NCBI GenBank assembly: GCA_044233485.1
Contig: JBIIJY010000005.1
Location: 26,815 to 50,814, forward strand
Length of the DNA stretch: 24,000 bases
Reading direction: 5' to 3'
DNA from: Minisyncoccia bacterium
Lineage (GTDB): Bacteria; Patescibacteriota; Minisyncoccia; Phycocordibacterales; UBA6065
This document shows positions 1 through 24,000 of the stretch, piece by piece. The notes under the pieces were generated by a model. That model was given only the letters and a program-made list of their open reading frames with translations. It searched no databases and was not told the origin of the DNA. How positions within the stretch are numbered: the first letter of the stretch is position 1; each line of letters begins with the position of its first letter. A program made the position numbers and the translations under genes.

Positions 1-24
1 CTCGTATCCCGGATCGATTGCCAT
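1..24 (-). CDS. ruvC: Probable 5' tip of crossover junction endodeoxyribonuclease RuvC (partial, continues off window)
   Basis: Minus-strand ATG at 24-22 followed by MAIDPGYE. IDPG matches the N-terminal catalytic-Asp motif of RuvC. It lies 5 nt downstream of the yebC stop, the usual yebC-ruvC neighbourhood. Only 8 codons are visible. Confidence 0.35.
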
Positions 25-29
25 GACCC

Positions 30-560
30 TCATTGGGCGTTTGTTATCACTTCCTGAACTTCTTCATTGGCCTCGAGGTCTTCAATAAGAAGGCTTAATT
101 TTTCAAAATCAACTTCAGTAAGCTCGGTTGGCGAGAGAGGGGTCCATTCATTGTTTTCTTTAGTGAACGCCCACGCAGCAGAGCCGGGTACTCCAAGGGT
201 AGATTCGTGAGTGGTTAAGATGTGTTTTATCTCAGCAGCCGCTTTGTTGCGATTACTCGTAAGTGCCTCAATCAAAATTGCACACCCACCAGGACCAAAA
301 CATTCATAGGTAAGGAGTTCTAGTTGTGCTGATGAATCACCAACAGCTTTTTTAATTGCTCGTTCAATAGAATCATTGGGCATGTTTTCTTTTCGTGCCC
401 GCTCAATTGCACTTACGAGTCCTGGAGATTCGAGATTGCCGCGAGCTTTCTTGGCTTCATTACAAATAAGCTTTGCGTATTTCGTGAACACACGCGCTTT
501 TGCACCGTCGGTTTTTGCCTTTTGTCTCTTTATTTGAGTCCATTTATTATGTCCAGCCAT
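30..560 (-). CDS. yebC: YebC/PmpR family DNA-binding regulatory protein
   Basis: 176-aa ORF. The N-terminus MAGHNKWTQIKRQKAKTDGAKARVFTKYAKLI is the hallmark of the YebC family. It is shorter than typical members (~240 aa). Confidence 0.85.
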   Translation of the reverse strand: MAGHNKWTQIKRQKAKTDGAKARVFTKYAKLICNEAKKARGNLESPGLVSAIERARKENMPNDSIERAIKKAVGDSSAQLELLTYECFGPGGCAILIEALTSNRNKAAAEIKHILTTHESTLGVPGSAAWAFTKENNEWTPLSPTELTEVDFEKLSLLIEDLEANEEVQEVITNAQ

Positions 561-604
561 ACAAGCAAGTATAGTAGAGTCACCAGAAAGACTTCAAGGT
601 GCAG

Positions 605-1603
605 TTATTTTGTAATGTGGGCGTAGGCGCGTTCGGTGGCGATTCGACCTCGCGGAGTACGTTCAAGAAAACCCAGTTGCAAAAGATAGGGTTCGTATAC
701 ATCCTCAATTGTCCCGCTTTCTTCCGATAGGGCAGCCGCCAATGTTCCAACACCGACTGGACCACCTTTAAATTTATCAATTAAGGTTGTAAGGAGGGCA
801 CGATCAGCACTGTTGAGTCCTTCTGCATCAATTCCGATTTTCTTCAAGGCCTCAAGGACGATTGGGAGTGAAAGGTGTGAGTTGTTCATCTGTGCTAAGT
901 CACGTGAACGCTTGAGTAGGTAATTGGCTGTTCGTGGGGTGAAGCGTGAACGTCGGGCAATTTCAAAAGCTGCCTGAGGATCAAGTTCAATTTCAAGCAG
1001 TTTTGCCGAATGAGTGATGATTTTTTCTATTTCAGGGACAGTGTAGTACTCGAGTTTGAATACGCCGCCAGAAAAACGAGAGCGAAGTGGAGCAGAAAGT
1101 TCAGAGATGCGGGTAGTTGCGCCAATAAGTGTAAAAGGAGGGAGATCGAGTTGTATGGTGCGTGCAGAAGGCCCTTTTCCAATGATGATATCAAGTGTCC
1201 CTGACTCCATTGCGGGGTAGAGCACTTCCTCGATGTTTTTATTCAAACGATGAATCTCGTCAATAAAGAGAATGTCTTGTGCGCTGAGATTTGAAAGAAT
1301 AGAAGCTAAATCACCAACTTTTTCTATAGCTGGGCCAGAAGTAACTTTGAGTTGTGCACCAAGTTCTCGGGCGATCAGGTGCGCGAGGGTGGTTTTTCCA
1401 AGACCTGGAGGTCCATACAGGAGGATGTGTTCAGGTGGGTGGCCTCGTTTTTGAGCGGCGGTGAGGAGAATGTGTAAATTATCTTTGATTTGCTCTTGAC
1501 CAATATACAAATCCCAACTTTTTGGACGAAGAGTTTGGTCGAGATAGAGTGAGTCTGGGTTTTTCGGAAGAGGTGAGTCCATAGATGGAGTTAATAGTAG
1601 CAA
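605..1603 (-). CDS. ruvB: Holliday junction branch migration ATPase RuvB
   Basis: 332 aa. Walker A GPPGLGKTTLA, Walker B FIDEIHRL, and a C-terminal winged-helix region typical of RuvB. Confidence 0.95.
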   Translation of the reverse strand: MLLLTPSMDSPLPKNPDSLYLDQTLRPKSWDLYIGQEQIKDNLHILLTAAQKRGHPPEHILLYGPPGLGKTTLAHLIARELGAQLKVTSGPAIEKVGDLASILSNLSAQDILFIDEIHRLNKNIEEVLYPAMESGTLDIIIGKGPSARTIQLDLPPFTLIGATTRISELSAPLRSRFSGGVFKLEYYTVPEIEKIITHSAKLLEIELDPQAAFEIARRSRFTPRTANYLLKRSRDLAQMNNSHLSLPIVLEALKKIGIDAEGLNSADRALLTTLIDKFKGGPVGVGTLAAALSEESGTIEDVYEPYLLQLGFLERTPRGRIATERAYAHITK

Positions 1604-1625
1604 AAAACAAAAGAAAACGAGGTGC

Positions 1626-1653
1626 TTGACAAAAAGGTGGAGTGTGCTATACT
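1626..1653 (+). promoter_or_regulatory. Sigma70-type promoter with extended -10
   Basis: TTGACA (1626-1631), 16-nt spacer, TGcTATACT (TATACT at 1648-1653). It points away from both flanking minus-strand genes and toward the structured region 1660-1849. Confidence 0.6.
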
Positions 1654-1659
1654 AATATT

Positions 1660-1849
1660 CTGAATCGAATATTGAAATACAACGCTTCAAAAGCCTTCTA
1701 GCAATTACGCCCCGAGCGTACTAGGTCTCGCTGATACGACATTCTGGTGCATCTCTTTATGATCTGTTCCTGGGATTATCGTAGATGGATTCCTTACCTT
1801 CTCGAATTTCGAGAAGCCATTGCTAGGAGACTTTTGCAGCGTTTTTTTA
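1660..1849 (+). ncRNA. Candidate structured small RNA (6S-like architecture; family not identified)
   Basis: No ORF. 1681-1705 pairs with 1819-1843 (23 of 25 positions, including one G-U) to form a long closing stem. Internal hairpins lie at 1706-1720 (UACGC/GCGUA) and 1798-1816 (CUUCUCGA/UCGAGAAG). A T7 run at 1842-1848 follows the closing stem. A dedicated consensus promoter sits just upstream. Confidence 0.4.
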
Positions 1850-1957
1850 TTTGTTCAAACAACTTATACGGACAAGTATACGTGAAGTGATTGACTGTGC
1901 AAGAGAAAAAAGTGTGCGTACGTTTAAACTTTTACACTGTCAATTTAAATTTTTTAA

Positions 1958-3640
1958 TTACGAGAAATCTTCGAGGTCGATTACTCGTGAGAGTTCTTCA
2001 AAAGTTGTCTGTCCTTGAAGAATTTTAATTACTCCATCTTGTCGCATATCAGGAATTCCTTGTTTTTGTGCAAGTAATTTAATATCACGCTCGCTCGCGT
2101 TGGTCACAATAAGCCGTTCGAGGTCAGCACTACGTAGCACTACCTCAAAGACACCAATTCGACCCTTGTATCCATCATGGCAGGCATCACAGCCGCTTCC
2201 TTTTTCAAAAATCTTCTCATACTGAAGTCCACTCGTGTACTTTGTTCCGGCTAGTGGGGTAAGTATTTTTGAAATAAGCTCAGCTTGTGGTGGAGTGACG
2301 CTCTTTTCAGTTCGACAGATTGGACAAAGTTTTCGGATCAGTCGCTGTGCCATAGAGACTCGCACTGCTGAAGGTAGTGTTTTCGGATCAACGCCAAGCT
2401 CAATGAGGCGAGGGAAGGTGCCGGCGGCGTTGTTGGTGTGAAGAGTTGAGAACACAAGGTGACCAGTGAGGGCAGCTTCAGTGGCGGTCTTGGCAGTCTC
2501 ACTATCTCGAATTTCTCCAACGAGTATCACGTCTGGATCCTGTCGAAGAACCGAACGTAGTCCAAGTCCGAAGGTATAACTCTTGTCAGCGTTTACTTGA
2601 GTTTGAACAATACCATCAAGGTGGTACTCGATCGGGTCTTCGATGGTAATAATTTTAATTGTTGGTTCATAGACTTTTCGGAGCACTGCATAGAGGGTTG
2701 TTGTTTTTCCTGAACCAGTCGGGCCAGTGGTAAGAAACATACCTTCAGGGCGATTGATCTCACGGTCTACTATCTCAAGAAGGTCGCTACTCATCCCAAG
2801 AGCTTCAAGTGGAACATTGATTGCCTCTGGGTTCAAAATACGAAGCACGACAGACTCGTTATAAGCTCCAGGTAAAATTGACGTTCGAATTTCTATCTCA
2901 GTGGCATCAAGTTCAACTGAGAAACGACCGTCTTGTGCTTCAGTCTTCACATTGAGTTTTAAACCCGAGAGGAGTTTTACACGAGAGAGAAGGAGGTTGT
3001 ATGTTTCGTGGTCAAAACTGAAAACATCTCGCAGTACACCGTCGAGTCGATAGCGCAGCCGCACCTTCTCTTCCTCTGGTTCAATGTGCACATCCGACGC
3101 TTTTAGTGCAAAACCGCCAGCCAGCACCGCCTCGATGATTTTTGAAATTCGATGACTTCGCTGAAGGTGCGAGATTTCCTCCATAGTGTTCGAGACATCC
3201 CCAACACTCTTCATTTGAGTGATGTATTTTTTAATATCACTATTTGAAATCTCGAGGGCACCAGCCTTACTTTCTTCAGCAAATGAAAGATCTTTATAGC
3301 GTGCCCACACTTTTTCAAGGCTTGCTTTCGAAACCATAATGAGTGTTGGTTCAAAGTTTTTACGAGTGAGCCCGGCGACCACTTCCAGTGTTTTAGGAAA
3401 TGTGGGTGAGTAGACCGCAAGTTTCACTTTTCGATCAACAACAGCAAATGGGGCACAGAGCGCTGTACGTGCAGTCACTTCATCGACGAGGCGAAGGGCA
3501 TCCATATTCACCGGAACTGTGCCGAGGTCAGCATAGGCAAGTCCGTGTCGTACTGAGAGTGTTCGGGCCATATCCTCCTCCTCTTTTTTACGAAGTTCTT
3601 CGAAGTGTTCTTTAGTTTTTGCGTCGCCAAAATTCAACAT
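1958..3640 (-). CDS. pilB: Type IV pilus / type II secretion assembly ATPase (PilB/GspE family)
   Basis: 560 aa. Walker A GPTGSGKTTT, Walker B/Asp box ILVGEIRD, His box TGHLVFSTLHTN, tetracysteine CPIC...CDAC, and an N-terminal GSPII-like domain. Confidence 0.9.
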   Translation of the reverse strand: MLNFGDAKTKEHFEELRKKEEEDMARTLSVRHGLAYADLGTVPVNMDALRLVDEVTARTALCAPFAVVDRKVKLAVYSPTFPKTLEVVAGLTRKNFEPTLIMVSKASLEKVWARYKDLSFAEESKAGALEISNSDIKKYITQMKSVGDVSNTMEEISHLQRSHRISKIIEAVLAGGFALKASDVHIEPEEEKVRLRYRLDGVLRDVFSFDHETYNLLLSRVKLLSGLKLNVKTEAQDGRFSVELDATEIEIRTSILPGAYNESVVLRILNPEAINVPLEALGMSSDLLEIVDREINRPEGMFLTTGPTGSGKTTTLYAVLRKVYEPTIKIITIEDPIEYHLDGIVQTQVNADKSYTFGLGLRSVLRQDPDVILVGEIRDSETAKTATEAALTGHLVFSTLHTNNAAGTFPRLIELGVDPKTLPSAVRVSMAQRLIRKLCPICRTEKSVTPPQAELISKILTPLAGTKYTSGLQYEKIFEKGSGCDACHDGYKGRIGVFEVVLRSADLERLIVTNASERDIKLLAQKQGIPDMRQDGVIKILQGQTTFEELSRVIDLEDFS

Positions 3641-3691
3641 AGTGCTTCTATTGTACCTGTAAATGATGATTAAGAGGTGAGTGCGGGTATA

Positions 3692-3721
3692 TTGACAATA
3701 CTATGTTATGTATAGTATAAT
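3692..3721 (+). promoter_or_regulatory. Sigma70-type promoter, probably giving a leaderless mRNA
   Basis: TTGACA (3692-3697), 18-nt spacer, TATAAT (3716-3721). The ATG of the next ORF is at 3731, only 9 nt after the -10 box, and no SD is present. Confidence 0.55.
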
Positions 3722-3730
3722 ATATAGTAG

Positions 3731-4177
3731 ATGAAACTTGGCATCGGCAGGGTGGTCGTCGCGACACTTCTGCTATTTGTTGGAATTGCGATAAGTGGAT
3801 GTTCGATTGGTGGGGCTGCCGTGGCGAGTCCGGGTTTATTCCGGTTCAACCACGGCAACTTCGTCGAGGTGATCAACACCTCCACGCGCACTGTGCTTGT
3901 GCGCCCCTCAATGTATCAGCCGATCATAGTGCGGCCTGGGCAGACTGCTCAGGTTCCGCTCAATCGTTGGGTCAATCAACCCAACTATGTCGTGATCCTT
4001 GAGGCAACACCTCAAGGTCAGGCGATTCCGGGAGGGAACTTCCGCCAGTTCACCTACTGGATTTATAACGAACCGGCAGGGCCGGTTCAGCCGCCACCCA
4101 TTGTGGTGTCCGAAATGATCAACCAAGGACCGCCATATCTCCAGATTGGTGGTGGTGGGTCGCTTTTCGGGTGGTGA
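3731..4177 (+). CDS. Hypothetical lipoprotein
   Basis: 148 aa. Signal peptide with lipobox IAISG|C. Pro/Gly-rich, with no recognisable domain. Visibly GC-richer than its flanks, with its own promoter and terminator. Confidence 0.7.
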   Translation: MKLGIGRVVVATLLLFVGIAISGCSIGGAAVASPGLFRFNHGNFVEVINTSTRTVLVRPSMYQPIIVRPGQTAQVPLNRWVNQPNYVVILEATPQGQAIPGGNFRQFTYWIYNEPAGPVQPPPIVVSEMINQGPPYLQIGGGGSLFGW

Positions 4178-4188
4178 TTTACTTTCAG

Positions 4189-4225
4189 GGGGCGCGAAGC
4201 GAAGCTTCGCGCCCCTCTTTTCTTT
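4189..4225 (+). terminator. Rho-independent terminator
   Basis: GC-rich hairpin GGGGCGCGAAGC-gaa-GCTTCGCGCCCC (4189-4215) followed by TCTTTTCTTT. Confidence 0.8.
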
Positions 4226-4256
4226 ACAAACTAACTAGGTGTCGTAAGGTAGAGAT

Positions 4257-4685
4257 ATGGAATACCTCTCACGATCGCTTGAAGATACTGCCGGGTTTGC
4301 CCAAACACTCCTTGCACAGGCACTCCCACAAACAAAAGCCTGTGTAATCACCCTGACCGGAGAGCTTGGTTCTGGTAAAACCGCCCTAGTTAAGTTGTGT
4401 GCAAAAACTCTCGGTGTCACCGAAGAAATCACGAGCCCAACCTTTGTTATTTTTAAAAAATACTCTCTGACTAAGTCATCTTTTAAAACATTAGTTCACG
4501 TGGATGCGTACCGTCTAGAAAACACCAAAGAACTCGAACGCCTCCATTTTAAAGAAGAACTCGCCAATCCAGACAATCTTATTGTTATTGAATGGGCAGA
4601 GCGAGTCACTGATCTTGTACCAGTAGACGCTCTCAGGGTGAACTGTGAGTACGTCGACGAAACAACACGAAAATATTATCTGTAA
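4257..4685 (+). CDS. tsaE: tRNA threonylcarbamoyladenosine (t6A) biosynthesis ATPase TsaE
   Basis: 142 aa. P-loop GELGSGKT; size and layout match YjeE/TsaE. Confidence 0.8.
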   Translation: MEYLSRSLEDTAGFAQTLLAQALPQTKACVITLTGELGSGKTALVKLCAKTLGVTEEITSPTFVIFKKYSLTKSSFKTLVHVDAYRLENTKELERLHFKEELANPDNLIVIEWAERVTDLVPVDALRVNCEYVDETTRKYYL

Positions 4686-4724
4686 ACAGAGGGGCGACTT
4701 TGTGGTTTGCTACAATGAGTACTA

Positions 4725-7109
4725 ATGAAACAGACACAACGACTCGTACTCCTTGATGCCCACGCCATCCTCCATCGCGCCTATCACGCCCTCCCTGATT
4801 TTGCGACCTCACAAGGTGTTCCTACGGGTGCTTTGTATGGTTTTTCTACTATGGTGATGCATATTGTCAGTCAATTTAAACCCGACTATATTGTGGGGTG
4901 CTTTGATCTTCCTAAACCCACTTATCGCCATGTTGCCTATGAAGCCTACAAGACTGGTCGAGTGAAAACCGATGATGCGCTCGTCAGTCAACTTAAAAAA
5001 GCACAGGAGCTCTGCGTGAATCTTGGTATCCCGGTGTACTCCCTTGAAGGTTTTGAGGCTGACGACATGCTCGGAACCATTGTTCATACTCTCAAGGATA
5101 GTTTTGATATCGAGATACTTATTGCCTCGGGTGATATGGACACGCTTCAACTTGTTACTGATGACAAAGTGCGAGTGTTTACCTTAAAAAAAGGAATACA
5201 CGATACGATTATTTACAATGAAGACAAAGTAATTGAGCGATTTGGGTTCACTCCAAAACAAATTCCAGATTACAAAGGCCTTCGTGGCGATACTTCCGAT
5301 AATATAATTGGTATTAAAGGGATCGGGGAAAAGACTGCCACCATACTCATCAAAGAGTTTGGTACGGTAGAAGGTATGTATCAGGCTCTAGAGCAAGGTG
5401 ATGAGCGTTTTAGAAAAGTTGGCCTCGCCCCACGAATGATTGAGCTTATTCGTTCAGGTAAAGAAGAGGCTCTGTTTAGTAAAATGCTCGCGACGATTCG
5501 TGTTGATGCGCCAATACAATTCTCATTACCATCAAAGACGTGGCGAGAGGGAATTAATGAAGAAAATATCATCCACCTTTTTGGAGAATATGAGTTCCGC
5601 TCACTCCCTAAGCGATTCAAGGAGCTGCTTGCGGAGCTTGATGGCACGCAGGTAGAAAAGACTGAAATACTCGAGAGTGCAGAAGTGGTTGATCCAGCGC
5701 TTCTTCGCGAGACATTGCTTGCATTGTGGGTAGTAGACTCAAACTATACAAACCCAACAATTGAAGATGTATATACATTTGCTCAAACTCGTTCATTTGA
5801 AAAAGCTCGACAGATAATTACAACCGAACTCACTGCTCGTCAGGGTGTGTATGTATTTGAAGCAATTGAAAAGCCGCTGATTCCCGTGATCGACCAGATG
5901 CGCACCTGGGGTATAGCTATTGATTTGCCGCACCTGGCAAGTCTCAAACAAGAATATCGAGCAGCGGCTCTCGAGCTCGAGAAACAAATACATGCGTATG
6001 CGGGCACAGAGTTTAATATTGCTTCTCCAAAACAGCTGGCCGAAGTGCTATTCAACTCTCTTGGACTAAAAGGTAAAAATCAAAAAAAGACTTCGACGGG
6101 ACAGTTGTCGACCAAAGAGTCAGAGCTTGAAAAGTTGAAAGATGCACATCCGATCATCCCTTGTATTCTTTCGTATCGTGAACTGACTAAACTTCTTTCA
6201 ACCTATATCGAAGTAATACCAACGCTCACTGATACAGCAGGGCGCCTGCACAGTACACTCCTTCAAATGGGAACGACAACTGGCCGAATGGCTTCAGAGG
6301 ATCCAAACATTCAAAACATTCCGATCAAGAGTGCGCTAGGAAGGAGAATTCGGAGTGCGTTCGTCGCTGAGCCGGGTTGGGTGCTCGTGTCGTGTGACTA
6401 CTCACAAATCGAGCTCCGCTGTGCCGCTATCCTTTCAGGTGATGAGCGACTGATGGAGATTTTTAAAAACAATGAAGATATTCACCGCTCTGTTGCATCA
6501 CGGGTCTTTCATGTCTCACCAAGTGAAGTGACTCCAGAGATGCGTCGTAAGGCAAAGGTAATTAACTTTGGAATTCTCTATGGAATGGGAGCAAACGCCC
6601 TCAAAGCGAATCTTGAAGAGGGTGGTGATGTGGTAAGTCGGGCTGATGCACAAACCTATCTCGACGAATACTTTAAAGAATTCAGTGGGGTCGCTGCCTA
6701 TATCGAAGAGACAATTCGCCTTGCCACTGCCAAAGGCTACACTGAAACATTGTTTGGCCGTCGACGGTATTTTGAAAATATTAAGTCACGCATTCCATAC
6801 ATCAAAGCTCAAGCAGAACGTATGGCAATGAATGCCCCGATTCAAGGAACCAATGCCGATATTACCAAACTCGCCATGCAGGCTCTCTGGGGTGGGGTGC
6901 TCAAACAAGGTGCTCGAAGTGATGTTCGTATGCTCCTTCAAATTCATGATGAACTACTCTTTGAAATAAAAGAAGAAGTTTTTGAAACAATTATCCCTGA
7001 GCTATTACGAGTGATGGAGTCGGTCGTTCCGGCAGAGAAGAGAAAAGGGGTACCAATACGAGCCGAGGCAAAGTTTGGAAAGAATTGGGGAGAAATGAAG
7101 TCGGTTTAA
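4725..7109 (+). CDS. polA: DNA polymerase I
   Basis: 794 aa. N-terminal 5'-3' exonuclease/FEN domain (LLDAHAILHRAYHA; GIKGIGEKTA HhH). Family A polymerase motifs A (DYSQIELR), B (RRKAKVINFGILYG) and C (QIHDEL). Confidence 0.95.
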   Translation: MKQTQRLVLLDAHAILHRAYHALPDFATSQGVPTGALYGFSTMVMHIVSQFKPDYIVGCFDLPKPTYRHVAYEAYKTGRVKTDDALVSQLKKAQELCVNLGIPVYSLEGFEADDMLGTIVHTLKDSFDIEILIASGDMDTLQLVTDDKVRVFTLKKGIHDTIIYNEDKVIERFGFTPKQIPDYKGLRGDTSDNIIGIKGIGEKTATILIKEFGTVEGMYQALEQGDERFRKVGLAPRMIELIRSGKEEALFSKMLATIRVDAPIQFSLPSKTWREGINEENIIHLFGEYEFRSLPKRFKELLAELDGTQVEKTEILESAEVVDPALLRETLLALWVVDSNYTNPTIEDVYTFAQTRSFEKARQIITTELTARQGVYVFEAIEKPLIPVIDQMRTWGIAIDLPHLASLKQEYRAAALELEKQIHAYAGTEFNIASPKQLAEVLFNSLGLKGKNQKKTSTGQLSTKESELEKLKDAHPIIPCILSYRELTKLLSTYIEVIPTLTDTAGRLHSTLLQMGTTTGRMASEDPNIQNIPIKSALGRRIRSAFVAEPGWVLVSCDYSQIELRCAAILSGDERLMEIFKNNEDIHRSVASRVFHVSPSEVTPEMRRKAKVINFGILYGMGANALKANLEEGGDVVSRADAQTYLDEYFKEFSGVAAYIEETIRLATAKGYTETLFGRRRYFENIKSRIPYIKAQAERMAMNAPIQGTNADITKLAMQALWGGVLKQGARSDVRMLLQIHDELLFEIKEEVFETIIPELLRVMESVVPAEKRKGVPIRAEAKFGKNWGEMKSV

Positions 7110-7537
7110 AGCTCGAGTTTGTTGATTGTGTATGAATCGAGAAGCCAAATTTTTCTATCGGTCACCGAATTTACAAAGCGCATAATGACTGTGGCTTTCG
7201 CAAAATCAAATTCAATTTTTTCAGTAATCACAATCGGTTCATATTCCTGGGCAAATATATTTTTCAGTGTAAAAACTTTTGGATAGCCGTTGGTGGTAAC
7301 TGCGCTGTATTGGGCTTTAAGTCCACTTAGATAGGCACCATTGTCATCTGTAATAAAACTACCGAATTCTGCTGTGGCGATCTGGTCGAAGGCGTCAGTA
7401 TCGTAGGTGTTGATGAGGACTCGTGCTTTCGTGTCGTAAAAATCAGCAACGTGAATGAGTTGTATTCCACGAAGCATGAGTTGGTAAAATCCGAACACAA
7501 CTCCGAGAATGATGAGTATTGCAATAAGTGGTTTCAT
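7106..7537 (-). CDS. Hypothetical membrane-anchored protein
   Basis: 143 aa. Single N-terminal TM helix (PLIAILIILGVVFGFYQL). No recognisable domain. Its stop overlaps the polA stop (convergent genes). Confidence 0.6.
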   Translation of the reverse strand: MKPLIAILIILGVVFGFYQLMLRGIQLIHVADFYDTKARVLINTYDTDAFDQIATAEFGSFITDDNGAYLSGLKAQYSAVTTNGYPKVFTLKNIFAQEYEPIVITEKIEFDFAKATVIMRFVNSVTDRKIWLLDSYTINKLEL

Positions 7538-7554
7538 ACGAATACAATGAGTAT

Positions 7555-8217
7555 ATGCTCCATTGTATCGTCGGAACAGATTACTTCAAAATCGAGAAAG
7601 AACTCACCTCATTACGAGAGCGGTATTCGAAGCGGCTTGTCCATGCGTTTAGTCAGACAGAAGTGGGCCTGCAGGAAATACAAGAAGCTCTTTTCTCTCA
7701 AAGTTTTTTTGACGAAGAAAAATTGTTTATCATTTCGGATATTGAAGCACAGGACATCGAGACTCTCCTTCCTGAGATGGTTACTCAGGCAATAATATTT
7801 AAGATCCCTAAACTTCTCAAAAAAGAGCGAGAGTTTCTTGATTCACGTCAGGTTAAAATCCATGAAGTAAAAAACGATCGTGAGGTGGTTGAGGTGTTTG
7901 AACTCTCGGATGCGCTGTTTGCGTGGGACAAAAAACGCGCTTGGCTTGCACTCACCAGACTCCGTGAGACCAACGACATCGAGCCGATATTTGGAACCTA
8001 TCTCTGGGCTCTTAAAACAATATGTATTAGTCAGGGTGATGACGCCAAAACCCTCTCACCGTTTGTGCTTAGTAAATTAAAAGGTATCGGGAAGAAGGTT
8101 TCAGTTGAGGATATCCGTCGGCTTTGGTACGAAGCACTTTGTGCCTATCAGAGTGCTCGACGTGGGGAAGGCGAGCTTGCCTGGCTGCTTGAGAGGCAGC
8201 TCCTGGCAATGAAGTGA
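7555..8217 (+). CDS. Possible DNA polymerase III delta subunit (HolA-like), tentative
   Basis: I moved the start to ATG 7555 because the 7528 start would overlap the start of the divergent gene. About 220 aa, helical. It weakly resembles short HolA proteins of reduced genomes. The family call is from general resemblance only. Confidence 0.4.
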   Translation: MLHCIVGTDYFKIEKELTSLRERYSKRLVHAFSQTEVGLQEIQEALFSQSFFDEEKLFIISDIEAQDIETLLPEMVTQAIIFKIPKLLKKEREFLDSRQVKIHEVKNDREVVEVFELSDALFAWDKKRAWLALTRLRETNDIEPIFGTYLWALKTICISQGDDAKTLSPFVLSKLKGIGKKVSVEDIRRLWYEALCAYQSARRGEGELAWLLERQLLAMK

Positions 8218-8221
8218 TCTA

Positions 8222-8249
8222 TTGAAAAATATATAAAAACTGGTATAGT
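8222..8249 (+). promoter_or_regulatory. Promoter for tRNA-Lys
   Basis: TTGAAA (8222-8227), 16-nt spacer, TGgTATAGT (TATAGT at 8244-8249), about 24 nt upstream of the tRNA. Confidence 0.55.
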
Positions 8250-8272
8250 TTTTGTCTGTATCGTGTATATAT

Positions 8273-8345
8273 GCGCCCGTAGCTCAGTCGGTAGAGCATC
8301 TCCCTTTTAAGGAGTGGGTCGTTGGTTCGATTCCAACCGGGCGCA
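8273..8345 (+). tRNA. tRNA-Lys (anticodon UUU)
   Basis: Cloverleaf read by eye. Acceptor GCGCCCG/CGGGCGC, D arm GCTC-AGTCGGTA-GAGC, anticodon loop CUUUUAA, T arm GTTGG-TTCGATT-CCAAC, discriminator A. CCA is not encoded. Confidence 0.9.
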
Positions 8346-8371
8346 CAAAACGACGTTGAGGCGTAACGTAG

Positions 8372-9139
8372 TTAACGTGTCTCACTCCAGATATACTCGA
8401 ACATAATTCTAAATGTCTCAGTGATATATTTACTCTCGATAACAACAGTTAGGTAGCTTTCTTTGAAATTAGTAATAGCGACCTTATCCCCGTAAATTAC
8501 TATTTGTGCAGGAATTTTCAAACGGTCAGCTGGAACTTTTTTTCGAGTAATTAAATATTGAGTGTCTTCCTCAATCGGGGTGGCAATTATCTGACCATCA
8601 GTGTGGGGTGTAATTGCTTTCGTGTGAATATTCTTTTCAATCTGTTTATCGATCTGTTCTTTAATTAAATGAAGAACTTCTTGACGCCCTTCATGTATGG
8701 GTGAACTGATTACAAGTATGTTTTGATTCGTTTCGAGGATGTCATTATGAGTATATTTAATACCCTCGATTCCTTCATAAAACTGCACATTAGGTTTTCC
8801 ATTCAAGGAGTTAAACTCAGAAGAAAGCTTTCCAAGTATGTTGCCAAACTCAGAAAAAGCTCGGGATACGTGCTGTTTTTTCGTTTCAAGAAGCTCTTGT
8901 ATGCCTTTTGGATGCTTAGGGAAGAAGAGTGATACCTTACCAATATCATCTCGTTTTTCGACAAGGTTTAATTCAATGAGCTGCTCAAGTACTTTGTAGA
9001 CTAATGGCCTACCAAGATTGGTTTTAAGAGAAATAATCTTTGCCGGCGATAGGCCGTTTTTCAAAAGGTAAGTATAAATCAGCGCTTGTTCTTGACTTAA
9101 TCCGCACTCAGTAAGGATTGTTTCATTTATATTTGTCAT
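8372..9139 (-). CDS. TrmB-family transcriptional regulator
   Basis: The N-terminal winged helix LSQEQALIYTYLLKNGLSPAKIISLKTNLGRPLVYKVLEQLIELNLVEK is TrmB-type. I set the start to ATG 9139 (MTNINE...) because a TATAAT -10 box (9157-9152, minus strand) lies inside the longer ORF-track version. Confidence 0.75.
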   Translation of the reverse strand: MTNINETILTECGLSQEQALIYTYLLKNGLSPAKIISLKTNLGRPLVYKVLEQLIELNLVEKRDDIGKVSLFFPKHPKGIQELLETKKQHVSRAFSEFGNILGKLSSEFNSLNGKPNVQFYEGIEGIKYTHNDILETNQNILVISSPIHEGRQEVLHLIKEQIDKQIEKNIHTKAITPHTDGQIIATPIEEDTQYLITRKKVPADRLKIPAQIVIYGDKVAITNFKESYLTVVIESKYITETFRIMFEYIWSETR

Positions 9140-9151
9140 AAGTATGTGACA

Positions 9152-9179
9152 ATTATACACTTATAAATACAGTATGCAA
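9152..9179 (-). promoter_or_regulatory. Promoter of the TrmB-family gene (short leader)
   Basis: On the minus strand: TTGCAT (9179-9174), 16-nt spacer, TATAAT (9157-9152). The ATG at 9139 is 12 nt downstream of the -10 box. Confidence 0.5.
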
Positions 9180-9231
9180 GTTAATTGTGTTATATAGCAA
9201 TGAAACTATAGAGATTCTAAGGTAGATTGTA

Positions 9232-9259
9232 TTGACAAATCTATTCATTATGCTATGAT
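9232..9259 (+). promoter_or_regulatory. Promoter of the hammerhead-punctuated operon
   Basis: TTGACA (9232-9237), 16-nt spacer, TGcTATGAT (TATGAT at 9254-9259). Divergent from the TrmB-family gene promoter about 50 nt away. Confidence 0.6.
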
Positions 9260-9325
9260 TATATAAGAACAAGGGAAAAGGAAGCACTTACGCTTTACTA
9301 CCTGAGTATAGTTGACATTTCAGTC

Positions 9326-9667
9326 ATGAAAACCACTACATATTTCGGCTTTGGCATCGCCCCCTCAATGTTCCCGGACGGGAACATCACCAAAACTACC
9401 CTTTCGCCTGAAGAGGCGAAAGCGGTGGTCGAGGCAGGGGTGATCCCTTGCCTCAACCCGAGCCATAAGGCGTCGATAGACGCCTTGGGGAGCCGGTTCG
9501 GCATCACAGTGCCAATTCCCGAGCGCGCGCCGACGGTGGCATTGGTGCCAGGCGATCGTCTGCTGGTCATGGGCATCTCGGGACTCCCTCGTTTGGAGGG
9601 TCGCCACGAGTATTCCAGTGAGGAGGTTGCCAAGGCCACCTTTACCTTCTCACTCTGGGCGGTTTAA
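9326..9667 (+). CDS. DUF1874 / AcrIII-1-like protein (putative cyclic tetra-adenylate ring nuclease family)
   Basis: 113 aa. Recognised from my memory of SIRV1 gp29 / STIV B116. It shares their length, an N-terminal hydrophobic FGFGIAPSMF segment, a His at residue 47 (NPSHKASIDAL versus the family's GHDSTI context), GDRLLVMGISG, an RLEG motif at residues 89-92 and a C-terminal FTFSLW strand. One hand-counted 60-nt line (9481-9540) is 43/60 GC, against about 18-19/60 in typical host lines. Confidence 0.55.
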   Translation: MKTTTYFGFGIAPSMFPDGNITKTTLSPEEAKAVVEAGVIPCLNPSHKASIDALGSRFGITVPIPERAPTVALVPGDRLLVMGISGLPRLEGRHEYSSEEVAKATFTFSLWAV

Positions 9668-9824
9668 GGAGAAGGGGGTGAGGAAGGTTGTAAGTGAACC
9701 TAAAAAACTTCACATCGGCCACGATTGTTATGGCGTCATCATCGACGAGACAGATGCGTAATTCTTTGGGGAAGCTCCAGAGCGCTTGGTAAGCGGAAAC
9801 TACTGGGATGATGCAAATTATCCC

Positions 9825-9874
9825 CTGTTCTCGGAATGTAATTCCGACTGATGAGTCCAAAAGGACGAAAACAG
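9825..9874 (+). ncRNA. Hammerhead ribozyme, type III (copy 1)
   Basis: Stem III CUGUU (9825-9829) pairs with AACAG (9870-9874). C17 is at 9830 (UUC site). Stem I is UCGGAAU-GUA-AUUCCGA (9831-9847). Core CUGAUGA (9848-9854), stem II GUCC-AAAA-GGAC (9855-9866), GAAA (9867-9870). All invariant core nucleotides are present. Confidence 0.9.
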
Positions 9875-9927
9875 AAAGTTTTTGAAGGAGTAAATTAACA
9901 ATCAAAAAAATAGAAAGGAGGTGAAAA

Positions 9928-10131
9928 ATGAGGAATAAATTCCTTAGTCTGACTAAGTGGTTGGCAGTCATGATCATCGTCAATAGCTTAATCGCTTTGG
10001 TGGTCGTCATGAATGCTGACACCAACAGTCAGTCGTTCCAGAAGTTTTGGGAGAGCCGTAACCTGATTCTGATCGCAAATCTTTTGCTGATCGTGGCTTG
10101 TGGTGCTTCCGCCCGACTCTCGAGGAACTGA
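9928..10131 (+). CDS. Small two-TM membrane protein (hypothetical)
   Basis: 67 aa. Strong SD AAGGAGGTG (9915-9923), with 4 nt between it and the ATG. Two predicted TM helices (WLAVMIIVNSLIALVVVM; LILIANLLLIVACGASA) and a basic C-terminus RLSRN. It lies between hammerheads 1 and 2. Confidence 0.65.
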   Translation: MRNKFLSLTKWLAVMIIVNSLIALVVVMNADTNSQSFQKFWESRNLILIANLLLIVACGASARLSRN

Positions 10132-10265
10132 CTGGTAGGAAAGTCTACCTAAAGGATCACCCAGGGTTTGCTAGTAAAGAACTCTAACCTTTAATTCAAA
10201 AGGGTGTGAATGTCACCGTGTATACATGGTGAGTTGGCGTGCAACGCCACGGATCAAAAGATTCG

Positions 10266-10317
10266 TTCTGTCTCGGAATGTAATTCCGACTGATGAGTCC
10301 AAAAGGACGAAACAGAA
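10266..10317 (+). ncRNA. Hammerhead ribozyme, type III (copy 2)
   Basis: Stem III UUCUGU (10266-10271) pairs with ACAGAA (10312-10317). C17 is at 10272 (GUC site). Stem I UCGGAAU-GUA-AUUCCGA, CUGAUGA, GUCC-AAAA-GGAC and GAAA follow. The 42-nt core is identical to copy 1. Confidence 0.92.
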
Positions 10318-10516
10318 GGTTCAAATTTAATGTGATCAGTTTCAGCTAGCATGAAACTGGTAAAGGATCTATCTCGCAGCGTGACGGCGAACCTGTCAGC
10401 GTAAGAGGTGGCTTAGATCCAGCTTAAGAATGACCTATTCTTGAGCACTTTATTGAGCCTGCCACGTTGTGTGGTTGGTTCATAGAGTTCTTGAACAACT
10501 AATTGAAAGGAGTGGT

Positions 10517-10756
10517 ATGTTGATCTTAAACATCGACCGAGTCAAACAGCTTGTTGAGGGAGACCAAAAGGATGGGGAGATCCCCATCATGGCTCTCCGT
10601 CGGAGGCTCATCGAGGGTAAGGTGACAAAGGCAGACCTTTTCAAGACGAGGTGCTTCGGCACCAGGTCTTGGAGAAGTCTGCTCGAGCTACTCGATCTCG
10701 AAGAGGGTCAAGTCATTGCCTCTCGTCCGGAGGGTGTGGTGGCGGCTGCGGCTTAG
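10517..10756 (+). CDS. Small hypothetical protein (possible helix-hairpin-helix-like nucleic-acid binder)
   Basis: 79 aa counted from ATG 10517, which follows the SD GAAAGGAG (10506-10513). The ORF-track GTG start at 10469 has no SD. The segment FGTRSWRSLLELLDLEEG loosely resembles an HhH motif. GC-rich. It lies between hammerheads 2 and 3. Confidence 0.55.
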   Translation: MLILNIDRVKQLVEGDQKDGEIPIMALRRRLIEGKVTKADLFKTRCFGTRSWRSLLELLDLEEGQVIASRPEGVVAAAA

Positions 10757-10799
10757 GCTCGCGGGGTATGCATACTACCTGGCAACAGAATTGTATGAA

Positions 10800-10823
10800 T
10801 AGTATTAGAGTACTCTAATACTA
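10800..10823. repeat. 24-bp perfect palindrome abutting hammerhead 3
   Basis: TAGTATTAGAGTACTCTAATACTA equals its own reverse complement. It ends 1 nt before stem III of hammerhead 3. Confidence 0.9.
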
Positions 10824-10874
10824 GTTGTTTTGGAATGTGTGTTCCGACTGATGAGTCCAAAAGGACGAAACAAC
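10824..10874 (+). ncRNA. Hammerhead ribozyme, type III (copy 3, divergent stems)
   Basis: Stem III GUUGU (10824-10828) pairs with ACAAC (10870-10874). U17 is at 10829 (GUU site). Stem I is UUGGAAU-GUGU-GUUCCGA (two G-U pairs), and the core CUGAUGA-GUCC-AAAA-GGAC-GAAA is identical to the other copies. It sits 57 nt upstream of the methyltransferase ATG. Confidence 0.85.
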
Positions 10875-10930
10875 AATCATCTACTTGCTTTTTATATAAT
10901 GAAGCGTCTATAGTAACTTCCGTCGACGCA

Positions 10931-11401
10931 ATGAAAAAATTTCTTATTCTCTATAATCTGCGCAGTGTATATAATGTGGGGGCGATTTTTCGTACTGCTG
11001 ATGCTGTTGGTATTGATTGTGTCTATTTGATCGGTACGACGCCGACACCACTCGATCGTTTTGGTAGTCCGCGAAGTGATTTTGCTAAATGCGCGCTCGG
11101 TTCAGAAAAAACTCTAGCCTGGGAATATCGAAAAACACTTGTACCACTTATTAAAAAACTACAAAAAGAAGGAGTTCAGATAATTGCTCTTGAGCAAGAT
11201 GCTCAGGCGATAGATTACAAAAAATATGAACCTATAGGTGATTGTGCTGTGATCTGTGGAGAAGAGGTGTATGGTATTCCTCTAAAAATACGTGCACTGG
11301 CAGATCAAACTCTCGAGATTCCAATGAAGGGGACGAAGGAGTCGCTTAATGTGTCTGTGGCGACAGGAATACTACTCTATGGACTATTCGACCGAGATTA
11401 A
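10931..11401 (+). CDS. SpoU/TrmH-family RNA 2'-O-methyltransferase
   Basis: 156 aa from ATG 10931 (MKKFLILYNL...). SPOUT motifs NVGAIFRTADAVG, IALEQD, VICGEEVYGIP and LEIPMKGTKESLNVSVATGILLY. The ORF-track extension from 10835 overlaps hammerhead 3 and I rejected it. Confidence 0.85.
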   Translation: MKKFLILYNLRSVYNVGAIFRTADAVGIDCVYLIGTTPTPLDRFGSPRSDFAKCALGSEKTLAWEYRKTLVPLIKKLQKEGVQIIALEQDAQAIDYKKYEPIGDCAVICGEEVYGIPLKIRALADQTLEIPMKGTKESLNVSVATGILLYGLFDRD

Positions 11402-12327
11402 TAGGAAACACCTGCTTGAGGATTGAAGGAAGCGTCACGGATGAGGAGCGAGTCCGAGCGCATATTCCAAAGCTTGGTACGACTACCAAGATAGAGATAA
11501 TATCGCGGTAAGAGAAAATCAGAGTCATTTCTAAATACACCAACACAGCCATTATAGGTGCTGACCTCTTGAATAAATTGTCGGCACTGCGCACTCTCGA
11601 CTTTAGCGAGTGAGCTTGCGGGTGGAACGGTACAGCGAGGGAGTGTGCGCAGAAGGTCGGCGCAACCGCCAGTTGGTTCTCCGTACAATTCTTTGTATTT
11701 TGGTAACAGGTCAGGGCACGATGTTTTTGGTCGTGGCGACAAGGTGCTCTCCAAATCAAAATATCCAAAACATTTATTTATCTGAAATGAAACTCCGAGC
11801 GGTGAGGGGCCAGAATTGATATACACCGTCTCACCTGGTGAGAGGGTGAGTGGCTCAGAGGTATTCTCTCCGCCGATGGTTGGGATGGCAACAAAGGATG
11901 GGATTGTTCCACCTCGCTCAGTTAAGAGACTCTGAATACTTCCTCCAGAGAGAGGGATGGTTTCTTTTTCGGTACGGTTTACAAGGGTAATAACTTCGAG
12001 ACTGCCACGAGTTCCTTTAACTCCTTCAATACTTGTGCGGACATCTTTTGATACTCGCGCCGATTTGAGTTGCTCGGCGAGTTTATTGGCCGCAGCTATC
12101 TCGGTGTCATTACGAAAAGGGAGAAGTATTTGGCTTTGCTTCACTTCGATCTCTTCGAGGATCTGTGGGCCGAAAGTCGTTCCAGAACTTATCGGAGCAG
12201 GGGCGTTGATGAATGGGGCACTGCGAGCATTTGGAGAATTGTAACCCTCTTGAAAAAGCCAGATCACTATCAAAATAGCAAAAGTGATCCAAAGGGTTTT
12301 CGTGTGTTCAAACATCTCGCTAAACAT
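11398..12327 (-). CDS. Membrane-anchored hypothetical protein (possible lamin-tail-like domain)
   Basis: I set the start at ATG 12327 (MFSEMFEHTKTLW...), 4 nt after the mutM stop; the longer ORF-track version overlaps mutM. It has an N-terminal TM helix. The segment LEVITLVNRTEKETIPLSGGSIQ...LTLSPGETVYINSG resembles LTD-type beta domains, followed by a Cys-containing C-terminal part. Confidence 0.6.
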   Translation of the reverse strand: MFSEMFEHTKTLWITFAILIVIWLFQEGYNSPNARSAPFINAPAPISSGTTFGPQILEEIEVKQSQILLPFRNDTEIAAANKLAEQLKSARVSKDVRTSIEGVKGTRGSLEVITLVNRTEKETIPLSGGSIQSLLTERGGTIPSFVAIPTIGGENTSEPLTLSPGETVYINSGPSPLGVSFQINKCFGYFDLESTLSPRPKTSCPDLLPKYKELYGEPTGGCADLLRTLPRCTVPPASSLAKVESAQCRQFIQEVSTYNGCVGVFRNDSDFLLPRYYLYLGSRTKLWNMRSDSLLIRDASFNPQAGVSY

Positions 12328-12331
12328 AATC

Positions 12332-13252
12332 TTAATTGTATAACCTTTGATGAGTATCGCAAAAGTGTGTTCCACGTCCTGCACAGACAATGCGGCGGAT
12401 AGTGCCAGTACAGTTTTTGCGCTGGCAGGCTGTACCAGTTTTTCGATAGGCACCGTTGAGTTCTTTGAACTGTGCCCGTTCGCCAGCGATAGTTCGATAG
12501 TCCGATGTCGGAGCAAGCCCAAGGTCAACACCGAGACTCAGAACTTGTTTGAGTGCTCTGTGTAAGGCAGTCAGTTGTGCTTTCGGTACTGCTTCGATGT
12601 GCGAGAGCGGGTGAATCCCTGCCCGCCAAAGTGATTCATCGGCATAAATATTTCCAATACCTACTACCACACTCTGATCAAGAAGAGTTTGTTTTATTTC
12701 CTGTTTCTTTTTTGTAGAGAGATGTTTTTGAAAATCGAGCGCAGTAAAGGTGCTTTCAAGTGGCTCCGGCCCAAGAGGAGAGAGGTGTGAGGAAGTGTGA
12801 AGCTCTGCTTCAGTAAGGTAGACGACTTTGGCAAATTTGCGAATGTCAGAGAGCACAAGGTGTTTGTCATCCGAGAGTGAAAAGGTGAGTCGTATATGTC
12901 CATTGTACGGATCAGTTGAAAGAGGCCCTTCTTCACTTGTTGACCATGTGCGCGTCCGTGAATTGTACCTATATGTTCCATACAGGAGATGGCCAGTCAT
13001 TTTGAGATGAATCAATACACAATATCCGTTTGATAAGTGGAGGAGTATGTTTTTTGCTCGGCGACTGACTTTGGTAATAGTTGCGCCACAGACTACTTTT
13101 GAAAACTTTTTGTAATACTTTGTATCTTTAATGGTGTCTTGTGTACCTGGAGCGCTGCTGGCGTAGTTTGTCCAGACAGCCTGAATACTTTTTCCGACTA
13201 CAGTTTTCTGTAGGCCAGTGACCGTAGTTTGAATTTCAGGTAATTCGGGCAC
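12332..13252 (-). CDS. mutM: Formamidopyrimidine-DNA glycosylase (Fpg/MutM family)
   Basis: 306 aa. N-terminal MPELPEIQT (catalytic Pro2/Glu3), an H2TH region, and a C-terminal zinc-finger-like CQRKNC...HFCDTH. Confidence 0.85.
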   Translation of the reverse strand: MPELPEIQTTVTGLQKTVVGKSIQAVWTNYASSAPGTQDTIKDTKYYKKFSKVVCGATITKVSRRAKNILLHLSNGYCVLIHLKMTGHLLYGTYRYNSRTRTWSTSEEGPLSTDPYNGHIRLTFSLSDDKHLVLSDIRKFAKVVYLTEAELHTSSHLSPLGPEPLESTFTALDFQKHLSTKKKQEIKQTLLDQSVVVGIGNIYADESLWRAGIHPLSHIEAVPKAQLTALHRALKQVLSLGVDLGLAPTSDYRTIAGERAQFKELNGAYRKTGTACQRKNCTGTIRRIVCAGRGTHFCDTHQRLYN

Positions 13253-13263
13253 GTGAACAATAC

Positions 13264-13824
13264 TTAACCGAGTAATTTCAAACTCGCTTTGATGCGATCG
13301 TTGGTGAGCGTGACAGAAGAAGGAACTTGCTTGAGCGCTTCGCGGGCATCGTGATGGGTAAAGCCGAGTGCTTTAAGTGCTTCAAGGGCTTCGACGTCCG
13401 CCATGAGATGATCCTCAATACTCGACTCACTAATCTTTCCGCGCAGTTCAATAACAAGTTTTTCGGCAGTCTTTCGACCGATACCACCTACTGAGATGAG
13501 GTGCTTGGTCTCACTTGTAGCAATCGCGTGGCGCACCGTCTCAGGGGTGGCTTGTGAGAGTATGGCGAGCGCTGTTTTTGGGCCCACGCCAGAGACTGAG
13601 AGTAAAAGTTCAAATAATCGCTTCGTTTCTTTCGAGTCAAAACCAAAAAGCTCCTCTGTGTCTTCGCGGACAACATGATGGATCCAGAGGGTGAGGGTGT
13701 CTCCGATCTGTACTGGGGCAAGGACAAAAGGTGGGCAGTGCACCTCATAGCCCAGGCCAGCTACGGTCAAGGTACAGGTTTTTTCTTCTTTATCGAAGAC
13801 GGTTCCGGTAATGAGACTAAACAT
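13264..13824 (-). CDS. ruvA: Holliday junction DNA helicase subunit RuvA
   Basis: I set the start at ATG 13824 (MFSLITGTV...), the canonical RuvA N-terminus. HhH motifs VSGVGPKTA and VGGIGRKTAEK, plus a C-terminal domain III. Confidence 0.85.
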   Translation of the reverse strand: MFSLITGTVFDKEEKTCTLTVAGLGYEVHCPPFVLAPVQIGDTLTLWIHHVVREDTEELFGFDSKETKRLFELLLSVSGVGPKTALAILSQATPETVRHAIATSETKHLISVGGIGRKTAEKLVIELRGKISESSIEDHLMADVEALEALKALGFTHHDAREALKQVPSSVTLTNDRIKASLKLLG

Positions 13825-13896
13825 ATCGTTAGTATACGCCACCAAACCTTCACACGCATTTGTCTTTTTCAAAAAGTGTGATAAAGTCTTAGGACT

Positions 13897-14163
13897 ATGG
13901 CAATTACATCTTCAGCAAAGAAAGCACTCCGCGCTAGTGTACATAAGCGTGATTTCAACATTGCTCGTAAAGAGAAAATGAATGAAGCAGTTCGAGAAGT
14001 TCGAAAGCAGATCGCTCTTAAAGACGCAAAGAAGGCACAAGCCGCTCTCGCACTTGCATACAGTACTATTGATAAGGCGGCGAAGGGATATACGATCAAA
14101 TGGGGAACTGCTGATCGAAAGAAATCTCGATTGACTGCAGAAGTAAAGGCTCTCAAGAAATAA
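13897..14163 (+). CDS. rpsT: 30S ribosomal protein bS20
   Basis: 88 aa. MAITSSAKKALRAS..., Lys/Ala-rich, typical of S20. Confidence 0.9.
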   Translation: MAITSSAKKALRASVHKRDFNIARKEKMNEAVREVRKQIALKDAKKAQAALALAYSTIDKAAKGYTIKWGTADRKKSRLTAEVKALKK

Positions 14164-14166
14164 AAC

Positions 14167-14195
14167 AAAAAACCGCCATGGCGGTTTTTTGTTTT
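14167..14195. terminator. Bidirectional rho-independent terminator
   Basis: AAAAAACCGCcatgGCGGTTTTTT: an A-run, a GC stem and a T-run, immediately after the rpsT stop. Confidence 0.8.
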
Positions 14196-14272
14196 ATTTG
14201 CTAAAGTACTTTTTATTCCACTCGTCGTTCAATGGATAGGACGCAAGTTTGCGGAACTTGCAATAGAAGTTC

Positions 14273-14294
14273 GATTCTTCTCGAGTGGACAAGT
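14273..14294 (+). repeat. Left copy of a 22-bp perfect direct repeat flanking the radical SAM cassette
   Basis: GATTCTTCTCGAGTGGACAAGT, identical to 16394-16415. The sequence flanking the two copies is unrelated. Confidence 0.9.
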
Positions 14295-14354
14295 AATTAT
14301 TTCTCCTACGAGAGGAGACGCGGGGCGGCCATGTTGTAAACGAAATTATAAATA

Positions 14355-14383
14355 TTGACGAAATGCAAAATAAGTTGTAATTT
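14355..14383 (+). promoter_or_regulatory. Possible promoter of the radical SAM gene
   Basis: TTGACG (14355-14360), 17-nt spacer, TAATTT (14378-14383). It lies inside the repeat-bounded unit, 43 nt upstream of the ATG. Confidence 0.35.
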
Positions 14384-14425
14384 ATATCTGGATTTCCGAA
14401 ACCTAAACCCAGAAACGTCTTTGAA

Positions 14426-16276
14426 ATGAAATACTCAAAACTCGGGCTCGTCGCCCTCCTCATCGCCTCGATGTTTCGGGTGCAGACCTTTCAGACTGCC
14501 CCGATCCTTCCAGGTAATCCGAATCTGGTTGAATATGACCAGGCGCGGAACGTCTACATCGACAAGAATACATGGTTCGACAGCTGGACACTTGGTCTTC
14601 CTGATGATCATCCGATCCGCAAAAGTATGCGCGGTGGAGTAGAGTATCCGCCAGTTAAGAAAACTAGCGTAACATTCAATCCGCAACTTATTTTTCAGAA
14701 GAAGGAGCATGTCTGTGCGGCTGGAATAATGTTCATCACACAGAGCCAACGTAAGTCGCGTCGGCTCGTGCTGATCAATGTTGAACAGATGCTCAACGAG
14801 CAAACGGGAGACAATCGTCAGTATCGTGTATGGCCTCATCTTGGCCTCATCTTCGTTGGCACGGTCGCCGATGAAGAAGGTTATGAAGTAGTCATATGGG
14901 ATGAGTATGCTAAAGGATCAGCCCCCCTGGAACAACTCGTTCGCTCTGGTGACATCGTCGGACTCAGCCTTGTTGTTACTGGCATGGATCGCGGCGTCAC
15001 CCTAGCTCGCAAAGCGAAGGAACTCGGTGCTCAGTATGTAATCGCCGGTAACGACTCTGCGATCTTCCGTGCAAATCAAGTAATGGCTCTTCCTGATCAT
15101 CCGATCGATGCAGTCTTTACTAGCAATAGCCTTGCAGCCATTCGTAGGTTCTTCCGAGAAATCGGAGAAGATAACATCGGCCAGCTTCAAATCCCCGGTG
15201 TTCAAATCACCACAGGAGGAGAAGTTCGTTCAAATGAGCGTGATCGTCTTTTGTTCGAACTCAAAACTCGCAAAAGTGAAGGGTCTGATCAGGACGATGT
15301 CTTCGTAGTTCCAAAGCTCGAACTCTATCCTCATTGGGATGAGTTGTGGGCAAACTACCGAGCCACCTTTGGTCATAAGCACAGTAATCCTGATTCTGTG
15401 AAGAACGCAATCGCACTCTTTGCCCAGGGATGCACGCGCACTCGCGGGAGCGATGTTTGTAGCTACTGCACCATTGCAGGAGTTGCCGATATTCGCATTC
15501 TCTCAAGGGAGATGATGGCTCGTTCGGTCGAGGCCTACAATAACTTCGGTGTGGACACGGTGTTCAATACTACCGACAGCGCCTACGAAATGCACAAGGT
15601 CGTCAAAATGCTCCAGGAGCTTGGTGCTTCTTGGAAAGCGATGTCGATCTACGGCAGAGCACAAGGAATTGCTCGTAACCCACATCTGCTCGACGAGTGG
15701 CAGAAAGTCGCTACGGAGCGACTACTCATCAATGTCGGAATGGATTCCGGCAGCGACGACATGCTCCTCAAGGGCGTGGTCAAGTCATCGGTCGAAGGGT
15801 GCGGCAGCCGTCTCAACGAAAATCGAGAGGCGGTCAGACGCATTCAGAAAGCCGGTGCACATCTGCACTATTCCTTGATCTTCGGATCTCCAGGCGAGTC
15901 AAAGGAAACCTGCGAAAGCAGTATCCGATTTCTCGAATGGACAGTCGACACGCTCGGGCATCAGCTCGACATCTGTGAGACTGACATCTACTGGCTGAAC
16001 TTCGGTTCGCCAGCAAGTCGTGTGTTCCACGACTACAGTTATGCTCAGCGACTTGCTGGGCTGGCTGGGAAGTATATCTCTCAGGAGGAATGGCAATGCG
16101 AGTTCGTTCGCTATGCCAATGTACTCGTCGTTCCGATGAGTGTCGAAGAGTCGTGGTATCGCCACTTCACAAAGATCGATCTTGAAACCGCGCAGGCTTA
16201 CAATCAGCGAGCTACCGAGATCATGGTGAGACACACGGGGAGTATTCGTGGCAGAGCCTTTAGGCCGTCGGTTTAG
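14426..16276 (+). CDS. B12-binding-domain radical SAM protein with an atypical cluster motif
   Basis: 616 aa. A Rossmann-like B12-binding-type region (RRLVLINVEQ...HLGLIFVGTVADEEGYEVVIWDE...IVGLSLVV). Radical SAM core features GCTRTRGSDVCSYC (C336-x8-C345-x2-C348), NVGMDSGSDDML and LIFGSPGESKE. An unusual ~110-aa N-terminal extension begins with a signal-peptide-like MKYSKLGLVALLIASMF. The true start is uncertain. Confidence 0.75.
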   Translation: MKYSKLGLVALLIASMFRVQTFQTAPILPGNPNLVEYDQARNVYIDKNTWFDSWTLGLPDDHPIRKSMRGGVEYPPVKKTSVTFNPQLIFQKKEHVCAAGIMFITQSQRKSRRLVLINVEQMLNEQTGDNRQYRVWPHLGLIFVGTVADEEGYEVVIWDEYAKGSAPLEQLVRSGDIVGLSLVVTGMDRGVTLARKAKELGAQYVIAGNDSAIFRANQVMALPDHPIDAVFTSNSLAAIRRFFREIGEDNIGQLQIPGVQITTGGEVRSNERDRLLFELKTRKSEGSDQDDVFVVPKLELYPHWDELWANYRATFGHKHSNPDSVKNAIALFAQGCTRTRGSDVCSYCTIAGVADIRILSREMMARSVEAYNNFGVDTVFNTTDSAYEMHKVVKMLQELGASWKAMSIYGRAQGIARNPHLLDEWQKVATERLLINVGMDSGSDDMLLKGVVKSSVEGCGSRLNENREAVRRIQKAGAHLHYSLIFGSPGESKETCESSIRFLEWTVDTLGHQLDICETDIYWLNFGSPASRVFHDYSYAQRLAGLAGKYISQEEWQCEFVRYANVLVVPMSVEESWYRHFTKIDLETAQAYNQRATEIMVRHTGSIRGRAFRPSV

Positions 16277-16301
16277 CTGGGAGCTCATTCGTAAAAACAC
16301 C

Positions 16302-16335
16302 AGGCCCTCGATGATGAATCGGGGGTCTGTTTTAT
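16302..16335 (+). terminator. Rho-independent terminator of the radical SAM gene
   Basis: AGGCCCTCGAT-gatga-ATCGGGGGTCT (11 bp including two G-U pairs) followed by GTTTTAT. Confidence 0.6.
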
Positions 16336-16393
16336 ACTTATGATCCCATAAAAAATCTTGGCAGCAGATTAAGTAGCCACTCCCGCATGGAGA

Positions 16394-16415
16394 GATTCTT
16401 CTCGAGTGGACAAGT
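16394..16415 (+). repeat. Right copy of the 22-bp perfect direct repeat
   Basis: GATTCTTCTCGAGTGGACAAGT, identical to 14273-14294 and 2121 nt from it. It lies 5 nt beyond the stop of the minus-strand gene 16421-16879. Confidence 0.9.
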
Positions 16416-16420
16416 TACTG

Positions 16421-16879
16421 TTAGAACCCCCAGTGCTCGAGAATTTTGTGAAGCACTGGCTCTCGAACATCAGCTTCTTTGGTGAGGGTGAGCATGACCG
16501 TCTTTACTCGGTCGGGGTGAGTATTTTCGATAACTACTGTGCGTACAGGAAAGAGGGTTCGTTTGATTTGAACATGAAGTTTGTATGCGCCACTATGCGC
16601 TTCGTCTTCGATACAAAAGCCATCAATATGAGCCCGCGGATAAAATTCTTCATTAATCTGTAATCCTTGTTTTGTAATTTGGATTTTCGTTGAACGTTCG
16701 CCAGAGAGCGCGATGGCGACAACGACCAGTGTTCCAAGAAGTACCACTACTCCAAACGAAACATTTCCAAGGAGAATTGCCGCTAGAGCTCCAGAAAAGC
16801 CGACAATGAGAACTGAGATGTACCAGTCTTTGCTACGTTCTTTTCGTGCGGGCGTGTGAATCCATTCGAGTAAAAGCAT
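16421..16879 (-). CDS. Hypothetical membrane protein
   Basis: 152 aa. Two N-terminal TM helices (WYISVLIVGFSGALAAILLG; VVVLLGTLVVVAIAL) followed by a ~90-aa soluble domain. No recognisable family. Confidence 0.6.
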   Translation of the reverse strand: MLLLEWIHTPARKERSKDWYISVLIVGFSGALAAILLGNVSFGVVVLLGTLVVVAIALSGERSTKIQITKQGLQINEEFYPRAHIDGFCIEDEAHSGAYKLHVQIKRTLFPVRTVVIENTHPDRVKTVMLTLTKEADVREPVLHKILEHWGF

Positions 16880-16934
16880 ACCTTTATCCTAGCATGTAAA
16901 TAAAACACTCAAATTACTCGTGGGAAAATAAAAG

Positions 16935-16970
16935 CCCCGCCAAGAGACCTGGGGGGGTCTCTTGGCGGGG
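16935..16970. terminator. Strong hairpin / bidirectional terminator
   Basis: CCCCGCCAAGAGACC-tggggg-GGTCTCTTGGCGGGG, a 15-bp perfect stem. It is preceded by an A-rich run (ATAAAAG) on the plus strand, between the ends of two same-strand (minus) genes. Confidence 0.7.
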
Positions 16971-16976
16971 TGATCT

Positions 16977-17852
16977 TCAAGGATTCTTGATCCTGACGAG
17001 TCCTACAAGGCTCGCAAGCCAAATGGTGATTCCGGTGGGGTCAAAAATTTTCTCCCACCATGTCCACGCTTGCCACGCACGGCTTTGATACTTGTGATGA
17101 TTGTTGTGCCAACCTTCACCAAGCGTGAGCAGCGCAAGTAAAAGTGAATTCTTACTGCTGTCGTTTGTATCGAATCGGCGTCTGCCGATCCGGTGAGCAA
17201 GGCTGTTGATGCAGAACGTTCCGTGCCACAAGAGCACAGTCGAAAGAAACATGCCACAGACGACAGCGTGAGCGCCGTCAGCGAGAAAGCTTCCGTGTCC
17301 GGCAATCTGAGTCGCCCCGCCGAAGCAGAAGTAGACAATCCCCAGGAATAGCCCACCAATGAGGTGGTTTTTCTCAAACCACATGACCGAGGGTTTCTTG
17401 AGCCAGTCACGAACTTTTTCAGTGACTGTTTCGTCACACTCATCTTCCAGTATCCAACCGGCGTGACAATGCCACATGCCAGTCTGGCAGGAGTGTGGGT
17501 CGAGTGAGGTATCAGAGTGCTGATGATGCACTCGATGATGAGAACCCCACCATAGCACTCCTTTCTGAAGGCAGGTAGTGAAGGAAAAAGCCATCACCGG
17601 CTCGGCAATCTTTTCAAGCCATTTCCATCGCCACTTGTAGCTTTTATGAGCAAAGTAACGATGGGCGAAACAGGTGACAAACCACATGCGGATGTAGTAG
17701 CCCAGGACGATACTTAGGATCAAACCCGTCGAGAACGGTGTGGGCGCAAAGAGAAACGCCCACACCACTCCGATGAGTGCGAGTGCGTGCACGGCAATAA
17801 ATGCCTGCACACCGAATGATTTCCAGCGTATTTTTTGTAGGTTCATGGTCAA
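16977..17852 (-). CDS. Membrane fatty-acid (acyl-CoA/acyl-lipid, delta-9-type) desaturase
   Basis: 291 aa. Three histidine boxes in the canonical order, HRYFAH, HRVHHQHSD and HNNHHKY, with hydrophobic segments between them. Confidence 0.85.
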   Translation of the reverse strand: MTMNLQKIRWKSFGVQAFIAVHALALIGVVWAFLFAPTPFSTGLILSIVLGYYIRMWFVTCFAHRYFAHKSYKWRWKWLEKIAEPVMAFSFTTCLQKGVLWWGSHHRVHHQHSDTSLDPHSCQTGMWHCHAGWILEDECDETVTEKVRDWLKKPSVMWFEKNHLIGGLFLGIVYFCFGGATQIAGHGSFLADGAHAVVCGMFLSTVLLWHGTFCINSLAHRIGRRRFDTNDSSKNSLLLALLTLGEGWHNNHHKYQSRAWQAWTWWEKIFDPTGITIWLASLVGLVRIKNP

Positions 17853-17925
17853 AATTCATGTTTAGACACATCATGTATCCAAACTCTCCCTGTAGTGTAG
17901 CAGATTAAGGGTGTTGTAAACATGC

Positions 17926-17956
17926 AAAAAACCCTGTGAAAATCACAGGGTTTTTT
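17926..17956. terminator. Bidirectional rho-independent terminator
   Basis: AAAAAACCCTGTGA-aaa-TCACAGGGTTTTTT, downstream of the SPFH gene (minus strand). Confidence 0.75.
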
Positions 17957-17976
17957 GGAAAAAAGTGGGTGTTAGC

Positions 17977-18729
17977 CTAGCTTTTATTCTTCAAGAAACC
18001 AGTGACTGCCTGAAGAGTCTCAAGAGGAAGGGTAAATACAACGGTATTTGATTGGTCCGATGAAATATCGTTGATTGACTGGAGGGTACGTAGATGAAGT
18101 GCGCCTGGGACAGCCGAGAGGACTTTGGCTGCTTCAGCCATGTTCTGTGAAGCCGCGAGCTCACCTTCAGAAGTGATGATCACTGCACGCTTCTCTCGCT
18201 CTGCCTCTGCTTGCTTGGCGATTGTGCGCTCCATATTTTCTGGAAGCTTTACATCTTTGAGTTCTACACTTGAGACATCGATGCCCCAGTTTGCTGAGAC
18301 AACCTCGACAAGCTCTTCAATACGAGTAGCGACACGGTCTCGACTGGCGAGAAGTTCATCAAGAGTGACCTCACCAACGACATTTCGCATAGTGGTCTGT
18401 GCATACTGCATGATCGCGAGCTGGAAGTGCTCAATTTCAAGAATCGCTTTCTCAGCACTGGCAACTTTGTAATAAATAACCGCATTTACATTCACGGGCA
18501 CATTATCTTTCGTAATCGCATTCTGGTCGGGTACATCGACGGCTTTCGTACGAAGGTCGATTACTTGGTACGACTGAAAGACGGGGATGACGATTCTCCA
18601 GCCAGGTTCCATGACCTTGTGGAATTTACCAAACATGAATTTAACTCCGCGCTCATACTGATTGATCTGACGAATTGAAATCAGAATAATGAATATGACA
18701 GCAGCCAGGACAATGATAGGGAGGGACAT
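17977..18729 (-). CDS. SPFH/band-7 (stomatin/prohibitin-like) membrane protein
   Basis: 250 aa. N-terminal TM helix, then the SPFH core (QYERGVKFMFGKF..., ITKDNVPVNVNAVIYYKV) and an AEAEREKRA coiled-coil segment. Confidence 0.85.
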   Translation of the reverse strand: MSLPIIVLAAVIFIILISIRQINQYERGVKFMFGKFHKVMEPGWRIVIPVFQSYQVIDLRTKAVDVPDQNAITKDNVPVNVNAVIYYKVASAEKAILEIEHFQLAIMQYAQTTMRNVVGEVTLDELLASRDRVATRIEELVEVVSANWGIDVSSVELKDVKLPENMERTIAKQAEAEREKRAVIITSEGELAASQNMAEAAKVLSAVPGALHLRTLQSINDISSDQSNTVVFTLPLETLQAVTGFLKNKS

Positions 18730-18987
18730 ATTTTTATATTACTTAGTAATACGTTAATCCTACAGGTGAGTGTTGGAAAATCAAGGTGAGTGTATTGATA
18801 GGGTAGGTTCTCTGTGATATTTGCCGAAATTCAGCTACAGTGATAATGTTTTTTTGGACCAAGTTTTATCTTGATAGTTGTCCAGCTAACCTTTTACTGG
18901 GAGAAAACATTGAACTCAAATACGAAGGCTAACCGCCATGCCTTTCCTGGTATTGGCGCAACACCCTTTGATCCTTCAGGAGATTTT

Positions 18988-19455
18988 ATGTGGGGTTTTA
19001 AAGGACCGACAGAATCCTTGAGGTGTATCATTGAATCAGATAACCGACTGCTCGCCGAGCTTGGGGTGACTCACGAACAGATTGCCTCAGTTATCGACGC
19101 AATTTTCGCATCGGACGAGGATCAATTCTGCGGTTGTCCGATGGTTCGATGGGAAAACATCCACAGCCCGATTTGTCCTTGGGGTGATTTCTGCACCAGA
19201 TCTTGTTTTGACCTCACTGTAGCGGTAACAGAAATCTGGCTTGTGAATCCCTGGCGTGTTGCCGAGGTGCAAACTTATTTGAAAGGGGTCACTAAACGAG
19301 TCTATCCAATCAATGATCTGAAAATGCTTGTAGATAATGAGTGGGTTATGGTCTTCTCAGACCTACACCCTCACCTTATCCGCGAACATCATTTCTTTGA
19401 AGGACTCGAGACGCCCTACCGAGTCCATCCAAGAAAAATGGCACGAATGATCTGA
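18988..19455 (+). CDS. Hypothetical Cys/His-rich protein
   Basis: I set the start at ATG 18988 (MWGFKG...), preceded by SD AGGAG (18978-18982) with a 5-nt spacer. The ORF-track TTG start at 18871 is unsupported. It contains CGCP...CPWGDFC...C and HPHLIREHH clusters, which suggest metal binding. No family recognised. Confidence 0.55.
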   Translation: MWGFKGPTESLRCIIESDNRLLAELGVTHEQIASVIDAIFASDEDQFCGCPMVRWENIHSPICPWGDFCTRSCFDLTVAVTEIWLVNPWRVAEVQTYLKGVTKRVYPINDLKMLVDNEWVMVFSDLHPHLIREHHFFEGLETPYRVHPRKMARMI

Positions 19456-19457
19456 AT

Positions 19458-19492
19458 AATCCCACCTACTAGCGCAGGCGAACGGTGGGATT
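19458..19492. terminator. Hairpin between convergent genes
   Basis: AATCCCACC-(17-nt loop)-GGTGGGATT followed by TATTTATT. Its 3' arm overlaps the stop of the LysE-family gene. Confidence 0.45.
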
Positions 19493-20124
19493 TATTTATT
19501 GCTCGACAAAGCAACTTTGATTCCAAGGCCGATCAGAGCCGCTCCAGTTACTCTCTCGATATAATGCTGAAACTTGCTGACCTTTGTTTTGATTAAACTA
19601 TTTGAAAAAAGAATTGAGACAATCGAGAACCATACAAATGTAATCGCCATCATTTGAAATCCATATAATAATTGAATAGATTTTGGGGTAAGAGGATCAA
19701 TTACTTGCGTAAAAAGGGCAAGGAAGAAAAGTGTCGCTTTCGGATTGAGAACATTGGTAAGAAAACCAGTCCACAGGGCTGATCCAATGTTGATATCTTT
19801 CGTAGTTCGATTAGATGCCTCTTCAGATCCTGTATTTGCAGGTTTAGCTGTTAATGATTTATATCCGATAAAAATAAGATATCCAGCACCGATAAATTTT
19901 ATGATATTAAAAAGGAGAATGGATTTTGAAATAATCAAACCGATCCCCAGAAGGGAATATGCAACATGAACAGAAATACCTAAAGCAATTCCGAGGGAGG
20001 TATATACGGCTATCTTTCGTGAATAGATAAGGCTGTTGCGGGCGACTATCGCAAAGTCTGGCCCTGGACTCATAACGGCAAGTAAGTGAACTACAGCTAC
20101 AGTCAGCAATTGAGTAATAAACAT
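19492..20124 (-). CDS. LysE/RhtB-family amino-acid exporter
   Basis: 210 aa, about 6 TM helices. The N-terminal LAVMSPGPDF motif is typical of the LysE/RhtB family. Confidence 0.8.
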   Translation of the reverse strand: MFITQLLTVAVVHLLAVMSPGPDFAIVARNSLIYSRKIAVYTSLGIALGISVHVAYSLLGIGLIISKSILLFNIIKFIGAGYLIFIGYKSLTAKPANTGSEEASNRTTKDINIGSALWTGFLTNVLNPKATLFFLALFTQVIDPLTPKSIQLLYGFQMMAITFVWFSIVSILFSNSLIKTKVSKFQHYIERVTGAALIGLGIKVALSSNK

Positions 20125-20285
20125 TACAGTGAATATTAGCTGAATTTGTATATAAAGGCTAGTAGTTGCTCCCTAACACAACTCGCCAAACAGGCGGGCT
20201 ATGCTGTGCGGGTTCAGTATCTGGATGATAAGAGGGTGTAAGGCTATTCAAAAGGAATTTTGCTAGCCCATTTGAAGTACCCAGA

Positions 20286-20540
20286 TCACCTACTTTTTGT
20301 AAGCTTTGCGAGTCTAAATACGATAAGAATCGTGCAGACAATGAAAAGCGCTACAGCAACGATAGCCACGCCCAAATCAACCCATCCATAACAAGGAAAA
20401 GAGGTAATTGGATCTTGAACGCAAGGAAAAGAAGAGTTGACCAACTCCCCAAAAGTTCTTGCCGAATTTGCTAAATTAAAAGCAACCCCGCTCAATACTG
20501 CTCCGATTACTGGGATGTATAATTTTTTTAAATAATTCAT
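20286..20540 (-). CDS. Small hypothetical membrane protein
   Basis: 84 aa. An N-terminal and a C-terminal TM helix flank a Cys-containing loop (FPCVQDPITSFPCYGW). Confidence 0.45.
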   Translation of the reverse strand: MNYLKKLYIPVIGAVLSGVAFNLANSARTFGELVNSSFPCVQDPITSFPCYGWVDLGVAIVAVALFIVCTILIVFRLAKLTKSR

Positions 20541-20563
20541 AAATCTATTTTAACATTTTACCT

Positions 20564-20604
20564 AAAATCAAAATCCACCAGTTACGGTGGATTAGATTTT
20601 GCGG
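20564..20604 (-). repeat. Terminator-like hairpin repeat, copy A
   Basis: AAAATCAAAATCCACCaGTTACGGTGGATTAGATTTtGCGG matches 21970-22010 at 39 of 41 positions. On the minus strand it is a hairpin followed by UUUUGAUUUU. Confidence 0.8.
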
Positions 20605-20702
20605 GCATCATGGGTTCAGCACTAGGACGGTGAGACGCCATAAGGATATTTTAGCCGGTTTTTTGAGGTCTAATTGAGGTGTGTGGGTCAGGGTCAAGAG
20701 TA

Positions 20703-21134
20703 CTAAAAGGAAACAATATATGGAGATGTAGTACTTGATTCAATAAATTCCTTTAGTGCCTTAGTTTTTGTTCCTCCATCGTCACTCTTCAAAATAATTT
20801 CTAACTTAGGCAAGATCGTTTCTGAGGCAGCTTGCATAGCCACTTCATCATTTGTAACTTCTGGATGTCTCTCTTTAAAATATTGCAAACCTTGCTGTAT
20901 AGAAATATAAGTTACAGATTTTACCTCTATCCGACTTTCAAGAGAAGCCTTAAGGCTTAGTATGGTTGATTCAGGTGTATCTTTTTTAAATGCAACATGT
21001 CTAGTAAGCATTTCTTTATTAAATGAATTTACTCCGGATGCGGTATCTTTTAAAAACACAGCATCTTTATACACATAAATTCCAGCACCGATGAGTAGCA
21101 GAACGATTATTGAAACTATAGTCTTTTTATTCAT
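20703..21134 (-). CDS. Hypothetical membrane-anchored protein
   Basis: 143 aa. N-terminal TM helix (IVSIIVLLLIGAGIYVY). The soluble part (VKSVTYISIQQGLQYFKERHPE) faintly recalls FtsX-type extracytoplasmic domains, but I make no firm call. Confidence 0.5.
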   Translation of the reverse strand: MNKKTIVSIIVLLLIGAGIYVYKDAVFLKDTASGVNSFNKEMLTRHVAFKKDTPESTILSLKASLESRIEVKSVTYISIQQGLQYFKERHPEVTNDEVAMQAASETILPKLEIILKSDDGGTKTKALKEFIESSTTSPYIVSF

Positions 21135-21452
21135 AAGGATAACTTAACTTAAATCTGATGCTTTGTGTAGTGAAGGTGGATGAGTCGCCCCACGGTCATA
21201 GGTACTCAGGTTATGCTGATACCAAGTTCTTAATGCGGACTACTCAGGTTTCAAACTATTGAGATGAGACCCTATAGGGGGTATCTTAGCAGATTTTTCA
21301 TATCCATTCCGATGCTTACGCATGGGTTTCGGCTTTTCCCTGATTTGAGTAAGGATAGAGGATTTAAAGCTTATTGACATAAGTAACTATGTATGTTAAT
21401 AACATTATAGATATATAAACGTAGAAACAACCAACAAGAAAGGAGCCACTTC

Positions 21453-21737
21453 GTGCCCATAGCAGCGAGAAGTCAAAAAGTCACGAGAAGCCATAGAACA
21501 CTGACAGAAACATCCGCGGAAGTTGCCTCCATCCTAGATAAACTGGAAGCAGTTTCTAAAATCAGCCTTGGTAGCATACGCCATGTCCCGGGTGGAAGAA
21601 GGGATGTAAAATTCCACTCAATGACAGGCGGCATCAAAGTTGTGGTTCGGGGCAACGGCGCAGTGCATGATTTGTATGTCTACACGACCGAACCCGAGAT
21701 GGTTAGACAACAGCTTGAAGAGAAATTTGCTAAGTGA
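21453..21737 (+). CDS. Hypothetical protein
   Basis: 94 aa. GTG start preceded by SD AAAGGAG (21440-21446) with a 6-nt spacer. An upstream TTGACA ... TAATAA promoter-like pair. No family recognised. Confidence 0.5.
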   Translation: MPIAARSQKVTRSHRTLTETSAEVASILDKLEAVSKISLGSIRHVPGGRRDVKFHSMTGGIKVVVRGNGAVHDLYVYTTEPEMVRQQLEEKFAK

Positions 21738-21747
21738 TTCTTATTGG

Positions 21748-21783
21748 GCCGCATCAGTAAATGGTGCGGCTCTTCTGTTATTT
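21748..21783 (+). terminator. Rho-independent terminator
   Basis: GCCGCA-(11-nt loop)-TGCGGC followed by TCTTCTGTTATTT, 10 nt after the stop at 21737. Confidence 0.5.
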
Positions 21784-21969
21784 AATTGCTTTTACAAAAG
21801 ACAGAGTCATCAATATAGTCCGATGCTAAAACCCAAGCACGGAGGAGCGGTGAGAATTTCTCCCTCGACTAAAATTACACCGGCACTCAAATTTTTTATT
21901 ACTACAACAAATATACTCCGTCGTTCGAATCTCACAGAGAAGTGCATTGAGCACTTCCTCTCCTTGCTC

Positions 21970-22010
21970 AAAATCAAAATCCACCGGTTACGGTGGATTA
22001 GATTTGGCGG
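21970..22010 (-). repeat. Terminator-like hairpin repeat, copy B (tRNA-Ser terminator)
   Basis: AAAATCAAAATCCACCgGTTACGGTGGATTAGATTTgGCGG. It overlaps the last nucleotides (CCGCCA) of tRNA-Ser and acts as its intrinsic terminator on the minus strand. Confidence 0.8.
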
Positions 22011-22094
22011 AGGAGGTGAGATTCGAACTCACGACCCAGTTGCCCGGGTGACGGTTTTCAAGACCGTTGCTTTAGACCACTCAGCCACTCCTCC
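22005..22094 (-). tRNA. tRNA-Ser (anticodon UGA), CCA encoded
   Basis: Minus-strand read: acceptor GGAGGAG/CUCCUCC, anticodon stem ACGGU/ACCGU with loop CUUGAAA, long variable arm CACCCGGGCAACUGGGUC, T arm GUGAG-UUCGAAU-CUCAC, then G-CCA. Confidence 0.9.
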
Positions 22095-22152
22095 AATAGG
22101 AGATATAGTATCAAAAAAACGTTAAACCGCAATCTATGCTAGAATCGCTCTT

Positions 22153-22545
22153 GTGAAATACCTCGGTATTGATTTTGGTTCAAAGCGAATCGGTCTCGCA
22201 ACTTCTGATGAAAAAGGGGAGTTTGCATTTCCGTATGCGGTGGTTCCGCACACCCGCGAGCTCGTCTCGGTAATTGTTGAAATCATCAAAAAAGAGCAGA
22301 TTGAAGAAATTGTCTGTGGTGAGTCAAAAGACTATCAAATGAACGACAATCCAATTCAGGTGCAGATCAAGGCCTTTGTCGAAAACCTCCAGGCGACACA
22401 AAATATCCCTGTTCATTTTGAACCCGAGTTCATGTCGTCGCATCAAGCTACTCATTTTCAGGGAAAGACGGCCATGATTGACGCGTCGGCCGCAACAATT
22501 ATACTGCAGTCATTCTTGGACAAACAAAAACATTTACATGAATAA
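22153..22545 (+). CDS. ruvX: YqgF/RuvX-family putative pre-16S rRNA nuclease (Holliday junction resolvase-like)
   Basis: 130 aa. The MKYLGIDFGSKRIGLATSD N-terminus is typical of RuvX. GTG start, 7 nt after an extended -10 box TGcTAGAAT (22137-22145). Confidence 0.85.
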   Translation: MKYLGIDFGSKRIGLATSDEKGEFAFPYAVVPHTRELVSVIVEIIKKEQIEEIVCGESKDYQMNDNPIQVQIKAFVENLQATQNIPVHFEPEFMSSHQATHFQGKTAMIDASAATIILQSFLDKQKHLHE

Positions 22546-23122
22546 AGAAGTACTACAAACACAAGGATGGAGTGAGGGGGTAGAGGGGTTGAGTAAGAAA
22601 TTCACTTTTGAATCGAGCGCACAAGTGTGCGATTTCGTCACTCGAGTGAGTCGGCTTGCCCAAGAGCAAAAACATGACCCGGTACTGACACTCGAGGCTA
22701 CTGTCGTGACTGTGCGAACAATCACTCATGACAAGGGAGCGATTACTGAGAAAGACTATACTCTCGCTCAAGCAATCGAAACAGCTAGCCTTTTGCGCAT
22801 TGGGTATGATGATTTTGCTAAAGTCCAGATCAAGGTTGGGAAAATCTTGAGCGCCGAGCCGCTCCCAAAATCGGACAAACTCCTCCGACTTTCAGTCGAT
22901 TTTGGCGAGAAAGCACCACGACAAATCCTCTCGGGAATAGCGAAGCATTTTCCCGATCCTTCTGTGCTTGTGGGCAAACAAACAATGTTTGTCGCCAATC
23001 TCGAGCCACGAAAAATGCTCGGTGAAGAAAGTAATGGAATGCTTTTTGCGGTTTCAAATGAAACAACTTTTTCACTATTTGAAGTACCGGCAGGAATTCT
23101 TCCTGGAACTCAAGCTCATTAA
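22538..23122 (+). CDS. Fusion protein: pterin-4a-carbinolamine dehydratase-like domain plus Trbp111/CsaA-type tRNA-binding domain
   Basis: I set the start at ATG 22538 (MNKEVLQTQGW...), overlapping the ruvX stop by 8 nt. The N-terminal half has the PCD/DCoH-like pattern (W..L.KKFTF...FV..V..LAEQQKHDP......V.V.TH....IT.KD..LA). The C-terminal half (KVGKILSAEPLPKSDKLLRLSVDFGE...LVGKQTMFVANLEPRKMLGEESNGMLFA) is a classic OB-fold tRNA-binding domain. Confidence 0.7.
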   Translation: MNKEVLQTQGWSEGVEGLSKKFTFESSAQVCDFVTRVSRLAQEQKHDPVLTLEATVVTVRTITHDKGAITEKDYTLAQAIETASLLRIGYDDFAKVQIKVGKILSAEPLPKSDKLLRLSVDFGEKAPRQILSGIAKHFPDPSVLVGKQTMFVANLEPRKMLGEESNGMLFAVSNETTFSLFEVPAGILPGTQAH

Positions 23123-23177
23123 AAAAGTTATTCTCGTGTGTGGAAAGGATGAGTAAGTGTTTTGCTATACTTTCTCT

Positions 23178-24000
23178 GTGGCTCAGTCATCGATTTTAAA
23201 ATACTTTCCAATACCAGACCTTCTTTTGATGCCTTCAATCGGGCTTGATATCTCTGCTCGAGAAGTGCGAGTGGCTCGTTTTACAGGTCCGACAGGGACA
23301 TTAAAGCCGAAAGTAGTTACTTCATTACCCATCACGACGACTCTGGAGGAAACTCTGGCTCAGGTGCACACCGTTGCTGATACTCGTTTTGTACGAGCTG
23401 CTATCCCAGAGGACAAAGCGTACGTGTATATTAAGCACTTGGCAGATATCGACCCCGAAGATACCAACGCTATTCGTAGTGCGATTGAATTTTCCCTTGA
23501 AGAAGATGTGCCGCTCTCACCAGCCGAGGTGATTTTTGATGTTGATGTAATTCCACAACTCTCGACCAAGACAAAAGTAGGGGTGAGTGTCTCAGTACTC
23601 CCCCTTGAGGTCGTCTATGACTATAGTGAGAAACTTTCACAGGCAGGACTCATACCAATCTCATTTCACCTTGAGGCAAAAAGTGTTGCACGAGCCGTGG
23701 TGAAGGATGGTGATGAGAGTACGGTACTTGTAGCGCATATTCAGCAAAACAAAACTTCTGTTTGTATTTCAAGTAATCACGTTATCTTTTTCACTTCAGC
23801 GCTACAGATTGGCCACGACACCTTCAAGCTCTTCTCAGAGAAGGGGACGGTAAAGATTTCAACTACTCCGCACGATACGCTCGAGCTCTCGTACGGCGAG
23901 CTTTCAAATGAGCTGATCAAGATCATTTCATACTGGCGTGGAGTTACTCAGAAAGATGGACGACTTCCACATATCGACCGCATCATCATTGTCGGGCCTG
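23178..24000 (+). CDS. pilM: Type IV pilus assembly protein PilM (partial, 3' end off window)
   Basis: An open frame runs from the stop at 23154-23156 to the window end. FPIPDLLLMPSIGLDISAREVRVARF is the typical PilM/actin-like ATPase N-terminus. The start is ambiguous: GTG 23157 (with AAGGA 7-8 nt upstream), GTG 23178 or ATG 23229. Confidence 0.7.
   Translation, partial: MAQSSILKYFPIPDLLLMPSIGLDISAREVRVARFTGPTGTLKPKVVTSLPITTTLEETLAQVHTVADTRFVRAAIPEDKAYVYIKHLADIDPEDTNAIRSAIEFSLEEDVPLSPAEVIFDVDVIPQLSTKTKVGVSVSVLPLEVVYDYSEKLSQAGLIPISFHLEAKSVARAVVKDGDESTVLVAHIQQNKTSVCISSNHVIFFTSALQIGHDTFKLFSEKGTVKISTTPHDTLELSYGELSNELIKIISYWRGVTQKDGRLPHIDRIIIVGP

Follow-up and report, generated by a model that had tools for sequence, protein, structure and literature searches.

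The window, that is, the whole stretch of 24,000 nucleotides that was analysed, carries a gene of the DUF1874 fold (AcrIII-1/Crn2/Csx16-like) on the plus strand at 9326-9667, as the earlier note had proposed. The gene starts with ATG and encodes a protein of 113 aa, in which the motifs quoted in that note were all found where it had placed them: NPSHKASIDAL from N44 to L54 (with the His at H47), GDRLLVMGISG from G76 to G86, RLEG from R89 to G92 and FTFSLW from F106 to W111. The family-specific residues R93, H94, E95 and Y96 are also present, beside H47, R89 and E91. The gene was said to lack an SD, and no SD-like 4-5-mer was indeed observed within the 22 nt 5' of the ATG. A sigma-70-like promoter is located at 9232-9259 on the plus strand (TTGACA, a 16-nt spacer and a TG-extended TATGAT; 11 of 12 consensus matches), and its string ctatgcTATGAT recurs 5' of the orthologue in two related loci (L001 and L032). 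Further upstream lies a divergent gene for a TrmB-family winged-helix regulator (8372-9139, minus strand; 255 aa on the source contig; Pfam TrmB E 1.1e-9). Of the 36 genome loci, 11 have such a divergent TrmB gene immediately 5' of the DUF1874-like gene, and L001 and the P0003 locus show this arrangement too. TrmB was considered as an obligatory partner and rejected, as it adjoins the gene in only about a third of loci.

Downstream of the gene, on the same strand, there are two cassette ORFs and a final host-like gene. Cassette ORF 1 (9928-10131, plus strand) encodes a hydrophobic protein of 67 aa behind the strong SD AAAGGAGGUG; its family matches are weak, and its GC3 is 0.67 over the shorter 53-aa gene call. 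Cassette ORF 2 (10517-10756, plus strand; 79 aa; GC3 0.65) has the SD GAAAGGAG and gave no family match in scans that used its longer 95-aa reading (10469-10753). The last gene on the plus strand, after the third hammerhead, encodes a SpoU/TrmH-type RNA methyltransferase (10932-11401; Pfam SpoU_methylase E 1.1e-30). No strong terminator was found before 11401, the one weak terminator-like site being inside module C. The DUF1874-like gene is thus promoter-proximal in a unit with three hammerheads, which agrees with its description as the first gene of a ribozyme operon.

The composition of the gene sets it apart from its surroundings. Its GC content is 58.8% against about 45% for the window, with a GC3 of 0.70, while the TrmB gene and the SpoU/TrmH gene are host-like (GC3 0.34 and 0.29). 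The count of 43/60 G+C in the line 9481-9540 was exact and is the maximum over all 60-nt lines of the window, whose mean is 27.05 (sd 4.9). The typical host line of 18-19/60 given for comparison was wrong, the real value being about 27/60; only the AT-rich promoter gap at 9140-9325 (29.6% GC) is as low as that. The compositionally foreign look of the gene was borne out by the GC and GC3 comparisons. In all of 40 loci compared, the gene is richer in G+C than the DNA around it, and its GC3 reaches 0.97. The codon bias of highly expressed genes was rejected as the cause, because the ribosomal protein genes of the same contigs have a GC3 of only 0.24-0.34.

The ORF is a real gene and not a GC artefact. 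We found 338 homologues with conserved length and motifs, and in 37 orthologues the substitutions at codon positions 1, 2 and 3 were 0.29, 0.28 and 0.54, respectively. The antisense ORF at 9298-9639, which is equally long, is a by-product of the G+C richness.

The three hammerhead ribozymes on the plus strand all have the core CUGAUGA...GAAA, three stems and an NUH site. The first (9825-9874), of type III topology, scored 38.5 bits with RF00008 (E 3.4e-6), which is below the gathering score; its core is intact, and covariation was seen in its stems I and II across 17 homologous units. The second (10265-10318) scored 49.7 bits, above the gathering score of 48.5, and the third (10822-10876) scored 38.8 bits (E 2.8e-6), again below it. 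Cleavage is predicted after C9830 (as read from the sequence), C10272 and U10829, respectively, and would divide the primary transcript into single-gene mRNAs if the ribozymes are active in vivo, as we infer; the mRNA of the DUF1874-like gene would then end in element A and the hairpin P3. All of the hammerhead cores detected in the genome loci (17 of 17, in 9 of the 36 loci) are on the strand of the gene and within about 2.5 kb of it.

Element A (9756-9800, plus strand), a structured module directly 3' of the gene, begins with GCGUAAUU, followed by P1 (9764-9782) with the invariant GGGGAAGCUCC, P2 (9783-9795) and GAAAC. Covariation supports this structure, and the covariance model R1 scored 71.6 bits at the window copy. 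The element was found in 34 metagenome loci. The R1 search revealed neither a second copy in the window nor divergent copies in other clades, and for the latter reason we consider it specific to one clade. Directly after it, the hairpin P3 (9805-9824; GGGAUGAU / AUUAUCCC) joins element A to hammerhead 1, and seven of its eight pairs show compensatory changes over the 17 homologous units. The CCUGACGAGCCGAAAC stretch of element A was considered as a degenerate hammerhead core and rejected, because CUGANGA is not matched by the window copy and the stretch is a covarying 3-4-bp hairpin (G..C exchanged for C..G). The MFE fold suggested a switch, with the GACAG in the 5' flank of element A sequestering stem III of the hammerhead; this was also rejected, the complementarity being absent in most homologous units. 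In one contig (L062/L066) the 5' half of one element A is joined to the 3' half of another, which may be an assembly chimera.

Two further modules lie between the second hammerhead and cassette ORF 2. Element B (10319-10440, plus strand) is a conserved intergenic module, which nhmmer also found in L001 (6855-6986, E 2e-16) and L032 (5829-5955, E 6.9e-14). Module C (10422-10487, plus strand) consists of a hairpin, CACUUUAUUGAG, a variable hairpin and UUCAUAGAG, and it is placed just 5' of the next ORF, the slot that is taken by hammerheads elsewhere. A regular expression found 18 copies of it in related loci, 16 of which were aligned and folded, and 9 of the 17 pairs of its long helix show compensatory changes. 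No Rfam family was found for elements A, B and C, or for any repeat of L001, with either gathering or E-value thresholds.

The family was found in the genomes of 36 species, almost all of which carry the label Patescibacteria. Viral contigs are nearly devoid of it, with only two matches among 2.9 million, and a tblastn search of the GenBank phages gave one weak match only, in an unannotated faecal contig. The earlier note regarded the gene as part of a mobile-element remnant, and this is contradicted by a conserved CPR-wide family. In the arrays, the DUF1874-like gene is typically promoter-proximal and is followed by intergenic hammerheads and two conserved structured modules, and the cassette content varies between related loci. 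The gene is not a relic: in an operon type that some of the CPR lineages possess, it is the G+C-rich cassette next to the promoter. In several lineages its neighbours are housekeeping genes, and neither a hammerhead core nor element A was detected there; none of the modules is seen in about two thirds of the genome loci that carry the gene.

The resemblance to DUF1874 that had been proposed in the earlier note was upheld by profile and structure searches but not by the single sequence. Searches with the 113-aa protein gave no match in Pfam, NCBIfam, PHROGs or the PDB, and hmmscan against Pfam DUF1874, by which the note had wished the guess to be checked, returned nothing for the window protein even at E<=10. 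The family is therefore seen only through profiles and structure, and the protein is placed at the family fringe. PF08960 (DUF1874 / STIV_B116-like) matches 22 of the 31 close homologues, weakly (best E 8.8e-6), and a precomputed PF08960 annotation is carried by roughly half of the homologues. A profile of the 31 homologues matched 2J6B (AFV3-109) in the PDB by hmmsearch over residues 18-113 (E 3.5e-4), and its hhalign comparison with five canonical DUF1874 proteins gave a probability of 94.9% (E 4.5e-8). The PADLOC HMM of Csx16 (PDLC01147) gave a weak match over residues 25-107 (E 4.2e-5), as it did for 15 of the 31 homologues. The expected AcrIII-1 fold was recovered in the AlphaFold2 monomer model (pLDDT 90.2, pTM 0.82), for which the top 17 PDB matches of Foldseek are all DUF1874 structures, including 6SCF, 2J85, 2J6B, 2X4I and 8Y7F/G. 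The TM was 0.66-0.77 for the first 16 matches (0.76 to AcrIII-1 6SCF) and 0.54 for the 17th, and the lower matches are noise. We conclude that the protein represents a divergent family with the DUF1874 fold, a variant of a known fold.

In the His47 and the RLEG motif to which attention had been drawn, H47, R89 and E91 align by hhalign with the catalytic H47, R85 and E88 of AcrIII-1. These residues and the whole loop GLPRLE.RHEY are invariant in the 31 close homologues across several CPR classes; among 24 distant members of the family that were sampled, about 6 lack the His. It has been reported that the H47A substitution of AcrIII-1 lowers its activity more than 2500-fold, that R85 locks the loop and that E88 stabilises the His (bioRxiv 10.1101/778746; PMC11317161). 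The ten AcrIII-1 side chains that contact cA4 are less well kept. Three are identical here (H47, R85 and E88) and two are conservatively exchanged (T50 to S50 and N13 to S14), whereas at the remaining five positions dissimilar residues are found (N8 to F9, S11 to A12, S49 to A49, R66 to A68 and Q81 to G83), so that none of the seven binding residues N8, S11, N13, S49, T50, R66 and Q81 is retained unchanged. F9 and A68 are invariant within the family, and A12 and G83 nearly so. In Csx1-Crn2, the scissile phosphate is stabilised by the residues that correspond to N8 and R66, and mutants of these were markedly less active (PMC11317161). The alignment thus points to a binding pocket that is remodelled relative to AcrIII-1.

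By analogy with the characterised enzymes, a ring-nuclease activity of the cA4 type is plausible for the 113-aa protein, if just short of probable. We infer that the protein would form a homodimer with the ligand pocket at its interface, over which the mobile loop G86-LPRLEGRHEY-96 would close. His47, held by Glu91, would protonate the leaving group while the ribose 2'-OH attacks the phosphodiester, in a metal-independent reaction that would leave products with 2',3'-cyclic phosphate ends. As substrate, a small cA4-type cyclic oligoadenylate is the most likely, and the protein would therefore quench a nucleotide alarm signal. The earlier note saw no CRISPR-Cas genes in the window, and neither these nor CARF genes were found there, according to the Pfam domains annotated near the gene on the source contig and a Pfam scan of the ORFs of at least 130 aa in the region 19-24 kb. 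No Cas10, CARF or SAVED gene was present in the window or in nine related neighbourhoods. The idea of an anti-CRISPR remnant finds no support in these ten neighbourhoods, which hold no cOA-signalling gene nearby, or in the near absence of the family from viral contigs; the gene was found neither on a virus or plasmid, as for an Acr, nor in a type III CRISPR locus, as for Crn2. CRISPR-Cas systems are rare in CPR bacteria (PMC4742961, PMC6509639). An anti-defence or signal-quenching role stays an analogy, because the pocket contacts are replaced, the family is CPR-wide, cOA genes are not found nearby and viral contigs are nearly devoid of it.

A distinctly less probable reading keeps the same fold and chemistry and assigns to the protein a different RNA substrate, tied to the ribozyme array. 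The pocket could recognise element A, module C, or the 2',3'-cyclic-phosphate and 5'-OH ends left by the hammerheads, and the protein would process, protect, ligate or regulate the cassette transcripts. The sense orientation and proximity of all 17 hammerhead cores are in accordance with this reading, as is the chemistry, since transesterification is common to hammerheads and DUF1874 enzymes. Moreover, the new residues of the pocket are themselves invariant or almost invariant, a sign that the ligand is a different one but is conserved. In about 14 of 36 metagenomic copies, element A comes directly after the gene, as it does in the window, and in 19 of the 36 copies a hammerhead core lies 80-104 nt downstream of it. 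A repeated intergenic 'DUF1874 RNA motif' has also been described before and left unexplained (PMC5737381). However, element A is also found 3' of unrelated cassettes (a Zn-ribbon-like family and membrane proteins), which suggests that it marks a cassette boundary and is not a partner specific to the DUF1874-like gene, and the loci in which the gene stands among housekeeping genes or with none of the modules, about two thirds in the latter case, also speak against an RNA substrate from the array.

A broader reading, which we regard as rather improbable when taken as a whole, would have the DUF1874-fold protein act as the protein partner in an RNA-level cassette system of CPR bacteria that had not been explained before. 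The operons would consist of exchangeable G+C-rich cassettes bounded by hammerheads or by the hammerhead-equivalent modules A and C, with module C as a candidate new self-cleaving or protein-cleaved RNA. The ring-nuclease chemistry would then act on array RNAs or on 2',3'-cyclic-phosphate ends, and not on a CRISPR second messenger.

It is unlikely that the protein is a non-catalytic binder, a small dimeric module for binding proteins or nucleic acids in which the His is structural or vestigial. SIRV2 gp37 acts independently of CRISPR and inhibits a host lysine methyltransferase through protein-protein interaction, several archaeal-virus homologues are annotated as 'DNA binding protein', and the His is lost in a quarter of the sampled distant members, all of which would be consistent with such a module, but the invariance of H47, R89, E91 and the loop over 31 sequences is a pattern that fits an active site. 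Very unlikely is an accessory protein of an integron-like DNA cassette system, with elements A and C as folded, single-stranded attC-like recombination sites. The layout of a divergent conserved gene, a promoter and variable cassettes between structured repeats is reminiscent of one, the cassette content differs among related loci, and the idea was raised by Weinberg et al. for the DUF1874 motif (PMC5737381). The contig that fuses halves of two element A copies would fit recombination, but its junction is the one that may be chimeric; no integrase or recombinase gene is present in any neighbourhood, and bona fide hammerheads occupy the same intergenic slot, always in sense, which argues for a function at the RNA level. 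Finally, the ORF might have arisen by chance in structured, non-coding DNA rich in G+C, as the 113-codon ORFs on both strands and the missing SD might suggest, but this is already refuted by the 338 homologues, the concentration of changes at codon position 3 and a pLDDT-90 model that matches solved structures.

Ring nucleases are known to switch off type III CRISPR signalling or, as viral proteins, to sabotage it. A conserved and catalytically equipped relative is here spread through CPR/Patescibacteria, in lineages largely without CRISPR-Cas, and for this reason either cyclic-oligoadenylate signalling extends more widely than has been assumed, or the fold has come to serve a new substrate. 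The tight linkage of the gene to sense-strand hammerhead arrays and to structured modules absent from Rfam bears on the purpose of self-cleaving ribozymes in bacteria and on the nature of the 'DUF1874 motif' arrays. The G+C excess in all 40 loci is a compositional anomaly that deserves its own explanation.

Compared with AcrIII-1 (SIRV1 gp29, STIV B116, AFV3-109) and Crn2 of PF08960, the window protein has a similar length (about 110 aa), the same fold and the catalytic His, Arg and Glu. It differs from them in an identity of only about 17-22%, in the replaced phosphate and adenine contacts (N8, S11, S49, R66 and Q81), and in an extra LP insertion in the loop together with the invariant RHEY motif. 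Unlike theirs, its family is chromosomal in CPR bacteria, outside type III CRISPR loci and, except for the two viral-contig matches, outside viruses and plasmids, and it is linked to ribozyme arrays. Even for canonical AcrIII-1 homologues, other roles in the native context have been suggested (bioRxiv 10.1101/2023.01.10.523387). Csx16 is a distant relative of the fold, structurally related to AFV3-109 and demonstrated by experiment to be a cA4-specific ring nuclease (PMC12409355); the window protein matches its HMM weakly, but Csx16 is defined by a type III CRISPR locus and none was found around the window gene.

As for the RNA elements, Weinberg et al. described the 'DUF1874 RNA motif', named after DUF1874, as a multistem structure with a conserved internal loop in 5' UTRs (Weinberg et al. 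2017, NAR 45:10811; PMC5737381). It repeats in consecutive intergenic regions (motif, ORF, motif, ORF) without an integrase, an arrangement that was left unexplained; the authors favoured an attC-like role as single-stranded DNA and did not mention hammerheads in the arrays (PMC5737381). Judged by the published description, module C, and possibly element A, fits this motif. Unlike an integron, the arrays have no tyrosine-recombinase integrase domain in any annotated neighbourhood. The intergenic hammerheads of bacteria and phages (RF00008, clan CL00010) share with those of the window the canonical core, the three stems, the sense orientation between ORFs and the presence of several copies per operon. 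In contrast to them, the hammerheads described here often have a conserved domain (element A and P3) fused to their upstream side, and they are interchangeable with the non-hammerhead module C at the same position.

The 113-residue protein encoded at 9326–9667 on the forward strand, to which all residue numbers refer, gave no match in single-sequence searches of Pfam, PHROGs, NCBIfam and the PDB, including the hmmscan check against Pfam asked for in the earlier note. The sole single-sequence signal was PADLOC Csx16 (E 4.2e-5). About half of its homologues carry a precomputed PF08960 match, and among the 31 close homologues PF08960 matched 22 (best E 8.8e-6) and Csx16 matched 15. The profile of these 31 sequences found AFV3-109 (PDB 2J6B) over the full length (E 3.5e-4), and hhalign against an alignment of five DUF1874 proteins (SIRV1 gp29, STIV B116, THSA-485A DUF1874, AFV3-109 and phage Fnu1 gp081) gave a probability of 94.9% (E 4.5e-8). 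When the AlphaFold2 model (pLDDT 90.2, pTM 0.82) was compared with the PDB by Foldseek, the best 17 matches were all DUF1874 structures, among them AcrIII-1 (6SCF; E 1.9e-6, TM 0.76), B116, AFV3-109, ORF114 and Csx1-Crn2, and the subsequent ones were noise. Taken together, the PF08960 matches of the homologues, the profile, hhalign and the structural comparison establish the DUF1874 homology and fold of the protein, which is placed on the margin of the Pfam family, intermediate between DUF1874 and Csx16. The earlier note had recognized this homology to DUF1874/AcrIII-1 with unusual precision at the residue level: H47, R89 and E91 are aligned, and the quoted motifs NPSH47KASIDAL, G76DRLLVMGISG86, R89LEG92 and F106TFSLW111 are all in place.

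It is reported that H47 of AcrIII-1 is the general acid, with H47A cutting activity more than 2500-fold, that E88 holds the imidazole and R85 locks a mobile loop, and that the CRISPR alarm molecule cyclic tetra-adenylate (cA4) is contacted by N8, S11, N13, S49, T50, R66 and Q81 (bioRxiv 10.1101/778746; PMC11317161). In our hhalign and MAFFT alignments, H47, R89, E91 and G92 of the window protein correspond to H47, R85, E88 and G89 of AcrIII-1, and none of the 31 close homologues deviates at these positions. The seven contact positions are occupied, in the same order, by F9, A12, S14, A49, S50, A68 and G83, and several of the replacements are fixed in the close homologues, F9 and A68 being invariant and A12 and G83 nearly so. 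Further invariant residues (F7, G10, M15, F16, C42, N44, P45, P65, P69, L87, P88, R93, H94, E95 and Y96) lie in regions that align with the ligand-contacting segments of AcrIII-1. Judged from these alignments, the pocket looks conserved but remodelled.

By analogy with AcrIII-1, we favour, tentatively and at slightly less than even confidence, a homodimeric, metal-independent phosphodiesterase that would depend on His47, act on a small cyclic oligoadenylate of the cA4 type and be expressed from the leading cassette of an operon processed by ribozymes. The same chemistry might instead be directed at some RNA feature within the array, which we consider clearly less probable. More doubtful is a role in binding without catalysis, which has been suggested for SIRV2 gp37 in the native host (bioRxiv 10.1101/2023.01.10.523387). 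Of 24 distant family members sampled, about 6 have Y, N or D in place of the His, and the loop Glu also wanders among these distant members.

The gene follows a strong promoter-like site at 9232–9259 (a sequence match: TTGACA, 16 nt, TG-TATGAT), whose −10 context was found again in L001 and L032, two of the related genome or metagenome loci. A TrmB-type regulator gene diverges from it in the window and adjoins it in about one third of these loci. Three hammerheads (RF00008; gathering score 48.5 bits) were located at 9823–9876 (38.5 bits), 10265–10318 (49.7 bits) and 10822–10876 (38.8 bits), and they would probably cleave in vivo, at predicted sites after C9830, C10272 and U10829. Between them lie two ORFs, one of 67 aa and membrane-like, the other of 79 aa, and a host-like SpoU methyltransferase gene lies 3' of the third. 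Hammerhead cores occurred at 9 of the 36 genome loci, and all 17 were on the strand of the gene and at most about 2.5 kb from it. They are downstream in seven loci and upstream in L017 and L036, so the DUF1874-like gene is an internal cassette in these two. Hammerheads with long covarying stem II insertions (25–45 nt) were seen in L019 (4536 and 5055), L056, L075 and L074, and minimal GAAA-loop hammerheads share arrays with them. The window has three tRNA genes, at 8273–8345 (+), 14218–14289 (+) and 22008–22094 (−), the first of which directly adjoins the TrmB-like gene at its 3' end and so is next to the array.

Directly 3' of the gene lies element A (9756–9800), composed of GCGUAAUU, P1 with the 11-mer GGGGAAGCUCC, P2 and GAAAC, and hairpin P3 (9805–9824) stands between it and the first hammerhead. 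An exact-pattern scan gave 36 copies of element A at 34 metagenome loci (L054–L087), the 11-mer being invariant in all, and a covariance model found no further copies in other clades. A hammerhead core lies 80–104 nt 3' of 19 copies. The DUF1874-like gene is directly 5' of about 14 of the 36, and the others come after a CxVCKQTG...HKPCG family, membrane proteins or other cassettes. Over 17 units of element A, P3 and hammerhead, pairing holds in 97% of the cells, and 20 of the 30 pairs carry compensatory changes, which was matched by none of 500 shuffles, and slid controls collapsed. Together, element A and P3 form a conserved domain, about 70 nt long (9756–9824 in the window), that is fused 5' of many hammerheads; once the hammerhead has cleaved, the upstream mRNA would end in this domain.

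The recurrent CxVCKQTG...GA.W...VHKPCG family (about 115–130 aa, Zn-ribbon-like, with an Ala/Pro-rich tail) was found in L055, L056, L074, L079, L081, L084 and L085; its ORF ends 40–50 nt 5' of element A, which in this family has a distinct conserved 5' flank, ACUACGGAUGUCUCUAACUCCUGUAAUU. In L062 (3172–3353; = L066), compared with L026 (5358–5539 and 6365–6495), element A is chimeric: its 5' half matches the copy 3' of the DUF1874-like gene and its 3' half the next copy, 1 kb downstream, with P1 mismatched at the join. In L062 the DUF1874-like gene is shortened to 62 aa. Either a cassette was lost through recombination at the invariant 11-mer, or the contig is a chimera of the assembly.

Element B (10319–10440) is kept in L001 and L032. 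Module C (10422–10487; CACUUUAUUGRG, hairpin, YCAUAGAG) lies just 5' of the next ORF, before the shared AGUUCUUU, exactly where other units have a hammerhead. Its long helix shows compensatory changes in 9 of 17 pairs, and copies exist in L001, L015, L055, L056, L064, L065, L072, L073, L075, L076 and L079. No Rfam family matches element A, element B or module C, and module C is a candidate for a new processing element or ribozyme. Weinberg et al. (2017) reported a 'DUF1874 motif' that recurs from one intergenic region to the next and likened it tentatively to attC sites, with no integrase found (PMC5737381). Compared by description only, module C fits this motif, element A possibly does, and module C is possibly the same motif. 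That the protein is an accessory of a DNA-level, integron-like system appears very improbable; sense-strand hammerheads fill the equivalent slot, which argues that the cassette boundaries act at the RNA level, and integrase, like Cas10, CARF and SAVED, was absent from all ten annotated neighbourhoods.

Other structured regions were observed. The array downstream of a DUF1874-like gene in L019 contains, at 6482–6550, a DUF3800-IX RNA (RF02968; 42.1 bits, gathering score 36.8), another orphan motif of the 2017 survey. The Uhrbacteria-type loci L021, L023, L033, L034 and L038 have different conserved, G+C-rich, structured-looking 3' regions (first ~200 nt), in which neither a hammerhead core nor element A nor any Rfam family was matched; such regions also follow the gene in L017/L020/L036 and L031/L037. 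L001 carries a repeat of about 120 nt in two copies (7006–7126 and 8262–8383; halves 92% and 79% identical), each after a module C and before an ORF start, as a further repeated 5'-UTR unit of the orthologous array.

The idea that the ORF is not a gene can be dismissed with near certainty: the ORF, which starts with ATG, has 338 homologues, shows substitutions of 0.29/0.28/0.54 at codon positions 1/2/3 (37 orthologues) and gives a confident structure model, so it is a real gene. As the earlier note had stated, no SD-like sequence precedes the ATG. An antisense ORF of the same length (9298–9639) results from the high G+C content. For 9481–9540 the hand count of 43/60 G+C was exact, and this is the maximum among all 60-nt lines of the window (mean 27.05, s.d. 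4.9), whereas the baseline of 18–19/60 set against it was too low and matches the AT-rich divergent promoter gap alone (29.6% GC). At each of 40 loci examined, the gene exceeded the remainder of the locus in G+C content (means 61% vs 47%), with GC3 of 0.59–0.97. L043 (55% against 31% in the genome), L050 and L032 are examples of this excess, and GC3 reached 0.97 in several loci with ~49–59% GC in the remaining sequence (e.g. L020, L023). GC3 was 0.24–0.34 in ribosomal protein genes of the same contigs, about 0.25–0.3 in those neighbouring the DUF1874-like gene, 0.34 in the window TrmB, 0.29 in SpoU and 0.65–0.67 in the two small cassette ORFs. By this contrast, 9326–10756 is a compositional island, as had been suspected, but the anomaly belongs to the whole gene family and not to one insertion. 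It might stem from transfer, from biased gene conversion or from selection at the RNA level.

Among 1.84 billion representative proteins, 337 clusters matched at E ≤ 1e-3. The gene was present at 36 loci in one-genome-per-species GTDB data; about 26 records are labelled CPR/Patescibacteria (Taylor-, Lipton-, Uhr- and Magasanikbacteria, Paceibacterota, Nanosyncoccaceae and others), and the remainder 'bacterium' only, Gammaproteobacteria or Methylomirabilis. IMG/VR gave just two matches among 2.9 million contigs, one on a 70-kb contig whose neighbouring genes have no Pfam domains, and housekeeping genes surround the gene in several of the ten neighbourhoods. CRISPR-Cas is rarely encoded by CPR bacteria (PMC4742961, PMC6509639), and the window has no CRISPR, Cas or CARF gene. 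A stand-alone ring nuclease or anti-defence module on a mobile-element remnant, as first proposed, is therefore a label by analogy only. Compared with AcrIII-1, the protein retains the catalytic core but departs from it in Pfam score, most ligand contacts and viral/CRISPR context. The protein is best described as a new variant, specific to CPR bacteria, of the DUF1874 fold, and it leads ribozyme-delimited cassette arrays.

Follow-up and report, generated by a model that had tools for sequence, protein, structure and literature searches.

Three complete type III hammerhead ribozymes lie on the sense strand of a single run of + strand genes in a 24,000-nucleotide stretch (hereafter the window) of a genome of the CPR (Patescibacteria). 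They separate a DUF1874-like gene, two small open reading frames (ORF67 and ORF79) and the downstream gene from one another. Their sequences mark them as genuine hammerheads, for which self-cleavage is predicted, and we consider it probable that they act in cis, cutting a polycistronic RNA into pieces that each end in a protective hairpin. The locus is an example of a module that forms a discrete accessory block in CPR chromosomes and consists of a TrmB-like regulator, a DUF1874-fold gene and hypervariable cargo separated by ribozymes. The features of the locus are listed in Table 1.

Table 1. Features of the hammerhead-bearing module and its downstream neighbour (positions are those of the window)
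Feature	Position	Strand	Characteristics
TrmB-like helix-turn-helix regulator, divergent	8372..9160	-	PF01978 at E 1.1e-9
Sigma-70-like promoter candidate	9232..9259	+	TTGACA, 16 nt, TG-TATGAT; 11/12 matches; upstream of DUF1874-like gene
DUF1874/AcrIII-1/Crn2 (ring-nuclease) fold protein, 113 aa	9326..9667	+	First gene of the unit; assigned by family profile and structure model
Element A, three-hairpin RNA	9753..9824	+	3' UTR of DUF1874-like gene; hairpins 9764-9782, 9783-9795, 9805-9824
Hammerhead 1	9825-9874	+	Triplet UUC; stem III 5 bp; predicted cut after C9830; RF00008 38.5 bits, E 2.4e-6; own model R1 65.9 bits
ORF67, 67 aa, hydrophobic	9928..10131	+	AGGAGG 7 nt upstream of ATG
Two hairpins	10235..10265	+	10235-10249, 10250-10265 (fold); second abuts stem III of hammerhead 2
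Hammerhead 2	10266-10317	+	Triplet GUC; stem III 6 bp; predicted cut after C10272; RF00008 49.7 bits; own model R1 69.5 bits
Element B	10422..10488	+	Variable hairpin 10422-10446 abutting long hairpin 10447-10488 with invariant base CUUUA-U-UGAG...UUCA-UAGAG
ORF79, 79 aa	10517..10756	+	GGAG upstream of ATG
Hairpin in 24-nt palindrome	10800..10823	+	10 pairs, 4-nt loop (fold); abuts stem III of hammerhead 3
Hammerhead 3	10824-10874	+	Triplet GUU; stem III 5 bp; predicted cut after U10829; RF00008 38.8 bits, E 2e-6; own model R1 71.0 bits
SpoU-family methyltransferase	10931..11401	+	PF00588 at E 6.5e-31; downstream neighbour

An independent parse of the sequence agreed with the coordinates, strand and anatomy given for the three hammerheads in an initial annotation of this DNA. 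The parse, the folds and the covariance model (CM) alignments also bore out its statements that every invariant core nucleotide is present in each copy and that the topology is type III, with loops closing stems I and II and with stem III open. The conserved core (C3 U4 G5 A6 N7 G8 A9 ... G12 A13 A14) is present in all three copies as CUGAUGA...GAAA, and the helices around it have 7, 4 and 5-6 pairs: stem I always consists of seven pairs, and stem II is always GUCC/GGAC with an AAAA loop. A15.1 and U16.1 are paired in all three copies, and H17 is C, C and U in copies 1, 2 and 3, respectively, and never G. There is no mispair next to the core, as required by the criteria of Perreault et al. 2011, the pairs 10.1-11.1, 1.1-2.1 and 15.1-16.1 being G-C, U-A and A-U in every copy. 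The 23-nt sequence comprising the core and stem II is found three times in the window versus not once in 100 shuffles. Copies 1 and 2 had been said to share a 42-nt body, and they are indeed identical over 42 bases (9829-9870 and 10271-10312), but the string originally given for it has only 40 nt, the number of 42 being reached when U16.1 and C17 are counted.

A search with Rfam models had been suggested as a check, and cmscan recovered all three elements as Hammerhead_3, which stayed the best model under clan competition. The match to hammerhead 2 (10265-10318) lies above the gathering score of 48.5, with an E-value of 2.3e-8 over the whole window, and those to hammerheads 3 (10822-10876) and 1 (9823-9876) lie below it, with E-values of ~2e-6 over 1.7 kb. 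The scores are lowered because the stem II loop is short relative to the Rfam consensus. The hammerhead fold is the minimum-energy fold of copies 1 and 2. In the minimum-energy fold of copy 3, stem III runs on into the base of stem I, which is weak in this copy (U-A, U-G), and H17 and the first bases of stem I pair with the GAAA core strand; a GUU triplet, as present in copy 3, is moreover a slower cleavage site. Loop 1 of copies 1 and 2 is shorter than the family norm by 1-2 nt, seen as gaps in the alignment, and the contact between loops that is required at physiological Mg2+ could be weaker as a result.

That the variation in the stems is compensatory had been proposed on the basis of the three copies, and this view is now supported by a set of 58 related hammerheads, all compact and of type III. 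Pairing in stem I amounts to 99.8% in this set, a percentage that is partly built in by the filter demanding partial pairing with which the 58 sequences were chosen, and stem I has three to six pair types at six of its seven positions, a diversity that is not built in. The inner pairs of stem III covary as well. The covariation score is 0.71, versus 0.21 in shuffles and at most 0.13 with slid partners; both-sided changes are present in 15 of the 18 pairs, and 274 double-change cells were observed versus 80 in shuffles.

The arrangement recurs in relatives and in phages. Hammerheads are present in 13 of 51 related CPR genome loci, always on the same strand as the DUF1874-like gene and often in two or three copies (three being the maximum per locus), and also in many of 33 metagenome loci. 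The remaining 38 of the 51 loci have a DUF1874-like gene and no hammerhead, and the ribozymes are therefore dispensable for this gene. An Rfam search at the gathering threshold of 32 related hammerhead-free loci did not find ribozymes such as twister, pistol or hatchet, but only tRNA and rRNA. Furthermore, the compact hammerhead was found in 36 phage contigs of IMG/VR (L001-L036), with arrays of 2-3 copies in L002, L014, L032 and L034. A blastn search of 50,697 cultured phage genomes with hammerhead 2 gave no match, and literature searches for hammerheads in CPR/Patescibacteria gave nothing relevant. Another shared property is the hairpin that, according to the folds, abuts stem III in all three window copies: of 45 CPR-type hammerheads, 33 have a hairpin whose end is no more than 3 nt away from stem III, as do 40 of 43 viral ones, compared with a background of 20%.

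The first gene of the unit encodes a 113-aa protein that did not match PF08960 of Pfam, even at E <= 10, and neither did two rescanned homologues (P0008 and P0056); a precomputed PF08960 flag is attached to many of its homologues, of which there are 338, mostly in CPR genomes. Searches against PHROGs gave nothing significant for the module genes, and neither Pfam nor PHROGs gave a direct family match for the 113-aa protein or the two small ORFs. The DUF1874 assignment therefore was made by a profile-to-PDB search and a structure model. The family profile matched 2j6b (AFV3-109) at E 8.8e-4 over 97 positions, with a His and a Glu aligned. The AF2 model (pLDDT 89) resembles AcrIII-1, B116 and Crn2 at a TM of ~0.76; a Foldseek search with it gave 6scf at E 1.8e-6 and TM 0.76, with further matches to 2j85, 2x4i, 8y7f and 2j6b, and the identity of the 113-aa protein to solved members is only 15-21%. 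At the level of the sequence alignment, a His of AFV3-109 faces H47, the invariant residue in the CLNPSH motif of the window protein; the active-site histidine of AcrIII-1 is reportedly His47 (Athukoralage et al. 2020), and H47 is a candidate for the corresponding residue. Thus, though the Pfam HMM is silent, the matches of the profile to AFV3-109 and of the model to AcrIII-1/B116/Crn2 uphold the initial description of the unit as led by a DUF1874 gene. As judged by the model, the leading gene encodes a DUF1874-family protein with the ring-nuclease fold and with putative ring-nuclease activity. A TrmB-like homologue is located in the flank of 25 of the 51 related loci, and it is directly divergent in at least 15 of them; the TrmB-like regulator is a conserved partner of the DUF1874-like gene.

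The cargo between the ribozymes was initially described as part of a small-ORF operon. Its two ORFs do have good ribosome-binding sites, but their coding status is unproven, as neither has a homologue: ORF67 and ORF79 gave only self matches among 5.8 billion proteins and matched no Pfam family, and a gene caller picked a 53-aa version of ORF67. The initial annotation had further attached meaning to the array ending in the 5' UTR of a housekeeping methyltransferase, a link that does not hold. Of the 51 loci, L041 alone has the SpoU gene, on the opposite side of an inverted block: the flanking genes are the same, but the whole tRNA-Lys/TrmB/DUF1874/hammerheads block between them is reversed. In another relative, the block resides in a different chromosomal context. 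We conclude that the SpoU methyltransferase is not a conserved part of the module and, because of the inversion in L041, that its link to the array is incidental. The inverted block also rules out that hammerhead 3 serves the SpoU gene.

The hammerheads share the array with two unannotated RNA elements. Element A, whose last hairpin abuts hammerhead 1, is found in 33 metagenome loci and has seven pairs with compensatory changes in the alignment (RNAalifold); it has no Rfam match at E <= 10, and its pattern was found in none of the viral contigs (0). The distance from its end to CUGAUGA is ~48-50 nt in 14 of 27 distinct copies. Elsewhere, element A precedes element B or unrelated sequence. Element B, located between hammerheads 2 and 3, was missed by the initial annotation. 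Its 17 distinct copies are 97% paired, with six pairs showing compensatory change, the window copy has an MFE z of -5.4, and Rfam gave nothing credible at permissive E-values. The sole terminator-like site on the + strand between the promoter-like site and position 10930 is part of element B. In related loci, element B fills the slot of the hammerhead after element A, and a GUUCUUUG box is present 3' of both element B and the hammerhead. It is possible, though we rate it as unlikely, that the DUF1874-fold gene heads a CPR-specific cassette array in which two or more "punctuation" RNAs, the hammerheads among them, can replace one another, with element B as a possibly undescribed processing site. 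Element B might be a new self-cleaving RNA, or a protein nuclease might act on it. The DUF1874-fold protein is a possible candidate for this nuclease; its family cleaves RNA linkages through the same attack by the 2'-OH, without a metal ion.

We propose the following mechanism for the processing of a polycistronic RNA. One + strand transcript, probably starting from the promoter candidate, would carry all three ribozymes; this candidate is a match to the consensus pattern in a region whose promoter-like sites are no more numerous than in shuffles. Each ribozyme would fold during transcription and cut 3' of H17, at the positions given in Table 1, so that the upstream piece would finish in a 2',3'-cyclic phosphate and the downstream piece would start with a 5'-OH. 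Four pieces are expected: an mRNA for the DUF1874-fold protein, ~565 nt long if transcription starts near 9266; a 442-nt RNA with the 67-aa ORF; a 557-nt RNA with element B and the 79-aa ORF; and a tail reading towards the SpoU gene. Because the cargo ORFs have no homologues, the term "single-gene mRNAs" may not fit these pieces. The upstream pieces would end 5-6 nt past the stable hairpin that abuts stem III, and the downstream pieces would open with a 5'-OH and the stem I and stem II hairpins of the ribozyme itself. The likely effect is that the stability and translation of each cistron would be uncoupled from those of its neighbours. The sequence, the fold, the covariation and the recurrence in relatives and phages were observed, and from them we infer that the genes are transcribed as one unit, that cleavage takes place in the cell, and that the new ends are stabilising, the last being an expectation from the general behaviour of 5'-end-dependent RNases and 3' exonucleases. 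The mechanism predicts defined 5'-OH and cyclic-phosphate ends, and pieces that accumulate to different levels.

Type III hammerheads arranged in tandem in the same orientation are a hallmark of retrozymes. Thus, the array might serve to produce stable RNAs, circular or otherwise, from the 442- and 557-nt segments by excision and ligation, in the manner of retrozymes and viroid-like RNAs, rather than to process an mRNA. The segments are highly structured and their ORFs lack homologues, which would suit such RNAs, as would the tandem type III copies in one orientation and the 42-nt identity of copies 1 and 2. We nevertheless hold this to be very improbable. In retrozymes, the halves of consecutive copies recombine into a full ribozyme, whereas here a stem III strand finds only a poor partner in the adjacent copy: AACAG and UUCUGU pair at A15.1-U16.1 and then mismatch, and ACAGAA and UAGUUGU form only ~4 pairs, each stem III matching its own partner instead. 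Moreover, the segment sequences differ between loci, and spliced or circular products were sought from bacterial arrays and not found (Perreault et al. 2011, PMC3088659). Alternatively, the repeats might act mainly as DNA, as boundaries or recombination sites of integron-like gene cassettes to which the hammerhead fold is secondary. Different loci have unrelated cargo between the repeats and different numbers of units, the block as a whole has the inverted orientation in L041 and a different location in another genome, and an attC-like role was put forward for the RNA-ORF-RNA-ORF pattern near DUF1874 genes (Weinberg et al. 2017, PMC5737381). However, the conservation obeys the rules of a ribozyme, with invariant catalytic nucleotides and stems that vary yet stay paired, and every ribozyme is on the coding strand of the unit. 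Integrons have an end integrase and simple hairpin sites with an R'/R'' core, whereas a Pfam scan of the window ORFs of >=110 aa revealed neither an integrase nor a recombinase family, and the repeats are ribozymes with RNA-type constraints. A role mainly at the DNA level is therefore improbable in our view; repeat-mediated cassette turnover could occur as a side effect. The GUUCUUUG box was considered as an attC core and rejected, as it does not match GTTRRRY.

There is a similarly small chance that the ribozymes are regulated switches, in which cutting is controlled by how element A or the abutting hairpins fold, or by the binding of a factor, and expression of the downstream cargo is tuned in this way. 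The strong conservation of element A and its fixed spacing to the hammerhead, the TrmB-like regulator in the module and the competing fold of copy 3 are consistent with regulation. However, nothing points to a ligand or factor, element A also occurs before element B or unrelated sequence and is thus not coupled to the ribozyme, and the abutting hairpins vary in sequence, as expected of simple end-protecting stems. We give hardly any credence to the view that a selfish repeat left the copies behind as inert remnants that now lack a function. Although the identity of copies 1 and 2 is consistent with a recent duplication, and two of the three copies fall under the Rfam threshold, the core is undamaged at every position in all copies, the stem III differences between copies are paired changes only, and the same architecture persists in CPR lineages that share only 50-70% identity in their DUF1874-like proteins. 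Processing of a polycistronic RNA by cis-acting hammerheads thus remains the reading that we prefer.

The initial annotation regarded the arrangement as undescribed. However, triple hammerheads flanking single genes were reported and tested by Perreault et al. 2011 (PMC3088659), who described multiple hammerheads flanking single genes or short gene blocks in bacterial prophage regions and proposed that they process polycistronic RNA. In that study, three tandem arrangements on native RNAs of ~2 kb gave the expected products in vitro, a triple arrangement around ardA in A. tumefaciens was cleaved in vivo, and a prophage or integrase neighbourhood was frequent, not obligatory. The locus is therefore a new example, and not a new kind of system, of the gene-arrayed ribozymes described in 2011. 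As in the 2011 arrays, hammerheads in the same orientation part single genes or short blocks of one transcript, and the three + strand copies agree with the clustered-hammerhead criterion of that study. The cargo of the A. tumefaciens array includes the anti-defence gene ardA, and the lead gene of our locus has the fold of the anti-CRISPR AcrIII-1. Unlike the 2011 arrays, the locus has no prophage or integrase context in 24 kb, lies on a 681-kb contig of a CPR host, has copies that are all of type III, and is tied to a TrmB-like/DUF1874-like pair and two other conserved RNA elements. A Pfam scan of the window ORFs of >=110 aa gave neither integrase or phage families nor CRISPR-Cas genes, and the ORFs with Pfam matches are housekeeping genes (RuvA, RuvB, PolA-type polymerase, TsaE, Fpg and others). 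The possibility that the module is a prophage was rejected on this basis.

The hammerheads of the IMG/VR phage contigs are close to those of the locus: the 23-nt core plus stem II is identical in the 36 contigs, stem I has the same length, loop 1 is similar, a hairpin abuts stem III and arrays of 2-3 are common. Unlike the CPR hammerheads, those of the phages are without element A, and the downstream GUUCYU box is present in 0 of 43. Retrozymes and viroid-like RNAs likewise have direct type III repeats that bound a segment of a few hundred nt. Retrozyme repeats are interchangeable, and the excised monomer re-forms the ribozyme and is circularised, whereas at the locus, which resides on a bacterial chromosome, consecutive stem III strands are mismatched and the segments are unconserved. 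In synthetic ribozyme insulators such as RiboJ, a hammerhead in front of a cistron cuts off the preceding RNA, and the defined 5' end that results is protected by a hairpin, which decouples expression from context; such insulators are engineered, and the arrangement at the locus is natural and repeated. The gene order also resembles that of acr-aca loci, including those of AcrIII-1/Crn2 (6scf, 8y7f), in that a helix-turn-helix regulator is adjacent to a small gene of the AcrIII-1 fold, with small ORFs that evolve fast coming after this gene; unlike in acr-aca loci, the regulator is TrmB-like and divergent.

According to a review (PMC6765202), what self-cleaving ribozymes do in bacteria remains largely elusive except in the case of glmS. 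The locus adds a recurrent and well-defined setting for hammerheads outside prophages, namely a small accessory module in streamlined CPR chromosomes, in which they part a ring-nuclease-fold gene from fast-changing cargo and every cut site is framed by a hairpin. The analysis also yields, as a practical by-product, many sequence variants of natural hammerheads that are very compact (~50 nt). Of greater value as a lead are the two RNA elements, so far unannotated, that occur in the array alongside the hammerheads. The "DUF1874 motif" (Weinberg et al. 2017, PMC5737381) is a structured RNA of unknown function, named after DUF1874 genes, for which an attC-like role was proposed; it has a multistem structure with a conserved internal loop and recurs in consecutive intergenic regions in an RNA-ORF-RNA-ORF pattern. 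Compared by description only, this motif shows the same positional pattern as the locus, but it is not a hammerhead. If element A or B corresponds to this orphan motif, the presence of a hammerhead in the same position would argue for a role in RNA processing or stability rather than for an attC-like DNA site.

The initial annotation had proposed three type III hammerhead ribozymes on the + strand between positions 9825 and 10874, and their full anatomy was confirmed by our parse, Rfam comparison and shuffles. The independent parse gave identical coordinates and found in each copy a stem I of 7 pairs with a loop of 3-4 nt, the core strand CUGAUGA plus GAAA, a GUCC/GGAC stem II with an AAAA loop, the A15.1-U16.1 pair and, at position 17, a base other than G. 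Copies 1 and 2 do share 42 nt of identity. The Rfam comparison suggested in that annotation gave a match of the Hammerhead_3 model to all three: copy 2 scored 49.7 bits, slightly above the curated threshold of 48.5 bits, and copies 3 and 1 scored 38.8 and 38.5 bits, below this threshold; their E-value in a search over 1.7 kb is ~2e-6. In the window, the 23-nt sequence of core and stem II is present three times, versus 0 times in 100 shuffles.

Features of the window and hammerheads with a stem II insertion in related loci (L numbers)
Feature	Position	Strand	Remarks
TrmB-like HTH regulator	8372-9160	-	divergent neighbour of DUF1874-like gene
Promoter-like site	9232-9259		near-consensus
DUF1874-like gene	9326-9667	+	113 aa; upstream of hammerheads
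Element A	9753-9824	+	conserved three-hairpin RNA between DUF1874-like gene and hammerhead 1
Hairpins abutting stem III	9805-9824, 10250-10265, 10800-10823		directly 5' of each hammerhead
Hammerhead 1, type III	9825-9874	+	triplet UUC, stem III 5 pairs
GUUCUUUG-like box, degenerate	9876-9886		AGUUUUUG, after hammerhead 1
Hammerhead 2, type III	10266-10317	+	triplet GUC, stem III 6 pairs
Element B	10422-10488	+	variable hairpin plus long hairpin; invariant base CUUUA-U-UGAG...UUCA-UAGAG (CUUUAU/AUAGAG)
GUUCUUUG-like box, degenerate	10489-10496		GUUCUUGA, after element B
Hammerhead 3, type III	10824-10874	+	triplet GUU, stem III 5 pairs
Stem II insertion	L037 6351-6414
Stem II insertion	L042 4511-4589, 5030-5108
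Stem II insertion	L074 3387-3471, 8611-8686
Stem II insertion	L120 4605-4723

Because three copies are insufficient to assess covariation, relatives were gathered. The exact 23-mer of core and stem II was found in 36 uncultivated-phage contigs, and a scan for relatives of the upstream protein, with one genome per species, yielded 51 loci, almost all labelled CPR/Patescibacteria and a few carrying other labels. Across phage contigs and genome loci, a structural parse identified 67 compact type III hammerheads like those of the window. When 58 distinct hammerhead sequences were aligned, 99.8% of the stem I cells were paired, a percentage that, like the constancy of stem II, is partly built in, because the parse demanded partial pairing and the viral set was selected by exact stem II. 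This selection does not account for how diverse the pair types of stems I and III are: six of the seven stem I positions show 3-6 pair types, and stem III covaries at the four positions directly outside the invariant A15.1-U16.1 pair. The covariation score was 0.71, versus 0.21 with shuffled and at most 0.13 with slid partners. With a covariance model derived from the 58 aligned sequences, 13 of the 51 genome loci were found to carry hammerheads, at most three per locus and on the same strand as the DUF1874-like gene, and the model also matches many metagenome loci; the phage contigs L002, L014, L032 and L034 carry three hammerheads apiece. Some related hammerheads have large stem II insertions (extended hairpins of 25-70 nt) and retain the core as well as stems I and III. 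Upstream of many phage hammerheads (L002, L004, L006, L013-L015, L020, L023 and L032) lies a shared UUCAAAGACACU-like sequence, which suggests a conserved junction within one phage group.

The hammerheads are accompanied by other RNA elements. Element A consists, in order, of a GGGGAAGCUCC apex, a GC-YUGRYRA-GC hairpin, GAAAC and a variable hairpin, and its alignment shows compensatory changes. It was found in 33 metagenome loci and in several loci of CPR genomes, at times twice per locus, is absent from viral contigs and has no Rfam match. Element B, also without an Rfam match, has 97% pairing in its 17 copies and compensatory change at six pairs, and a simple scan flagged its first hairpin and U-rich tract as terminator-like. 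In related loci it occupies the hammerhead's slot after element A: of 27 distinct element A copies, automatic classification assigned 14 to a hammerhead that follows at a fixed distance and five to a following element B, and among the eight copies left unclassified, inspection by eye revealed element B after two and a variant-core hammerhead after one. A hammerhead-like copy of locus L093 (2233-2310, - strand) follows element A with the usual spacing and has CCGAUGAG instead of CUGAUGAG (U4 to C); this copy may be a natural core variant. Hammerheads and element B alike often have a GUUCUUUG box downstream; in CPR-type loci, including the window and L091-L123, a similar box is located a few bases 3' of them. 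The box was found after 20 of 45 CPR-type hammerheads and after 0 of 43 viral ones, versus a background of 1.4%. Hammerhead 2 and element B are separated by ~100 nt (10318-10421, +) in which more strong hairpins are seen by eye, for example CAGUUUCA...UGAAACUG and GGAUCUA...UAGAUCC. An orphan 'DUF1874 motif' has been reported to recur as RNA-ORF-RNA-ORF (Weinberg et al. 2017, PMC5737381). Elements A and B, one of which may be this motif, are the most novel lead that the locus offers, beyond the three hammerheads first proposed.

The 113-aa protein encoded upstream has no match in Pfam or PHROGs. Nevertheless, the label 'DUF1874' given to it initially, which the Pfam model cannot yield, is correct, because a profile of 25 homologues matches AFV3-109 (PDB 2j6b; E 8.8e-4) and its AlphaFold model (pLDDT 89) matches AcrIII-1 (6scf; TM 0.76, E 1.8e-6), STIV B116, SIRV1 ORF114a and the Crn2 domain of Csx1-Crn2. 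This lead protein carries the invariant signatures CLNPSH and GLPRLEGRHEY, and its gene has 58% GC versus ~40% in the flanks. A TrmB-like gene lies in the flank of the DUF1874-like gene in 25 of the 51 loci, and stands divergently beside it in at least 15 related loci. The two ORFs between the ribozymes, one of 67 aa and one of 79 aa, each have a good Shine-Dalgarno sequence and zero homologues among 5.8 billion proteins; the inter-ribozyme ORFs of related loci bear no relation to them. The other window ORFs with Pfam matches are housekeeping genes, and no integrase, phage or Cas families were found among the window ORFs scanned against Pfam. The window belongs to a metagenomic contig of 681 kb.

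The TrmB/DUF1874-like/hammerhead module is a discrete unit. Locus L041 shares the window's flanks, which consist of a holA-like gene at one end and of SpoU, a 377-aa protein and Fpg at the opposite end, and between them the tRNA-Lys/TrmB/DUF1874-like/hammerhead block is inverted (window 8273-10876 versus L041 3427-6629); its array there is directed away from SpoU. Furthermore, a 71%-identical relative carries the TrmB/DUF1874-like pair and three small ORFs in another chromosomal context, and loci L040, L059 and L124 have a hammerhead 5' of the DUF1874-like gene itself. Thus, the position of hammerhead 3 before the housekeeping methyltransferase, to which the end of the array had been linked, is incidental.

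How might such an array act? Most likely, a single transcript is cut co-transcriptionally into separately stable pieces, which would measure ~565, 442 and 557 nt, with a tail in addition. The abutting hairpin is a general feature: 33 of 45 CPR-type hammerheads and 40 of 43 viral ones have a hairpin whose end lies within 3 nt of stem III, versus 20% of random 30-mers. After cleavage, the upstream RNA would carry a cyclic phosphate end 5-6 nt beyond this stable hairpin, and the downstream RNA would have a 5'-OH and begin with the ribozyme's two hairpins. Both a hairpin with a cyclic-phosphate 3' end and a 5'-OH followed by hairpins would be expected to resist degradation by bacterial RNases. Several features argue against full activity of every copy: in the 58-sequence alignment, copies 1 and 2 have a loop 1 that falls 1-2 nt short of the family norm, and copy 3 has a weak stem I base, a competing minimum-energy fold and a GUU site. 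For bacterial hammerheads in clusters, such a transcript-cutting role was put forward, and in part tested, by Perreault et al. (2011, PMC3088659), and a 2019 review (PMC6765202) restated it.

Segments bounded by ribozymes could instead form circular RNAs, but this is unlikely: stem III strands are mismatched between consecutive copies, the segments between the ribozymes are not conserved, and Perreault et al. (2011, PMC3088659) found no circles. A role of the repeats at the DNA level, as cassette elements, is suggested by the varying cargo and by the attC-like function that Weinberg et al. (2017, PMC5737381) raised for the 'DUF1874 motif'; however, the repeats are conserved in the manner of a ribozyme, and no recombinase was found among the window ORFs scanned. 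Cassette turnover mediated by the repeats could be a side effect. Two further readings, regulated cleavage and inert remnants, are conceivable but poorly supported.

The window's hammerheads belong to the type III family, and their arrangement, initially thought to be undescribed, is not so, because it is of the same kind as the clustered hammerheads described in 2011 (Perreault et al. 2011, PMC3088659). What is new is, on the one hand, the host group, CPR, for which the literature searched, with most subscription-journal papers outside it, gave no relevant report of hammerheads, and the chromosomal setting outside a prophage. On the other hand, the tie to the TrmB-like/DUF1874-fold gene pair is new: the AcrIII-1/Crn2-fold gene with its divergent HTH regulator is laid out like an anti-CRISPR gene and its regulator.

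Follow-up and report, generated by a model that had tools for sequence, protein, structure and literature searches.

Three type III hammerhead ribozymes as candidate punctuation of an accessory operon in a Patescibacteria chromosome

The window analysed here, a 24,000-nt stretch of a Minisyncoccia contig, contained three hammerhead ribozyme motifs on the plus strand, two small open reading frames (ORFs) between them and a DUF1874-like gene upstream (Table 1). Chromosomal neighbours of the array were polA, holA, tRNA-Lys, spoU, fpg and ruvA. No integrase, transposase or reverse transcriptase was found among the main ORFs of the window or the called genes of the 12-kb neighbourhood, and no PHROGs match occurred at the locus. 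Contigs encoding an identical DUF1874 protein were all 100% identical to the window; no strain polymorphism was seen among them. A folding scan gave z-scores of -2.1 to -9.1 for the block 9001-10800; the mean for the window was -1.2. The unit extends beyond what an earlier sequence-only reading of this DNA described, with a promoter-like site and a DUF1874/Csx16-like gene preceding the hammerheads and a TrmBL2-like regulator gene divergent from them.

Table 1. Features of the hammerhead locus, in window coordinates.
Feature	Positions	Strand	Remarks
TrmBL2-like winged-helix regulator	8372-9160	-	divergent from the ribozyme operon; Pfam TrmB E 1e-9
Sigma-70-like promoter candidate	9232-9259	+	TTGACA, 16 nt, TATGAT, with TG; consensus match only
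Distant DUF1874 / STIV B116-like / Csx16 member, 113 aa	9326-9667	+	first gene of the proposed operon
up1, structured RNA domain of ~145 nt	9680-9823	+	begins just past the DUF1874 stop codon, abuts hammerhead 1
Hammerhead 1, type III	9823-9876	+	Rfam Hammerhead_3 38.5 bits, E 4.3e-6; own model 65.1 bits
ORF67, 67 aa, candidate small protein	9928-10131	+	two hydrophobic segments; Shine-Dalgarno (SD) AAGGAGG 9915-9921, ATG 9928
Hairpin-rich conserved tail	10155-10259	+	directly 5' of hammerhead 2
Hammerhead 2, type III	10265-10318	+	Rfam Hammerhead_3 49.7 bits; own model 66.8 bits
c2, conserved structured leader of ~180 nt	10320-10498	+	between hammerhead 2 and the ORF79 SD
ORF79, 79 aa	10517-10756	+	SD GAAAGGAG 10505-10512, ATG 10517
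Tail 5' of hammerhead 3	10744-10823	+	perfect 12+12 palindrome at 10800-10823
Hammerhead 3, type III	10822-10876	+	GUU site, last of the array; Rfam 38.8 bits, E 3.5e-6; own model 71 bits
SpoU-family 2'-O-methyltransferase	10931-11401	+	downstream neighbour; Pfam SpoU_methylase E 6.5e-31

The CUGAUGA and GAAA cores and the U-H cleavage dinucleotide were present in all three hammerheads, with cleavage-site triplets of UUC, GUC and GUU, respectively. Rfam alignments and local folds placed three helices round the core, with loops capping stems I and II and an open stem III, and this three-way junction was the local minimum-energy structure of each copy. Hammerhead 2 scored above the Rfam gathering score for Hammerhead_3 (RF00008; 48.5 bits), and hammerheads 1 and 3 scored below it because stem III is short. 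A covariance model of the class, built from 56 related hammerheads, gave 65-71 bits for the three copies (E 1e-17 to 1e-19) and found no further hammerhead on either strand of the window. Compensatory changes occurred in 13 of 16 pairs among these 56 relatives, which were pre-selected for pairing, and loop positions U15, A39 and A41 were invariant. Over hundreds of copies the catalytic core was invariant and the stems covaried. The minimal type III form seen here was widespread in Patescibacteria, and the literature searched held no paper connecting hammerheads with Patescibacteria.

Hammerhead cleavage produces a 5'-OH and a 2',3'-cyclic phosphate. The predicted cuts fell at C9830/U9831 (hammerhead 1), C10272/U10273 (hammerhead 2) and U10829/U10830 (hammerhead 3), and from these motifs and sites the three ribozymes would be expected to cleave themselves in vivo. 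In the minimum-energy fold of the window, positions 9669-9678 paired with 9822-9832, sequestering stem III of hammerhead 1. This alternative pairing was not kept in the related locus L165, and riboswitch-like control of hammerhead 1 by up1 was set aside.

Cleavage at the predicted sites would release RNAs of 442 nt (9831-10272) and 557 nt (10273-10829), exactly the products that the sequence-only reading had proposed. Its description of both cassettes was largely accurate: an SD and a single small ORF stood where it had placed them in each, folding found the 3' tails hairpin-rich as it had said (cassette z-scores of -4.9 and -9.0), and the 42-nt bodies of hammerheads 1 and 2, which it had called nearly identical, are identical. 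The modular layout that it took to be common to both cassettes held for the SD, the ORF and the tail but not for the conserved structured leader, which only cassette 2 contained.

The SD of ORF67 was near-consensus and ideally spaced, and its translation contained two hydrophobic helices. The ORF was not called in the NCBI annotation, matched only itself among 5.8 billion clusters, had no homologue among the local loci and no match in Pfam or PHROGs. ORF67 is thus an orphan at the sequence level and a candidate coding gene. Word-index searches with the small ORFs gave self matches only; local phmmer and an exhaustive search of representatives recovered a family for ORF79. The former found a homologue 3' of a hammerhead in L195 (E 2e-9), and the latter gave ten matches among 1.84 billion representatives; six were 68-75 aa long, with 30-52% identity. 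By these similarities ORF79 belongs to a real small protein family. Its AF2 model contained four helices (pLDDT 76) and had no significant fold match in the PDB. A function by way of the RNA polymerase alpha-CTD was discarded, the Pfam hints being weak. A 22-bp hairpin within ORF79 (10630-10684) was likewise discarded as an RNA element: its Rfam mir-1295 match was spurious and the hairpin was not conserved among homologues.

The protein encoded upstream of the array had 338 homologues, many with a precomputed PF08960 assignment. PF08960 was matched by 15 of 32 aligned close homologues, and the window's own protein had no Pfam match reaching E 0.01. The family profile matched AFV3-109 in the PDB (E 2e-4), with a family-invariant His (H47) aligned to a His of AFV3-109, and PADLOC gave a Csx16 match (E 4e-5). 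The similarities point to a distant member of the DUF1874/Csx16-like family with putative ring-nuclease activity; the DUF1874 family comprises the AcrIII-1/Crn2 ring nucleases (10.1101/778746). In IMG/VR its clade was represented by two contigs only, neither with hammerheads. A phage origin was rejected on these two contigs, the lack of PHROGs matches and the absence of the up1 core pattern from IMG/VR.

The promoter candidate matched 11 of 12 consensus positions and was the best site within 8300-11600. A profile of the divergent regulator (21 homologues) aligned over its full length with TrmBL2 in the PDB (5bpd; E 4e-12). Of 119 genome loci, 20 had a regulator homologue in the vicinity of this hammerhead class, upstream and divergent in 13 of these 20, and 19 of 51 metagenome loci had a divergent copy less than 600 nt from the DUF1874 gene. 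The regulator was also considered for a CARF sensor domain, which was rejected; the weak PADLOC match spans the HTH only and the alignment to TrmBL2 is full length. On the downstream side, the sequence-only reading had drawn the methyltransferase mRNA into its account of the cassettes. This coupling was not conserved, as the whole tRNA-Lys, regulator, DUF1874 and hammerhead block is inverted relative to spoU in L075.

The most conserved parts of the unit are non-coding, namely up1, c2 and the tails that precede hammerheads. The up1 profile had 29 matches, all on the plus strand. Of 13 distinct full-length copies, 12 ended 0-3 nt ahead of a hammerhead, and copies began 4-15 nt past the stop codons of unrelated ORFs. 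Compensatory changes were found in 18 of the 34 predicted up1 pairs, and 94.8% of cells were paired, compared with 33-53% when the partners were slid. No Rfam family matched up1 at E<=1, and its core pattern was not found in IMG/VR. The c2 profile matched six related loci (L185, L181, L170, L162, L180 and L183; E 1e-28 to 1e-42), with 22 of 49 predicted pairs showing compensatory changes and its 3' hairpin occurring in several copies per locus. The sequence-only reading had missed these RNA modules as well as the DUF1874 gene and the promoter-like site upstream of the array.

The tail of cassette 1 (10155-10259) matched L163 at 8097-8180 (E 8e-11) and L185 at 7398-7531 by nhmmer, in both cases immediately 5' of a hammerhead and after unrelated ORFs. 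From the tail of cassette 2, positions 10744-10801 matched L054 just 5' of that locus's hammerhead (E 6e-7). Both tails were conserved with their hammerheads and not with their ORFs. By sequence comparison, the unit conserved across genomes is a structured 3' tail plus hammerhead following unrelated ORFs, and not a hammerhead plus ORF. A conserved GUUCUUUGAA element was also found 3' of many hammerheads.

Among 80 related metagenome DUF1874 loci, 26 contained hammerheads, in arrays of one to four, and all 49 hammerhead matches were on the strand of the DUF1874 gene and downstream of it. An ORF typically started 20-100 nt past a hammerhead; in an SD-linked search, 32 of 52 hammerheads had a following ORF, at a median distance of 114 nt. 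Both neighbouring genes were called for 101 hammerheads of the genome loci; 78% of these hammerheads had a co-oriented gene upstream and 68% had one downstream. Eleven cargo ORF families turned up in different loci and at differing positions in the array; 42 ORFs were singletons. Small membrane proteins or lipoproteins were encoded 3' of hammerheads in four loci (L075, L049, L078 and L163). The sequence-only reading had proposed looking in relatives for the same hammerhead beside different cargo, and the inter-hammerhead genes of related loci did differ. Its suggestion of a mobile gene-cassette format was borne out in part: the genes vary and recur at other array positions, but the conserved unit is the tail plus hammerhead, and neither an integrase nor other cassette machinery was present.

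The reading that we somewhat favour is that positions 9232-10876 form one plus-strand unit in which the hammerheads act as self-cleaving punctuation and yield separate, end-protected RNAs. Transcription would run from the promoter-like site through the DUF1874/Csx16-like gene, the structured RNA domain, hammerhead 1, ORF67, hammerhead 2, the leader with ORF79 and hammerhead 3, and each ribozyme would cleave at its own 5' edge while the long RNA is being made. The first piece would be a DUF1874 mRNA that has the ~145-nt structured domain, with its 2',3'-cyclic phosphate, as its 3' end. After it would come the 442- and 557-nt RNAs, both monocistronic, each running from a 5'-OH and compact ribozyme body to a hairpin-rich tail with a cyclic phosphate, and the last piece would be a readthrough RNA into spoU. 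With standard, structure-protected ends on every cistron, stability and translation would become independent of the neighbours, which fits an operon with fast gene turnover between relatives. Single-unit transcription, cleavage in vivo and an effect on RNA stability or translation are probable parts of this account. The evidence in its favour comprises real ribozyme motifs with defined cleavage sites, their conserved placement and co-orientation, the usual following ORF, co-oriented flanking genes, variable cargo between conserved structured flanks, a structured transcript and a promoter-like site. Uncoupling of the cistrons was the best supported of the roles named in the sequence-only reading; it had already been proposed in 2011.

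Several observations count against punctuation. Hammerheads 1 and 3 fall under the Rfam gathering threshold, and the competing 9669-9678/9822-9832 fold involves hammerhead 1. Because ORF67 lacks homologues, cassette 1 is possibly not an mRNA. The conserved unit is the tail plus hammerhead, and intrinsic terminators of the ordinary kind exist in the genome. Some terminal hammerheads are followed by a terminator and no downstream cistron, so insulation of the downstream 5' end is not the whole story. Since only 26 of the 80 DUF1874 loci carry hammerheads, the operon works without them.

Unlikely, yet the strongest of the alternatives, is that the hammerheads act chiefly in 3'-end maturation of the RNA upstream of them. 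The structured tail plus hammerhead would then be the functional unit, the conserved domain being left as an exact 3' terminus whose 2',3'-cyclic phosphate protects against exonucleases or is recognised by a partner, and whatever lies downstream would be incidental. The positions of the up1 copies, tightly fitted between unrelated stop codons and hammerheads, and the conservation of both cassette tails with hammerheads and not ORFs, speak for this alternative. In L167, L204 and L206 the terminal hammerheads had strong terminators within 3-5 nt on their 3' side; cleavage there would remove the terminator hairpin and serve no downstream gene. Across all hammerheads, however, terminators were not enriched (11 of 227, or 4.8%, compared with 3.3% at random positions). 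In favour of this reading, a co-oriented upstream gene with an opposite downstream gene was twice as common as the reverse (19 cases versus 9), counts that rest on naive ORF calls. Against 3'-end maturation as the main role, most hammerheads were followed at short distance by a co-oriented ORF, and the conservation of GUUCUUUGAA after many of them indicates that the downstream side is constrained too.

A more specific and doubtful proposal is that up1 and hammerhead 1 make up one composite RNA device of an undescribed kind, a structured 3' domain that depends on its ribozyme-generated 2',3'-cyclic-phosphate end. Such a device may be a protective 3' cap for bacterial mRNAs or a handle for a ligase or a cyclic-phosphate-binding protein, or it may be a ligand- or protein-controlled hammerhead. 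Its position after a gene of the ring-nuclease family, whose enzymes likewise generate cyclic-phosphate ends, is a hint that the two may be functionally linked.

It is improbable that the hammerhead modules are simply locally duplicating intergenic repeats, of little benefit to the host beyond supplying homology for the gain, loss or swap of cassettes by recombination. The identical bodies of hammerheads 1 and 2, the patchy distribution of hammerheads among DUF1874 loci and the varying cargo order between relatives would fit such repeats. Neighbouring copies also had stem III in common even where stem I differed (a mean of 3.0 chimeric pairs, against a genome-locus background of 0.85), and did so equally on opposite strands (3.2), but distant copies in the same genome did not (1.46). 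An invariant core with covarying stems in hundreds of copies, together with the co-orientation of all 49 array copies with the operon, nevertheless argues for selection on an RNA and not just a DNA repeat, and the neighbourhood has no transposase, integrase or reverse transcriptase.

Still less probable is that at least cassette 1 is no mRNA, the hammerheads releasing structured non-coding RNAs in which the small ORFs are incidental. ORF67 is an uncalled orphan, folding z-scores are very low, and up1, c2 and the tails are conserved as nucleotides with covariation when most ORFs are not conserved. The translation signals and hydrophobic helices of ORF67 tell against this, as do the genuine ORF79 family, the small membrane proteins or lipoproteins that follow hammerheads in other loci and the 11 recurrent cargo families.

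Circularisation of the 442- and 557-nt RNAs by an RtcB-type ligase or the hammerhead reverse reaction, into stable circular coding or non-coding RNAs, is the weakest of these readings and very improbable: the ends have the required chemistry, both cassettes are highly structured and ACAGAA (9871-9876) pairs with UUCUGU (10266-10271) in the minimum-energy fold of cassette 1, bringing its ends together, but neither 3' end restores a canonical stem III by pairing with the ribozyme body of the same cassette (no contiguous in-register pairs in cassette 1, or five with a 1-nt bulge, being one nucleotide out; three pairs in cassette 2, where the palindrome ties up the 3' end), the window has no minus-strand hammerhead, and Perreault et al. 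sought circular or spliced products of comparable bacterial arrays and found none (PMC3088659). The sequence-only reading's suggestion of circular RNAs thus found no support. Sharing of stem III between neighbours was rejected as a signal of circularisation, since its equal occurrence on opposite strands and its lack in distant copies of the same genome point to local duplication.

For the question of what the hundreds of bacterial hammerheads do, this locus, together with its relatives, is a conserved and compact test case: a ~1.6-kb chromosomal operon with three ribozymes, a candidate promoter, one conserved gene, variable small genes and structured flanks. The comparative data narrow the choice to two alternatives: insulation, in which the cistron downstream of the ribozyme benefits, and 3'-end maturation, in which the upstream RNA does. 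RNA processing in Patescibacteria, where the minimal form is so common, is almost unstudied.

The locus has the hammerhead-punctuation layout known in bacteria since 2011, here in an ultrasmall bacterium of the CPR (Patescibacteria). In the prophage clusters of Perreault et al. (2011), single genes or short gene blocks of varying identity lie between hammerheads that share an orientation, two to four of them over a few kb; it was proposed that a long transcript is thereby divided into RNAs with one gene each, and circular products were also considered (PMC3088659). In vitro, and in one case in E. coli, tandem hammerheads on either side of single genes showed the expected cleavage (PMC3088659). 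A 2019 review listed mRNA processing as a suggested and still unproven hammerhead role and regarded only glmS as understood (PMC6765202). Clustering of this type was found here, with spacings of 442 and 557 nt and one ORF in each, and the pattern recurred in 26 related loci. Unlike the prophage clusters, the present array lies in a CPR chromosome between housekeeping genes, has no integrase or PHROGs match, is tied to a DUF1874 gene and often a TrmBL2-like regulator, and consists throughout of minimal type III hammerheads with the stem II GUCC-AAAA-GGAC, to which conserved structured RNA modules are fused.

Retrozymes and viroid-like RNAs resemble the cassettes in that direct-repeat type III hammerheads delimit an RNA of several hundred nt with 5'-OH and cyclic-phosphate ends (PMC4918200, PMC5680766). 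They are, however, non-coding eukaryotic or infectious RNAs with two identical ribozyme copies, so that the ribozyme is restored on ligation. In the present locus the stem III registers of the flanking copies differ, each RNA contains an ORF behind an SD, no reverse transcriptase was among the called genes and hammerheads were confined to the plus strand of the window.

RiboJ-type synthetic insulators place a self-cleaving ribozyme 5' of the SD, where it strips the variable 5' context and makes gene expression independent of it; they are engineered, single-copy and defined by measured expression. The natural arrays differ in also carrying conserved 3' tails and are known here from sequence alone. 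In the tRNA punctuation of mitochondria, structured RNAs between cistrons direct the cleavage that releases individual mRNAs, but RNase P and RNase Z do the cutting and the punctuating tRNAs are themselves products, whereas the punctuation described here is predicted to cleave itself. Integron gene cassettes likewise line up on one strand, 3' of a conserved gene and promoter, as small and highly variable genes that lack promoters of their own. Unlike integrons, the locus has no integrase or attC; the hammerheads are the only repeats between cassettes, and this repeated element is predicted to act at the level of RNA.

The hammerheads named in the sequence-only reading were recovered as three + strand copies of type III, both by an Rfam Hammerhead search (gathering score 48.5 bits) and by a class-specific covariance model built from 56 relatives. 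Scanning both strands of the window, the latter detected no further hammerheads. In all three copies, both core motifs (CUGAUGA and GAAA) and the U-H dinucleotide at the cleavage site were intact. Each copy formed the three-way junction in local-context folds, and the 42-nt bodies of hammerheads 1 and 2 were identical. The predicted cleavage sites bound cassette 1 (9831-10272, 442 nt) and cassette 2 (10273-10829, 557 nt), exactly the product sizes of that reading. Its SD and ORF positions were also correct: AAGGAGG with ATG 9928 (ORF67, 67 aa) in cassette 1, and GAAAGGAG with ATG 10517 (ORF79, 79 aa) in cassette 2. The transcript of the ribozyme region is predicted to be unusually structured, with folding z-scores of -4.9 and -9.0 for the two cassettes and of -2.1 to -9.1 across block 9001-10800, versus a window mean of -1.2. 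In the minimum-energy fold, the hammerhead 1 structure was displaced by predicted pairing of a purine-rich segment after the DUF1874 stop codon (9669-9678) with 9822-9832, which holds the stem III 5' strand and cleavage site; no counterpart of this pairing was seen in the related locus L165.

Features of the ribozyme locus and their counterparts in related genome, viral or metagenome loci (L-numbers)
Feature	Coordinates	Strand	Basis or remarks
TrmBL2-like regulator	8372-9160		Divergent from DUF1874 gene
Strong promoter-like site	9232-9259		Sequence
Operon gene 1, distant DUF1874 / STIV B116-like / Csx16 family member	9326-9667		
up1, ~145-nt RNA domain	9680-9823	+	29 profile matches, all on + strand
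Hammerhead 1, type III	9823-9876	+	Rfam 38.5 bits; class model 65.1 bits; predicted cleavage after C9830
Hammerhead 2, type III	10265-10318	+	Rfam 49.7 bits; class model 66.8 bits; predicted cleavage after C10272
c2, ~180-nt structured leader of ORF79	10320-10498		Covariation (compensatory changes); conserved in six other loci
Hammerhead 3, type III	10822-10876	+	Rfam 38.8 bits; class model 71 bits; predicted cleavage after U10829
Further up1 copies	L165 1329-1475, 3769-3911; L173 6350-6496; L163 6354-6507; L175 7309-7451; L178 7789-7932		
Further c2 copies	L185 6817-6994; L181 6847-7019; L170 5139-5362; L162 2614-2800		
Array-end hammerhead, then strong rho-independent terminator	L167 7388-7470; L204 4043-4150; L206 4295-4390; L013 4973-5065; L067 5320-5410		Gap 3-14 nt

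The window is Patescibacteria (CPR) chromosome, with polA, pilB, tsaE, holA, three tRNAs, spoU, fpg, ruvA and rpsT. The ribozyme region was contained in a GC-rich stretch (0.51-0.58 in parts of 9200-10800 vs 0.35-0.45 in the flanks). Viral members of the DUF1874 family are cyclic-tetra-adenylate ring nucleases (10.1101/778746). The divergent pair of regulator and DUF1874/Csx16-like gene (8372-9667) was kept in many CPR loci, although the annotated ORFs of the window included no CRISPR genes. In the window (8273-8346) as in L075 (about 4400), a tRNA-Lys adjoined the regulator gene at its 3' end, and the block of tRNA-Lys, regulator, DUF1874 and hammerheads was inverted relative to spoU between the two genomes. 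The adjacency of hammerhead 3 and spoU, the downstream methyltransferase gene, was not conserved. Elsewhere in the window, a GC-rich, lipoprotein-like ORF of 148 aa (3731-4216) had no Pfam match, was followed by a strong terminator (GGGGCGCGAAGCGAAGCTTCGCGCCCC and a T-run), and formed the most structured 300-nt segment (z -9.3).

Sequence comparison indicates that the arrangement of hammerhead array and DUF1874 gene is conserved. Among the 80 loci listed from a metagenome scan by DUF1874 alignment, 26 contained a total of 49 hammerheads by covariance model, all 49 downstream of DUF1874 and on its strand, in arrays of one to four. The first hammerhead usually began 60-290 nt after the DUF1874 stop codon, and the next ORF typically started 20-100 nt after a hammerhead.

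Hammerheads of this predicted class are frequent among CPR genomes. The 23-nt core pattern of the class matched at least 119 genome stretches, the majority of those listed being Saccharibacteria or other Patescibacteria, and also occurred in 36 viral contigs; no paper tying hammerheads to Patescibacteria was found in the library searched. Stems I, II and III covaried extensively around invariant loop nucleotides in an alignment of sequences pre-selected for pairing. The scan covered 156 sequences, the window and 155 loci, of which 28 had two to four copies. Across L001-L155, neighboring hammerheads up to 8 kb apart had common stem III sequence far above background, even with differing stem I and equally on opposite strands, while distant copies of one genome did not share it, a pattern that fits local duplication or gene conversion.

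Cargo varied and shuffled among relatives. In non-redundant arrays, 67 candidate ORFs reached 50 aa or more; 11 families recurred in different loci at differing array positions and the other 42 ORFs were singletons. Identifiable cargo included a stand-alone sigma-70 region 4 protein, an RNAP alpha-CTD-like protein and a GNAT, and many of the other products were membrane proteins or lipoproteins. By homology, ORF79 represents a real protein family: a homologue was detected in L195 (E 2e-9), and six matches of 68-75 aa came from a search of 1.84 billion representatives. No relatives of ORF67 were found anywhere searched. The ORF79 coding region included a near-perfect 22-bp hairpin (10630-10684, z -4.7), which the L195 and L170 homologues did not share and which gave rise to a spurious Rfam mir-1295 match.

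Judged by alignment, the most conserved parts of the ribozyme region are non-coding. The up1 domain, possibly a novel structured RNA, started 4-15 nt past the stop codon of DUF1874 or unrelated ORFs. Of its 13 distinct full-length copies, 12 stopped 0-3 nt short of a type III hammerhead. Compensatory changes occurred in 18 of its 34 predicted pairs, and 94.8% of alignment cells were paired, versus 33-53% in slid controls. The domain matched no Rfam family, and its core pattern was absent from IMG/VR. The 3' hairpin of c2 (CUUGAGCACUUUAUUGAG ... UUCAUAGAGU) occurred in several copies per locus in DUF1874 arrays. The tails preceding hammerheads 2 and 3 were conserved jointly with their hammerheads, yet followed unrelated ORFs. 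A GUUCUUUGAA motif lay 4-6 nt past many hammerheads (window 9877-9890, L165 1532-1550, L201 542-560), often with UUCAUAGCG 10-12 nt further on, and both words also flanked the c2 hairpin. These RNA modules were previously unreported and deserve their own study.

The circular RNA of the sequence-only reading drew no support from this analysis. Restoring a ribozyme after ligation would require a chimeric stem III, which was out of register in cassette 1 and had only three pairs in cassette 2; a 6-bp helix does place the two ends of cassette 1 side by side in its minimum-energy fold. Perreault et al. searched similar arrays for circular products and detected none (PMC3088659).

On the best-supported reading, the ribozymes punctuate a polycistronic accessory operon. 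Hammerhead cleavage would separate a long transcript into RNAs that each begin with a 5'-OH and the ribozyme body and end in a structured tail with a cyclic phosphate. The module conserved across loci was tail plus hammerhead. A few terminal hammerheads (L167, L204, L206) had strong terminators 3-5 nt on, and cleavage at such sites would leave the upstream RNA without its terminator hairpin. A co-oriented upstream gene with an opposite downstream gene outnumbered the reverse 19 to 9. Together these three observations suggest that upstream 3'-end maturation may be as important as insulation of the downstream cistron.

Transcript processing is the role put forward earlier for hammerhead clusters in bacteria (PMC3088659), and it was still unproven in 2019 (PMC6765202). 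The locus is a genuine, well-formed instance of that known arrangement; what is new, relative to the clustered bacterial hammerheads, is its CPR lineage and non-prophage context.

Follow-up and report, generated by a model that had tools for sequence, protein, structure and literature searches.

In the 24 kb stretch of DNA analysed here (the window), we have identified directly behind a tRNA-Arg(GCG) gene a 2.1 kb cassette which, on balance, is probably an integrase-less, CIME-like mini-island, inserted by a tyrosine recombinase that acted in trans or has since been lost. The cassette is bounded by two exact copies of the 22-mer GATTCTTCTCGAGTGGACAAGT, both on the plus strand (Table 1), and we lean towards regarding the tRNA-Arg(GCG) gene, intact and regenerated, as the integration target.

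The repeat pair is the first line of evidence. The 22-mer had 0 matches in 100 dinucleotide shuffles, with 0 expected by chance, and a search at up to 3 mismatches gave no further match beyond the two exact copies; the 22-mer occurs nowhere else in the readable 44 kb of the genome, that is the window with 10 kb on either side. The block of identity is sharp-edged and its flanks are unrelated, with GAAGTTC upstream of copy 1 and ATGGAGA upstream of copy 2, and 4 of the 7 next nucleotides downstream agree. The perfect repeats and dissimilar surroundings of the original prediction are thus borne out, but its statement that there is no tRNA target was mistaken, as copy 1 lies inside tRNA-Arg(GCG). 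Copy 1 begins within the T-loop and comprises the last 17–18 nt of the tRNA with 4–5 nt of trailer: T-loop positions 4–7, the 3′ strand of the T-stem, the 3′ strand of the acceptor, the discriminator and then the trailer. Since copy 1 is the 3′ end of the tRNA, the pair resembles the attL and attR that flank an island integrated in a tRNA gene. By the Islander definition, one end of such an island is formed by an intact tRNA or tmRNA gene, here tRNA-Arg(GCG), and the other by a cognate, directly oriented tDNA fragment, here 22 nt of which 17–18 belong to the tRNA.

Table 1. Features of the cassette and its flanks (positions in the window)
Feature	Position	Strand	Basis or remark
Left flank: rpsT with perfect 21+21-nt palindromic terminator	13897..14199	+	
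tRNA-Arg(GCG) gene	14218..14290	+	ARAGORN; Rfam RF00005, 56.6 bits
22-mer copy 1, putative attL core	14273..14294	+	exact match; register from Rfam tRNA alignment
Left arm, 51 nt, locus-specific	14295..14345	+	outside L053 homology, which begins at 14346 (blastn)
Transferable promoter-gene-terminator unit	14346..16333	+	blastn, 84% nt identity with L053
Promoter-like element TTGACG-N17-TAATTT	14355..14383	+	read from sequence; under consensus-scan threshold
Cargo gene, 616-aa radical SAM protein	14426..16276	+	Pfam, NCBIfam, AF2, Foldseek
Intrinsic terminator hairpin, T tracts on both strands	16301..16337	.	scan; minus-strand T run read from sequence
Right arm, 60 nt, locus-specific	16334..16393	+	sequence reading; blastn against L053
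22-mer copy 2, putative attR core	16394..16415	+	exact match; displaced/duplicated tRNA-Arg 3′ fragment
Right flank: 152-aa membrane-protein gene	16421..16879	-	sister homology restarts exactly at stop codon

Between the repeats, the anatomy agrees largely with what had been proposed. There is one real gene, no terminal inverted repeats were found at the cassette ends, and the terminator, claimed at 16302–16335, was recovered by the scan as a hairpin at 16301–16329 with a T tract behind it, able to act for the cargo gene as well as for the convergent 152-aa gene. The proposed promoter scored under the scan threshold, yet its TTGAC and AT-rich -10 region lie within the block conserved with locus L053 of a distant genome. 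What had been taken for an otherwise short intergenic region between rpsT and the 152-aa gene in fact holds the tRNA gene. The right boundary of the unit, 16333/16334, recurs in comparisons with two other homologous loci (L013 and L014). Outside the unit, the left arm contains a predicted hairpin, TCTCCTacgagAGGAGA, and has no similarity to the mini-elements described below, while the right arm carries CCACTCC (16375–16381), which repeats the acceptor 3′ strand of the tRNA in inverted form and lies 11 nt upstream of copy 2. A minihelix at attR pairing CCACTCC with GAGTGG (acceptor- or T-arm-like) was considered and is not significant alone (z -1.25 to -1.55). Short-read contigs end inside the rpsT palindrome at 14158–14199; population heterogeneity was rejected as a reading of these breaks, which fall in the palindrome and not at the 22-mer.

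The cargo protein matches the radical SAM domain PF04055 (25.8 bits, Pfam) and gives weak matches to NCBIfam B12-rSAM subfamilies. Its family counts at least 224 proteins across Patescibacteria, and in the alignment the invariant cysteines stand in the arrangement Cx8Cx2C (C336, C345, C348), not CxxxCxxC. In the AF2 model (pLDDT 84.7), the best Foldseek matches are the cobalamin-domain radical SAM proteins AprD4 and TsrM (E 1e-15 to 1e-14), and PF02310 is annotated on some homologs. Class B (cobalamin-dependent) radical SAM enzymes combine an N-terminal Rossmann-like cobalamin-binding domain with a radical SAM barrel and a three-Cys cluster motif; the sequence scores of the cargo lie far under the family cut-offs. 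Judging from this model, the protein appears to carry a cobalamin-binding-like domain; to our knowledge, AprD4-type enzymes do not use cobalamin. A PDB sequence search with the family profile gave no match, nor did PADLOC and PHROG for the cargo. The family is absent from viral contigs and phage records, its single plasmid match is a Streptomyces gene of 24.5% identity, and the protein search of metagenome contigs found no relatives.

Sequence comparison shows the cargo unit to be foreign and to have moved horizontally among Patescibacteria. The higher GC content noticed earlier withstands measurement, the cassette having a value of 0.501 and the remainder of the 24 kb one of 0.446; all 177 other 2.1-kb windows lie lower, with a maximum of 0.482. 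The same promoter-gene-terminator unit is found at L053 after tRNA-Lys, where its GC is 0.511 against 0.404 for the flank. Between the two genomes, protein identity is 88% for the cargo, compared with 52% for PolA and 29% for holA, and identity at fourfold sites is 0.647 for the cargo compared with 0.287 for PolA. Since the cargo value exceeds even the 0.41–0.44 of PolA and Fpg between the window and its sister species, the transfer is younger than speciation from the sister. None of the 37 other loci with cargo homologs shares synteny with the window.

The sister species (L050, L051 and L052; PolA 89% and RuvA 97.5% identical to the window at the amino acid level) was compared at the site itself. 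From the rpsT stop through the tRNA end, 128 of 128 nt are identical, tRNA-Arg included (100%); divergence begins after GGACA and alignment resumes where the 152-aa gene has its stop codon. In between, the sister holds a 556-bp AHSA1 gene (148 aa) instead of the radical SAM gene, and no second 22-mer is present at its tRNA-Arg slot. These same flanks and tRNA with another gene and no copy 2 support the proposed insertion with an att-type duplication. With the GC content and the fourfold sites, they also give what the Islander definition expects of an island, foreign DNA absent from the same site in relatives. All five samples of the source species carry the cassette, and no truly empty site was found among these samples and the sister species. 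In public data, a 24-mer of the tRNA 3′ half had 0 matches in metagenome contigs and the 22-mer had 0 in viral contigs, where two matches to a 17-mer were judged chance, having no tRNA context.

As the original prediction had it, the insert carries no recombinase. In fact, the domain search detected no recombinase or integrase in the cassette, in the window or in the 10 kb on each side (44 kb in all), and no recombinase cluster was found among 193 neighbour ORFs of the 37 homolog loci. An Islander-type island has a tyrosine integrase inside; here the sole gene is the radical SAM gene. We infer that a site-specific recombinase made the junctions and that the 51-nt and 60-nt arms entered together with the gene. 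The 22-mers would be attL and attR of one tDNA integration event, in which the element recombined with the chromosomal tRNA gene, most likely by means of a tyrosine recombinase, restoring an intact tRNA proximally and leaving the 22-nt 3′ fragment 2.1 kb downstream. The cargo so delivered would be one self-contained unit of promoter, 616-aa cobalamin-domain radical SAM gene and bidirectional terminator. Lacking its own recombinase, the element may be a minimal passenger that is serviced in trans or, equally well, what decay has left of a larger island, and either would fit the CIME definition.

Several observations run against integration in one step: no recombinase within 44 kb, no truly empty site with all five samples filled, an att core not found in viral or metagenome collections, and no distal tRNA fragment at L053 or the other tRNA-adjacent homologs (L013, L022, L027, L046 and L047). 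In addition, the arms are not conserved with L053, the closest cargo relative, so the gene unit has moved at least once without them. The predicted junctions of the cassette are ...GAGTGGACAAGTTACTGTTAGAA for attB (as a synthetic junction, GCAATAGAAGTTCGATTCTTCTCGAGTGGACAAGTTACTGTTAGAACCCCC) and ...CATGGAGAGATTCTTCTCGAGTGGACAAGTAATTATTTC for attP (as a synthetic junction, CCACTCCCGCATGGAGAGATTCTTCTCGAGTGGACAAGTAATTATTTCTCCTACG), explicit sequences which can be searched for in reads.

The tRNA-Arg locus is one of three variable tRNA-proximal slots in the window (Lys, Arg and Ser). The tRNA-Lys island contains two ORFs with weak Csx16 and CARF matches (defence/phage annotation). The architecture of the cassette recurs at tRNA-Ser, which speaks for the mini-island: in this genome and in the sister, cargo blocks each end with a tRNA-Ser-3′-like fragment and a terminator. 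In the sister, at L051, a RibD_C gene separates tRNA-Ser from its terminator and mini-element, which in the window are contiguous with the tRNA. Mini-elements of this type, 114–190 nt long, are present on the same contig behind tRNA-Val, tRNA-Leu and tRNA-His, and each closes with an exact 20–27-nt copy of the cognate tRNA 3′ end; the one behind tRNA-Ser in the window is degenerate. Their structure is strong (z -3.0 to -5.8), with compensatory changes. Among 25 tRNAs from other CPR loci, 3′-end copies downstream are essentially absent, which argues for a lineage-specific activity aimed at tRNA 3′ ends. Also in favour of the mini-island, a homologous radical SAM gene at L041 lies between direct repeats of ~85–95 bp made of the end of the upstream permease gene and its terminator.

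These mini-elements open a second route to the repeat pair, the main rival and one we consider somewhat unlikely. The distal 22-mer could derive from an earlier, ORF-less structured element carrying the tRNA 3′ end; the unit 14346–16333 would have been inserted between the tRNA and this element later, by an unrelated route, so that the gene insertion did not create the repeat. The structured elements at tRNA-Val, tRNA-Leu and tRNA-His and the degenerate one at tRNA-Ser lend substance to such an origin, and the placement of RibD_C in L051 indicates that cargo can land between a tRNA and its mini-element. Moreover, both arms are excluded from the homology with L053, L013 and L014; arms and repeat add up to 133 nt (51+60+22) against 132–134 nt for the Val and Leu units; and CCACTCC, which lies before copy 2, is able to pair with GAGTGG in the manner of a mini-element's closing stem. 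However, the arms joined on their own show no significant fold (z -0.7 to -1.5) and resemble none of the mini-elements significantly, and a Val/Leu/Ser covariance model gives no match at either cassette end. At tRNA-Arg the sister species carries no element of this type, and the reading names no mechanism for inserting the gene unit. On similarity, fold and covariance model alike, membership of the arms in the mini-element family was rejected.

Capture without any recombinase is, in our view, very unlikely. Transformed DNA would have entered by RecA-type or homology-facilitated illegitimate recombination with the tRNA as anchor, the repeat arising from a Campbell-type single crossover on 22 bp. 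The window does encode a type IV pilus/competence-type ATPase (PilB/T2SSE) and RuvABC genes, no anchor is better conserved between divergent genomes than a tRNA gene (the 128 identical nucleotides between species are found here), and the cargo beside tRNAs at L053 and L051 has no long repeats or only 5-nt ones. Yet 22 bp at best just reaches the length that efficient homologous recombination usually requires, the sharp-edged block begins in the T-loop where a donor tRNA copy would give the whole 72-nt tRNA, and one-sided anchoring yields no direct repeat. Lastly, a chance match or common regulatory motif beside a gene inherited vertically in place can practically be dismissed: the arrangement is the same on all sampled contigs of the source species, but the shuffles gave no match, the 22-mer is found nowhere else in 44 kb, 0 of 37 other loci share synteny, and the sister species, without gene or copy 2, together with synonymous sites indicating recent transfer, refutes it.

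Perhaps the integrase-less mini-island is part of something wider, though we think this unlikely. This CPR lineage may run a set of non-autonomous elements, all targeting the tRNA T-loop-to-3′-end and serviced by one unlinked recombinase: single-gene cassettes (radical SAM at tRNA-Arg; RibD_C, FtsX-ECD and others at tRNA-Ser) and ORF-less structured mini-elements of ~130 nt amplifying in perfect tandem (tRNA-Val, tRNA-Leu and tRNA-His). If this is true, it would be an integron-like cassette economy in bacteria with genomes of ~0.7 Mb, the attachment sites being the 3′ ends of tRNAs.

Among known systems, we assign the cassette with moderate confidence to tDNA-integrated/CIME-like elements. It shares with tDNA islands (Islander-type, with tyrosine integrases, such as P4-like ones) the intact tRNA at one end, the direct 3′ copy at the other and a foreign composition. 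Phage Ms6, which uses the T-loop of a tRNA-Ala, has a 26-bp attP core running from the T-loop to past the 3′ end, as the 22 bp do here (PMC1762012), and the occupancy of tDNA slots is strain- or species-specific, as at the tRNA-Arg slot (PMC4383910). Unlike those islands, the cassette has no integrase within 44 kb, its 2.1 kb and one gene are far under the typical island size, and neither an empty site nor an excision product was observed. CIMEs are defined by attL and attR kept while integration and transfer genes are absent (PMC5704250), and this is the composition of the cassette. Those of Firmicutes, however, are understood to arise by decay of ICEs or IMEs and to move by accretion with a related ICE that comes in. 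The present host is a CPR bacterium in which no ICE, IME or conjugation genes are known, descent from a larger element is hypothetical, and genome and metagenome scans yielded no related element with an integrase. A transposon or MITE would have terminal inverted repeats and a short duplication; the cassette has no inverted repeats at its ends, and its 22-bp duplication is the tRNA 3′ end.

Integron cassettes are likewise single-gene mobile units without a recombinase of their own, serviced in trans and stacked at one site. They differ in their 3′ attC site and a nearby IntI and attI; here no attC-type imperfect palindrome was found past the terminator, there is no integrase or attI, the gene has its own promoter, and the duplicated sequence is the tRNA 3′ end. 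The tycheposon islands of Prochlorococcus come closer in setting: in a streamlined genome, variable cargo lies right after tRNA genes, partial tRNA copies stand between successive insertions, and most island material has no integrases (bioRxiv 10.1101/2020.12.28.424599). The three variable slots of the window are alike in this, but no tycheposon hallmark gene (tyrosine recombinase, replication module) was found in the DNA examined, and each cassette is one gene that brings its own promoter and terminator. The genomes of CPR/Patescibacteria are minimal, and the routes by which these bacteria gain genes are very little known. The tRNA-Arg locus offers one at the resolution of single bases: one self-sufficient unit passed between hosts whose PolA is 52% identical and came to lie at the 3′ end of a tRNA, flanked by an att-type duplication and with no resident integrase. 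Together with the two further tRNA-proximal slots in 24 kb and the nearby mini-elements, it suggests that CPR genomes, too, are shaped by the turnover of cassettes next to tRNAs that is known from Prochlorococcus and ICE/CIME biology.

The 22-mer GATTCTTCTCGAGTGGACAAGT occurs in two perfect + strand copies lying in unrelated flanking sequences, as originally predicted; no further match was found in the window, even when 3 mismatches were allowed, nor in 100 dinucleotide shuffles. The accompanying statement that there was no tRNA target proved wrong, the target being a tRNA gene, tRNA-Arg(GCG). Copy 1 is made up of its last four T-loop bases, the 3′ strand of the T-stem, the 3′ acceptor strand, the discriminator and five trailer bases; the pair therefore represents an intact tRNA gene and, in direct orientation, a 3′ fragment displaced from it, the signature by which tDNA islands are mapped with nucleotide precision (PMC4383910). 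Linkage of this tRNA gene to rpsT extends to a distant relative (L028), in which the radical SAM gene is found on the opposite side of the rpsT-RuvA-Fpg block. The anticodon of the tRNA in the window, the sister species and this relative is GCG instead of ACG, the usual anticodon of bacterial tRNA-Arg.

Between the repeats a single credible gene was found, encoding a radical SAM protein of 616 aa and followed by a hairpin terminator with a T tract, both in agreement with the prediction. The promoter-like element TTGACG-N17-TAATTT did not reach the threshold in the consensus scan, yet lies inside a block conserved with L053, the locus of the closest cargo relative. The cassette was also correctly described as GC-richer than its surroundings; in fact, no other 2.1-kb stretch of the window is as GC-rich (0.501 in the cassette versus 0.446 in the rest; the highest of 177 other stretches reaches 0.482). 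The cargo belongs to a family of proteins about 615 aa long, at least 224 of which were found across many CPR classes; none of 37 genome loci with a member showed synteny with the window. At L053, promoter, gene and terminator share 84% DNA identity with the window, leaving out the 51-nt and 60-nt arms adjoining the 22-mers; the unit directly follows tRNA-Lys(TTT) and a hairpin, and a distal repeat is missing. The L053 host is a distant relative of the window's host: the cargo shares 88% aa identity, PolA 52% and holA 29%. Fourfold-site identity is 0.647 for the cargo and 0.287 for PolA, versus 0.441 for PolA and 0.41 for Fpg between the window and the sister species (L050). Since the cargo value exceeds those of host genes compared with the sister species, the ancestor of the cargo copies is younger than the split of these two species. 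Horizontal movement of the promoter-gene-terminator unit is demonstrated by this young ancestor together with the GC-richness of the unit in both hosts (0.50 versus 0.45 in the window, 0.51 versus 0.40 in L053).

The window belongs to the core chromosome of a member of the Patescibacteria (CPR) and encodes YebC, RuvB, PilB, TsaE, PolA, Fpg, RuvA and rpsT, with dnaA/dnaN about 17 kb away. The predicted lack of a recombinase gene holds for the cassette, the window and 10 kb on each side. All same-species contigs, from five samples, carry the cassette. The rpsT terminator is a perfect 21+21-nt palindrome inside which short-read (Logan) contigs of the window species break; such breaks could mimic strain heterogeneity at the cassette, but they fall away from the 22-mer. 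In the sister species (L050, L051 and L052, three independent samples; PolA 89% and RuvA 97.5% identical to the window), the 128 nt spanning the rpsT stop, terminator, spacer and tRNA-Arg are 100% identical to the window; the adjoining coding DNA is just 91-92% identical. Divergence starts directly past ...GAGTGGACA, where the sister species has 556 bp with a gene for a 148-aa AHSA1/SRPBCC protein and no second 22-mer; the alignment resumes precisely where the 152-aa gene has its stop codon. As the sister species has AHSA1 where the window has radical SAM, the slot 3′ of tRNA-Arg is a variable site with alternative single-gene occupants; no truly empty slot was found among the same-species and sister-species loci compared.

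The nearest structures to an AF2 model of the cargo (mean pLDDT 84.7) were found with Foldseek to be AprD4 and TsrM (14-16% identity), in each of which a radical SAM barrel accompanies a Rossmann domain of the cobalamin-binding type; a profile-sequence search of the PDB gave no match. The invariant cysteines form a non-canonical cluster motif, Cx8Cx2C (residues 336-348), and no defence or phage annotation was obtained. A family-wide N-terminal extension (residues 1-110) combines a hydrophobic helix with a small beta domain, followed by a disordered linker (92-109). At 7 of the 37 loci (L025, L035, L036, L038, L039, L040 and L045), the immediate neighbour, mostly divergent, is a winged-helix protein of the TrmB family (about 250-270 aa), which suggests a regulator-enzyme pair. 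The window has a distant TrmB-like homolog 5 kb from the cargo. At L041 (a Moranbacteria MAG), a radical SAM homolog lies between direct repeats of about 85-95 bp, made up of the upstream MacB/FtsX permease gene's final ~20 nt together with its terminator, a cassette-like architecture at a non-tRNA site.

Insertion next to tRNA genes is general here, and two more variable slots were observed inside the window. After tRNA-Lys(TTT) lie 2,584 bp, in place of which the sister species has 30 bp. This insertion carries the TrmB-like gene (GC 0.36), small ORFs, one with a weak Csx16 match, and three hammerhead ribozyme motifs of type III, all pointing the same way (spacing 442 and 558 nt; 49.7, 38.8 and 38.5 bits); two of them share 42 identical nt, and about 55 nt separate the last from the SpoU methylase start downstream. 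tRNA-Ser(TGA) is followed by a terminator, a structured mini-element and a cargo block with a 41-nt repeat at its two boundaries. The sister species has a wholly different cargo here, RibD_C and a 153-aa ORF, and, 1.1 kb 3′ of the tRNA, 15 nt that copy the tRNA-Ser 3′ end exactly. In the tRNA-Ser slots of both species each cargo block ends with an element of about 100-130 nt, whose 3′ part resembles the tRNA-Ser 3′ end and terminator, thus giving the 41-nt repeat. Further along the contig (L056), tRNA-Val, tRNA-Leu and tRNA-His each precede an element of 114-151 nt that has no ORF, begins with an inverted copy of its own tRNA 3′ end and closes with a stretch repeating the same 3′ end exactly in direct orientation (27, 20 and 23 nt, respectively). 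At tRNA-Val a 132-nt unit is repeated perfectly in tandem as 2.4 copies, and this unit and the Leu unit are homologs. These mini-elements fold strongly (z -3.0 to -5.8) and have a common hairpin around GAGCGACGGCGA with compensatory changes; no Rfam family matched them. At 25 tRNAs from other CPR loci, copies of tRNA 3′ ends were essentially absent.

Coordinates of the features, in the window unless a locus is named (window coordinate = L056 + 12537)
Feature	Coordinates	Remark
tRNA-Lys(TTT)	8273-8346	
tRNA-Lys insertion	8347-10930	
TrmB-like gene	8372-9160	minus strand
Hammerhead motifs	9823-9876, 10265-10318, 10822-10876	+ strand
rpsT terminator	14158-14199	
Block identical in sister species	14164-14291; L050 3927-4054	
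tRNA-Arg(GCG)	14218-14290; L050 3928-4000; L028 2753-2827	ARAGORN and Rfam agree (window)
22-mer, copies 1 and 2	14273-14294, 16394-16415	
Block shared with L053	14346-16333	
Promoter-like element	14355-14383	
Cargo gene	14426-16276	
Hairpin terminator	16301-16329	after cargo gene
tRNA-Ser slots	20564-22010; L051 585-2460	minus strand (window)
41-nt repeat	21970-22010, 20564-20604	
Block-end elements	20564-20697; L051 1466-1600, 2357-2458	
tRNA-Ser mini-element	21838-21935	76 bits to mini-element model R1
tRNA-Ser(TGA)	22005-22094	minus strand
Val, Leu, His elements	L056 13306-13608, 14936-15070, 17894-18067	1.8-6.6 kb past window end
L041 direct repeats	L041 5784-5865, 7863-7953	

On balance, we lean towards a recombinase-mediated attP x attB insertion of a minimal element at tRNA-Arg. 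Recombination within the T-loop/3′ end would have inserted an element carrying the radical SAM unit, with a recombinase acting in trans or lost since; with its recombinase elsewhere or lost, the element would be CIME-like by definition (PMC5704250). The main rival, which we consider unlikely, is that copy 2 belonged to a pre-existing mini-element and that the gene unit was inserted between it and the tRNA; the arms are indeed not common to the window and L053 and make up 133 nt with the repeat, and the sister species has cargo between tRNA-Ser and its mini-element, but the cassette arms show neither a significant fold, nor a resemblance to the mini-elements, nor a match to their covariance model. 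Recombinase-independent capture, fitting poorly with the sharp 22-bp block, appears more doubtful still. A chance match or vertical inheritance is refuted by the shuffles, the lack of synteny at the 37 loci, the differing sister species and the fourfold-site data.

The prediction of a foreign single-gene cassette, devoid of a recombinase and inserted in an att-type event, was thus right in spirit and wrong as to the target, a tRNA gene. We class the cassette as an integrase-less tDNA islet or CIME-like element; to our knowledge, such elements have barely been described in the Patescibacteria phylum. A more unusual lead than the cassette itself is the pattern around it, with several elements directed at the 3′ ends of tRNAs. 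The 22-mer has the same geometry as the 26-bp attP core of phage Ms6, which runs from the T-loop to the 3′ end (PMC1762012), and the cassette is similar to the integrase-poor tRNA-proximal islands of Prochlorococcus (bioRxiv 10.1101/2020.12.28.424599).
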